From the NCBI RefSeq assembly GCF_032444005.1, contig NC_091288.1:201686001-201750000 (forward strand): 64,000 nt of DNA. The letters are read 5' to 3'. The position numbers were made by a program, and so were the translations under genes. This document shows positions 1 through 64,000 of this stretch, piece after piece. Below the pieces are notes generated by a model. That model worked only from the letters and a program-made list of their open reading frames with translations, was not told the origin of the DNA and ran no database searches. This DNA is from Ranitomeya imitator. Lineage: Eukaryota. Numbering within the stretch: position 1 is the stretch's first letter; every line of letters begins with the position of its first letter.

Positions 1-3000
1 TGCCACCACCTCCTCCCCGCAGAGCTGTATGATCAGTGCCACCACCTCCTCCCCGCAGAGCTGTATGATCAGAGCCACCACCTTCTCCCCCGCAGAGCTG
101 TATGATCAGAGCCACCACCCTCTCCCCCGCAGTGCTGTATGATCAGTGCCACCACCTCCTCCCCGCAGAGGTGTATGATCAGTGCCATCACCTCCTCCCC
201 GCAGAGCTGTATGATCAGTGCCACCACCTCCTCCCCGCAGAGCTGTATGATCAGAGCCACCACCTTCTCCCCGCAGAGCTGTATGATCAGTGCCACCACC
301 TTCTCCCCGCAGAGCTGTATGATCAGAGCCACCACCTCCTCCCCGCAGAGCTGTATGATCAGAGCCACCACCTTCTCCCCCGCAGAGCTGTATGATCAGA
401 GCCACCACCCTCTCCCCCGCAGTGCTGTATGATCAGTGCCACCACCTTCTCCCCGCAGAGCTGTATGATCAGTGCCTCCACCTCCTCCCCGCAGAGCTGT
501 ATGATCAGAGCCACCGCCTCCTCCCCGCAGAGCTGTATGATCAGTGCCACCACCTTCTCCCCTGCAGTGCTGTATGATCAGTGCCACCACCTTCTCCCCG
601 CAGAGCTGTATGATCAGTGCCACCACCTCCTCCCTGCAGAGCTGTATGATCAGTGCCACCACCTCCTCCCCGCAGAGCTGTATGATCAGTGCCACCACCT
701 TCTCCCCGCAGAGCTGTATGATCAGAGCCTCCACCTCCTCCCCGCAGAGCTGTATGATCAGTGCCTCCACCTCCTCCCCGCAGAGCTGTATGATCAGTGC
801 CTCCACCTCCTCCCAGCAGACCTGTATGATCAGTGCCTCCACCTCCTCCCCGCAGAGCTGTATGATCAGAGCCACCACCTCCTCCCTGCAGAGCTGTATG
901 ATCAGTGCCACCACCTCCTCCCCTCAGAGATGTATGATCAGTGCCACCACCTCCTCCCCGCAGAGCTGTATGATCAGTGCCACTACCTTCTCCCCGCAGA
1001 ACTGTATGATCAGTGCCACCGCCTCCTCCCCGCAGAGCTGTATGATCAGTGCCACCACCTCCTCCCCTCAGAGATGTATGATCAGTGCCACCACCTCCTC
1101 CCCTCAGAGATGTATGATCAGTGCCACCACCTCCTCCCCGCAGAACTGTATGATCAGTGCCACCACCTCCTCCCCGCAGAGCTGTATGATCAGTGCCACC
1201 ACCTCCTCCCAGCAGAGCTGTATGATCAGAGCCACCGCCTCCTCCCCGCAGAGCTGTATGATCAGTGCCACCACCTCCTCCCCGCAGAGCTGTATGATCA
1301 GTGCCACCACCTCCTCCCCGCAGAGCTGTATGATCAGAGCCACCACCTCCTCCCCGCAGAGCTGTATGATCAGTGCCACCACCTACTCCCCGCAGAGCTG
1401 TATGATCAGTGCCTCCACCTCCTCCCCGCAGAGCTGTATGATCAGTGCCTCCACCTCCTCCCCGCAGAGCTGTATGATCAGTGCCTCCACCTCCTCCCCG
1501 CAGACCTGTATGATCAGTGCCTCCACCTCCTCCCCGCAGAGCTGTATGATCAGAGCCACCGCCTCCTCCCCGCAGAGCTGTATGATCAGTGCCTCCACCT
1601 CCTCCCCGCAGAGCTGTATGATCAGTGCCTCCACCTCCTCCCCGCAGAGCTGTATGATCAGCGCCTCCACCTCCTCCCCGCAGAGCTGTATGATCAGAGC
1701 CACCACCTCCTCCCCGCAGAGCTGTATGATCAGTGCCTCCACCTCCTCCCCGCAGAGCTGTATGATCAGTGCCACCACCTTCTCCCCGCAGAGCTGTATG
1801 ATCAGAGCCACCACCTCCTCCCCGCAAAGCTGTATGATCAGTGCCTCCACCTCCTCCCCGCAGAGCTGTATGATCAGAGCCACCACCTCCTCCCCGCAGA
1901 GCTGTATGATCAGTGCCTCCACCTCCTCCCCGCAGAGCTGTATGATCAGTGCCTCCACCTCCTCCCCGCAGAGCTGTATGATCAGTGCCACCTCCTCCTC
2001 CCCGCAGAGCTGTATGATCAGTGCCACCACCTCCTCCCCGCAGAGCTGTATGATCAGTGCCACCACCTTCTCTCCGCAGAGCTGTATGATCAGTGCCACC
2101 ACCTCCTCCCCGCAGAGCTGTATGATCAGTGCCTCCATCTCCTCCCCGCAGAGCTGTATGATCAGTGCCACCACCTTCTCCCCGCAGAGCTGTATGATCA
2201 GTGCCACCACCTCCTCCCCGCAGAGCTGTATGATCAGTGCCTCCACCTCCTCCCCGCAGAGCTGTATGATCAGTGCCTCCACCTCCTCCCCGCAGAGCTG
2301 TATGATCAGAGCCACCACCTCCTCCTCGCAGAGCTGTATGATCAGTGCCATCACCTCCTCCCCGCAAAGCTGTATGATCAGAGCCACTACCTCCTCCCCG
2401 CAGAGCTGTATGATCAGTGCCATCACCTCCTCCCCGCAGAGCTGTATGATCAGTGCCACCACCTCCTCCCCGCAGAGCTGTATGATCAGAGCCACCACCT
2501 CCTCCCCGCAGAGCTGTATGATCAGAGCCACCACCTTCTCCCCCGCAGAGCTGTATGATCAGAGCCACCACCCTCTCCCCCGCAGTGCTGTATGATCAGT
2601 GCCACCACCTCCTCCCCGCAGAGCTGTATGATCAGTGCCATCACCTCCTCCCCGCAGAGCTGTATGATCAGTGCCACCACCTCCTCCCCGCAGAGCTGTA
2701 TGATCAGAGCCACCACCTTCTCCCCGCAGAGCTGTATGATCAGTGCCACCACCTTCTCCCCGCAGAGCTGTATGATCAGAGCCACCACCTCCTCCCCGCA
2801 GAGCTGTATGATCAGAGCCACCACCTTCTCCCCCGCAGAGCTGTATGATCAGAGCCACCACCCTCTCCCCCGCAGTGCTGTATGATCAGTGCCACCACCT
2901 CCTCCCCGCAGAGCTGTATGATCAGAGCCACCACCTCCTCCCCGCAGAGCTGTATGATCAGTGCCACCACCTTCTCCCCCGCAGTGCTGTATGATCAGTG

Positions 3001-6000
3001 CCACCACCTCCCCGCAGAGCTGTATGATCAGTGCCACCACCTCCCCGCAGAGCTGTATGATCAGTGCCACCACCTCCTCCCCGCAGAGCTGTATGATCAG
3101 TGCCTCCACCTCCTCCCCGCAGAGCTTTATGATCAGAGCCACCGCCTCCTCCCCGCAGAGCTGTATGATCAGTGCCACCACCTTCTCCCCTGCAGAGCTG
3201 TATGATCAGAGCCACCACCCTCTCCCCCGCAGTGCTGTATGATCAGTGCCACCACCTCCTCCCCGCAGAGCTGTATGATCAGAGCCACCACCTCCTCCCC
3301 GCAGAGCTGTATGATCAGTGCCACCACCTTCTCCCCCGCAGTGCTGTATGATCAGTGCCACCACCTTCTCCCCTGCAGAGCTGTATGATCAGTGCCACCA
3401 CCTCCTCCCCGCAGAGCTGTATGATCAGTGCCTCCACCTCCTCCCCGCAGAGCTGTATGATCAGAGCCACCACCTTCTCCTCGCAGAGCTGTATGATCAG
3501 TGCCATCACCTCCTCCCCGCAGAGCTGTATGATCAGTGCCACCGCCTCCTCCCCGCAGAGCTGTATGATCAGCGCCTCCACCTCCTCCCCGCAGAGCTGT
3601 ATGATCAGAGCCACCACCTCCTCCCCGCAGAGCTGTATGATCAGTGCCTCCACCTCCTCCCCGCAGAGCTGTATGATCAGTGCCACCACCTCCTCCCCGC
3701 AGAGCTGTATGATCAGTGCCACCACCTCCTCCCCGCAGAGCTGTATGATCAGAGCCACCACCTTCTCCCCCGCAGAGCTGTATGATCAGAGCCACCACCC
3801 TCTCCCCCGCAGTGCTGTATGATCAGTGCCACCACCTCCTCCCCGCAGAGGTGTATGATCAGTGCCATCACCTCCTCCCCGCAGAGCTGTATGATCAGTG
3901 CCACCACCTCCTCCCCGCAGAGCTGTATGATCAGAGCCACCACCTTCTCCCCGCAGAGCTGTATGATCAGTGCCACCACCTTCTCCCCGCAGAGCTGTAT
4001 GATCAGAGCCACCACCTCCTCCCCGCAGAGCTGTATGATCAGAGCCACCACCTTCTCCCCCGCAGAGCTGTATGATCAGAGCCACCACCCTCTCCCCCGC
4101 AGTGCTGTATGATCAGTGCCACCACCTTCTCCCCGCAGAGCTGTATGATCAGTGCCTCCACCTCCTCCCCGCAGAGCTGTATGATCAGAGCCACCGCCTC
4201 CTCCCCGCAGAGCTGTATGATCAGTGCCACCACCTTCTCCCCTGCAGTGCTGTATGATCAGTGCCACCACCTTCTCCCCGCAGAGCTGTATGATCAGTGC
4301 CACCACCTCCTCCCTGCAGAGCTGTATGATCAGTGCCACCACCTCCTCCCCGCAGAGCTGTATGATCAGTGCCACCACCTTCTCCCCGCAGAGCTGTATG
4401 ATCAGAGCCTCCACCTCCTCCCCGCAGAGCTGTATGATCAGTGCCTCCACCTCCTCCCCGCAGAGCTGTATGACCAGTGCCTCCACCTCCTCCCAGCAGA
4501 CCTGTATGATCAGTGCCTCCACCTCCTCCCCGCAGAGCTGTATGATCAGAGCCACCACCTCCTCCCTGCAGAGCTGTATGATCAGTGCCACCACCTCCTC
4601 CCCTCAGAGATGTATGATCAGTGCCACCACCTCCTCCCCGCAGAGCTGTATGATCAGTGCCACTACCTTCTCCCCGCAGAACTGTATGATCAGTGCCACC
4701 GCCTCCTCCCCGCAGAGCTGTATGATCAGTGCCACCACCTCCTCCCCTCAGAGATGTATGATCAGTGCCACCACCTCCTCCCCTCAGAGATGTATGATCA
4801 GTGCCACCACCTCCTCCCCGCAGAACTGTATGATCAGTGCCACCACCTCCTCCCCGCAGAGCTGTATGATCAGTGCCACCACCTCCTCCCAGCAGAGCTG
4901 TATGATCAGAGCCACCGCCTCCTCCCCGCAGAGCTGTATGATCAGTGCCACCACCTCCTCCCCGCAGAGCTGTATGATCAGTGCCACCACCTCCTCCCCG
5001 CAGAGCTGTATGATCAGAGCCACCACCTCCTCCCCGCAGAGCTGTATGATCAGTGCCACCACCTACTCCCCGCAGAGCTGTATGATCAGTGCCTCCACCT
5101 CCTCCCCGCAGAGCTGTATGATCAGTGCCTCCACCTCCTCCCCGCAGAGCTGTATGATCAGTGCCTCCACCTCCTCCCCGCAGACCTGTATGATCAGTGC
5201 CTCCACCTCCTCCCCGCAGAGCTGTATGATCAGAGCCACCGCCTCCTCCCCGCAGAGCTGTATGATCAGTGCCTCCACCTCCTCCCCGCAGAGCTGTATG
5301 ATCAGTGCCTCCACCTCCTCCCCGCAGAGCTGTATGATCAGCGCCTCCACCTCCTCCCCGCAGAGCTGTATGATCAGAGCCACCACCTCCTCCCCGCAGA
5401 GCTGTATGATCAGTGCCTCCACCTCCTCCCCGCAGAGCTGTATGATCAGTGCCACCACCTTCTCCCCGCAGAGCTGTATGATCAGAGCCACCACCTCCTC
5501 CCCGCAAAGCTGTATGATCAGTGCCTCCACCTCCTCCCCGCAGAGCTGTATGATCAGAGCCACCACCTCCTCCCCGCAGAGCTGTATGATCAGTGCCTCC
5601 ACCTCCTCCCCGCAGAGCTGTATGATCAGTGCCTCCACCTCCTCCCCGCAGAGCTGTATGATCAGTGCCAGCTCCTCCTCCCCGCAGAGCTGTATGATCA
5701 GTGCCACCACCTCCTCCCCGCAGAGCTGTATGATCAGTGCCACCACCTTCTCTCCGCAGAGCTGTATGATCAGTGCCACCACCTCCTCCCCGCAGAGCTG
5801 TATGATCAGTGCCTCCATCTCCTCCCCGCAGAGCTGTATGATCAGTGCCACCACCTTCTCCCCGCAGAGCTGTATGATCAGTGCCACCACCTCCTCCCCG
5901 CAGAGCTGTATGATCAGTGCCTCCACCTCCTCCCCGCAGAGCTGTATGATCAGTGCCTCCACCTCCTCCCCGCAGAGCTGTATGATCAGAGCCACCACCT

Positions 6001-9000
6001 CCTCCTCGCAGAGCTGTATGATCAGTGCCATCACCTCCTCCCCGCAAAGCTGTATGATCAGAGCCACTACCTCCTCCCCGCAGAGCTGTATGATCAGTGC
6101 CATCACCTCCTCCCCGCAGAGCTGTATGATCAGTGCCTCCACCTCCTCCCCGCAGAGCTGTATGATCAGAGCCACCACCTTCTCCCCGCAGAGCTGTATG
6201 ATCAGTGCCACCACCTTCTCCCCGCAGAGCTGTATGATCAGAGCCACCACCTCCTCCCCGCAGAGCTGTATGATCAGAGCCACCACCTTCTCCCCGCAGA
6301 GCTGTATGATCAGAGCCACCACCTCCTCCCCGCAGAGCTGTATGATCAGAGCCACCACCTTCTCCCCCGCAGAGCTGTATGATCAGAGCCACCACCCTCT
6401 CCCCCGCAGTGCTGTATGATCAGTGCCACCACCTCCTCCCCGCAGAGCTGTATGATCAGTGCCATCACCTCCTCCCCGCAGAGCTGTATGATCAGTGCCA
6501 CCACCTCCTCCCCGCAGAGCTGTATGATCAGAGCCACCACCTTCTCCCCGCAGAGCTGTATGATCAGTGCCACCACCTTCTCCCCGCAGAGCTGTATGAT
6601 CAGAGCCACCACCTCCTCCCCGCAGAGCTGTATGATCAGAGCCACCACCTTCTCCCCCGCAGAGCTGTATGATCAGAGCCACCACCCTCTCCCCCGCAGT
6701 GCTGTATGATCAGTGCCACCACCTCCTCCCCGCAGAGCTGTATGATCAGAGCCACCACCTCCTCCCCGCAGAGCTGTATGATCAGTGCCACCACCTTCTC
6801 CTCCGCAGTGCTGTATGATCAGTGCCACCACCTCCCCGCAGAGCTGTATGATCAGTGCCACCACCTCCCCGCAGAGCTGTATGATCAGTGCCACCACCTC
6901 CTCCCCGCAGAGCTGTATGATCAGTGCCTCCACCTCCTCCCCGCAGAGCTTTATGATCAGAGCCACCGCCTCCTCCCCGCAGAGCTGTATGATCAGTGCC
7001 ACCACCTTCTCCCCTGCAGAGCTGTATGATCAGAGCCACCACCCTCTCCCCCGCAGTGCTGTATGATCAGTGCCACCACCTCCTCCCCGCAGAGCTGTAT
7101 GATCAGTGCCACCACCTCCTCCCTGCAGAGCTGTATGATCAGTGCCACCACCTCCTCCCCGCAGAGCTGTATGATCAGTGCCACCACCTCCTCCCTGCAG
7201 AGCTGTATGATCAGTGCCACCACCTCCTCCCTGCAGAGCTGTATGATCAGAGCCACCACCTCCTCCCTGCAGAGCTGTATGATCAGTGCCACCACCTCCT
7301 CCCTGCAGAGCTGTATGATCAGTGCCACCACCTCCTCCCTGCAGAGCTGTATGATCAGTGCCACCACCTCCTCCCCGCAGAGCTGTATGATCAGTGCCTC
7401 CACCTCCTCCCCGCAGAGCTTTATGATCAGAGCCACCGCCTCCTCCCCGCAGAGCTGTATGATCAGTGCCACCACCTTCTCCCCTGCAGAGCTGTATGAT
7501 CAGAGCCACCACCCTCTCCCCCGCAGTGCTGTATGATCAGTGCCACCACCTCCTCCCCGCAGAGCTGTATGATCAGAGCCACCACCTCCTCCCCGCAGAG
7601 CTGTATGATCAGTGCCACCACCTTCTCCCCCGCAGTGCTGTATGATCAGTGCCACCACCTTCTCCCCTGCAGAGCTGTATGATCAGTGCCACCACCTCCT
7701 CCCCGCAGAGCTGTATGATCAGTGCCTCCACCTCCTCCCCGCAGAGCTGTATGATCAGAGCCACCACCTCCTCCTCGCAGAGCTGTATGATCAGTGCCAT
7801 CACCTCCTCCCCGCAGAGCTGTATGATCAGTGCCACCGCCTCCTCCCCGCAGAGCTGTATGATCAGCGCCTCCACCTCCTCCCCGCAGAGCTGTATGATC
7901 AGAGCCACCACCTCCTCCCCGCAGAGCTGTATGATCAGTGCCTCCACCTCCTCCCCGCAGAGCTGTATGATCAGTGCCACCACCTCCTCCCCGCAGAGCT
8001 GTATGATCAGTGCCACCACCTCCTCCCCGCAGAGCTGTATGATCAGAGCCACCACCTTCTCCCCCGCAGAGCTGTATGATCAGAGCCACCACCCTCTCCC
8101 CCGCAGTGCTGTATGATCAGTGCCACCACCTCCTCCCCGCAGAGGTGTATGATCAGTGCCATCACCTCCTCCCCGCAGAGCTGTATGATCAGTGCCACCA
8201 CCTCCTCCCCGCAGAGCTGTATGATCAGAGCCACCACCTTCTCCCCGCAGAGCTGTATGATCAGTGCCACCACCTTCTCCCCGCAGAGCTGTATGATCAG
8301 AGCCACCACCTCCTCCCCGCAGAGCTGTATGATCAGAGCCACCACCTTCTCCCCCGCAGAGCTGTATGATCAGAGCCACCACCCTCTCCCCCGCAGTGCT
8401 GTATGATCAGTGCCACCACCTTCTCCCCGCAGAGCTGTATGATCAGTGCCTCCACCTCCTCCCCGCAGAGCTGTATGATCAGAGCCACCGCCTCCTCCCC
8501 GCAGAGCTGTATGATCAGTGCCACCACCTTCTCCCCTGCAGTGCTGTATGATCAGTGCCACCACCTTCTCCCCGCAGAGCTGTATGATCAGTGCCACCAC
8601 CTCCTCCCTGCAGAGCTGTATGATCAGTGCCACCACCTCCTCCCCGCAGAGCTGTATGATCAGTGCCACCACCTTCTCCCCGCAGAGCTGTATGATCAGA
8701 GCCTCCACCTCCTCCCCGCAGAGCTGTATGATCAGTGCCTCCACCTCCTCCCCGCAGAGCTGTATGACCAGTGCCTCCACCTCCTCCCAGCAGACCTGTA
8801 TGATCAGTGCCTCCACCTCCTCCCCGCAGAGCTGTATGATCAGAGCCACCACCTCCTCCCTGCAGAGCTGTATGATCAGTGCCACCACCTCCTCCCCTCA
8901 GAGATGTATGATCAGTGCCACCACCTCCTCCCCGCAGAGCTGTATGATCAGTGCCACTACCTTCTCCCCGCAGAACTGTATGATCAGTGCCACCGCCTCC

Positions 9001-11720
9001 TCCCCGCAGAGCTGTATGATCAGTGCCACCACCTCCTCCCCTCAGAGATGTATGATCAGTGCCACCACCTCCTCCCCTCAGAGATGTATGATCAGTGCCA
9101 CCACCTCCTCCCCGCAGAACTGTATGATCAGTGCCACCACCTCCTCCCCGCAGAGCTGTATGATCAGTGCCACCACCTCCTCCCAGCAGAGCTGTATGAT
9201 CAGAGCCACCGCCTCCTCCCCGCAGAGCTGTATGATCAGTGCCACCACCTCCTCCCCGCAGAGCTGTATGATCAGTGCCACCACCTCCTCCCCGCAGAGC
9301 TGTATGATCAGAGCCACCACCTCCTCCCCGCAGAGCTGTATGATCAGTGCCACCACCTACTCCCCGCAGAGCTGTATGATCAGTGCCTCCACCTCCTCCC
9401 CGCAGAGCTGTATGATCAGTGCCTCCACCTCCTCCCCGCAGAGCTGTATGATCAGTGCCTCCACCTCCTCCCCGCAGACCTGTATGATCAGTGCCTCCAC
9501 CTCCTCCCCGCAGAGCTGTATGATCAGAGCCACCGCCTCCTCCCCGCAGAGCTGTATGATCAGTGCCTCCACCTCCTCCCCGCAGAGCTGTATGATCAGT
9601 GCCTCCACCTCCTCCCCGCAGAGCTGTATGATCAGCGCCTCCACCTCCTCCCCGCAGAGCTGTATGATCAGAGCCACCACCTCCTCCCCGCAGAGCTGTA
9701 TGATCAGTGCCTCCACCTCCTCCCCGCAGAGCTGTATGATCAGTGCCACCACCTTCTCCCCGCAGAGCTGTATGATCAGAGCCACCACCTCCTCCCCGCA
9801 AAGCTGTATGATCAGTGCCTCCACCTCCTCCCCGCAGAGCTGTATGATCAGAGCCACCACCTCCTCCCCGCAGAGCTGTATGATCAGTGCCTCCACCTCC
9901 TCCCCGCAGAGCTGTATGATCAGTGCCTCCACCTCCTCCCCGCAGAGCTGTATGATCAGTGCCAGCTCCTCCTCCCCGCAGAGCTGTATGATCAGTGCCA
10001 CCACCTCCTCCCCGCAGAGCTGTATGATCAGTGCCACCACCTTCTCTCCGCAGAGCTGTATGATCAGTGCCACCACCTCCTCCCCGCAGAGCTGTATGAT
10101 CAGTGCCTCCATCTCCTCCCCGCAGAGCTGTATGATCAGTGCCACCACCTTCTCCCCGCAGAGCTGTATGATCAGTGCCACCACCTCCTCCCCGCAGAGC
10201 TGTATGATCAGTGCCTCCACCTCCTCCCCGCAGAGCTGTATGATCAGTGCCTCCACCTCCTCCCCGCAGAGCTGTATGATCAGAGCCACCACCTCCTCCT
10301 CGCAGAGCTGTATGATCAGTGCCATCACCTCCTCCCCGCAAAGCTGTATGATCAGAGCCACTACCTCCTCCCCGCAGAGCTGTATGATCAGTGCCATCAC
10401 CTCCTCCCCGCAGAGCTGTATGATCAGTGCCACCACCTCCTCCCCGCAGAGCTGTATGATCAGAGCCACCACCTTCTCCCCGCAGAGCTGTATGATCAGT
10501 GCCACCACCTTCTCCCCGCAGAGCTGTATGATCAGAGCCACCACCTCCTCCCCGCAGAGCTGTATGATCAGAGCCACCACCTTCTCCCCGCAGAGCTGTA
10601 TGATCAGAGCCACCACCTCCTCCCCGCAGAGCTGTATGATCAGAGCCACCACCTTCTCCCCCGCAGAGCTGTATGATCAGAGCCACCACCCTCTCCCCCG
10701 CAGTGCTGTATGATCAGTGCCACCACCTCCTCCCCGCAGAGCTGTATGATCAGTGCCATCACCTCCTCCCCGCAGAGCTGTATGATCAGTGCCACCACCT
10801 CCTCCCCGCAGAGCTGTATGATCAGAGCCACCACCTTCTCCCCGCAGAGCTGTATGATCAGTGCCACCACCTTCTCCCCGCAGAGCTGTATGATCAGAGC
10901 CACCACCTCCTCCCCGCAGAGCTGTATGATCAGAGCCACCACCTTCTCCCCCGCAGAGCTGTATGATCAGAGCCACCACCCTCTCCCCCGCAGTGCTGTA
11001 TGATCAGTGCCACCACCTCCTCCCCGCAGAGCTGTATGATCAGAGTCACCACCTCCTCCCCGCAGAGCTGTATGATCAGTGCCACCACCTTCTCCTCCGC
11101 AGTGCTGTATGATCAGTGCCACCACCTCCCCGCAGAGCTGTATGATCAGTGCCACCACCTCCCCGCAGAGCTGTATGATCAGTGCCACCACCTCCTCCCC
11201 GCAGAGCTGTATGATCAGTGCCTCCACCTCCTCCCCGCAGAGCTTTATGATCAGAGCCACCGCCTCCTCCCCGCAGAGCTGTATGATCAGTGCCACCACC
11301 TTCTCCCCTGCAGAGCTGTATGATCAGAGCCACCACCCTCTCCCCCGCAGTGCTGTATGATCAGTGCCACCACCTCCTCCCCGCAGAGCTGTATGATCAG
11401 TGCCACCACCTCCTCCCTGCAGAGCTGTATGATCAGTGCCACCACCTCCTCCCCGCAGAGCTGTATGATCAGTGCCACCACCTCCTCCCTGCAGAGCTGT
11501 ATGATCAGTGCCACCACCTCCTCCCTGCAGAGCTGTATGATCAGAGCCACCACCTCCTCCCTGCAGAGCTGTATGATCAGTGCCACCACCTCCTCCCTGC
11601 AGAGCTGTATGATCAGTGCCACCACCTCCTCCCTGCAGAGCTGTATGATCAGTGCCACCACCTCCTCCCTGCAGAGCTGTATGATCAGTGCCACCACCTC
11701 CTCCCCACGGAGCTGTATGA
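1..11720 (+). repeat. 36-bp tandem satellite (GCAGAGCTGTATGATCAG[T/A]GCCACCACCTCCTCCCC, with 33- and 37-bp variants), about 325 copies, open at the left edge
   Basis: Monomer read directly; all ORFs here are 12-aa repeats (PAELYDQCHHLL etc.); array degenerates at about 11701-11720. Confidence 0.98.
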
Positions 11721-11778
11721 TTAGTTCTCGGACTTCTAATGTTTTTAATATAACTGATGCTGGGCGCAGTCTCAGGAT

Positions 11779-11803
11779 GGGGGGGGGGGGGGGGGGGGGG
11801 GGG
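11779..11803 (+). repeat. poly-G run (25 nt)
   Basis: Direct count. Confidence 0.95.
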
Positions 11804-11912
11804 TTGGTGTGATCTGATGATATTGCGGGAGCTGCACTGTACAGCGCTATACACGGGGACATTTGAACGCAGATACATCAGCTGCTCCAGCAGCGGCAAA
11901 TGAGTGATCTGA

Positions 11913-12560
<648 letters not shown>

Positions 12561-12589
12561 ATCTGCCCCGGCTGCGACCACAACACAAA

Positions 12590-12605
12590 GGCTCTTTTCA
12601 GAGCC
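12590..12605 (+). terminator. Histone 3' stem-loop of H3
   Basis: GGCTCT TTTC AGAGCC followed by ACCA, 29 nt after the stop. Confidence 0.97.
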
Positions 12606-13784
12606 ACCAAAGTCTCTCCCAAATGAGCCGAGTCCTGAGCAGTCCCTTTTCTGCGCGTATTCTCCGTGTACGAAGCGCAGGCACGGTCGATCAGTTAATA
12701 GACGGAGGCTGCTGCTTCCGATATTGCAGGTGATCAGCGATATTGGTTATCGCTCTGCACATTCTCTAATCTCGCCCAGTCCAAAAGTGTCCGACATCTG
12801 TAACAAAACCGACGTGTTATAAGGACCGCGTAAAGTGTGTACAGTGCACAACCGGGTTTGCGGTGGTGGATGTGCGGTTCCTATACAGTGCAGACGTAAA
12901 TGGGGTGGATCTGCAGGAACGCGGTCACTATTGAGTTAATGGAGTAAAAGTAATCGGTGATTGGTCGGTTCCTGAGAACGGTTCTTTATGCTGATGTTTT
13001 GTGGTTATTTACCGATCCGCTGGTGGATTTGAAATCCCCGCTCAGTTGCTGCTCGCGCTCCTGAGGATCATAACCGATCACAATCTGCTGTCGCACGCGC
13101 TGGGTCCTAGTGCCGCCTCCTCAGTCTTGCGGCTTTAGGTTGTTCTCTTTTATTCGGATCGGAGATCTCTGCGCTTAGTTTCTGCTAATAACCTCATTTG
13201 TCCCTCAGATCGGTGATGACGCCTTTATGTGATCTATTCTGCCTGACACTGGTCTGAGCAGATCCCTCCCCCGTGTGCTGCGATGGTCGCATTTGTGGTG
13301 GGTGGGTCGTTAAGCAATTCTCGTATATTTGACTTTTCCCATCTTCTCCAGGGCTGGAGCCGCAGGGTGACTGGTTACATGCAGCTCCCTGCTCTGAGGG
13401 ACCGGTAATGGCCGCCAGTCCGGCACCACGTGTAATGATGAGTGACTGCCGGGGATCACGAGTTTTCTGTAGGTTATTGTCCCTAGAATATATTTTTTAT
13501 TCTACTAGCTAACATTTGGCAGAAGCTGGAAACTAGCAACATAAATAACAATGAAAAAAAATCTAAATAACCAACAGATCTAGCAGCGGCGCCGAGATGA
13601 GAAGAATAGAGAAGCGGGGAAATAAGAGCACAATAAGCGGGAAATTCAAAATTAGCAACTGTTCTGTGCTCAACCAATCAGAGACTAAAGGGAGGGGCTA
13701 ACTGCAAATTCAGTACCAGAAATCTCGCCCCGGAAACGCGTCATCTGTACAGTTCTCGCTCCGGTCCGCTCACTCTCTATATAA

Positions 13785-14147
<363 letters not shown>

Positions 14148-14177
14148 TTGTGTTCTCTTCTGTCTTCACAACCCAAA

Positions 14178-14193
14178 GGCTCTTTTCAGAGCC
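14178..14193 (+). terminator. Histone 3' stem-loop of H4
   Basis: GGCTCTTTTCAGAGCC ACCCA. Confidence 0.97.
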
Positions 14194-14539
14194 ACCCACA
14201 TCTTCTAAGTGAGAGGCTGCACCTGACTGCTCGGATCTAACTTCTGCTCTCCCCTGGTGATGTCGCTGTAATGCTGGTAGAACACTCATCGATGCCGACT
14301 TTACTTTCCGTATACTACGGGGTCGGAAACCTTGAATTGTGGCGGATGGTAATTCTGACACTACTCCGCCGTCCCACTAACGTCCTCTGATGCTGTGTGG
14401 GCGGATGGTTCTGTTGCTCTTATCAGAGCCGCCACATTGATAAGAACAAGCTATGATCCCCGCTGTGTGATGCGGCGTCTGCTGTAATATGCGCCTGGAA
14501 GATCATCGGATGGAATATCCACAGCTATATACATTTATA

Positions 14540-15070
14540 TTTCAGCACTGGGCACTTAGTGCACTATACCGCAAACCGCAGTATCACAGTATGCAGCACT
14601 ATATGGGGGTACAAAGAACTTCAGAAAGATACATTACTATATAGAGGTGATTATTTCTACATGGAAGGTTTCCAGCTGTATGTGGGGATTTCTGCATTAC
14701 AGGGGGCATAGAGCGGTATACAGATGTGCACTGCACTGTTATATGGAGGTATACAGAATTACACGGGGTTCCCAGCACCATCTGGAGATATGACTGCGCT
14801 ATATGGAGTGTAACATGTCGGCGCTGCACTGTAACTGCATAATGTGGCACAATCATTTGTCAGTAAGTTGCAGTATATGGGGGTACTCTGCACTATACAG
14901 ATGAATAACAGCACTATATTGGAGTATACTGCAGCACATGAAGGGTAAACAGAGCTACATGAACACATAGAGCACTATATGAGGGTGCACTGCGGTATAT
15001 GGCGCTTCACAGCACTATTTAGATGTATTCAGCATTATACGTGTTTTACAGCGCTATATGGAGGGTGCTG
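14540..15070. repeat. Degenerate dispersed GC[A/G]CTATATGG-type motif repeats in the H4-H2B spacer
   Basis: About 8 imperfect copies at irregular spacing. Confidence 0.45.
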
Positions 15071-15094
15071 AAAAGCGAAATATCAGTTGGAGAA

Positions 15095-15653
<559 letters not shown>

Positions 15654-15683
15654 NNNNNTCCGTGCTCCGCTCCTCACCCCAAA

Positions 15684-15699
15684 GGCTCTTCTAAGAGCC
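15684..15699 (+). terminator. Histone 3' stem-loop of H2B
   Basis: GGCTCT TCTA AGAGCC ACCCA. Confidence 0.95.
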
Positions 15700-15966
15700 A
15701 CCCACACCCTCCCTATAAGAGCCACCCACACCCTCACTATAAGAGCCACCTGCACCCTCACTATAAGAGCCACCCGCACCCTCACTATAAGAGCCACCCG
15801 CACCCTCACTATAAGAGCCACCCGCACCCTCACTATAAGAGCCACCCGCACCCTCACTATAAGAGCCACCCGCACCCTCACTACAAGAGCCACCCGCACC
15901 CTCACTACAAGAGCCACCCACACCCTCACTATAAGAGCCACCCACACCCTCACTACAAGAGCCACC
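15692..15966 (+). repeat. 24-bp minisatellite (TAAGAGCCACCC[A/G]CACCCTCACTA), 11 full units plus a partial one, starting inside the H2B stem-loop
   Basis: AAGAGCC recurs every 24 nt from 15693 to 15957. Confidence 0.97.
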
Positions 15967-16164
15967 CTCCCCGAGGTGTCTGCTCGCTCCGCCCGGGGCT
16001 CTGCGTCTGGTGACGAGGGAGATGGTGAGAAAACCTCGGGAATAATCTGAGCATTTCTCAGTGAGTTGCTGTGTATTCAGGGACTTATCTTTAACCCCTT
16101 GCTGCACAGATATCTGCATTCTGGGGGAACATTTATGATTCCCTGTTCTCCACATGCTGTGATG

Positions 16165-16380
16165 TTCCCGTGTGTCTGACCTGGAGACGATCAGATCGTC
16201 CCTTTCCCGTCACAATCCGTATTGTGCAGACGATATACTGGTCAGGGACGTATCCTACAAGAGACGGTTCAGGGAAGACCAATTCTGCCCTTCCCAGCAG
16301 ATCCCACCATGTCTCCCCATTATCGATCAGTCCTACGGCTGCAGGCAGGAGGTCTGTGATGGGAAATGTAGGATCATGTG
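16165..16380 (-). mobile_element. Degenerate LINE remnant (probably L1/Tx1 ORF2 C-terminal part), copy 1
   Basis: Aligns by eye with 23630-23890. Confidence 0.4.
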
Positions 16381-18300
16381 TAGAAGATTGCGGAGTGTCC
16401 CTGCTCAGAACATTACCCTGTGGTGTCAGGATCTCACAGGTCAGGCAGTTACATTATCGGCCGTCACATCCTCCTCACAGGATTCCTGCTCAGTTACTGA
16501 TCGTCCTTCTGTTCTATCACTTTTCCTCCCCCGCTTCATCCAGCTCTCGGGCAATATATCCACTGTAGAAGCTCCGAGAATGAAGAGGGGAACAACGAAT
16601 CGTAGGAGAAATATCCCAATATAATCGCAGGATAAGATCCTCTAGCACCAGATGTAATGATGTATAAGGAATGTCATAGATCTCGGAGGAGACTGTTCAG
16701 GGTGACAAACGGAGAAGCTAAAAACAAGAGTCAGACCCAAACATCAATCATCCTCAGCAAAAATGAAAATAGTGGGTCCATCAATGATCGGGTGCCACCA
16801 TTTGCCCGGAAAGCAAAGGGTTAATATAACATGAGATAAAATCACTGCAGTGCAGAGAGCTCCGATCACAAATCTGACTGTAAGATGCCAAGTACTGGTG
16901 ACTCCCATCACAGCACAAATGTCACTAATGCCGGGAATATAAGGACTGAGCTCCTGCAGCTGCAGAAGAGCCAAGAAAAAAGAGCAAGTGGGATCAGTCC
17001 TGGGGTTAATGGAATGTTCTCTGTGAAAACCGAAGATCCTGAGGACGGGGCCGGTGTCAGATCCCCTGTGCGGCAGCCTGTAATATCAGCAGTGGTCACA
17101 GCCTGGGCAGTGTCCGTTATATCCTCCTGACATATACTGGGGCGGTGTCACCTCCCATTACTATTTTTGATCTCCCGTCATTCATCTTGGAACTGGTTCC
17201 GCTGACGTCGGTGGATGCGGTTTCTTCATATTGATCTATAAAATATAACACGGATTTACAGGGAAATGGGCTGTACAGTAATATTCTCCTGATCAGATCC
17301 GTGTGGGGTGAATAGGGCAGCGAATATTCACAGGGAATGTGGCTGTATGAGGCAGCTGGATAGATGGACGCCCTGTGTACCGGGTACGGAGACTCCTGTG
17401 TGATGACCACGTCCTGGACTAATGTTTCGGATGGATGGCGCCTATGAAGGTTATTATAACCTCCCCAGAGTAATAATGGCGACCGATCCCCGCCCGTGTT
17501 TGGGGGCAGACAGCTGGGAGGACAGGACCCGGTATTATCAGCGATCGCCGCTCCAGCAGAGGGGCCGGTAATAATCCGACGGACGAAGAACAGAGATTGA
17601 GCGGGAAATTCAAAACCAGCAACGGATCTGTAATCAGCCAATGAGCGAGAGACATCCGCAGGCGCCGACCAATCCCAGATACAGGAATATCCGCCTCCAT
17701 TTAACTCCTTAGTGTCCGTGTGTGCTGACCCCCCCACTACACACTCGCTTTATTATTACAGAAGCGGCGACTTCCCCCACCCTAGACCCGGCAGCGTCAC
17801 ATCAGGCTCCGGGCAGAACATAGGAGACTTGTCTCAGTCAGGCTGTGATAGGATCAGCGCGGACACCACAGGGAATCTGCACAGGGTAATAAGCGGGTGA
17901 GTGAGGAGCCGCCTCCTGTGCAGATGGAGCGGAGGAGAAGCACTGACAGGGATTAACCCCTCACCCGCCAGACTGTCTTTGCAATTTATGGCTGATAGTA
18001 GACACAAATTCAACAGGTGCAAACTACAAATCAACAGAATATTTCTGCATTTCCTTCTGCTCCAAGAAAAATATCTGTTTTCACCCCTTATCTAGTCTGT
18101 TCAAAACAAACGTTTTCTATTGGTTGAGAAACTAATTTGAGCAAGGAGCAGTAATAAGCTCCGCCCTCGGCCGCTCATTGGCGGGTCCTCATGACTCTTC
18201 CCGATTGGCAGCTTCAGATCCATCCAATGACAGGAGAGGAGGCGGAGCAACAGGACTATATAAGGCCACACAGCACAGTCTCTTCGCCACAAGATTTTAG

Positions 18301-18714
<414 letters not shown>

Positions 18715-18743
18715 GCGCTGCCGCCAATCTCTACAAAACCAAA

Positions 18744-18759
18744 GGCTCTTCTAAGAGCC
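18744..18759 (+). terminator. Histone 3' stem-loop of H2A
   Basis: GGCTCTTCTAAGAGCC ACCCA; HDE-like AAGAGCC at 18777. Confidence 0.95.
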
Positions 18760-19605
18760 ACCCACACCGTCACCACAAGAGCCGGCGCCGCCTATCTCGG
18801 GGGTCCTCGCATGAGGCTGATGGTACATACACCATTGCCGCCATTGTTGGTGCACATATCCACAGAATAATAGGAGATGAATCCCACATGAAGTCTCAGA
18901 CCCCTCAGGTGGGAGTGTCGTCTGCCAAGCTCGCAGGAAATGTCCCCTCCTTAGTGTCTGATACTCCGCGGTGAGGTCTACATGTAGTTAGCAGGTCCCG
19001 GAGTATCGGGACCGGGCGGGTGATTCTCCTCCACATCAGTGACGGCGCCTTCTCTCGGAGGACGATCCCGTGTGCGGCGGCTCTGGAGGACAGGACTCCG
19101 CGCTGTTCCGGGTGTGACCGGATTGTGATCTCAGCTATCGGCAGTGACCGGTAATAATCCTCCAGAGATTATGAGCGGAAAACTCAATGGATCATGTGAT
19201 AAGACAATGAGCGGGCAACCTTGGTGACGCTCAGCCTTTATTGATGTACATAGACGTCTCTCCTTTCCCGTTTAACTCCTTACTTGCCATTTTTGCAGCT
19301 GATACCAGAGTATCCACAGATGCGGCACCTTCACCTCAGGCCCCAGAAACGATGTGTCCCCTATACAGCACACAATGTATACACTTTACCCTGTCCTTAT
19401 AAAACGTCAGTCATGTAATTGATGTCGCACTTTTGGACTTGGTGAGAATAAAGGATGCGCGGAGCGGTAACTGGAATATCGCTGATCACCTACAATATCG
19501 GACACAGCAGCCGGCTATTACCTTTCCTGAACGCGCTCCGTATATGGAGAATACGCGCAGAAGAGAGACCGTTCAGGACTCGGCTCATTTGTGGGAGGAT
19601 TTGGT

Positions 19606-19621
19606 GGCTCTGAAAAGAGCC
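19606..19621 (-). terminator. Histone 3' stem-loop of H3 (minus copy)
   Basis: GGCTCTGAAAAGAGCC on + is the reverse complement of the canonical stem-loop. Confidence 0.97.
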
Positions 19622-19650
19622 TTTGTGTTGTGGTCGCAGCCGGGGCAGAT

Positions 19651-20115
<465 letters not shown>

Positions 20116-20357
20116 TTATGCTCCTCTGCTCCTAGTCACGCTCCATGTGGACACGCCCCCTGCATGCCATTGGCTAGTTCATAAAATAACATGAGCCCGC
20201 CAAAACCGTGTGATGTCCGCGACCAATCACTATTCAGATGTTCAACTTCCCTCCATTAATGACACTGGACTGTCACTTGCTGCAGCCTCTCTACACCGGA
20301 GGCTCCTCACTCGCCCATGTAATATTCTATACAGTTCCCTGTGGTGTCAGCGCTGAT

Positions 20358-20895
20358 TATTACCTGGCCCTCTTCCCTCATATTGGTAGCAGGATGTTCA
20401 CTAATCGGGTCGTTTCCGCACCGTAGTCAAGGATCACACGTTCAGTATTCGGTCAGTATTTCACATCAATATTTATAAGCCAAAACCAGGAGCGGGTGAC
20501 GTGTTTCTATTATACTTTCCCTCTGATTGTTCCACTCCTGGTTTTGACTTACAAATTCTGATAGTGTGAACGTGGTGTAACGTCTTCTCTCATGATCATC
20601 ATCATCCATTGCTGGCTCGGCAGCACCATCTCTCTGGAATCTTCCATACTGGGGCTGCTGGAGGATGAAGCCGGTCATTTCCCCGCACACAGCCGGACCT
20701 AAGATCCTCAGGAGGAAGCCGCTTCTTTGTGAGTCAAGTTTTACTAAGGAAATGTAGGATCAAGTTCTATCACAAACCTCCTGCCTGTAGCTGTGGAACT
20801 GATCTCTACCTAAGTTATAGGAATAAACTACTGGGGAGATGATCGAGAACATGGTCTACTCGGTAACGTAGATTAATTAGTCTGCCCCGAAAATG
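20358..20895 (+). mobile_element. Degenerate LINE remnant, copy 2 (inverted relative to copies 1 and 3), interrupted by a short MITE piece at about 20425-20570
   Basis: Aligns with the reverse complement of 23744-24116. Confidence 0.5.
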
Positions 20896-21580
20896 TTGAT
20901 AAATTCCCCTAATCAGAGACTCCTGTATGGAAGGAAGACAAGAGACCATTAATCGCTCATCATCCTGAGACCACGTGTTACATAAGGACACTGCACAAGG
21001 AGAAACCTTAACCCTTAGATCCCAGTCAGCCTCTCACCCAGTCAAATCATCTCAATTTGTACTGAGGGGCAATACCCCCAAAAAAACGCGTCTACAAATT
21101 GAGTTTCTGGTTTCGCGGTTATCCCAAATCATATTTCAAGGTTCGTTAGTCGATAATGACGTGTAGGATTGTTACTTCCAGTAGGTGGCACTAGTGTACA
21201 AGTCATCTTCCTCTGAGTTTGTACATGAAGACAAAGAAGAGCCGGAGAGGACAGCTGACATTAACTGCTAAATCCGGCCAGTGTTAACCCATCAGCGACA
21301 CCATGTCTCACAACTATGTCACTTCTCACTCCATAAAGGCTGCTCCGGCACCGACCACACACAACGTTTCACCAGCTCCAATACACAACGCGCTCAACCG
21401 GGGAAAATCAGCCTTCACTGACGAGATGGTGAAAGTTCAGAGAAAATGTGCGTGACATTGAGTCTGTACCAATCAGTGTCCGAAAAGCGAAGATCTTAGA
21501 TGTCTAACCTAGATGACAAAAAAAAATAAAGAACCAGAGCGCAGGAATAGGAAGGTGCAGCCTCTCACTGAGATGTGGGT

Positions 21581-21596
21581 GGCTCTGAAAAGAGCC
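21581..21596 (-). terminator. Histone 3' stem-loop of H4 (minus copy)
   Basis: GGCTCTGAAAAGAGCC on +. Confidence 0.97.
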
Positions 21597-21626
21597 TTTG
21601 GGTTGTGAGGACAGAAGAGAACACAA

Positions 21627-21947
<321 letters not shown>

Positions 21948-23071
21948 TCAATGAGCAAAAACTGATTCCTGAGCCTCAGGGACTGCACCTTTATATGGAG
22001 GAAGAATGGACCAGAGAGAGAACTGCAGAGATGACGCGTCCCAGGGCGGGGCTTATGGAATTTACATTAGCCACTCCCTTCTTCTGCTGATTGGCTGAAC
22101 ACAGATCCATTGGAAAGTTTGATTTCCAGCCCATTGTCCAGGTTTTGCAATTCTTTACAGCTCTTAATGTAATTATGTAACGTCTTCAGTGAAGAGAAGT
22201 ATCCCAAATACAGTCTATAGAAAAAAATCCACGGAAGACAAATGTCTTAAGTCTCCACCTTTCCAGATCACGGTGAAGTGATGCAATAAATTGTTATAAT
22301 ATGGAGAAGAGACTGCAACAAATCAAACACAATCACCAATCCGAGGATCATGGGTTTATGATCAAAGAAATCACTGAGTGCAGTGCGCTTCAATACAAGT
22401 TAACCAGATCACTGCAAAAAATGCTGCAGAGCATTGCAATAATCAACCTATGACCCTTACAAGTATGTTGACCCACAACAGTTCTCTCATAACCATCACT
22501 ATATTTTCAGTGAGTAGACCTAGAGGTCAGGGCTGTGCAACTACAGGGACTTTTAGGCTGAAGTCACATTAGGGTATAGTATCAGATGTGATAATGGAAC
22601 TGGGCTCCGCTATGCTCCTGAGCAGTGTCATGCTGCTGTGCCTCCATCCTCTGGAAGTGTAGCACAGGTGTGGAGAGGAGAAAGTAGTGTCTCCATTGCC
22701 ATTATCCATAGTAATCACACTGAACTCGGATGACATCCAAGTGCAGTCCCATGTTCCGCAGGAGCCATAGACTTGTTTGGGTGGGTGTGATCTGATTCTC
22801 AGATTCATTCGCAGCATGCTGAAATGGTTCTCTAATGCCGAATCGTAATTAGACAATAATCGCAGATCTGAGCTGCCCTATAGAATAGCACAGATCTGAA
22901 AGTAATGTTTTATTGCATAACACTCAGCATTTATATGCCAGTGTGAGCGAGACCCTATTTCACTACTACCATCCATAAACAGAGGTAACATACCGCTGTG
23001 ATCCGGTACAGCAGGCTCTAGCGGTGTAATAAACCAGACAGTACAGCTGCTGCTCTCATCACACTATATAG

Positions 23072-23255
23072 CAGGGGTGGCAAACTGCATTCCTCGAGGG
23101 CTGCAAACAGGTCATGTTTTCAGGATTTCCTTGCATTGCACAGGTGATAATTTAATCACCTGCAGAGAATGATTCCAGCACCTTGTGCAATGCTAAGGAA
23201 ATCTTGAAATCACTCATGGTTTGAGGCCCTCGAGGAATGCAGTTTGACACCCCTG
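23072..23255. mobile_element. hAT-type MITE
   Basis: CAGGGGT...ACCCCTG termini; 8-bp TSD CTATATAG/CTATACAG. Confidence 0.8.
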
Positions 23256-23629
23256 CTATACAGTACACAGAACATTACTGGGGAGGTAAAAAAAAAGTTC
23301 ACTATAGCTGTGGAGAAAGGCGGCTGAGAGCAGTGATACTAAAGGGTTAACACTGATCAGATGTTGTGGTTAATATAATCTGCTGTATGTGGGCGGTGCT
23401 ATTATTCTATAACTTAACGCTGATTGGCTAACGGATCTGATTCTGTTCTTTGTCTTCATGCAGCTCCAGCTCTGAGGATGATGAGTGATTAAAGGTCTCT
23501 TGCCTTCCATCCATACAGAAGACTCTGGGTTTCTCTGATTATTGGAGCACTATCCACTATCTGCACTACAAGGCCCGGTGACTCTGATCACCAGATATTG
23601 AGAGGACCCCATTTTCCGCATACTGGGAT

Positions 23630-24116
23630 AGGCCCCGTGTGTTTGACCTAGAGACGGTTACATTACATTTTTTGGCAGATTTTATCACAATCAGTATTTT
23701 GGGTGATATACTGGCCAGGGAAATATCCTAAAAGCCACATTTCGGGGCAGACTAATTCATCTACTTTACTGAGAAGATCCCTCCATATTTTCCCGATCAC
23801 CTTCCCACAAGTTTATTCCTGTAGCCTAGGTAGAGATTAATTCCACAGCTACAGGCAGCAGGATTGTGATAGGAAATGTACGATCATGTTCTCAGTAAAC
23901 CCTGAGCCATGAATAAGCGGCTTCCTACTGAGGAGCTTATATCTGGCTGTGTGCAAGGAGGTGAGCAGCTTTATCCACTGGGAGTATGAAAGATCGCTGA
24001 GAGAGTAGTCCTGCCAAGCCAGCAAGAGATGATGAGAGGAGTAGTAAGATGCGATAACGACCTTGGAGATTAGTGAATAGCCTGCTACCGATATGGGGGA
24101 AGAGGCGCAGGTAATA
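23630..24116 (-). mobile_element. Degenerate LINE remnant, copy 3 (probably L1/Tx1 ORF2)
   Basis: Broken minus-strand translation ...LLLAWQD...LLSRKPLIHG... resembles the Tx1 ORF2 C-terminal region (recalled similarity). Confidence 0.4.
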
Positions 24117-24866
24117 ACAGCAGGAGATGGCTGTATAAAAAGCATCAAACACATATGGAGCCGGCAGAGAAGGGTTTAATATAATAAAGGCAACAAAGAT
24201 CACATTACTCCAGATAAATCACATCCGCTCAGCCCAATATAAACACTCTGCATGCTGGTTTACAGCAGGTTAATCTAATGCAGACAACTCCTTATGGGAC
24301 AAGATCTTGCAGTGAAGACAGTGTCATTCCACCAGAAGCGTCAGGACATAAAGGGAACCGGTCACCAGGAATAATGCTGTTAACCTGCAGATTAACCCCA
24401 TATTTGCAGGTTAATAGCGCTACGATGCTGTCCGTCGCCTGTTCGCAACCCAATTCAGCGGGGGAGAAAAGCATCTTTATTCTCTGCACCAGCATTTGGT
24501 ATTCAGTCATAGGGGCGGTGGTGGCGCTGGTTTAGTCATGCTCTGAGCATACACAGTGGCCACTGTAACCGCGACCATGGCACTGACTGACAGTCGCCCG
24601 CAATGCCGGTTGCAGCCGCTGCTCTGTATACTCGGTGACCGAACAAGTGCCAGCCCCACCCCCATGACTGAATGCTGGTGGGAAGAATAAAGATCATTTT
24701 CTCCTCGCTGTATTCGGCCGCGTGCAGGCACCGGGCAGCATTATAATGTTGTTAACCGGCAGATATGGGGTTAATCTGCAGGTTAACAGCGTTATTTCTT
24801 CTAACAGGTTCTCTTAAGGTATGAAAATATATATGACAAGTCCTCAGATCTCAGAAATCTTCATTG

Positions 24867-25009
24867 TCACGACCCCTGTCTAACACTGTCCAGGATCTGC
24901 TGAGCAATGCTTGTGATGGAGGCGTACACTGCACTCTGGGGAAACTCTCGAATAAAGTCTTTGCCCTCTTCTAGACTTTGGGTCAGAATGGGATCAAGCG
25001 GGACACATC
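24867..25009 (-). CDS. NUBP2: NUBP2 exon 7 (last coding exon)
   Basis: (G)CVPLDPILTQSLEEGKDFIREFPQS...GS*; acceptor ccttccag. Confidence 0.93.
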
Positions 25010-25322
25010 CTGGAAGGAGAGATGATGTATTATTAGAAAATGATTTTTGAAAAGTGAGCAACAGTGGGCTGCTTGCTGTAATTTTACTAAAAACCTGGCA
25101 ACAGATTACCTCTAAGTATATAACCAAAAAAAAAAAAACATCCGCACACTGCTGTGAAAAATTTTATGGCAGATATTGCAAAAAAATGCTGCAAAGAACG
25201 ATTTAACAAAGTAGAAGAGTTCATAGGTTGAATTCTGTTAACATAAAAATAACAAACAAAATAAAAACCTATATAAATTATTGGGTCTCACAACACTTTA
25301 CCTTTCTTCTCGGTAAACTTAA

Positions 25323-26023
25323 GGTACCTTCACACATAACGATATCGTTGCTATTTGTGACATAGCAACGATATCGTTAATGAAATCGTTATGTGTGACA
25401 GCGACCAAAGATCAGGCCCCTGCTGGGAGATCGTTGGTCGCTGAACAAAGTCCAGAACTTTATTTCGTCGCTGGACTCCTGCTGACATCGCTGGATCGGC
25501 GTGTGTGACACCGATCCAGCGATGTCTTCACTGGTAACCAGGGTAAACATCGGGTAACTAAGCGCAGGGCCGCGCTTAGTAACCCGATGTTTACCCTGGT
25601 TACCATCGTTAAAGTAAAAAAAAAAAAAACACTAGATACTTACCTACAGCCGTCTGTCCTCCAGCGCTGTGCTCTGCACTCCTCCTGCACTGGCTGTGAG
25701 CCGGAAAGCAGAGCGGTGACGTCACCGCTCTGCTTTCCGGCTCACAGCCAGTACAGGAGGAGAGCGGAGAAGCAGTGCGCAGCGCTGGAGGACAGACGGC
25801 TGTAGGTAAGTATCTAGTGTTTGTTTTTTTTTACTTTTAGCATGGTAACCAGGGTAAACATCAGGTTACTAAGCGCGGCCCTGCGCTTAGTTACCCGATG
25901 TTTACCCTGGTTACCGGCATCGTTGGTCGCTGGAGAGCGGTCTGTGTGACAGCTCTCCAGCGACCAAACAGCGATCCGGATCGTTGTCGGTATCGCTGCA
26001 GCGTCGCTTAATGTGAAGGGGCC
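25323..26023. mobile_element. Palindromic TTAA-type (T2/Kolobok-like) MITE
   Basis: GGTACCTTCACAC...GTGAAGGGGCC termini; related copy at 47671-48413. Confidence 0.7.
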
Positions 26024-26029
26024 TTTACA

Positions 26030-26245
26030 CACAGTTTTTAAAAGGAACTCAGCAGGGAGGTTGTTCCAAACATCTTGGAGAACTAATCACCCATTGTCAG
26101 TGGATGAAGCTTGTGCAAATCCTTCTGTCCCTTCATGTAATACCAGACACACTCTGATGTTGAGATCAGGGCTTATTGATTTTGAGATCATCACTTCCAG
26201 AACTTCTACCTCTTCTTTCATATCCCAGTTCATACACTTTTGCAA
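26030..26245 (-). mobile_element. Tc1 transposase C-terminal remnant
   Basis: ...EVLEVM...SPDLNI... and LVLQDVWNNLPAEFL across frameshifts. Confidence 0.7.
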
Positions 26246-26929
26246 GAACGAGAACAGCAAACAAGATACAAGGTAGTTATACTGCATCAGCAGGGTCTCC
26301 CATAAATACATGTAAAAACATGTATTTATCCCAATCCCAATGGATATTTTCCTTAGACAGTTTACACCCTAAGGGGTTAAACTGCGAACTTGAATTATAT
26401 GCACTCTGATAAACACGAGGTGATACCTAACAGTTTATCGTCATTTTGACTATTAAGTCCCCCCCACCCTTTAAGTATTAAATATGGAGTACGGAATGTA
26501 TTGTGGTTGCAATGAGCCTGTAATCAGACTTCCAGGTACTCTCTTTTTAGAAAAAAAATTGAAAACATTTTTTTTAGAAAAAATTCAAAATAATTTTTCC
26601 AATTTTTCCTGTCTCTCATTAATGTATTAATTTATTAAGTGTGTGAATTGTCTTTTAATCAGAACGTATTTTCGTATTGTAATGTTGTAATAAATGTAGA
26701 TTTTTAATTCTAGTGAATTTTTTTTTATATTGTATTATGACTATAATACAATACACCCGAAGTCATTAGGGTGCACTACATCGTTTGTGATTGGTGTGCT
26801 AGTCCGTATAGGTTTTAGATTTTTTTCATATATATTAAATAAACATTTTTAGAAAGAGAACACATCAGTAGGAATCACATCCATTTATTAATTCATTTTA
26901 TTGCGGTGGTATAGTAAGGTGAACACAAT

Positions 26930-27410
26930 GATAGTGGAGTGTGGCAGTTAAGTTCAATCTATGGCCAGGATGGGGCTCTCAGCGGGGTGCCTGCAGAAGC
27001 GCTTATATACGGAGCAAGTTACGTGGGGTGGTGACCCTGATGAAGGAGTGCGTTACACTCCGAAACGCGTCGGTTAGTTTTTTGTCCCAGTAAGGCTCCG
27101 TAGGCCTGCAACGTCACATGCTGCTTGACAGCGCCGGCCATCTTTCCTCAGTGTAACCAGGGACGCCTCGGGCCGGGACGTTCCCTGGCTCTGCACTGCC
27201 TAATAGCCATCTGCACTAAATGCGGCCAGCACCGGCTGACGTGCGCCCATCCTATCGCTATCTCCTGTGAGCCACCTTGTCTTCATACTTGCCGCTGATA
27301 CTGGTGAAGGGCGGCACACCACTTCCGGCACTCACCACAGGCAGCTCTACATGAACCCAGGCCGGCACACATCTGACGCGGTAAGGAATCCACCTGTAGC
27401 ATTTATAAAA
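26930..27410 (+). mobile_element. Penelope-like terminal repeat fragment (boundaries approximate)
   Basis: Carries a minimal hammerhead typical of Penelope-like element repeats. Confidence 0.5.
27032..27076 (+). ncRNA. Minimal type I hammerhead ribozyme
   Basis: UGACC CUGAUGA A GGAGUG-cguua-CACUCC GAAA CGCG UC^ GGUUA: complete core, 6-bp stem II, 5-bp stem I. Confidence 0.8.
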
Positions 27411-27759
27411 CACGCAGATACGATATATTGACTTACTGTGGCCACCACACTTATTTATTATTACAGTATATGCGCACGTTCAGTAGGCAGCGTATTATTT
27501 ATTATTATGCGAGTACACACGATTTTTATTCAGGCGTACAGTATATACCGCATCAAGCGGGCAAGGGATTCATTCATTTGTTTGTTTGTTTACGTATTAG
27601 TCAACAGTTGTACTCCAGGCACTTATAGCGCGGTATTTTACATTAAATCACTTTACTTCTACTTTGGCAGAGCAGGCACAGGCCTGCCTAAATACCTGAA
27701 GCACTTGGGCCCTTTTACAGTGTAGCGCCAGTGTGTCCTATTACTGACATGTAAAAACA

Positions 27760-28784
27760 GACCGAGGTTTCAAGATCTGATGATCAAGATCTTTTGAAGA
27801 ATCACCAAAGAAACTAACCACAATGAGGACTATAAAAACGCAGTGGATAGCCAAGGTGATTTAGTGCAACAGATGAAAGACATATCATGCTTACTTCCTT
27901 TTGCAATCAGATGCCCAGCAGTTCCATCAGCTGAAAACTGGCAGCAACCAGTGGGACCCAAGTCCACCAATCTATTATTAAGAGCAATCTGGCCAGAAGT
28001 GGTCTTAATGTATAAATCGCAGCCAAAAATCATATCTTCCACACGGAAACAAGGTAAAGAGAATCAACTATGCAAAAATACAGGAACTGGAGTGCAGAGA
28101 AATGGCAGCGGCTGCTCTGGACTAAGGAGTCACAATGTGAAATAAAGAGCATCTGCAGGTAAAAGTGAAGCATGATGGACGGCACTGGTAAGGTTGGGGC
28201 TGTAATTCAGCAAATGGAGTTGTGGATTTGGTCAGGAAGAATGGTGTCCTCAGTGCTGAGAAATACAGGCAGAAGACACTCAGGAAGAAACTTATCCATC
28301 ATGTAATACCATCAGGGAGGCGTCTGGCTCCAAATATATTCTGCAGCAGAACAACGACCAAAAACATTCAACCATTGTCATTAAGACCATGTTCGGTTTT
28401 AATAAGAACGAGGAGCTCGAGAACTAATGATAGGACCCCACAGAGTCCGGATCCCAACATCATCCAGTCTGTCTGGGATTAGATAGAGACAGAAATATAT
28501 GTACAAGCCTCATGCACAGAAGATCTGTGGTTATTTCTCCAAGATGTTTGGAACAACCTTTGTGTGGAGTTCCTTCAAAAATGGTTTGTAAGTACAAGTA
28601 CCTGGAAGAACTGATGAGCGCAAAGAGCGGTCACCAAATACTGATGGGATTTAGATTTCTCTCTTGTTCATTCATTTTGCATTTTGTTCATTGATAGAAA
28701 TAAACTACTAACACTTCTATTTGTGAAAGCTTCTTACTGTGCAGCACTTTTTCCATCCCTGCTCAAAAAGTTTGCGCAGCACTG
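27760..28784 (+). mobile_element. Decayed Tc1/mariner transposon
   Basis: Fragments VKH-G...VWGC, QQNND-KH, PQSPDPNIIQSVWD; TIR-like TTTGCGCAGCACTG at the right end. Confidence 0.8.
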
Positions 28785-28896
28785 TGTGTATAGTGTATTT
28801 TTCCCCCATATATCTCAAGAGCACTTGCATGTTTCCTACATGTCTGCACAAGAGAATGAAATATAAACAAGTCATTTTCAGGTTTTTTAAATTTAC

Positions 28897-28966
28897 CCAG
28901 AAATGGCACTCCAGCGTGTCTTGCTAACTCCTCACCGCCTCCTTTGGAAAAAACATTGGTGCACTC
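28897..28966 (-). CDS. NUBP2: NUBP2 exon 6
   Basis: ECTNVFSKGGGEELARHAGVPFL(G); AG/GT; 70 nt. Confidence 0.95.
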
Positions 28967-29049
28967 CTAGGGTGAGACAGAGACACCTTGTATGAGAACA
29001 GTTCCTGCATCAAAGCTCTAATACTTATAACACAATTACAGAATATAAA

Positions 29050-29730
29050 CCAATCGAGAACAACAAAGGAACAATATGATCTAAAGTGTAAATTTATTAT
29101 AAATCACAAATAATACAAACAACAGTATCATAAATATTAAATAAAAAAAACAAAACATACACATATAAGAAGTACATGCAAAAAAAGTGTTGCCTAAAAA
29201 GGGGACTGGCTGCAGATCAAGAAAAAAAAAAAAGGATTGGGGCCACACATCTATAAGAATTTCCTTTTAAAATAACATTTCTTGGCAATCGAGGAGACAA
29301 CAGGAAAAATCTCTGTGAAATACCATATACTACTAGAGGTGCAGAAAAGGTATAGATCATAGAGCCACAGTGCAGTTATACCCTACAAAGCAGTAACATA
29401 TCATGTAAATAGAACAACATCAGTAAGACTGAAAATTACCTGCAGTCATAATGCAACCTAGATGTGTGGTCCACCAGCGCACCTCAACGCGCGTTTCACC
29501 GCCTCTGCAGTTTCGTCTGCAGGTAATTTTCCTGCTGTCTCCTTGATGGTCATGAGATGTTATTTTAACAAGAAATTCTTATAGATGTATGGCCCAGTCT
29601 TTTTTTATTGATTTGCAGCCAGTCCCCTTTTTAGGCACACTTTTTTGCATGATATATATATATTGTTTGTGATTTATAATACATTTACACTTTAGATCAT
29701 ATTGTTCCTTCGTTGTTCACGATTGGCTTA
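29050..29730. repeat. Long imperfect inverted repeat (arms about 29050-29285 and 29555-29730), Penelope-derived
   Basis: Arms match by eye; the spacer holds a degenerate hammerhead on the minus strand. Confidence 0.6.
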
Positions 29731-30321
29731 TGGTTTATATTGAAGAGATTACTACATGATCATAAGTGAGGTATACTCCTTTGGATTTTCAATTAAAGAA
29801 TATGGCGGAAATGTCAGAACATCAGTAACTATAAATCCAAAGGAGGAAGAAGAAAAAACAAAACAAAAAAATCAGCAACACTTACGTTATGTGTTAGTTA
29901 GTCCTTTATTTTCAATATAAGTTCATTGACAAGTTAATAAGGGCAGGGACAGTGTAAGAAAAAGGACGGCTGTGTATAACGCGAAACGGCCGTCGTCCTT
30001 ATACTTGCACTGTCCCTGCCCTTATTACCTTGTCCATGAACTTATATTGGAAATAAAGGACTAAGGTTTCTTTGTCACATAACGGAAGTGTTGCTGCTTT
30101 TTTTTTTCTTCCTTTGGATTTATCTACATGTTTTATTTCTGGCAAGGACCCTCCATCAAGTGACTTCACTCCCAAAATGTGCCAATGATTCAGAGTGTAT
30201 CTCTCCATACCAGTAAGTAACTCATTATATTTATCTCAGTGCCATTCATTTTTTCTTCTCTTTGGACATCAGTAACTATGTTTAGAACAGGAGTCCCCAA
30301 CCCATTTGCCCAATGCAGTGG

Positions 30322-30527
30322 CACATCAGCCATAGAGAGGGGCGGCCATAACATCAGCCATACAGAGGGGCAGCCACCACATCAGCCATAGAGAGGGGCG
30401 GTCACCACTTCAGCCAAAGAGAGGGGCGGTCACCACATCAGCCACACAGAGGGGCGGCCATCACATCAGCCATACAGAGGGGCAGCCACCACATCAGCCA
30501 CAGAGAGGGGCGGCCATCACATCAGCC

Positions 30528-30530
<3 letters not shown>
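30322..30530 (+). repeat. 28-bp minisatellite (CACATCAGCCATAGAGAGGGGCGGCCAT), about 7 units, resuming at 31584-31622
   Basis: CATCAGCC at 30324, 30352, 30380... Confidence 0.9.
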
Positions 30531-30558
<28 letters not shown>

Positions 30559-31583
30559 ATTTATATAGCGCCAACATATTCCGCAGCGCTTTACAAATTA
30601 TAGAGGGGACTTGTACAGACAATAGACATTACAGCATAACAAAAATCACAGTTCAAAATAGATACCAAGAGGAATGAGCATGACCAGCTCTACCCTCGCC
30701 TACTGTATCCTCACCCATCCCTTGTAGATTGTGAGCCCTCGCGGGCAGGGTCCTCTCCTCCTGTACCAGTTGTGACTTGTATTGTTTAAGATTATTGTAC
30801 TTGTTTTCATTATGTATACCCCTCCTCACATGTAAAGCGCCATGGAATAAATGGCGCTATAACAATAAATAATAATAATAATAATAATAATGAGGGCCCT
30901 GCTCGCAAGTTTACAAACTATGAGGAAAAGGGGAGACACGAGAGGTGGATGGTAACAATTGCTTTAGTTATTCGGACCGGCCATAGTGTAAGGCTCGGGT
31001 GTTCATGTAAAGCTGCATGAACCAGATAACTGCCTCAGTATGTAGCAGTACAGACACAGAGGGCTATTAACTGCATAAAGTGAATGAGAACATGATGCGA
31101 GGAACCTGATTGTTTTTTTTTTTTCTTTTTGAATGGGCCACACAGGGATAGTTAGGTTAATGCGTTGATGTGGTAGGCCAATTTAGTTTTTAGGGCACGC
31201 TTAAAACTGTGGGGATTGGGGGATTAATCCTTTTAACCTGGGTAATGAATTCCAAAGAATCGGCGCAGCACGTGTAAAGTGTTGGAGACGGGAATGGGAG
31301 GTTCTGATTATTGAGGATGCTAACCTGAGGTCATTAGCGGAGCGGAGGGCACGGGTAGGGTGGTAGACTGATACCAGGGAGGAGATGTAGGGTGGTGCTG
31401 AGCCATGGAGTGCTTTGTGGATGAGGGTAGTAGTTTTGTACTGGATTCTGGAGTGGATGGGTAACCAGTGTAATGACTGGCACAAGGTAGAGGCATCGGT
31501 GTAACGGTTGGTGAGGAATATGATCCTGGCTGCAGCATTCAGGACAGATTGGAGCGGGGAGAGTTTTGTAAGAGGGAGGCCAA
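30530..31583 (-). mobile_element. 5'-truncated L2 LINE with (ATT)n tail, containing a second L2 3' end (+, 30679-30895, TSD AATGAG)
   Basis: LHWLPIHSRIQYK...AAPILWNSLP is an L2 RT C-terminal motif. Confidence 0.85.
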
Positions 31584-31658
31584 GTGGCGGTCACCACATC
31601 AGCCACACAGAGGGGCGGTCAGGCACATTTATCTACATATAGTCGCTCTTTAGCTCAC

Positions 31659-31769
31659 CGTACAGTGGGGACAAACGAATCCGCTCATGTTCTCCACTAT
31701 CCCAACCACCGGAAGCGCCATCTTCCTGCAAAACGTCAGTTCACGTCTCACATCTCCAATAGATACTGC
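31659..31769 (-). CDS. NUBP2: NUBP2 exon 5
   Basis: [37 protein letters not shown]; 111 nt. Confidence 0.96.
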
Positions 31770-32889
31770 CTGAAATAACATGGATGTCAAGAGAAAACCC
31801 AACACAGAGAATATCACATCCATGAGGACTATATGGGGAATCTAGTGCGTTCAATAGGACAAAAATTACTTTGTAAGAGCAGCAACGTTAAGAGATATGC
31901 TCTTCTGTGACCCCTCTGAATACTTTATTTTTTTTTTTGGGGGGGGGGTGGGGATTGATTGTGGCAATTAATGTGTGACCCGGCTCTGTCCACTTCTATG
32001 GGAGCAGTGGTGTAATGTGCGACCCCATGCGCTATATATCAATGGGAGTAGTAATATAGTGGACGGAGCGGTGTCAGACACTACATATTGTGCATCTAAT
32101 CCCATCCTGTGTGATACACTAACTTCATTTAGCCTTGTATCTAATCGCCACATGAGATACACTCCTGGTATCTAACCCCAGCTTATGATACAGGGAGACG
32201 GTGATGCCGTCCTTCCACTGTACTTGTCAGTATCACTTTGCAGTCACCAACAAAAAGGCTCTGCACCCAGAAGGGGAGGAGACAAGTGACATCACACGTG
32301 ACCAGACCCCGCCCACATTTAATGCAGTCTTATTGTGAGCTAGCACTACACTAGGTTTTCATGGCAAATTTCAGCAGTTGCTCCCCCTAATGTTTAAAAG
32401 TGGAAAAAACAAACCTTTTAATATTTTTTTCATGTTTTTTCATCATGAAAAACAAATTATATTATTTAGAAAAAAAAAAAAACCTTAATACTGTACATTG
32501 GCTCAATTGTTGCAAAGACGTGTTTTTTTATGGCACCTTCCCCTTAACCAATAAACAACCTCTATTCAATGTCCCTAATGTGGCGAGTAAAATAAATAAT
32601 GATAACAATAGTTAAATCCTGCAGCAGCGTCACTTCTCTACTCCGAGCACTGAGTGATCTTAGGAGATTGTTTATATCAGGCGAGCGCTGCAGGCCTCCT
32701 GCCACCGCTGATAATATAGGTAACGTGAGCGCTGCAGCCCATCAGCCGCTGCGGACAGTTCATAGGGGCACAGCCTTTCTCTGCATGGCACACTTTTGGG
32801 CTTTTTCTGCACTACAGTAGAAAAAGTTGCTAGCTCAGGTCATTAAAAAAACAACAAATAAAAAAAAAGAAAAAAGGAAGAAGACGTAC

Positions 32890-33044
32890 CTGAGGAGTGG
32901 TAACCAATATAGCTCCCATTGGGTTGAAAGGCCTCAATGCATCCACAGTGGAGATGTGCTCATCGGAGGTTCCCGGTGGAGTGTCGATAATAAGAAAATC
33001 CAAATCCCCCCAGGCCACATCACACACAAATTGTTTTATCAGTG
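32890..33044 (-). CDS. NUBP2: NUBP2 exon 4
   Basis: [29 protein letters not shown]...VTTPQ; 155 nt. Confidence 0.97.
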
Positions 33045-33226
33045 CTAGATGAGGAAGAGACACAATAGACCTTGATATTATTGTGAAATATCGAGGAGAT
33101 GCAAGAAATGCAGCATATTGTGCAGATTAAGACTGAATTGACATTACATTTCAGAACATCTGAAAACATCCAGCAAATAATTCGACATACCCTTTGATTA
33201 TACATTACTAAGAGTTATGTCCCAAA

Positions 33227-33482
33227 ATATAATTATTATTCTTTACTTATATAGCGCTATCTTATTCCTCAGTGCTTTACACACATTATCATCGCTCACT
33301 TTTTAGATTCCCTATCAGTATGTCTTTGGAGTGTGGGAGGGAAACGAAGAACCCGGAGGAAACCCACGCAAACACGGAGAGAACATACAAACTCTTTGCA
33401 GGTGTTGTCCTTGGTGGGGTTTGAACCCAGGACCCCAGCGCTGCACGGCTGTTGTGCCAACCACTGCGCCGCCGTGCTGCCC
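33227..33482 (-). mobile_element. tRNA-derived SINE
   Basis: GGGCAGCACGGCGGCGCAGTGGTT head on minus; similar copy at 41665-41952. Confidence 0.7.
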
Positions 33483-33807
33483 TATATATAAATAAAAGAA
33501 TGCGTTCACACTGGACTGAGTACGCTGTTAAACCACTGCCAATCAGCAACATTTTTGCACGTCGGCAGTCATTTAATTTGCTGTTTATACAGGGAGACCT
33601 TGCTTCTGATGAGCACAGAGCTGTCAGTAACAGATTGTTCCGTGTACATAGGCTGGTGTAGACAATATGCTGCCAAGAACAATATTTTATGCTACCAATT
33701 TCATGTGTCAAACAAGCGGTTTCCTGATTTGCTGGCTGATCAGCAGCCCGTTTACAGTGCCCGATTATCGGGATCATACAAAAATAATCGTGCAGTGGGA
33801 ATACATC

Positions 33808-33981
33808 CCTTGTAGATTGTGAGCCCTCGCGGGCAGGGTCCTCTCTCCTCCTGTACCAGTTGTGACTTGTATTGTTCAAGATTATTGTACTTGTTTTATG
33901 TATACCTCTCCTCACATGTAAAGCGCCATGGAATAAAATGGCACTATAATAATAAATAATAATAATAATAATAATAATAAT
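33808..33981 (+). mobile_element. L2 3' end with (AAT)n tail
   Basis: Nearly identical to 30720-30890. Confidence 0.8.
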
Positions 33982-35287
33982 ATCCTATTCTCAATTTGTG
34001 ATGTCCTGAAAGTTTTCTAAGAGCATTATAATGTTATATACAGCCCTGGTTATAAAAGGAGTCGCCCCCCCCTCAAGTGTATTTTCAAGCAGATTACACT
34101 TCAAAAGTATAAATACTCATCAACGACTCTAAAAAGAGGTTACGGTATTCAACATTTCTGTGAAAAAACACAACGGTTTGTGCAGACGGTGCTGCTTTGT
34201 TTTTGTTTTTTTATTTCTACATGGAGATAAAGCAACATATCAATTTTTGAGGCATTTTAGACAGGGGGGGGGGAAACAAAAGTTAAAAAATTTGCTTAGG
34301 ATATGTACACAGAGAGCACAATTCAGCATTCCCTCCTCCCCCCTCATTTCCTTGTAGATTGTAAGCTTGCGAGCAGGGACCTCACCCCTAATGTCACTGT
34401 TTAAATTGTCTTAACTCGTACCAAATATATTGTCTGTACATGTCCCCGCTTAATTGTAAAGTGCTGCGGGATATGTTGGCGTTATATAAATAATTATTAT
34501 TATATTATTATTGTTCACGTTGGTCTCGATGAATTTGTGTGCTGGAGTAAGACATTCCTCCGTATGAATCTGGAAGGTCTGACGAGCGGTGTGCACATCG
34601 TGTGCATCGCCAGAAATCTCACTCCAATCAGGGACTGGAGTAAGACTTTTGGCATATGGAAGTGCCAGTGCTTGTCGTCAATTAGACGATCTGTGGTGTC
34701 ACACCCTGATGCGCTCCACCCTCCTGCCCCATTTCCGCCAATTTTGGCAGAGCAGGAAGAAACTGACATGAAAATACAAAATATAGGACTACGGGTTGCA
34801 CTTAAATTTTGCAACTTTTCAAAACTTTTACGCCAAAATTCTGGCATGAAAGCTGTAATAAATCAGGCTCTGAATCTTTTTGTTGAAGTTTTTGGAGTGG
34901 AAAATGAAAGTTTTTGAAACATATTTGGAGTTTCTGTTCCAAAAATTCGGTAAGGCTGAGTGTCCACATACCCTGGGAATCAGGGAAGAAAAACTTCCAA
35001 AAGAGCATGTAAAAACGGACCAAAAACTACTAGAGGTTCTTGAGGCAGATTGTCTGCAAGAAAAATCCTCATAAAAACTGTGATCATACCCTTACTTAAT
35101 TCCAGCATGGCTGCTCTGATGGGCTATGCCATTATTGCAATGATGACATCCTGAACAGCATTCACTTGAACGCTGCAGCCAATCACTTGCATGTAGTCAC
35201 CACAGCTTTATTACAGAAACATTGGAGACCACTGAAGCATCAGACTTGAATCAGTGAGGGTTTTAACAGGTGACAAATATGAGTAAC

Positions 35288-35686
35288 GGGACCGTCTCAA
35301 AGTGGCACTTTGGTCGCTACGACGGCACGAATCGTGACGTTCCAGCGATATCCTTACGATCTCGCTGTGTCTGACACGCTCCTGCGATCAGGGACCCCAC
35401 TGAGAATCGTACGTCGTAGCAGATCGTTTTAAGCTTTCGTCGTCAAGTGTCCCGCTGTGGCGGCATGATCACATGGTGTAATAAAGGTGTGCACGATATT
35501 GTATACGATGTGCGCATAGTAACCAACGGCTTCTACATCGCACATACGTCATGAAATTATCGCTCCAGCGTCGTACATTGCAAAGTGTGACAGCAGTCTA
35601 CGACGCTGGAGCGATATTGTTACGATGCTGGAGCGTCACGGATCGTGCCGTCGTAGCGATCAAAATGCCACTGTGTGACGGTACCC
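35288..35686. mobile_element. Palindromic MITE
   Basis: GGGACCGTC...GACGGTACCC termini and internal inverted symmetry. Confidence 0.65.
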
Positions 35687-36069
35687 TAAGTCACAAGGAT
35701 CCTATGTGGGCAGGTCCCTATGTTACTAATTTTGCCGCCGCAAATTCATTGCAGATTACATGTGAATTGTGCGGTGGATTTAACACAAAGTTCTCTCAGT
35801 ATTACCAGCGGTGAAAATCTGCAACAGAAATGGAAATGCAGAGTCCGTTTCCAGGCAGATAATCTGTGATCACCTACAAATTTTACATGCACAAACATGT
35901 AGGTTAAAATCTGTGGCTTTCTGTCCCGGGGGCACCTGTGCCGAGTGTGCAGTCCTATGTCTATGAATGTAAGATCTCCTGCTGCGTATACTAAAGAGGG
36001 AACGGATTTATCTACACAGTGAAATCGAGCGTAACAATCTACAATGAGGAAGTATAGGAAGCTCCATAC

Positions 36070-36268
36070 CGTTCTTCTTAGGTCCCCTCCACACCACAGC
36101 ATCGTCAGGGCGCTCCAGCAGAAAACCAATAGACATGAGTGATACACTCTTCTCCTGGTCCACGTACACCGGGACCCAGCCACTGTCACACTGATGGACG
36201 TCCTGACCCTGAGCATTCAGCATGCGGGGTATACTGGGCCCGCACAGATCTACATCCAGTAAGCCAAC
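36070..36268 (-). CDS. NUBP2: NUBP2 exon 3
   Basis: [21 protein letters not shown]...VVWRGPKKN; 199 nt. Confidence 0.97.
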
Positions 36269-36837
36269 CTACAAATAAACCCATAGGTCAGCCATGTTAT
36301 ATCACAGTGCAGGGACGTACTCAATGTTGTAATCAGGGTTACCTGGTTAAGGGCCACTCAGAAGCCCTAGCTACACACCTGCCATGCTCAAAAGAGTCAG
36401 AAATAATCTGATTGTCCAGATCATCTCTAGCTAAATATATGTTCGCTCCTTCTTTCGTCTCACTTTCGTGAAAATTCTGCCTTGTGCCAGTTTCATTTTT
36501 GTCCCCATATTTCAGCCAAGTGTCCTGGTCCAAATGCAGGTTTAATGGGTCAAAGTGACAACATCATAGATTCCTATAGCGGTGTCATTTCAGGTCACTG
36601 ATCCCACGGTCAGGTCAGGACACTCTGCCACCAATCTGCTTGTGATATATGAGAGATATAAAACAAGCTGGTGTCTGGGCATTACCTGCCTGGCAGCCCC
36701 ATCAAATCGACTATGGTGGATACTGATAACATAAGGATACACAAGAATGCTCATTGCAACCAGACGAGGCTCAAAGCTACACTGCATCGGGTAAACGCCA
36801 AGTGGGAAAACTGCATATGGTGCTATACGACACTCGC

Positions 36838-36956
36838 CTTCTTCCCAGCTTGCCGCAATGCCAATGCAATCTGAGTGGAGATGGTACTTTTGCCAACACC
36901 TCCTTTTCCAGACAAAACCAGGATAATATGCCGCACACCAGCAAGATTACTGCCAC
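36838..36956 (-). CDS. NUBP2: NUBP2 exon 2 (deviant Walker [10 protein letters not shown]); GC donor
   Basis: [39 protein letters not shown]; 119 nt; AAG|GCGAGT. Confidence 0.95.
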
Positions 36957-37270
36957 CTGTAAGGAGACATATATAGACAAATATATTAGAGCTTCAAGAT
37001 ATTAATTCTGCAAAGGTGGATAATAAAACCTAATTTTATTCAAATAAAAAGAAAATAAAATTGCAGTTACCCCAAGTTAACACTACCAGTATTTGGTCAG
37101 TATTTTACATCAGTATTTTTAAGCCAAAACCAGGAGTGGGTGATAAATGCAGAAGTGGTGACGTGTTTCTATTATATTTTTACTCTGATTGTTCTGCTGA
37201 TTTTTGGCTTATAAATACGGTTATAAAATAATGACCAAATAATGAATGTGTGAACATGGCAAAACACTTA

Positions 37271-37634
37271 GGGTATGTGCACACGTTGCAGATTTTGCTG
37301 CGGATCCGCAACAGATTGGCCGCTGCAGATTCACAGCAGTTTTCCATGAGTTTACAGTACCATGTAAACCTATGGAAAACAAAATCCGCAGTGCACATGC
37401 TGCGGGGAAAAAAATGCGCGGAAACGCTGCATTGTTTATTCCCCAGAATTTCAATTATTTGTGCGGATTCCGCAGCAGTTTACACCTGCTCCATAATAGG
37501 AATCCGCAGGTGTAAAGCCGCAGTGGAATCCATACAAAAAAAACGTAGTAATTCCGCAGTGTGGTTTACCTGCGGGTTTACCAAAATCGGTCCGGAAAAA
37601 TCCGCACAACTTTCCGCAATGTGTGCACGTGGCC
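37271..37634. mobile_element. TTAA-type MITE
   Basis: GGGTATGTGCACAC...GTGTGCACGTGGCC then TTAA; related copy at 45690-46035. Confidence 0.7.
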
Positions 37635-37718
37635 TTAAAATCCCTTCAATAACACATTGACCGGTCCAGGAATTTTATTTGATTACAACTTACCCTACAG
37701 AATTGCTATTTTAGTTAC

Positions 37719-38029
37719 TAGTGATGAGCGAGTGTACTCGGTGCTCGGGTTTTTCAGAGCACGCTCGGGTGATCTCTGAGTATTTGTGACTGCTCGGAGA
37801 TTTAGTTTTCATCGCCGCAGCTGGAGGATTTGTGGCTACTACCCAGCTTGATTACATGTGGGGATTCCCTAGCAACCAGGCAACCCCCACATGTACTTAT
37901 GCTGGCTAACAGCCATACATCATCCAGTTGTGGCCATGGAAACTAAATCTCCGAGCAGTCACAAACACTCGGAGATCACCCGAGCGTGCTCTGAAAAACC
38001 CGAGCAACGAGTACACTCGCTCATCAGTA
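37719..38029. mobile_element. Palindromic MITE
   Basis: TAGTGATGAGCGAGTGTAC...GTACACTCGCTCATCAGTA. Confidence 0.75.
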
Positions 38030-38400
38030 TTGGTTAGGGCAGAGTCATTTAATTACCGTGCCCTCTTTATTTCTATACAAAAATAAACATAATAATAATA
38101 AAAAAGCATTTAGGTATCACTGCACCTATAGAGGTCAGAGCTATCAAAATAGAAAGTTATTTAACCCATAACAAACACTGCCAGGCACCGCCTAATAAAG
38201 GATTGACACTGCCCCTTTAAGATAATAATTAGCGAATAATATGGAACAGTAGTAAACCAGCTTAAAGGAACAGATCAGCGACTCATCGTCACCGGTGATT
38301 ATACAATGTCTGGGCGGAGCGCTCCTTCTGCGGCCGGGAGCGGACACCAGCAGCCGCCTACTACAGGGAGAAGCTTCACAGAACAACAAGAGCAGCTCAC

Positions 38401-38416
38401 CAGGCGCGGGATCCAT
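38401..38416 (-). CDS. NUBP2: NUBP2 exon 1 (coding part, MDPAP-G); full CDS 813 nt, 270 aa
   Basis: ATGGATCCCGCGCCTG|GTGAGC; phases sum correctly over 7 exons. Confidence 0.88.
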
Positions 38417-38853
38417 GCTGCACAATCACTTCCGGGTACAACAAGACGGGCATCATCGTCCTCCAATCAGCAACAAGTACACAATTCAATTATCACACCA
38501 TTGGCTGATTCCACTAAAGAGTTGAAGAACGAAGGATTCTATTGGCGTAAACTACTTTAACCAATCAAATCTGAGATTATAGTCACGTGTTTTAAATAAC
38601 TAAACGCTAGAGAGGACGCGGTCTTGTGCTGTAAAAGGGCTTAGAGGAAACATCCAATCAGCATCAAGAACCGGCTCTCTTGTCCCGCCTATTGATCTTG
38701 ATTGGCAGAGCCAGCAGCTAATAGTGAATGACAGTTGAGTGATTGACGTGTTAGGCTGCCCAATCAGCGATGTTGCTGATCGTCGAAGGGGCCGACGGAG
38801 TTCAGGGGTTATTGTTGACGTCTGTGCGGCTGTGGCTCCGGGCAGTAAGGCAG
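38417..38853. promoter_or_regulatory. Bidirectional NUBP2/SPSB3 promoter with several CCAAT boxes and TGACGT sites; probable non-coding SPSB3 exon 1 ending at 38853
   Basis: CCAAT/ATTGG near 38463, 38501, 38561, 38654, 38701, 38760; CAG|GTAGGT at 38853/4. Confidence 0.65.
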
Positions 38854-39035
38854 GTAGGTGTGAGGGTGAGCGAGGGAGGCGCTGCTCTGTGGTTACTAAG
38901 AATCCTGGGCTCAGGGGGAGTCCCGGGGGGTGATAGGAAGGGGGGAGGAGGTGATAGGAAGGGGGGAGGGGGTGCAGGTAGAGAGCAGAGGGGGGAGGCC
39001 ATTTGGTCACAGCTGTCTGAGCATAGGTGGGACGG

Positions 39036-39499
39036 GTTGTCATAGGGATCTGGGGGTCAAGGAGTGTTGTCATAGGGATCTGGGGGTCAATGAGTGTTGT
39101 CATAGGGATCTGGGGGTCAAGGAGTGTTGTCATAGGGATCTGGGGGTCAAGGAGTGTTGTCATAGGGATCTGGGGGTCAAGGAGTGTTGTCATAGGGATC
39201 TGGGGGTCAAGGAGTGTTGTCATAGGGATCTGGGGGTCAAGGAGTGTTGTCATAGGGATCTGGGGGTCAAGGAGTGTTGTCATAGGGATCTGGGGGTCAA
39301 GGAGTGTTGTCATAGGGATCTGGGGGTCAAGGAGTGTTGTCATAGGGATCTGGGGGTCAAGGAGTGTTGTCATAGGGATCTGGGGGTCAAGGAGTGTTGT
39401 CATGGGGATCTGGGGGTCAAGGAGTGTTGTCATAGGGATCTGGGGGTCAAGGAGTGTTGTCATAGGGATCTGGGGGTCAATGAGTGTTGTCATAGGGAT
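39036..39499 (+). repeat. 30-bp minisatellite (GTTGTCATAGGGATCTGGGGGTCAAGGAGT), about 15.5 units
   Basis: Near-perfect tandem units. Confidence 0.97.
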
Positions 39500-40960
39500 A
39501 TGAGTTCTCCATCTGTGGCACAGGAGCTGGTTCACTGCAGATCTGACAGTCTTACACTGGGGGGCCGCCTACATTACACTGATTCTCCGAAGGGGGCTGT
39601 AGCCCTAAAAAACCACGTTCACAGCCTCCTTTTTTATTTTCTCCTTATCTTCTATGGTGGAAAACAAGGATGCTATTGGATGCTGCCCGAGCTCTCAGAC
39701 CCTGTGTTCCTCCCTGAGATGAGGGGCGCCGATGATGCTGCCGCCGCTTATCTGGGGGATAAAGAATGGATCATAGCTTCTTTGGGGAATTCTCACAGCA
39801 GCTGCCATCTCTGTGCCCCCCGTATATCGGGAGAGGGACAGCGCCCCTGAACTAGGTTAATCGCCCTCCGTCTACACATGTTGCTTCCTATTGTAGGTTA
39901 TGGGAGCCGTGAAATGCTTGGATGCAACCATAGCACCCATCACCTTCAATGGAAGGAGCCAAATGTATACACAATCTGCTGAGTGGGGGAAAACTGAGAC
40001 CCCCATTCTCCAGATAGGGGAGGGATCTGCATATATTATACTTATGATACCCATCAATGTCTCATAAGCAAATTTGCTATTGGCAGTGAGTCAGTGGGAT
40101 CAGAAAAAGGTGGTGCACCCCTCATCTAAATATTGGGGAGCAAAAATGTCAGTTTGTTCCAGTGGGTGAATATCTGCAAGGTTCTGTTTGGCCACTAGAT
40201 GGCGCTGTGTTTCTCTGACTGGCACAGTGTCTAGGGAGACACAGCTGTTTTCCCTTGTCTCTTTATGACCAATGGGGGGGTCTGGTCTCTGGGACCCCAG
40301 ACAATCCCAGGACTGAATGGGACGCAGCTCTTTTAATGCTCATCTCTGATCATTGATGCACCTGCCATTTGTTGTCCAGCCCTAAGCAAGAGAATGGGGC
40401 TGCTGTACAGCCGGATGGCCAGATGAGCCTTAACCTTTCCCCGATATGTCCAACATCTGCATGCCACGATCAGAGTTGTTATAATCACTGGCTCAGTGGT
40501 TAGCGTTGTCGCTTTGCAGCACTGGAGTCTTGGATTCTAAATCCACCAAGAACAACATCTGCAAGACATTTGCATGTTCTTGGTGCTAGTAAAAAAGTGC
40601 TAGTGCTAGTAAAAAAACAAAAGGGCAAAAAGAGAAAAAAATCTGGCCATAACTGGAATGGATTAAAGTGGAGCAGCTTTACAGCAAAGCTGGAAACCTC
40701 TCATCCTCAGGATTGTTGGGGGTCTCATAACTCAGACATGAGCCCATCATAAAGTGATATCATGTCTTGGTGATATACCATCATTTTATCAAATGGGAAA
40801 ACTCGTTAATATTCTGTCAGTTGCACGTTAGCCACAGAATACAGTGGTGGATTGGAATGAAAGAGAATTATGCAAAACTATCAATCAGAATGTAATTGTT
40901 TAATATTTACATATACAATGTGTTGTGTTTTTTTTTTTCTTTCAGTCATCAATGCGTAAT

Positions 40961-41089
40961 ATGGCTCGTCGACCACGCAGCAGCCGTGCCTGGCACTTTG
41001 TATTAAGTGGGGTACGCAGAGACCAGGACACACGAGCACCCGCTCTGCCAGCAGGAGATGAAGCCTGGGGCTATGATTCTGACGGACAA
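40961..41089 (+). CDS. SPSB3: SPSB3 first coding exon
   Basis: [16 protein letters not shown]...WGYDSDGQ; acceptor at 40945. Confidence 0.95.
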
Positions 41090-41664
41090 GTAATCCACTC
41101 ACCTGTATTTCTATTTTCTCCATATTATACCATTGGCTTCATCTGAAACGGTTTTATGCAAAATTCTTACTGCTGCCTTTTTATCTGACGAAGGGGATTC
41201 CGCCAAAAAGTGTTATTTTTAGACAATAAGTATTTTCTACATGACCTTAGTGCAGATTCTTCGTTTAACCCTCCCGATTTTACTATTTGTGTAAACTTCC
41301 TTGCCATCATTAAACTCTTTACTTCTTATCAGCAAATTAAAAACATGATGTATAAAAAGACAATCACCAAAAATGATCCGCTCACCTAGGACTGGTTTGC
41401 GGATCCGATAGTTAGAATTCAGAGGGATGAGGAGTTAGAATTTTACACAAATCTACATTCAGCAAAATTTCAGATTTTTGTTATTCTCTACTGTGCGGAT
41501 TTAGGAAGATGACAGACGTTGGTCGCCATTTTTCTGTACGGAGAAAGGCTATCAAAATGTCAAAGTAAAAAAAAAAAAAAAAAAATCCTTATCCTCGCCT
41601 CACCATCCGATCCTCACCACGACTTCAGATTTCCATTGGCATGCACAGAACGCTCCCGGGTCTA

Positions 41665-41952
41665 GTAATAATAATAAATAATAATCTTTATTTTTATATA
41701 GCGCTAACATATTCCGCAGCGCTTTACAGTTTTGCACACATTATCATCACTGTCCCCGATGGGGCTCACAATCTAGAATCCCTATCAGTATGTCTTTGGA
41801 ATGTGGGAGGAAACCGGAGAACCCGGAGGAAACCCACGCAAACACGGAGAGAACATACAAACTCTTTGCAGATGTTGTCCTGGGTGGGATTAGAACCCAG
41901 GACCCCAGCGCTGCAAGGCTGCTGTGCTAACCACTGCGCCACCGTGCTGCCC
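41665..41952 (-). mobile_element. tRNA-derived SINE with (ATT)n tail
   Basis: GGGCAGCACGGTGGCGCAGTGGTTAGC head. Confidence 0.75.
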
Positions 41953-43453
41953 GAATAAACCCAGAAGCCTCGCCCTAGTGAGCGAGACCCGCACAGCCAA
42001 CTGGGGGCGGAGGGGCTGCTGAGATGAGCGGCACAGTGACCATTTCTTTTTTTACATATTATGTTTATTATTCTCTAGGGTCTGGAGAGATGTAATGAGG
42101 GACGTTACAATCATGGAGAATAACGTCTCCGCACGTTGAATTTCCTGGGGGAAAACCGCACAAACAAGCACATTTGAATTTTGCCGATTAACTCATCTTT
42201 AGGAACAAAGTTTCAATCCAGCAGTCCGGGTGTTAAATAAATGAAATGACATGATTAAAAAAAAATGATGGAAAAAATGGGGGGGGGGGGGGGAGAAAAA
42301 GTAAAATTACAGACGTAACTGACATATTTCAAACCACATGTTTTTCTTTTTTCATCGTTTCTTAATGAGTTCAAATTATGTCACCTGTTTATATAATTTA
42401 ACTATCTTCTCTCCTTCCCCATTTTTTTCTTTTTTGACATTTTTAAATAATGTGTTTAAAAAAATTTTTGTTTTGTTTTTTCTTTGTTTTTTTTAACCGC
42501 TGGAATTGCTGGATTGAAACTTTCTTAGATCTAAAAATTACAAACATTCTTGTCTACATCCAGCTCCTGCAAATGTGCACCGTCCTAATACAGTTTATCT
42601 ACCATAGTTGTATCCAGTGGAGGCAATATTCGGCTCACCTTTTTAGGACTTTGCTATTGATGACCTGTCCTTGGAATAGGACTGTCAGCTCTGCAGGGGT
42701 CGGACTCTTTGCTTTCCCAACAATCGGCGTATTTAAGCGAGTGCTACATTTTTCATTTGCCAAGCTTGTACGGAGAGGCCGTGCCGGGTATGGCAGCTCA
42801 GGACCAATCACTTGAATTAGGACCGAGATGCAGAACCAGGCCACTGCGAAGGAGGAGCAGTTCTCGCCAACTTCTGATCTTTGGGAGAGCCAAGAGTCAC
42901 AGACCCCTTTCGATTTGATGGTGATGGCCTAGCCATTGCTGTGGGATAGCTACAGTAGATGCCAAGGACAGGTTACTCCTGCCCCCACTAATGCTAATTC
43001 TGCCCCCACTAATGCTAATTCCCTAGCAAAAAAGAAGCCAAGGATACAGGTTTAACCTGCTTCCAATGAGCACTGCCTGGGGGGCGCATAGTGGAGGTTA
43101 AAAAAAAACAAACAAAAAAGTCAAGACCTGATAGGGAAAACCATAGTGACCACCCCCTGGACAATGAGCTGACTGGGCAGTAAGGAGACCAGCAGGCTAA
43201 TAAGTATTATCATCTACCACCCTCCCACTGCACTCCTGGAAACCCCCTCAGTACACCAGTAGCACCAGTCTCCAGTCCTATTGGTTTCCTATAATCGTTT
43301 AGCACTCTTCGCCCTCTGGATCTAAATATGAATGTTTCCATTCACTGACAGCAAGCAGAGATCATGGGGGAAAAAATGGTAAGGAATCAAAACTGTGTGT
43401 TAGAAAGATTCGGAACTTTTCATTGATTTGTGTTATTTCCATTACATTCACAG

Positions 43454-43628
43454 CACAGTAACAGCGACTCTGAGATCGAGCTCCTGCACTTGCCTCCCTC
43501 CATACCCAGCGCTGTGCCAGTGACGGGTGAATCCTACTGTAGCTGCGACAGCCAGAATGATGCCTACTGTTCCAGCCTGCACACGTTCCACCAGATAAAG
43601 AGCTGCCAGTGCGGAGAGGAAGACGACT
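43454..43628 (+). CDS. SPSB3: SPSB3 coding exon 2
   Basis: HSNSDSE...[17 protein letters not shown]...CQCGEEDD; 175 nt. Confidence 0.95.
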
Positions 43629-43708
43629 GTAAGACATGGGAAAGTCCACAGTTCGGGGATGAAACCTACTGACCAGCTCTCACTTTTCTTCTCTCCTTTC
43701 TGTTGCAG

Positions 43709-43896
43709 ATTTTGACTGGGTGTGGGACGACTGCAGTAAATCCACAGCGACAGTACTGGGCTGCGACAACCGAAAAGTCAGCTTCCACATGGAGTATAGC
43801 TGCGGCACGGCTGCCATCCGAGGCAACAGGGTGCTCAGTGAAGGTCAGCACTTCTGGGAGATTAAGATGACCTCACCTGTATATGGCACAGACATG
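43709..43896 (+). CDS. SPSB3: SPSB3 coding exon 3 (SPRY)
   Basis: FDWVWDD...[17 protein letters not shown]; 188 nt. Confidence 0.97.
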
Positions 43897-44027
43897 GTAT
43901 GTACGCCATTCAAGAGTTACTAACGTGTGTTACCCCATCAGAAATGCACTATACATAGGGCATGCTGGTAATCGGCCCCTATATAGTAAAGGCAGTGTCG
44001 TAAATGTACGATGTTTAGCCCATTTCT

Positions 44028-45270
44028 GCCCTCGGATGGAATAGTATGATGGATGGCAGATCCCCTGCTTTGATGTGGGCTCCAGCAGTGAGCCCGCATC
44101 AAAGCAGGGACATGTCAGCTGTTTTGAACAGCTTACATATGCCGGAATGGCGGCAGATGGTATTGCGATCTACCCGCCACTATTAACTAGTTAAATGCTG
44201 CTGTCAAACGCTGACAGCAGCATTTAACAAGCACTTCCGGCTACCCGGCCTGAAATGTGCGCACCGGTGACCCCCGTCACGTGTTCGGGGGTCATTGGTG
44301 CATTGGCATAACCACTAGAGGTCTCCTTGAGACCTCTATGGTTGTTGATGCCAGATTGCTGTGAGCGCCACTCTGTGATCCGCGCTCATAACAATGCTGT
44401 AATTTTACTACATAGGAGTGATCTGAGCATCGCTGCTATGTAGCAGAGCCGATCAGGTTATGCTAGCTTGTAGCCTCCCATGGAGGCTATTGAAGCATGG
44501 CATAGGTAACAAAAAATCTGAAAAAAATAATAATAAAAGACATATATGTTCAAATCACCCCCCTTTTCGCCCTATTCAAAATAAAACAATTAAAAAATAA
44601 AAATAAAACCTACACATATTTGGCATCTCCGCATTCAGAATCACCCGATCTATCAACAAAAAAAGGATTAACCAGATTGCTAAATTGCATAGCGTGAAAA
44701 AAATTCCAAATGCCAAAATTACGGGGTTTTTTTTGGTCGCCGCAACATTGCATTAAAATGCAATAACGGGCGATCAAAAGAACGTATCTGCACCAAAATG
44801 GTATAATTAAAAACGTCAGCTCGGCACGCAAAAAAGTAAACCCTCATCCAACCCCAGAACACGAAAAATGGAGACGCTACGGGTCTCGGAAAATTGTGCA
44901 ATTTTTATTTATTTTTTATGTTTTTTTTGTTTCACCACTTATATAAAAAAAAACCTAGACATGTTTGCTGTCTATGAGCTCGTAATGACCTGGAGAATCA
45001 TAAGGGCAGGTCAGTTTTAGCATTTAATGAACCTACCAAAAAAAGCCAAACAAAAAACAAGTGTGGGACTGCACTTTTTTGCAATTTCACTGTACATGGA
45101 ATTTTTTTTCCCGTTCTCTAGTACACGACATGCTAGAACCAATGATATCTTTCAAAAGTACAACTTGTCCCGCAAAGAATAAGCCCTCACATGGCCATAT
45201 TGACGGAAAAATAAAAAAAAAGTTATGGCTCTGAACGAAAACCCCAAACCAAAAAAGCTCCCGGGGTTAA
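44028..45270. mobile_element. piggyBac-like non-autonomous element
   Basis: GGGGTTAA right end; same family as 55796-62764 in opposite orientation. Confidence 0.6.
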
Positions 45271-45689
45271 AAAGCATACAATTGCTCACTTCTCCAGCCG
45301 TTGGTCAGTCCTCTTCCTTCTGCCATCACACGCCACATCTCTGCCCTCTTCACTATGGACTTTGTTACATTCAGGCCTCAGAGATCACTGTGTATTGTAA
45401 GGTTGTGACCTGCTCCTCAACTTTGATGTGCAGTGACCTCCTAGGCCTGGAGAAAAATCCTGGCTTGTAGCAAAGAGGCTGGTGATGCAGTGGGCAACAG
45501 CAGAAAGGAGTGAACCAGATGGTGTACAGTGAGGTGGCTGGAGAGATGAATATTGGTATTAAAAAAAAAAAAAATAAAAAAAAAACTACTCACCTCTCCA
45601 GCCGCCTCACTGCCTGCCGTCCGGTCCTCTTCTTTTCGTCGTCGTGTCCTGCATCACTATAGGCCAGGACAGACCTCAGCAGAGAGTGA

Positions 45690-46035
45690 GGCTAAGTGCA
45701 CACGCTGCGGATTCCATTGCGGAACGTTCCGCAGCGGATTTGCTAAATCCGCAGTGAAAAACCGCTGCGGTTTATACTGCCGATTTACCACGGTTTCTTT
45801 TGTGGTTTCCTCTGCGGGTTTTCACCTGCAGATTTCTATAGGAGCAGAGGCAAACCCGCAGCGGAATCCGCAGAAAGAATTGACATGCTGCGTAAAATAA
45901 ACCGCCGCGTTTACGCACGTTTTTTTCCGCAGCATGTGCACTGCGGATTTCATTTCCCATTGCTTTACATGGTACTGTAAATGCATGGGAAACTGCTGCA
46001 GATCCGCAGCAAATCCGCAGTGTGTGCACATACCC
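45690..46035. mobile_element. TTAA-type MITE
   Basis: Related to 37271-37634. Confidence 0.65.
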
Positions 46036-47001
46036 TAAAGGACTGAATGGCAGCAGGGGGCTGGAGCTCACCGATAAGGTGAGTATTCTTTCTGCTGGCC
46101 TTGTTCCAATTTCTATACAAATTTGGGTTACAAACAAACTTGCAGAACATATCTAGCACATAACTGCCTCTACTAATTCTTTTGTTCTGTATTTGAATTG
46201 GGTTTTGTAAAACTCTATTGACTTGCAATGTACAGTGCAGCGAGTTTCTGTCATGCAAATTTTCAAGCGATTATATCATTTGTGAACTTATTCAGGTCAA
46301 TTAAAAAGTATATTAAAATACTAAGTCTAAAGGCTCCTATACAGATTAGGTCACTGGTGATTTTTTTTTTTTTAACTACATAAAACATATTATTCATAAA
46401 TTTTCTGTATTGCTAATTGTTTAAACATCTTAACATGAAACTTTATTGTGCTTGTCCACCATGATAATGTTTGAATTACAGTTGTACAGTACATCCGTGC
46501 CCACTGTTGGACACATGCACTCAGAAGCTATGTGCCAGACACTGGCCACAATAAAGGCAAATGCAATGGCATCCACCCATATAGGTATCTATTGCAAAGA
46601 AAAAAAAAAAACACAAAACCCACCCAGTGTGCAACACAGTATACTTCTCTATGTGATGGCCTTCTGTATAGGAAAGCACAGACTTGCTATTGTATTTGCC
46701 TGTACAGTAAAAAACAGTATACAAACACCAGCTAGACTGAGGCCAGAAAACACACTTTTGACCTTGTGGTGAATAAGGATTTATAGGAACATAGCAGTAT
46801 ACGTCACAGCTCCCGGTATAGACCAAGCACACGGCACAATGTGCGTTTTACCTTCGTATTAGCAGAAAGCGAAGAGTTGGGAAACGCTCATTCTAGTCTA
46901 AACATATGTGGCGTTTCCTTTGGAAACATATACAGTTTTCTAGCTGTAGGTATACCCACAGATGTCCCAGAGAGTAAAACAGACGGTTTTTCATTTGTTA
47001 G

Positions 47002-47104
47002 ATGGTTGGGATTGGAACGTCAGACGTTAATCTGGACAAGTACCGGCACTCGTTCTGTAGTCTGCTCGGAAAGGATGCCGAGAGTTGGGGTCTCTCATAC
47101 ACAG
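47002..47104 (+). CDS. SPSB3: SPSB3 coding exon 4
   Basis: [34 protein letters not shown](G); 103 nt. Confidence 0.96.
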
Positions 47105-47548
47105 GTAAGTGGGGTTATGCGATTAGATTAATGGCTTCTGTTGTATCCAGGCTCGGACTGGCCCATAGGGTAATGGGATTTCCCCGGTGGGCCTCTGTGC
47201 AGATTTGGGTCCCCAACCCCACCGTATGGGCAGTACTTGGCATAATTCACTCTGTACAGGAAAAAAAAGCAACTTCTCCTTATTCATTAACCAAACTATC
47301 CAGTCTATTATATAGAGATATAGGTAAATGTATAAACGAGCTAAGTGTAATATTTGTATGCAGGTGAAAAGTGCTCCCCCCAAAGTCAATGATACTGGTG
47401 GGCGCTTGGCAGCCCAGTCCAACACTGGTTGTATAATAATAATTTTTATATAGTGCCAACATATTTCGCATCACTTTACATTAATGTGGTATGTAGTAAT
47501 CTGCCAGTGGAGCGTCATTAACAGTACTCCTTCACTGTATGTATCAGT

Positions 47549-47554
<6 letters not shown>

Positions 47555-47603
<49 letters not shown>
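47555..47603. repeat. (TA)n microsatellite
   Basis: Direct. Confidence 0.95.
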
Positions 47604-47606
<3 letters not shown>

Positions 47607-47670
47607 ACTCTGAGTCATGTTGATCCTTTAGTCTGGTGGCCTTGAATCCCTTGTGTGTGACTTTGTGTGA

Positions 47671-48413
47671 GGGTACCGTTACACTAAGCGACGCTGCAGC
47701 AATATAAACAATGATGTTGATCGCTGCAGCGTCGCTGTTTGGTCGCTGGAGAGCTGTCACACAGACAGCTCTACAGCGACCAACGATCCCGAAGTCCCCG
47801 GGTAACCAGGGTAAACATCGGGTTACTAAGCGCAGGGCCGCGCTTAGTAACCCGATGTTTACCCTGGTTACCGTTGTAAATGTGAAAAAAAAAAAACACA
47901 CTACATACTTACATTCCCGGTGTCTGGTCATGTCCCTCGCCGTCAGCTTCCCGCACTGACTGAGCGCCGGCCGGAAAGTACAGCGGTGACGTCACCGCTG
48001 TGCTGTACTTTACAGCCGGCCGGAGCTCAGTCAGTGCGGGAAGCTGACGGCGGGGGACATGACCAGACACCGGGAATGTAAGTATGTAGTGTGTTTTTTT
48101 TTTTTCACATTTACAACGGTAACCAGGGTAAACATCGGGTTACTAAGTACGGCCCTGCGCTTAGTAACCCAATATTTACCCTGGTTACCAGTGAAGACAT
48201 CGCTGGATCGGTGTCACACACGCCGATCCAGCGATGTCAGCGGGAGATCCAGCGACAAAATAAAGTGCTGGACTTTCCCCAGCGACCAACGATCTCCCAG
48301 CAGGGGCCAGATCGTTGGTCGCTGTCACACATAACGATTTTGTTAACGATATCGTTGCTACGTCACAAAAAGCAACGATATCGTTAACGATATCGTTATG
48401 TGTGACGGTAGTC
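47671..48413. mobile_element. Palindromic MITE, inverted relative of 25323-26023
   Basis: Shared CTAAGCGCAGGGCCGCGCTTAG hairpin and termini. Confidence 0.7.
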
Positions 48414-48456
48414 TTATACTACTAATCTATAGTGATCTATCTTCTTCGTCTTCTAG

Positions 48457-48582
48457 GTTTGCTTCATCACAAGGGTGACAAAAGCAGCTTCTCCACGCGC
48501 TTTGGCCAAGGGTCAATTATTGGAGTGCACCTGGATACCTGGCATGGAGTGCTGACGTTCTACAAGAACAGGAAGTGTATTG
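48457..48582 (+). CDS. SPSB3: SPSB3 coding exon 5
   Basis: [30 protein letters not shown]...KCI; 126 nt. Confidence 0.96.
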
Positions 48583-48668
48583 GTAGGAGATTTAGCAGAA
48601 TGGGGTGGTCACACATTCCTCGGCAGAACAGAGTGGGGGTTGTCTTACATGTTCCTCTTACTTTCCAG

Positions 48669-49030
48669 GTGTTGCAGCCACTCAGTTGCGGAACAAGAAG
48701 TTATTCCCCATGGTCTGTTCTACAGCTGCAAAGAGCAGCATGAAAGTCATCCGCTCGTGCTCCTGCCGCACCTCTCTCCAATACCTGTGTTGTGCCCGAT
48801 TGCGCCAGCTGCTTCCTGACTGTGTGGACTCTCTGGAGGCTTTACCTCTCCCTCCTGGTCTCAAACAAGTTCTGAGTAACAAGCTGGGCTGGGTCTTACA
48901 GATGGGAATCAGCCCCTCCAGACAGCGCAAAAGTGACACTGTAGCCACCGCCTCCTGCGGGAGCGACTCGGATAGCAGCTGCCCACTGGGCCCGGAAGAC
49001 TGTCAACGGAAACGGTGCCGCAGGGTTTAG
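48669..49030 (+). CDS. SPSB3: SPSB3 last coding exon (SOCS box); full CDS 1083 nt, 360 aa
   Basis: ...[12 protein letters not shown]...[11 protein letters not shown]...CQRKRCRRV*. Confidence 0.96.
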
Positions 49031-51005
49031 CGGTAAGAGGTGCCGCCATGGTGCCCGCAGTCTGCCGTATCATCCCACTGTGAACTTTTGCAAGGACGGA
49101 ATATAAAAATGCAAAGACCTCCCAAGCTGATTATAGATCTTAAAGGGACACATGGAAACTGGAGCGGTGCTCTGATCTCGTCATTTGGTGACCTTGAAAT
49201 ATCAGAATGATGGTGCTAGAATAAGACAGCTGAAGACTAGTTTTCGGTTTGCTATGGCTGTCTCTCTGCCTTAGGTGGGGCACAATTTGTAACATCTGAC
49301 ATGCCATTTAATTGGCGTTTGTCCAGAATCAAAGATGGGGGAGAAAAAAATGCTCTCCCGACACAGGAACAGCACCACTCTTTACCTGTGTCTTTTATTG
49401 CAGCGTATAACTAATAAAGTGAATGCTGCAATACCAGAGTGGCGCTGACCCCCTTATTCTAATCGTGGACACCTCCTGTACTCGTATCCTTAAAAATGAA
49501 GCGGTCTGTTTTCTACCATCACTTTAATAGGATCTGTAAAACAACTGGGGTTTTTGCTACTAAAAACTGAACAATGAGACCCAGTGATCGTTGAATGGCT
49601 ACTGCTTGGACCTGAGTGACTCTTAGAAACTAGCATTTAACAGTTCTGTAGGCATTTCAATGACGTGTAATACTTAGGGCGAAGTAAAAGTTACCTGGGG
49701 CCTGCAGAACCCCCCTCAAGGCTCAAACTGTTGGTTGATATCACGGTGACATTAATGGGTTTCTGTATGAACAATATCCATCCAGGATCTGTAGAGACCA
49801 CATCCATATACTGTTATCAGGGTAACTGTACATTGTACTGTTTGTCCTCCTACCAACGTCATATTTACAGCTGTTTTTATTTTATTTTTTCCCTGCTCCA
49901 TTAGGACACTATGCGTTGGATGGGTTTGGGTTGTGGTGTAGTCTGCTTAATGTTACTGCTAGGATCTCATGTAGACTTCTTGTTTTAACACCTATATGTC
50001 AATGAAATACAGCTTGGATTACTTTATTTTTAACCTAGCCGTTATTTTTTGTATGCCTTGTGATATAGTCTGCACCGCGACCGCAGCCTTTCCCAAAGAA
50101 AAATGTTCTACCTTCCCACGACTCGATCCAATCTCGTACAGTCGAGGTGACCGCTGGCAGACAAACCTTCCTCCAGGCCCACCTTCATTGACATGCATGC
50201 TTGGCTCGCCTGAAGGGCCATGCGCACCCAATGGGGAAAAGGTAATAAGCTTGTGCCAGACCCTTCTGCTCATCTCCCGTGTGGACAAAGGATCAGGCAT
50301 GTGGAAACCTTAACTGCCTCATTATTTTCATGTCTTTACATCTGTCACTAATAAATTAAATACCCCCATATATTCAAATTGTACCCAATGTCACAGAGTT
50401 CAGAACTCAAAAACTTTAGTCCCTGCACAAGATTATTAATATTATTTTTTAATATATTATGACATTTACACTTTTCCAACTAATAATCTTAATTACAAAA
50501 TATCCCATTGTGTAGTGTATAGTGCCCTATGATCATAGACCAGTCACATGACTAGTTTCAAATTAAAACTGCTTGTTCGTCAGGTGAAATGATTTTTAAG
50601 CTTGTTTATTGTCCAGTACACACACAGGTCTGGATAGGAACAGATTACCCACAAATGGCAGTGGCGGTAGAAATATATCTCCTATTTCATATACTCCAAA
50701 ATAGGAGAAATTATATAAAAGTCTACAACTTCTAGACCACGAACATATCCTATGTATAATCTGATACTACAGTCATGGTTATACTTGATGGTCTATGATT
50801 GTAGTTCTACGGAGGAGCTGTAAACACTAAACGGTAGCAGTTTAGTATATTTTGTATTTATTTTATTTATAGATTAACTGTTTAGTTAATCTAACTATGC
50901 AATTTTTTTTTATACATTTATATCAAAACTGCTACCATTCAGTGTGAACAGCTCCCATGTAGAACTGCAATCATAGACTAACCATAACTGTAGTATCAGA
51001 CTACA

Positions 51006-52003
51006 CAGGGTGGGCCATTTATATGGATACACCTGGGTGGGCCATTTATAAAGTTGCATCCAAAATGGCCGCCATGGTCACCACTAGTGTTGAGCATTCC
51101 GATACCGCAAGTATCGGGTATCGGCCGATACTTGCGGTATCGGAATTCCGATACCGAGATCCGATACTTTTGTGGTATCGGGTATCGGTATCGGATACAT
51201 AGAGATGTGTAAAATAAAGAATTAAAATAAAAAATATTGATATATTTACCTCTCCGGCGGCCCCTGGACTCAGCGCGGGTAACCGGCAGGCTTCGTTGTT
51301 CAAAATCAGCGCTTTTAGGACCTGAGAATCACGTCCCGGCTTCTGATTGGTCGCGGGCCGCCCATGTGACCGCCACGCGACCAATCACAAGCCGCGACGT
51401 CACCGCAAGCTATTAACGCGCTCATTTTTAAAAATGAGCGCGTTAATGGCTTTCAAAGACGTAGCGGCTTGTGATTGGTCGCGTAGCGGTCACATGGGCG
51501 GCCCGCGACCAATCAGAAGCCGGGACGTGATTCTCAGGTCCTAAAAGCGCTGATTTTGAACAACGAAGCCTGCCGGTTACCCGCGCTGAGTTCAGGGGCC
51601 GCCGGAGAGGTAAATATATCAATATTTTTTATTTTAATTCTTTATTTTACACATCCCTATGGATCCCAGGGCCTGAAGGAGAGTTTCCTCTCCTTCAGAC
51701 CCTGGGAACCATGAGAATACCTTCCGATACTTGGTGTCCCATTGACTTGTATTGGTATCGGATATCGGTATCGGAGATATCCGATATTTTTCGGGTATCG
51801 GCCGATACTATCCGATACCGATACTTTCAAGTATCGGACGGTATCACTCAACACTAGTCACCACCCATCTTGAAAAGTTTTCCCTCTCCCATATACTAAT
51901 GTGCCACAAATATGAAGTTGATATCATCAACCATTCCCATTTTATTTAGGTATATCCATATAAGTGGCCCACCAAGGTGTATCCATATAAATGCCCCACC
52001 CTG
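51006..52003. mobile_element. Tc1/mariner-type MITE interrupted by a second palindromic MITE (51084-51857)
   Basis: CAGGGTGGGCCATTTATATGGATACACC and its inverse ending CACCCTG-TA; inner CTAGTGTTGAG...CTCAACACTAG. Confidence 0.7.
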
Positions 52004-52364
52004 TACTTATATATAACATAATGAGAACAGGAACTGTATACTCAAAATGTAATGGTTTCATTTTTTTTTTTTTTTATTATACATTGAGTAAAAAAAAATA
52101 TATATATATTGCAGAAGTGTACAAACCCTTCAAGAAATAATGAAGAGACAAGTATTAATATGCCATAAGGGCGAGTTCCCTGCCACCGCAGCACCACAAG
52201 GTGTCCTCTCAGCCGTACTGTTATATTCTTATGCACTGCACCAGCCGACACAGGGTCATTTCATTATTACAGACATTTAAATCCACCATAGAAAAAAGAT
52301 TTCATACTTCTTACTGGTCAGGTCTGTTAGGAACTAATTCCAGCACTTGCTACGGCCCCAGGTG

Positions 52365-52601
52365 CTATGAATTCAGATCCAACACTAGTTCCGGATTAGT
52401 CGCAGTCATGAAAAGCCAAATCCGTCGTGATAAATCTGGACCGATTCGTCTTCCCCTCCTCCCAGCTGGTTCATCACCTTGTGTGTTGCTGGAATCATCA
52501 TCTGGGTCATCGCCCTCTTCTGTGTCGCCCGCCCTACGTGGTACCCGTAGATCAGACAGAAGAGAGAGTTTTTCCCTTTCAGTATTGCACCCAGCGTAAG
52601 C
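52365..52601 (-). CDS. EME2: EME2 last exon
   Basis: AYAGCNTERE...RRIGPDLSRRIWLFMTATNPELVLDLNS*. Confidence 0.92.
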   Translation of the reverse strand, partial: AYAGCNTEREKLSLLSDLRVPRRAGDTEEGDDPDDDSSNTQGDEPAGRRGRRIGPDLSRRIWLFMTATNPELVLDLNS

Positions 52602-52695
52602 CTGGAGAGGGCGAAGATAAAAAAGCGACTATGGAAACCAATACATAATGGAGTATATATTGTAGAGAGCTACTACTGTGCATGCTACAACTAAC

Positions 52696-52885
52696 CTGCA
52701 TGAGAAGCTGCGGGGAAGGATAAGCCTCGGTTATGGCTGCAGCCATTGCCGGACTAACTCTGTTTAACTGTTGAATTTGCCTACTCCAAACCAGAGGTAA
52801 ACCTGTGAGTGATCCTCGAGGACCCCAACCTCGCCAGCTGCCCACCGAGGTGCAGAATGAGTACGACTGAGCTTCACAATGTTTC
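52696..52885 (-). CDS. EME2: EME2 penultimate exon
   Basis: KHCEAQSYSFC...WSRQIQQLNRVSPAMAAAITEAYPSPQLLMQ; 190 nt. Confidence 0.93.
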
Positions 52886-53026
52886 CTACGGACAAATAAA
52901 ATATGTGACATAAACAAAACCTACAAAGAGCGGGGTCAACACTATTGTAATTAGCATTTTTGTGGGTCAGTATATTAACAACATTACCACATTTGCATAG
53001 CTCTTGACTATTTTACTAGCTTAAAA

Positions 53027-55512
53027 TAACATAGTAACATAGTTAGTAAGGCCGAAAAAAGACATTTGTCCATCCAGTTCAGCCTATATTCCATCATAAT
53101 AAATCCCCAGATCTACGTCCTTCTACAGAACCTAATTGTATGATACAATATTGTTCTGCTCCAGGAAGACATCCAGGCCTCTCTTGAACCCCTCGACTGA
53201 GTTTGCCATCACCACCTCCTCAGGCAAGCAATTCCAGATTCTCACTGCCCTAACAGTAAAGAATCCTCTTCTATGTTGGTGGAAAAACCTTCTCTCCTCC
53301 AGACGCAAAGAATGCCCCCTTGTGCCCGTCACCTTCCTTGGTATAAACAGATCCTCAGCGAGATATTTGTATTGTCCCCTTATATACTTATACATGGTTA
53401 TTAGATCGCCCCTCAGTCGTCTTTTTTCTAGACTAAATAATCCTAATTTCGCTAATCTATCTGGGTATTGTAGTTCTCCCATCCCCTTTATTAATTTTGT
53501 TGCCCTCCTTTGTACTCTCTCTAGTTCCATTATATCCTTCCTGAGCACCGGTGCCCAAAACTGGACACAGTACTCCATGTGCGGTCTAACTAGGGATTTG
53601 TACAGAGGCAGTATAATGCTCTCATCATGTGTATCCAGACCTCTTTTAATGCACCCCATGATCCTGTTTGCCTTGGCAGCTGCTGCCTGGCACTGGCTGC
53701 TCCAGGTAAGTTTATCATTAACTAGGATCCCCAAGTCCTTCTCCCTGTCAGATTTACCCAGTGGTTTCCCATTCAGTGTGTAATGGTGACATTGATTCCT
53801 TCTTCCCATGTGTATAACCTTACATTTATCATTGTTAAATCTCATCTGCCACCTTTCAGCCCAAGTTTCCAACTTATCCAGATCCATCTGTAGCAGAATA
53901 CTATCTTCTCTTGTATTAACTGCTTTACATAGTTTTGTATCATCTGCAAATATCGATATTTTACTGTGTAAACCTTCTACCAGATCATTAATGAATATGT
54001 TGAAGAGAACAGGTCCCAATACTGACCCCTGCGGTACCCCACTGGTCACAGCGACCCAGTTAGAGACTATACCATTTATAACCACCCTCTGCTTTCTATC
54101 ACTAAGCCAGTTACTAACCCATTTACACACATTTTCCCCCAGACCAAGCATTCTCATTTTGTGTACCAACCTCTTGTGCGGCACGGTATCAAACGCTTTG
54201 GAAAAATCGAGATATACCACGTCCAATGACTCACCGTGGTCCAGTCTATAGCTTACCTCTTCATAAAAACTGATTAGATTGGTTTGACAGGAGCGATTTC
54301 TCATAAACCCATGCTGATATGGAGTTAAACAGTTATTCTCATTGAGATAATCCAGAATAACATCCCTCAGAAACCCTTCAAATATTTTACCAACAATAGA
54401 GGTTAGACTTACTGGCCTATAATTTCCAGGTTCACTTTTAGAGCCCTTTTTGAATATTGGCACCACATTTGCTATGTGCCAATCCTGCGGAACAGACCCT
54501 GTCGCTATAGAGTCCCTAAAAATAAGAAATAATGGTTTATCTATTACATTACTTAGTTCTCTTAGTACTCGTGGGTGTATGCCATCCGGACCCGGAGATT
54601 TATCTATTTTAATCTTATTTAGCCGGTTTCGCACCTCTTCTTGGGTTAGATTGGTGACCCTTAATATAGGGTTTTCATTGTTTCTTGGGATTTCACCTAG
54701 CATTTCATTTTCCACCGTGAATACCGTGGAGAAGAAGGTGTTTAATATGTTAGCTTTTTCCTCGTCATCTACAACCATTCTTTCCTCACTATTTTTTAAG
54801 GGGCCTACATTTTCAGTTTTTATTCTTTTACTATTGATATAGTTGAAGAACAGTTTGGGATTAGTTTTACTCTCCTTAGCAATGTGCTTCTCGGTTTCCT
54901 TTTTGGCAGCTTTAATTAGTTTTTTAGATAAAGTATTTTTCTCCCTATAGTTTTTTAGAGCTTCAATGGTGCCATCCTGCTTTAGTAGTGCAAATGCTTT
55001 CTTTTTACTGTTAATTGCCTGTCTTACTTCTTTGTTTAGCCACATTGGGTTTTTCCTATTTCTAGTCCTTTTATTCCCACAAGGTATAAACCGCTTACAG
55101 TGCCTATTTAGGATGTTCTTAAACATTTCCCATTTATTATCTGTATTCTTATTTCTGAGGATATTGTCCCAGTCTACCAGATTAAGGGCATCTCTAAGCT
55201 GGTCAAACTTTGCCTTCCTAAAGTTCAATGTTTTTGTGACTCCCTGACAAGTCCCCCTAGTGAAAGACAGGTGAAACTGTACAATATTGTGGTCGCTATT
55301 TCCTAGATGCCCGACCACCTGCAGATTTGTTATTCTGTCAGGTCTATTAGATAGTATTAGGTCTAAAAGTGCTGCTCCTCTGGTTGGATTCTGCACCAAT
55401 TGTGAAAGATAATTTTTCTTGGTTATTAGCAGAAACCTGTTGCCTTTATGGGTTTCACAGGTTTCTGTTTCCCAGTTAATATCCGGGTAGTTAAAGTCCC
55501 CCATAACCAGGG
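53027..55512 (-). mobile_element. 5'-truncated CR1 LINE with (TAACATAG)n tail on +
   Basis: Uninterrupted ORF2 from MGDFN to the C-terminus. Confidence 0.93.
53132..55504 (-). CDS. CR1 ORF2 fragment (partial endonuclease and reverse transcriptase, 790 aa)
   Basis: GDFNYPDINW, YRPVSLTS, LDFSKAFD, GVPQGSVLGP, FADD. Confidence 0.92.
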   Translation of the reverse strand: MGDFNYPDINWETETCETHKGNRFLLITKKNYLSQLVQNPTRGAALLDLILSNRPDRITNLQVVGHLGNSDHNIVQFHLSFTRGTCQGVTKTLNFRKAKFDQLRDALNLVDWDNILRNKNTDNKWEMFKNILNRHCKRFIPCGNKRTRNRKNPMWLNKEVRQAINSKKKAFALLKQDGTIEALKNYREKNTLSKKLIKAAKKETEKHIAKESKTNPKLFFNYINSKRIKTENVGPLKNSEERMVVDDEEKANILNTFFSTVFTVENEMLGEIPRNNENPILRVTNLTQEEVRNRLNKIKIDKSPGPDGIHPRVLRELSNVIDKPLFLIFRDSIATGSVPQDWHIANVVPIFKKGSKSEPGNYRPVSLTSIVGKIFEGFLRDVILDYLNENNCLTPYQHGFMRNRSCQTNLISFYEEVSYRLDHGESLDVVYLDFSKAFDTVPHKRLVHKMRMLGLGENVCKWVSNWLSDRKQRVVINGIVSNWVAVTSGVPQGSVLGPVLFNIFINDLVEGLHSKISIFADDTKLCKAVNTREDSILLQMDLDKLETWAERWQMRFNNDKCKVIHMGRRNQCHHYTLNGKPLGKSDREKDLGILVNDKLTWSSQCQAAAAKANRIMGCIKRGLDTHDESIILPLYKSLVRPHMEYCVQFWAPVLRKDIMELERVQRRATKLIKGMGELQYPDRLAKLGLFSLEKRRLRGDLITMYKYIRGQYKYLAEDLFIPRKVTGTRGHSLRLEERRFFHQHRRGFFTVRAVRIWNCLPEEVVMANSVEGFKRGLDVFLEQNNIVSYN

Positions 55513-57217
55513 ACTGTTAACCTTGTGAAAAAATATTTTGTTTATATCACCCTTGCCCAAGGCATGCACTTTAATTTTTCTGTTGAATTGTGAGTTTTCG
55601 GCATTATGAACTGCAGTTCTTATTACTATATTCAGAAATAAATGTTAAAGTACCAAATTTATATCCACAGGATTTTTTTTTCTAATTAGTGGTCAAAAGA
55701 AATGCAATAATAAAATATGTGTTTCTACTTACATGTGGCAATTTCAAAGAAGAAATATAATACATTTGCACGTTCAGCAATAAAGACACCCCTAATTAAC
55801 CCTTTAACTCCTTTGCCACTTTCCGTTTTTGTTTTTTGCTCCCCTTCTTCCCAGAGCCGTAACTTTCTTATTTTTCAGTCCAAATGGCCATGCGAGGGCT
55901 TGTTTTTTTGCGGGGCAAGTTGTACTTTTGAACGACACCATTGGTTTTAACATATTGTGTACTCGAAAACGGGGGGAAAAATTCAAGTGTGGTGAAAGTG
56001 CAAAAAAAAAAGTGCAATCCCATCAGTTGTTTTTAGGGTTTTCCATTACCATGTTCACTAAATGCTAAAACTCACCGGCAATTATAATTCTCCGGGTCAT
56101 TACGAGTTGATAGACACCAAACATGTCTAGGTTTTTTCTTATTTAAGTGGTGAAACAAAAATCCAATCTTTAGTTAAAAAAAAAAAAAAAGTGCTATTTT
56201 CCAAGACCCTTAGCGTCTAAATTTTTCGTGATCTCGAGTCAGGCGAGATCTTATTTTTTTGTCCACTGAGCTGACATTTTTATTCATACCATTTTGGTGC
56301 AGATACGTTCTTTTGATCGCCCGTTGTTGCATTCTATTTCAATGTAGCGGAACCAGAAAAATGTGATTCTGACGTTTTGAATTTTATTCTCATTACGCCG
56401 TTTAGCGATCAGGTTCATTATTTTTTTATATTGATTGGGCGATTGCAATACCAAATGTGAATATTTGATATTTTATTCAGTCGCCATGACAGCACAACGA
56501 GAGAGGGGATCCGCCCTTCAGGGACAGGAAACCTCAGACATAAAAGGGCGGCACCTCACTCACCCGCCAGTTGGTTTCCTGTCCCTGACAGTGGAACCTC
56601 TTCAGACAGGCCCAGAGAAGAGGGTTGAAGATAGAAGCTATCCCACTCCTGACAGGCCGATGCAGGTAGCGGGGGTCCCCTACCTCGGCCTGATCAGGGG
56701 GATGGAAGCACCACACGGCAGGGGGACTGTCTGTGTAGGTGACAGCAGGAGGAAGCAGCCCTAAGCGGGGGGCTTGACTTCTGTGGTGCCGCTGTTCACC
56801 TGGTACGTGAGGCCCAATGGTGCGCATCTGCCGGAGCTCCTGGGGTCGGTCCGCCGCTGCTGCTGGGGTCTGCGGTGGCTAGGTGAGCGCTGCCGTCCTT
56901 GTTTGGCGCGTCTGCTCTCAGCGCCGCGGCCGTGTCCGGAAGGGGCGTGTCCTGATGACGCGGGTGCGGCGCGGGGCGATGACGCGGCCGCGCATGCGCG
57001 GTAGCGTCTTATCCTGGCTAATGGCGGCGCCCGGCGTCGCAGGGGGGGATTTTGGCCTCAGGGTGTCTGGCGCTCTACGGGCGCTAGCGGGGGCAGTACC
57101 AATTAGCGGTGCACCGAGGGATGTCCCTGCTGACCCCCCATCCGGGGGTGGTACCCAGGGGGATAGATTTAAACGCTGCACTGAGGCCTCAACATTGTTC
57201 CTGTCCACCATCTTGGA

Positions 57218-57433
57218 ATGGAGTCTCTGGAAGGAACACCGCAGCTGGGCGGTGAGCAGCAGCAGTTACCTGAACAACCTTTGAGCAGCTCCCAGCGGCG
57301 TTCTAGTGGCAGTAGTCGCGCTGGTAGAGCCAAAGAAACTCAGAAGTCAACTAAGTCCTCTGGCCGTAAGGAATCTCCGGCTAAGAAGGACCCCCCGATC
57401 ACGGTACCATTCACTGCAGGGATGGGTAAGTGA
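57218..57433 (+). CDS. Putative 5' exon of DIRS gag (S/R/K-rich)
   Basis: ATG ORF ending at a GTAAGT donor just upstream of the ATG-less gag ORF. Confidence 0.45.
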   Translation: MESLEGTPQLGGEQQQLPEQPLSSSQRRSSGSSRAGRAKETQKSTKSSGRKESPAKKDPPITVPFTAGMGK

Positions 57434-57493
57434 GCTTCGTGAAAGTACATTTCTGATAGCTGTCCCTCCTTGTATTCCCTCTCTCCTTATTAG

Positions 57494-58732
57494 GGGAGGA
57501 AATCTGTGTCCAAATCCAAACATAGAGAGTGTGCCATCTGTACGGAACCTCTTCCGGATGGACATAAAAAGAAATTGTGCAGCATCTGCATTCAACAATT
57601 AATTGAGGACGAGACCCCTGGCCTTACGTCTACTCTTAGGGATCTGGTTAGACAGGAGGTCAGAGATTCCATAAGGTCTCAGAAGACAGTTTCAAAAAAG
57701 AGGAAGGAGATATTATCCCCAGCCTCGGATGTGGATTCAGACACGGGTGGTGTGAGTTCGGATTCTCATCCGTCATCATCATCAGAGGACGTGGAATCTA
57801 GTCGAACCTGTCTATCACTGGACAGGGTTAACCGCTTAGTCAAAGCTGTCAATAGCACTATGGGCATTGAGGAGACCCAGGCGGAATGTTCCATCCAGGA
57901 TATAATGTTTAAAGGCATAGATCGCAAATCCAGAAGAGTATTTCCCGTAGTTGATAAAGTTAAGTCTCTGATTACGAGAGAATGGAAAAAACCCGAAAGG
58001 AAGGGGTCTCTCCCACCAGCGTTCAAAAGAAGATATCCCTTTGAGGAAGAAGCTTCTTCCTCCTGGGACAAGGTCCCGAAACTGGATGCGGCGGTGGCTA
58101 AAGCATGTAAAAAGACGTCTCTTCCGTTTGAGGATCTGGGGAGCCTAAAAGACCCGCTTGATAGGAAAGCTGAGGTATTCCTTAAAGGAGCTTGGGAAAC
58201 ATCAGCGGGTTCCCTGAGACCAGCGATTGCGGCCACCTGCACTGCCCGGTCGTTGATGGTATGGCTGGGTAATCTAGAAGACCAGCTCAAGGATAAGGTT
58301 CCTAGGAGCGAGATCCTATCATCTATGTCTATGATTCAGGATGCAGCAGCCTTCCTTGCGGATGCGTCAGCCGATTCTGTTAGGCTAGCGGCAAGGTCAT
58401 CAGCACTGTCCAATGCGGCCCGTAGGGCTCTTTGGATAAAATGCTGGCCAGGAGACTTGCAGGCCAGATCAAAACTATGTGGCATCCCCTGTGAGGGGGT
58501 TCATTTGTTTGGCCCAGTGCTGGATGAGCTTCTAGAAAAAGCAGGTGACAGTAAGAAGCGATTCCCTCTCCTAACAAGACCCTTCTATAGACGGGACTAT
58601 AATAGAGGAGGGCCATATCGCCGAAGATCGGACAGGGATTCAAATAGAGAATCGACCAGATACAACTCTTACAGGAGAAGAGGTAGAGGTTACATGTTTA
58701 ACTCTTCTAGAGACTCTAAAAAGCATCAATGA
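57494..58732 (+). CDS. DIRS gag-like ORF1
   Basis: CxxC...CxxC at the N-terminus; position upstream of RT. Confidence 0.85.
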   Translation, partial: GRKSVSKSKHRECAICTEPLPDGHKKKLCSICIQQLIEDETPGLTSTLRDLVRQEVRDSIRSQKTVSKKRKEILSPASDVDSDTGGVSSDSHPSSSSEDVESSRTCLSLDRVNRLVKAVNSTMGIEETQAECSIQDIMFKGIDRKSRRVFPVVDKVKSLITREWKKPERKGSLPPAFKRRYPFEEEASSSWDKVPKLDAAVAKACKKTSLPFEDLGSLKDPLDRKAEVFLKGAWETSAGSLRPAIAATCTARSLMVWLGNLEDQLKDKVPRSEILSSMSMIQDAAAFLADASADSVRLAARSSALSNAARRALWIKCWPGDLQARSKLCGIPCEGVHLFGPVLDELLEKAGDSKKRFPLLTRPFYRRDYNRGGPYRRRSDRDSNRESTRYNSYRRRGRGYMFNSSRDSKKHQ

Positions 58733-60629
58733 CTGGCGGCCCAGGTGGGCGGTAGGCTTTTGGCCTTCTACCCAGCCTGGGTAAAAATCACCAATAGTCC
58801 ATGGATACTCAGTATCATTAAAGAGGGGCTAAAGTTCCAATTCCACCATACCCCCCTGGAAAAATTCAAATTAACTCCTATCCGTTCTTCTCCCGCAGAA
58901 CAGTTGGCGTTGGAGTCAGAGGTTCGAGATCTCCAAAAAAAAGGGGGTTCTCGTTAAAGTACCTACGGAGGAACAAGGTACGGGGTTTTACTCCCCTTTA
59001 TTCCTGGTAAAGAAGCCAGATGGATCTTATCGTACCATCATCAATCTGAAGGGCCTGAATGTATTCCTGCTGGTCCCATCCTTTAAAATGGAATCTGTGA
59101 AGTCGGCAATAAAGCTTCTTTTTCACAATTGCTTCATGGTTGTCTTAGATCTGAAAGACGCCTATTATCATGTCCCGATACATGCAACTCATCAGCGCTT
59201 TCTCAGGGTGGCGATTTCTCTTGCCGGCACAGTGGAGCACTTTCAATATCGGGCACTCCCCTTTGGTGTTGCAGTCGCACCTCGGGTGTTCACTAAGATT
59301 ATGGTGGAGGTTATGGCACACCTTCATGAGCAAAATATACTAATAATTCCCTATCTGGATGATTTATTGATCGTTGGGCGCTCAGAGGTACACTGTAAAG
59401 AACAGTTGGGGAAAGTGATGGCGGCGTTACACAACTTAGGATGGATTATCAATCTCAAAAAGTCGCGTCTTCAGCCCTCAACATCACAGCAGTTCTTGGG
59501 TCTTACTGTGGATTCAGCTCAGCAGGAATGTCGCCTGCCAGACTCAAAAGTTGATACTATTCACCGGCTGGCCTCCAGGGCAATTAGTAATCCCGTAGTT
59601 TCCCTAAGAAGTGCTATGTCACTCTTAGGTTCACTTACTTCTTGTTTTCCGGCGGTGATGTGGGCACAGTTTCACTCCAGGGCTCTGCAATGGGATGTTC
59701 TGCATAATTTTCGGCGTCTGGGCGCTAACCTTGACAAAAAATTTTCCCTATCTGTAGAGGCCACGGGTTCACTAAGGTGGTGGACACACATCCCTAATCT
59801 GCGTAAAGGGGTACCTTGGACATATCATATATCACGGGTAATAACAACGGATGCTAGCCCCACGGGGTGGGGAGCACACTGGGAGGACAATTGCATTCAG
59901 GGTCTGTGGTCCCATTCTGAGCGAGACACGTCCTCCAATCTGAAGGAATTGATGGCGGTGGAATGCGCCTTAGATAGGTTCCTTATACCTCTGCAGGGTA
60001 GACATGTTAGGATACTCTCTGACAACCAGGTGACCGTTGCTTATGTGAACCACCAAGGAGGTACACGGTCTAGGTCATTAATGAACGTTACAAATCATAT
60101 CTTTCAGATGGCCGAAAATCACCTGCTCTCCCTTACGGCCCTTCATATAAAGGGAAATCTAAATACCATGGCCGATTACTTAAGCCGCAACGAGCTCAGA
60201 CAAGGGGACTGGTCTCTAAAACCGGCTGTCTTCAATCAGATCGTGCGGTTGTGGGGATGTCCAGAGATAGATCTGTTTGCCAGTCGAGGAAACAAGAAAC
60301 TCCATCAATTCTGTTCCCTAGACCCAAGGGACAACCCGTACGCAGTCGACGCTCTTCTGATCCCCTGGAATTTCAATCTCGCCTACGCTTTCCCTCCTCT
60401 GAATCTCATTCCTATAGTTCTGAGGAAAATTCGCGAAGACGGAGCCCGAGTGGTTTTAATAGCCCCATTCTGGCCCAGAAGGTCTTGGTTCCCATGGTTG
60501 AGAAGCATGTCCATTTCCCAACCATGGATCCTCCCAGAAATACCGGACCTCCTTTCCCAGGGTCCAGTCTTCCATCCACGAGTAACCAACTTGCACCTGA
60601 CAGCGTGGAACTTGAGAGGTCACTTCTGA
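58733..60629 (+). CDS. DIRS pol (RT, RNase H, adenine-methyltransferase-like); one frameshift at the A8 run 58935-58942
   Basis: LDLKDAYYH, LPFG, YLDD, TTDAS, IDLFAS, YAFPP. Confidence 0.92.
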
Positions 60630-61639
60630 AAGGAAAGGGATTCTCCCAGAATCTTGTAAATACTCTACTTAAAAGTAGGAAAGCCTCCACGACTAGCATT
60701 TATGTTAGGGTATGGAGGAAGTTCCTATCAAGTTCAGGAGCACAAATCGATCAAAAACCTGATATTGCTCAGATCCTAGAATTTTTACAGAAGGGCCTAG
60801 AGTTAGGCTTAGCCACCAGCACCCTTAGAGTTCAGGTTTCAGCTCTAGGGGCACTATATAATTCCAACATAGCCAGTAATCACTGGATAACAAGGTTTTT
60901 CAAAGCGGTCACCAGATCCAGGCCGGTTGTTAAACAGAGAATAGTTCCATGGGACCTAAATCTTCTGCTCTCAGCTCTAACACAAGCTCCGTTCGAGCCT
61001 ATTGACTCTGTCCCGATCAAGATCCTGTCGGTCAAAACAGCCCTCTTAGTTGCTCTTACATCGGCAAGAAGGGTTAGTGATCTTCAGGCATTATCCAGGC
61101 AACGTCCATATATGCAATTTTTGGAAGATAGAGTGGTGATGAGGCCTGACCCTCTTTATCTTCCAAAGGTTGCCTCAAAATTTCATAGATCCCAGGAGGT
61201 GATCCTACCTTCATTTTGTCCTAATCCCTCTAACAATAAGGAGCAGAGATTTCATTGTTTGGACGTACGTAGGTGCCTTCTTAAATACATTTCAGTAACA
61301 GACACCTGGAAAAAAGACCACGCATTATTTTTATCCTACCAGGGGGTTAGGAAGGGACTTAGAGTATCAAAAAATACCCTAGCCAGATGGATTAGGGAGG
61401 CGATATCTCTTGCTTATACCGCAGGTGGCGTGGAGATTCCAGAAGGTATAAAGGCTCACTCCACTCGTGCGGTAGCCACATCCTGGGCTGAGAGAGCAGA
61501 AGTATCGATTGAGGACATCTGTAAGGCGGCCACATGGTCTTCTCCATCCACCTTTCTTAGACACTATAGATTAGATCTAGGTGGCTCCTCCGACCTCACG
61601 TTTGGGAGAAGGGTGCTGGAAGCTATTATCCCTCCCTAG
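60251..61639 (+). CDS. DIRS tyrosine recombinase (overlaps the 3' end of pol)
   Basis: LTSARRVSDL (R), HSTR (HxxR), FLRHYRL (Y). Confidence 0.92.
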   Translation: MGMSRDRSVCQSRKQETPSILFPRPKGQPVRSRRSSDPLEFQSRLRFPSSESHSYSSEENSRRRSPSGFNSPILAQKVLVPMVEKHVHFPTMDPPRNTGPPFPGSSLPSTSNQLAPDSVELERSLLKGKGFSQNLVNTLLKSRKASTTSIYVRVWRKFLSSSGAQIDQKPDIAQILEFLQKGLELGLATSTLRVQVSALGALYNSNIASNHWITRFFKAVTRSRPVVKQRIVPWDLNLLLSALTQAPFEPIDSVPIKILSVKTALLVALTSARRVSDLQALSRQRPYMQFLEDRVVMRPDPLYLPKVASKFHRSQEVILPSFCPNPSNNKEQRFHCLDVRRCLLKYISVTDTWKKDHALFLSYQGVRKGLRVSKNTLARWIREAISLAYTAGGVEIPEGIKAHSTRAVATSWAERAEVSIEDICKAATWSSPSTFLRHYRLDLGGSSDLTFGRRVLEAIIPP

Positions 61640-62168
61640 TCACCTTTTCACTTCTCTGAAAGTCTCTCGTTGTGCTGTCATGGCGACTGAATAAATACGT
61701 ACGCTACTCACCTGGTAGCAGTGTTTTTTCAGGAGCCATGACAGCACCCTTATATTCCCTACCCTCTTTGTTTATGGGTTCAACACTTCCTTTAGAAAAT
61801 TCCTAAGTTTATTCACTGGGTGAATTGTACCATATATTAATATTGTTTATGTGCTACTAACCTAGAAGGTCCTTTCATACTCTGTAAACCAACTGGCGGG
61901 GGAGTGAGGTGCCGCCCTTTTATGTCTGAGGTTTCCTGTCCCTGAAGGGCGGATCCCCTCTCTCGTTGTGCTGTCATGGCTCCTGAAAAAACACTACCAC
62001 CAGGTGAGTAGCGTACGTATTTTCTATTTTATTTTGAATGGGGCGAAATGGGGTTTGATTTTAACTTTTATATATATATGTTTAAGATTTTTAAATACTT
62101 TTTTTTTTTTTTAGTTTTGCATGCTTCAATAGTCTCCATGGGAGACTAGAAGCTGCAGTTGTCTAATC

Positions 62169-62330
62169 CAGAGGTCCCCAACTCCAGTCCTCAAGGCCCA
62201 CCAACATGTCATGTTTTCAGGATTTCCTTAGTCTTGCCCAGGTAATAATTGCATCACCTGTGCAATGCAAAGGAAATCCTGAAAAAATGACCTGTTGGTG
62301 GGCCTTGAGGACTGGAGTTGGGGACCTCTG
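62169..62330. mobile_element. hAT-type MITE
   Basis: CAGAGGTCCCCAAC...GTTGGGGACCTCTG; perfect 8-bp TSD GTCTAATC. Confidence 0.9.
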
Positions 62331-63106
62331 GTCTAATCGGCTCTGCTACACACAGGCAATGAATATTGATTGCCTGTGTGTATCAGAAATGCTCACATGT
62401 GATGAGCGCCAACCACTGGGAGGCGCTCATAGCAATCCGGCTATGACAACCATAGAGGTCTGATGGAGACCTCTGGTTGGCATGCCAACCCATTGGTGAC
62501 CCGCGATCACATGACAGGGTCACTGATGGGCAGGATTTCAGTAAACCCCAGTTAAATGCCGCTGTCAGAGATTTACAGCAACATTTAACTGGTCAACAAC
62601 AGCGGGTGGATCATGATTCCACGTGCGGCTGTTAGAGGCACATGTCAGCTGTTAAAAACAGCTGACATGTGGCGGGAAAAATGTGGGCTCAGCGCAGGAC
62701 TCCCATCGAAGGAAGGGATTCCGACGTGGGCGTACTATTACTCCCAACGTCGGAAAGGGGTTAAAAATAACAAATACAGTTATAATTACCTTACGCCTAT
62801 TTCATAGAAGCCATGGTCTCCTGTAAAAAAGGCTGTCAAGTTTGGGGCAGGAGACCTGGGACCAGTCCATGCAACACACAAATGTATCAATCGGGCATAT
62901 GGTAAGTTCAGGTGGTGGCAGATTCTTTATGGCAATAATATAAGGAACATTTTCTGCACAGAATAATGGCCATGCATAGTAAGATTCTGCACCACAAATC
63001 CACACTAAATGTACATATTGCGCCTCCTGACAGCTGCTGGCCTGGACACTTCAAAAAGCACCACAAAAAAATATATTAGATAGATAGATAATGTTGGGGT
63101 ACTCAC

Positions 63107-63222
63107 CGAAATGGGCGCTGAGCCACGCTCTTCGTCACGGCACATACATGCTGCCCGAGCTGCTTCCAAGTGTCTAGGTTTAACACCTCCATGTTGTAAT
63201 ACAGCTGTAGAAACACAAGGGC
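63107..63222 (-). CDS. EME2: EME2 internal exon
   Basis: ALVFLQLYYNMEVLNLDTWKQLGQHVCAVTKSVAQRPF(R); 116 nt; phase 2 matches the exon at 52885. Confidence 0.9.
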
Positions 63223-63689
63223 CTGACCTCCCAGAGCGCAACAAGGAGAAGACAAATGTATTACACAATTAACCTTCATTTATATTGAGAATCAGCGCTG
63301 AACTGCCTGTTCCTCAAGCACTGAACGCAGAGAGCTGAGCGGTCCCTGACGCCATGATTTCACTTCTGCCGTATTTCTAGAGAACCTGTGGTCCTTAAAT
63401 AAGCATATTATTAGCCCTGAACCTAATACCCTCATGAAATAAAACGGTCAGTGTTGCCAATAACAACCAATCTGATCTCAGCTTTCGTTTTTTAAACTGC
63501 TCTGGAAAGAAGAAAGCTGCACTGCGATTGGTTGCTCGGGGAAAGGGCTAGTTTTTACTATTTTGATAAATGAGGCCTAAGGTCTCTTACTCATCCTGTG
63601 TCATTATAACCTCAAAGATGGGGTTGGCTAAATATATTATTAATTAATATTACATATGGTGAAATATAGAAAACAACCAATTAGCTCAC

Positions 63690-63789
63690 CTCATCTATTT
63701 GTCTCCAGGTTACCCAACCATCTTCCTCATCGGGCTTTGATTTCACCTCCAGCGAATGCCTCTCCATTTTGTGAGACAGCCTTTGACAT
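63690..63789 (-). CDS. EME2: EME2 internal exon (the gene continues beyond the window)
   Basis: CQRLSHK...GWVTWRQIDE; AG/GT; 100 nt. Confidence 0.8.
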
Positions 63790-64000
63790 CTACGAGTGTG
63801 AATAAACATCTAATGGAAGAGTCTGGACACTCACTGTACGCGGTTTTATTAAGAGACCTGCCCCCAAAATTCTCAACGTCACAATGTTAAAAAGGTGAAA
63901 ACCTTTAGGATATATTTCTTCTTGGCTGCAATACGACAATTTAAGGCTTTGTTCACATTTGCGTTGTGCGGTGCTGCGTCGGCGACGCAACGCATGCAAA

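What the first reader, a model, noticed from the sequence alone, without database searches (positions are those of the whole stretch)
15684..15966. A second, independent repeat expansion from a histone stem-loop: 24-bp array after H2B
Seen: the array starts inside the H2B stem (AAGAGCC at 15693) and repeats 12 times every 24 nt. The unexpanded H2A gene shows the likely ancestral state: stem AAGAGCC at 18753 and HDE-like AAGAGCC at 18777, exactly 24 nt apart, with similar intervening sequence. Inference: the AAGAGC microhomology between stem arm and HDE drives slippage or unequal exchange, so histone 3' ends are a hotspot for repeat birth. This is a small visible model for the 36-bp array. The last unit ends GAGCCACCCTCCCCG, close to the 36-mer. 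Multiple HDEs could alter H2B processing efficiency.
Basis: partly seen in the sequence, partly recalled or inferred. Interest (0 to 1): 0.72.

Follow-up and report, generated by a model that had tools for sequence, protein, structure and literature searches.

The report
Repeat grown from H2B cutting signal
Behind a frog histone H2B gene, the 24 letters from the mRNA hairpin's second arm to the downstream cutting signal are copied head-to-tail 11.5 times; the repeat is real and its origin is clear, but it is most likely a tolerated by-product and nothing shows it is used.

Summary
A 24-bp array of 11.5 units (96% matches) lies at 15692-15967. Its first unit is the 3' arm of the H2B stem-loop itself. 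The neighbouring H2A gene has the same unusual hairpin loop (TCTA). It also has the same 7-letter word, AAGAGCC, in the stem arm and 24 nt later at the expected U7-binding site (HDE), in single copy.

The array therefore grew in place, most likely by slippage or unequal exchange between these two direct repeats. Its period equals the arm-to-HDE distance found at five of the six histone 3' ends here. The first unit keeps a complete processing signal, so H2B mRNA can probably still be made. The later units lack the 5' arm.

Contigs under a second species label hold both array junctions. Words of the array are 100 to 4,000 times deeper than the flank, so this is a large repeat family and not an assembly error. 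No RNA contig lay on the array, so use and harm are both unshown.

The scan has found this before on other DNA of this genome: H2B arrays of 29 to 82 copies and one of 38 kb. This is the shortest copy noted.

The parts
15273..15373 (+). Visible start of the H2B coding region (first 33 codons); the rest, 15374-15658, is masked with N
   Evidence: ATG at 15273 and a canonical H2B N-terminal tail. A TATA box and CCAAT boxes lie upstream at 15098-15210 (read).
15684..15699 (+). H2B histone stem-loop: 6-bp stem and loop TCTA
   Evidence: One search gives an exact pattern match. One search gives Rfam RF00032 at 32.7 bits, E 7.5e-07, over 15679-15723 (gathering score 34).
15700..15704 (+). ACCCA, the expected cleavage-site context (inferred by analogy with other vertebrate histone genes)
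   Evidence: the same ACCCA follows the H4 and H2A stem-loops in this window. The cleavage itself is not shown.
15717..15723 (+). First HDE-like core AAGAGCC, 12 nt after ACCCA, at the position of the H2A HDE-like core
   Evidence: duplex with the mammalian U7 5' end is -12.0 to -12.6 kcal/mol, against -11.6 at H2A and -11.5 at H4.
15693..15956 (+). Eleven full 24-bp units: stem arm or HDE word, then ACCC(A/G)CACCCTC(A/C)CTA(T/C)
   Evidence: Edge units 0, 1, 9 and 10 carry the A variant seen at H2A. Units 3-8 share a derived G at position 12, and unit 2 has TG at positions 11-12.
15957..15967 (+). Partial twelfth unit (11 nt, AAGAGCCACCC), the right-hand copy of the ancestral direct repeat; unique flank follows
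   Evidence: A contig of run X3 (organism B) spans 15913-15996 with 2 differences (record 12).
18744..18783 (+). H2A stem-loop (18744-18759) and single HDE-like AAGAGCC (18777-18783): the unexpanded layout used for comparison
   Evidence: RF00032 at 33.2 bits. By my reading, 41 of the 45 letters from 5 nt before the stem to the HDE core match H2B.

Best explanation
This is a minisatellite that grew in place from the 3' processing signal of a replication-type histone H2B gene. In this frog the H2A and H2B hairpins have the loop TCTA. The loop's last base plus the 3' stem arm therefore reads AAGAGCC, the same word as the core of the downstream U7-binding site (HDE) 24 nt later. These two direct repeats (7 nt at H2A, 11 nt implied at H2B) allowed replication slippage or unequal exchange to duplicate the 24-nt stretch between them. 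Further unequal exchange then raised the copy number and made the interior units alike (inferred). The first unit still forms a full signal: hairpin, ACCCA, 12-nt spacer and HDE-like word. SLBP and U7 snRNP should therefore cut at the normal place. The remaining units lie in the downstream product, which is normally degraded (inferred from the known pathway, PMC7026596). The extra units have no 5' arm and cannot form hairpins of their own. The array is most likely a tolerated by-product of a repeat-prone locus.
For: The array and its register are shown. The first unit is the stem arm, and only one RF00032 match lies on the array. H2A has the same loop, a spacer alike at 15 of 17 letters, and AAGAGCC twice 24 nt apart in single copy. 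At five of the six histone 3' ends in the window, the longest direct repeat between loop/arm and downstream lies at an offset of exactly 24 nt: H3a and H3b 5 nt, H4a 4 nt, H2A 7 nt, and H2B, where the match is the array's own period. H4b is the exception, at 17 nt. The period thus equals the normal arm-to-HDE distance, and the expanded gene has the longest repeat. The partial last unit of 11 nt marks the right-hand repeat. Edge units resemble H2A most, and interior units share a derived G, as expected for interior expansion. Contigs under another species label span the left junction (15679-15757) and the right junction (15913-15996). Array words are far deeper than the flank: up to 963,197 against 215 in X1, and 988.7 against 2.3 in X3. 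This shows a real, shared, high-copy family. [quoted passage not shown]
Against: No RNA contig lay on the hairpin or the array, so normal processing and neutrality are assumed, not shown. Slippage is inferred from the anatomy alone. The ancestral state is read from a different gene (H2A), not from an H2B orthologue. In an equilibrium folding model the canonical H2B hairpin has a probability of only about 0.47 with the array, against about 1.0 at H2A, because the 5' arm can pair with later arm copies. That leaves room for a cost. U7 pairing was scored with the mammalian U7 5' end, not the frog's, and 5% of random 31-mers in the window pair at least as well.
Confidence: 0.7

Rival explanations
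1. The array is used. Each unit offers an ACCCA context plus an HDE-like word, so the units act as back-up U7 snRNP cleavage or termination sites, or as landing sites that raise local U7 concentration at the histone locus. They would stop polymerase before it reaches the H2A gene 2.3 kb downstream on the same strand.
For: All 11 repeated HDE-like sites pair with the U7 5' end as well as the H2A and H4 sites do, at -9.9 to -12.2 kcal/mol. No AATAAA or ATTAAA lies between the array and H2A, so there is no obvious back-up poly(A) site. The array and both its junctions are kept under a second species label. Substrates with strong U7 pairing can be cut without SLBP (PMC7026596).
Against: The pairing is modest (9 bp with a mismatch) and no better than 5% of random 31-mers. 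H3-to-H4 and H4-to-H2B are also same-strand neighbours and have no array. Copy number ranges from 11.5 here to 29-82 and 38 kb elsewhere by earlier notes, which fits drift better than a tuned device. No RNA evidence was found.
Confidence: 0.12
2. The array is mildly harmful. Later copies of the 3' arm compete with the true arm for the 5' arm, and extra HDE-like sites draw U7 away from the correct one. This H2B copy would then be processed less well and be on its way to decay within a large gene family.
For: The equilibrium probability of the canonical hairpin falls to about 0.47 with the array, against about 1.0 at H2A. Misfolding of the nascent hairpin is known to impair SLBP binding and processing in human cells (PMC5859970).
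Against: The local tetraloop hairpin forms first during transcription, and SLBP should lock it. The promoter, the start of the coding region and the full first signal are intact. By earlier notes the array is present at many H2B genes, so it cannot be strongly harmful.
Confidence: 0.1
3. The direction was the reverse. A pre-existing 24-bp satellite was joined to the H2B 3' end, and H2A acquired 1.3 units by gene conversion.
For: The 24-mer is a very abundant family. H2A and H2B share an unusually similar 3' end, which shows exchange between them.
Against: The unit is exactly the arm-to-HDE module of a normal histone signal, and its length matches the H3 and H4a spacing too. The first unit is in register with the hairpin and is unique at position 20. 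A single copy is the universal layout of such signals.
Confidence: 0.05
4. The array is an assembly artefact beside the N run.
For: None was found. The N run sits 34 nt upstream of the array.
Against: The N run has the length and place of the masked H2B coding region. The units carry ordered variants. Independent contigs of another species label cross both junctions.
Confidence: 0.02

Closest known systems
Canonical metazoan replication-dependent histone mRNA 3' signal (stem-loop, ACCCA, HDE; Rfam RF00032; U7 snRNP and SLBP pathway)
   Same: The first unit together with the 5' arm is such a signal. It has a 6-bp stem, a 4-nt loop with U at loop positions 1 and 3, ACCCA, and a purine core 12 nt further on.
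   Different: The arm-to-HDE stretch is repeated 11.5 times. Units 2 to 12 have no 5' arm. The loop is TCTA, not the usual TTTC, and this is what creates the 7-nt repeat with the HDE core.
The 36-bp array in the same window (1-11725), noted earlier in the scan as derived from the H1 3' signal
   Same: It lies on the sense strand of the histone cluster. Each unit has an arm-like word followed by ACC and an HDE-like word.
   Different: The unit and its geometry differ. The arm-like and HDE-like words are 22 nt apart inside a 36-nt unit, so the breakpoints were not arm and HDE. Alignment of the 24-mer to the 36-mer is no better than shuffles (221 of 2000 as good). It has 325 copies here, against 11.5 for the 24-mer.
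Newt (Notophthalmus) histone clusters separated by satellite DNA that is transcribed by read-through on lampbrush loops (own knowledge of Stephenson, Diaz and Gall 1981; read-through of newt satellite 2 is described in PMC2114352)
   Same: An amphibian histone cluster is directly flanked by tandem repeats that lie downstream of histone genes and could be entered by read-through.
   Different: The newt satellite has a unit of about 220 bp and is not reported to derive from the processing signal. Here the unit is the signal itself. No transcription data exist here.
Satellites born from pieces of multicopy genes, such as the 5S rDNA-derived PcP190 satellite of frogs (own knowledge, not checked here)
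   Same: A segment of a tandemly repeated gene family became a repeat family of its own.
   Different: The source here is a 24-nt RNA-processing signal in the 3' flank, not part of a transcribed RNA gene, and the array is still attached to its parent gene.

Membership tests
Histone mRNA 3' processing signal (RF00032 plus HDE) | A 6-bp stem and 4-nt loop, with A-rich 5' flank and ACCCA 3' flank, right after a histone coding region | tested here: met
   32.7 bits, E 7.5e-07, which is 1.3 bits under Rfam's gathering score. The H2B coding start lies at 15273. Most of the coding region is masked.
Histone mRNA 3' processing signal (RF00032 plus HDE) | A purine-rich HDE that pairs with the U7 snRNA 5' end, about 12-15 nt after the cut site | tested here: inconclusive
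   The position is right and the duplex energy equals that of H2A and H4. However, the U7 used is mammalian (PMC7026596), and 5% of random 31-mers score as well.
Histone mRNA 3' processing signal (RF00032 plus HDE) | Each later array unit is itself a complete signal with its own hairpin | tested here: not met
   Only one RF00032 match lies on 15659-16000. The units hold only the 3' arm.
Histone mRNA 3' processing signal (RF00032 plus HDE) | mRNA 3' ends map just after the hairpin | not testable with these tools
   Only contigs were on offer, and none from the RNA-guessed run lay on the hairpin or array.
Minisatellite formed by slippage or unequal exchange | Head-to-tail copies of a 10-100 bp unit with high identity | tested here: met
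   period 24, 11.5 copies, 96% matches.
Minisatellite formed by slippage or unequal exchange | Short direct repeats bounding the ancestral single unit | tested here: met
   A 7-nt repeat 24 nt apart at H2A, and the 11-nt partial last unit at H2B.
Minisatellite formed by slippage or unequal exchange | Interior units alike and edge units closer to the ancestral form | tested here: met
   Units 3-8 share a derived G. Units 0, 1, 9 and 10 carry the H2A-like A, and unit 10 matches H2A at 22 of 24 positions.
Minisatellite formed by slippage or unequal exchange | Copy number varies between loci or individuals | not tested
   Earlier notes of the scan give 29-82 copies at other H2B genes. Short contigs cannot size an array.

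The most novel reading that the evidence does not exclude
The tandem ACCCA-plus-HDE modules behind H2B (and the larger arrays behind H1) are transcribed and bind U7 snRNP. On this reading they serve as fail-safe cleavage and termination sites, or as a scaffold that concentrates U7 at the histone locus body (the 'sphere' loci of amphibian oocytes). A gene's own processing signal would then have been amplified into a working device.
Probability: 0.1. Interest if true: 0.8.

Novelty: new variant of a known kind. Interest (0 to 1): 0.4.

Why it matters
The finding shows, with both the 'before' state (H2A) and the 'after' state (H2B) in one window, how a functional RNA-processing signal can seed a tandem repeat. 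The hairpin's 3' arm and the U7-binding site are both complementary to a GCUCUU-type strand, so they resemble each other and form a built-in direct repeat. The array is also a natural experiment for the U7 'molecular ruler': one hairpin followed by twelve candidate U7 sites at 24-nt steps. I found no description of satellites derived from histone 3' signals in the paper library. Without RNA data it remains an evolutionary curiosity, not a mechanism.

Tried and rejected
- **RNA evidence.** Only Logan contigs were on offer. The RNA-guessed run X14 and the untyped run X4 lay only on 16144-16471, 16251-16405 and 16565-16664. These are parts of a dispersed repeat, as shown by loose ends at 16144 and 16564 in several runs. 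This says nothing about the array.
- **U7 pairing as a test.** Pairing is as good as at the H2A and H4 sites, but it does not stand out from background.
- **Common origin of the 24-mer and the 36-mer.** The alignments are no better than shuffles.
- **A coding reading.** The array is open in two + frames (one reads KSHPHPHY) and in minus frames. It lies beyond the H2B coding region, and the long ORFs exist only because the mask hides the stop codon. Rejected.
- **Four-stranded DNA (G-quadruplex) on the G-rich template strand.** There is no match with loops of up to 7 nt. Matches appear only if 15-nt loops are allowed. Weak, and not pursued.
- **Cross-species copies in metagenome contigs.** The 25-nt hairpin-plus-spacer pattern found nothing. 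A 21-nt hairpin pattern found three contigs of unknown eukaryotes with the same TCTA loop and no array. They are too distant to date the event. I read only the 200 letters around each match.
- **A hairpin-like word at 14415-14430, behind H4.** It gave no Rfam match at E up to 10.
- **Literature.** Searches for this kind of satellite found nothing.
- **The N run.** It was not filled or looked up.

Full report
**What is there**

The window holds a vertebrate-type histone cluster:
- H3 (+) at 12152-12562
- H4 (+) at 13838-14147
- H2B (+) starting at 15273
- H2A (+) at 18323-18715
- an inverted H3 (20063-19652) and H4 (21939-21630)

Six histone stem-loops were found by pattern. All six match Rfam RF00032 at 32.7-37.5 bits, and three reach the gathering score of 34. 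Earlier notes of the scan call the genome a poison frog (Ranitomeya). I could not test this, because run organisms are coded.

Tandem Repeats Finder gives 15692-15967, period 24, 11.5 copies, 96% matches and no indels. AAGAGCCACC occurs 12 times at exact 24-nt steps from 15693, where 0.15 matches are expected by chance.

The first copy is the last loop base plus the 3' arm of the H2B hairpin at 15684-15699. There are 11 full units (15693-15956) and an 11-nt partial unit (15957-15967). After that the sequence becomes unique.

The N run 15374-15658 is 285 letters, or 95 codons. It is where the rest of a normal-length H2B coding region would lie.

**Where the array came from**

H2A and H2B share an unusual hairpin loop, TCTA, where H3 and H4 have TTTC. 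As a result, the loop's last base plus the 3' arm reads AAGAGCC. At H2A the same word recurs at 18777, exactly 24 nt later and 12 nt after ACCCA, where a U7-binding element (HDE) is expected. By my reading, 41 of 45 letters from just before the hairpin to that word are the same at H2A and H2B.

The H2A 24-mer matches the H2B units at 19-22 of 24 positions. The edge units are the closest to H2A. Units 3-8 share a derived G.

I also looked for the longest direct repeat between loop/arm and the downstream sequence at each of the six histone 3' ends:
- H3a and H3b: 5 nt at offset 24
- H4a: 4 nt at offset 24
- H2A: 7 nt at offset 24
- H2B: offset 24, where the match is the array's own period
- H4b: 4 nt at offset 17

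The short H3 and H4 matches would not be significant on their own. The shared offset shows that 24 nt is the normal arm-to-HDE distance in this frog. The underlying reason is structural: the 3' arm and the HDE core are both complementary to a GCUCUU-type strand (the 5' arm and the U7 5' end respectively, PMC7026596), so they resemble each other.

The array is therefore the arm-to-HDE stretch, duplicated between its two built-in direct repeats. The gene that expanded has the longest repeat, 11 nt, as marked by the partial last unit. The slippage or unequal-exchange step itself is inferred.

**Reality and spread**

I laid the stretch 15659-16700 on contigs of four runs.

In run X3, labelled as a different organism (B), one contig spans 15679-15757, which covers the hairpin and 2.7 units, with 3 differences. 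Another spans 15913-15996, the right junction, with 2 differences.

Summed word depth on the array reaches 963,197 in X1 against about 215 on the flank. In X3 it reaches 988.7 against 2.3. Summed depth is not a copy number. Even so, the contrast shows a very abundant family in both labels. This fits earlier notes of arrays with 29-82 copies and one of 38 kb at other H2B genes of this genome.

An assembly artefact is excluded for practical purposes. My data only show that at least one other species label already has the array with the same junctions.

**What it probably does**

Together with the 5' arm, the first unit is a complete signal. The later units lack a 5' arm, and only one RF00032 match lies on the array.

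By the known pathway (PMC7026596):
- SLBP on the hairpin helps U7 snRNP bind the nearby HDE.
[quoted passage not shown] On that basis I expect normal H2B mRNA, with the array discarded. This is inference.

Scored against the mammalian U7 5' end, the repeated sites pair at -9.9 to -12.6 kcal/mol. That is like H2A (-11.6) and H4 (-11.5), but 5% of random 31-mers do as well. 'Twelve U7 sites' is therefore a possibility, not a finding.

A cost is also possible. In an equilibrium model the canonical hairpin has a probability of about 0.47 with the array, against about 1.0 at H2A, because the 5' arm can pair with later arms. Misfolding of the nascent hairpin is known to impair processing (PMC5859970). 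Folding during transcription and SLBP binding should favour the local hairpin.

No poly(A) signal lies between the array and H2A. No RNA contig lay on the hairpin or the array, so use and harm both remain untested.

**Relation to the 36-bp array**

The 36-mer (1-11725) also has an arm-like word followed by ACC, and an HDE-like word. These lie 22 nt apart inside a 36-nt unit, so its breakpoints were different. Alignments to the 24-mer or to the last H2B unit are no better than shuffles.

**Novelty**

I found no paper describing satellites derived from histone 3' signals. The kind of event is ordinary: a minisatellite arising from a direct repeat. The source is unusual, and the window shows both the unexpanded and the expanded state side by side.

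The scan has reported the same H2B array at several other loci of this genome. This is the shortest copy so far.

Noticed in passing
window 1-11725: A 36-bp array of about 325 copies (93% matches) runs off the left edge and ends 430 nt before the H3 gene. Of 214 units put in register, 137 begin AGTGCCA and 77 begin AGAGCCA. Spacings of 37 and 33 nt also occur.
   Followed up: partly
window 11779-11803: A run of 25 G lies just after the end of the 36-bp array.
   Followed up: no
window 16144-16700: Contigs from four runs (three organism labels) match from 16144 and from 16564 onward but carry different sequence before those points. A dispersed repeat therefore starts about 175 nt behind the array. 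The only contigs of the RNA-guessed run lie here.
   Followed up: partly
window 15704 (run X3, organism B): One contig matches the hairpin through ACCCA and then continues with 24 unrelated letters. This may be a histone gene copy with the same hairpin but no array or HDE in that species label.
   Followed up: no
window 14415-14430: A hairpin-like word with one mismatch to the histone stem-loop pattern lies 237 nt behind the H4 stem-loop. It gave no Rfam match at E up to 10, so it is either chance or a decayed relic.
   Followed up: partly
window 30322-30530 and 39036-39499: Two further minisatellites lie away from the histone genes: a 28-bp unit with 7.5 copies (87% matches) and a 30-bp unit with 15.5 copies (98% matches).
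   Followed up: no
window 19581-19626 and 21558-21601 (minus strand): The inverted H3 and H4 copies keep nearly the same hairpin, spacer and HDE-like words as the + strand copies. The H4b spacer is 3 nt shorter than that of H4a.
   Followed up: partly
L001:3243-3263, L002:128-148, L003:1848-1868: Three metagenome contigs of unknown eukaryotes carry a histone hairpin with the same TCTA loop. Each has a single downstream region and no array.
   Followed up: partly
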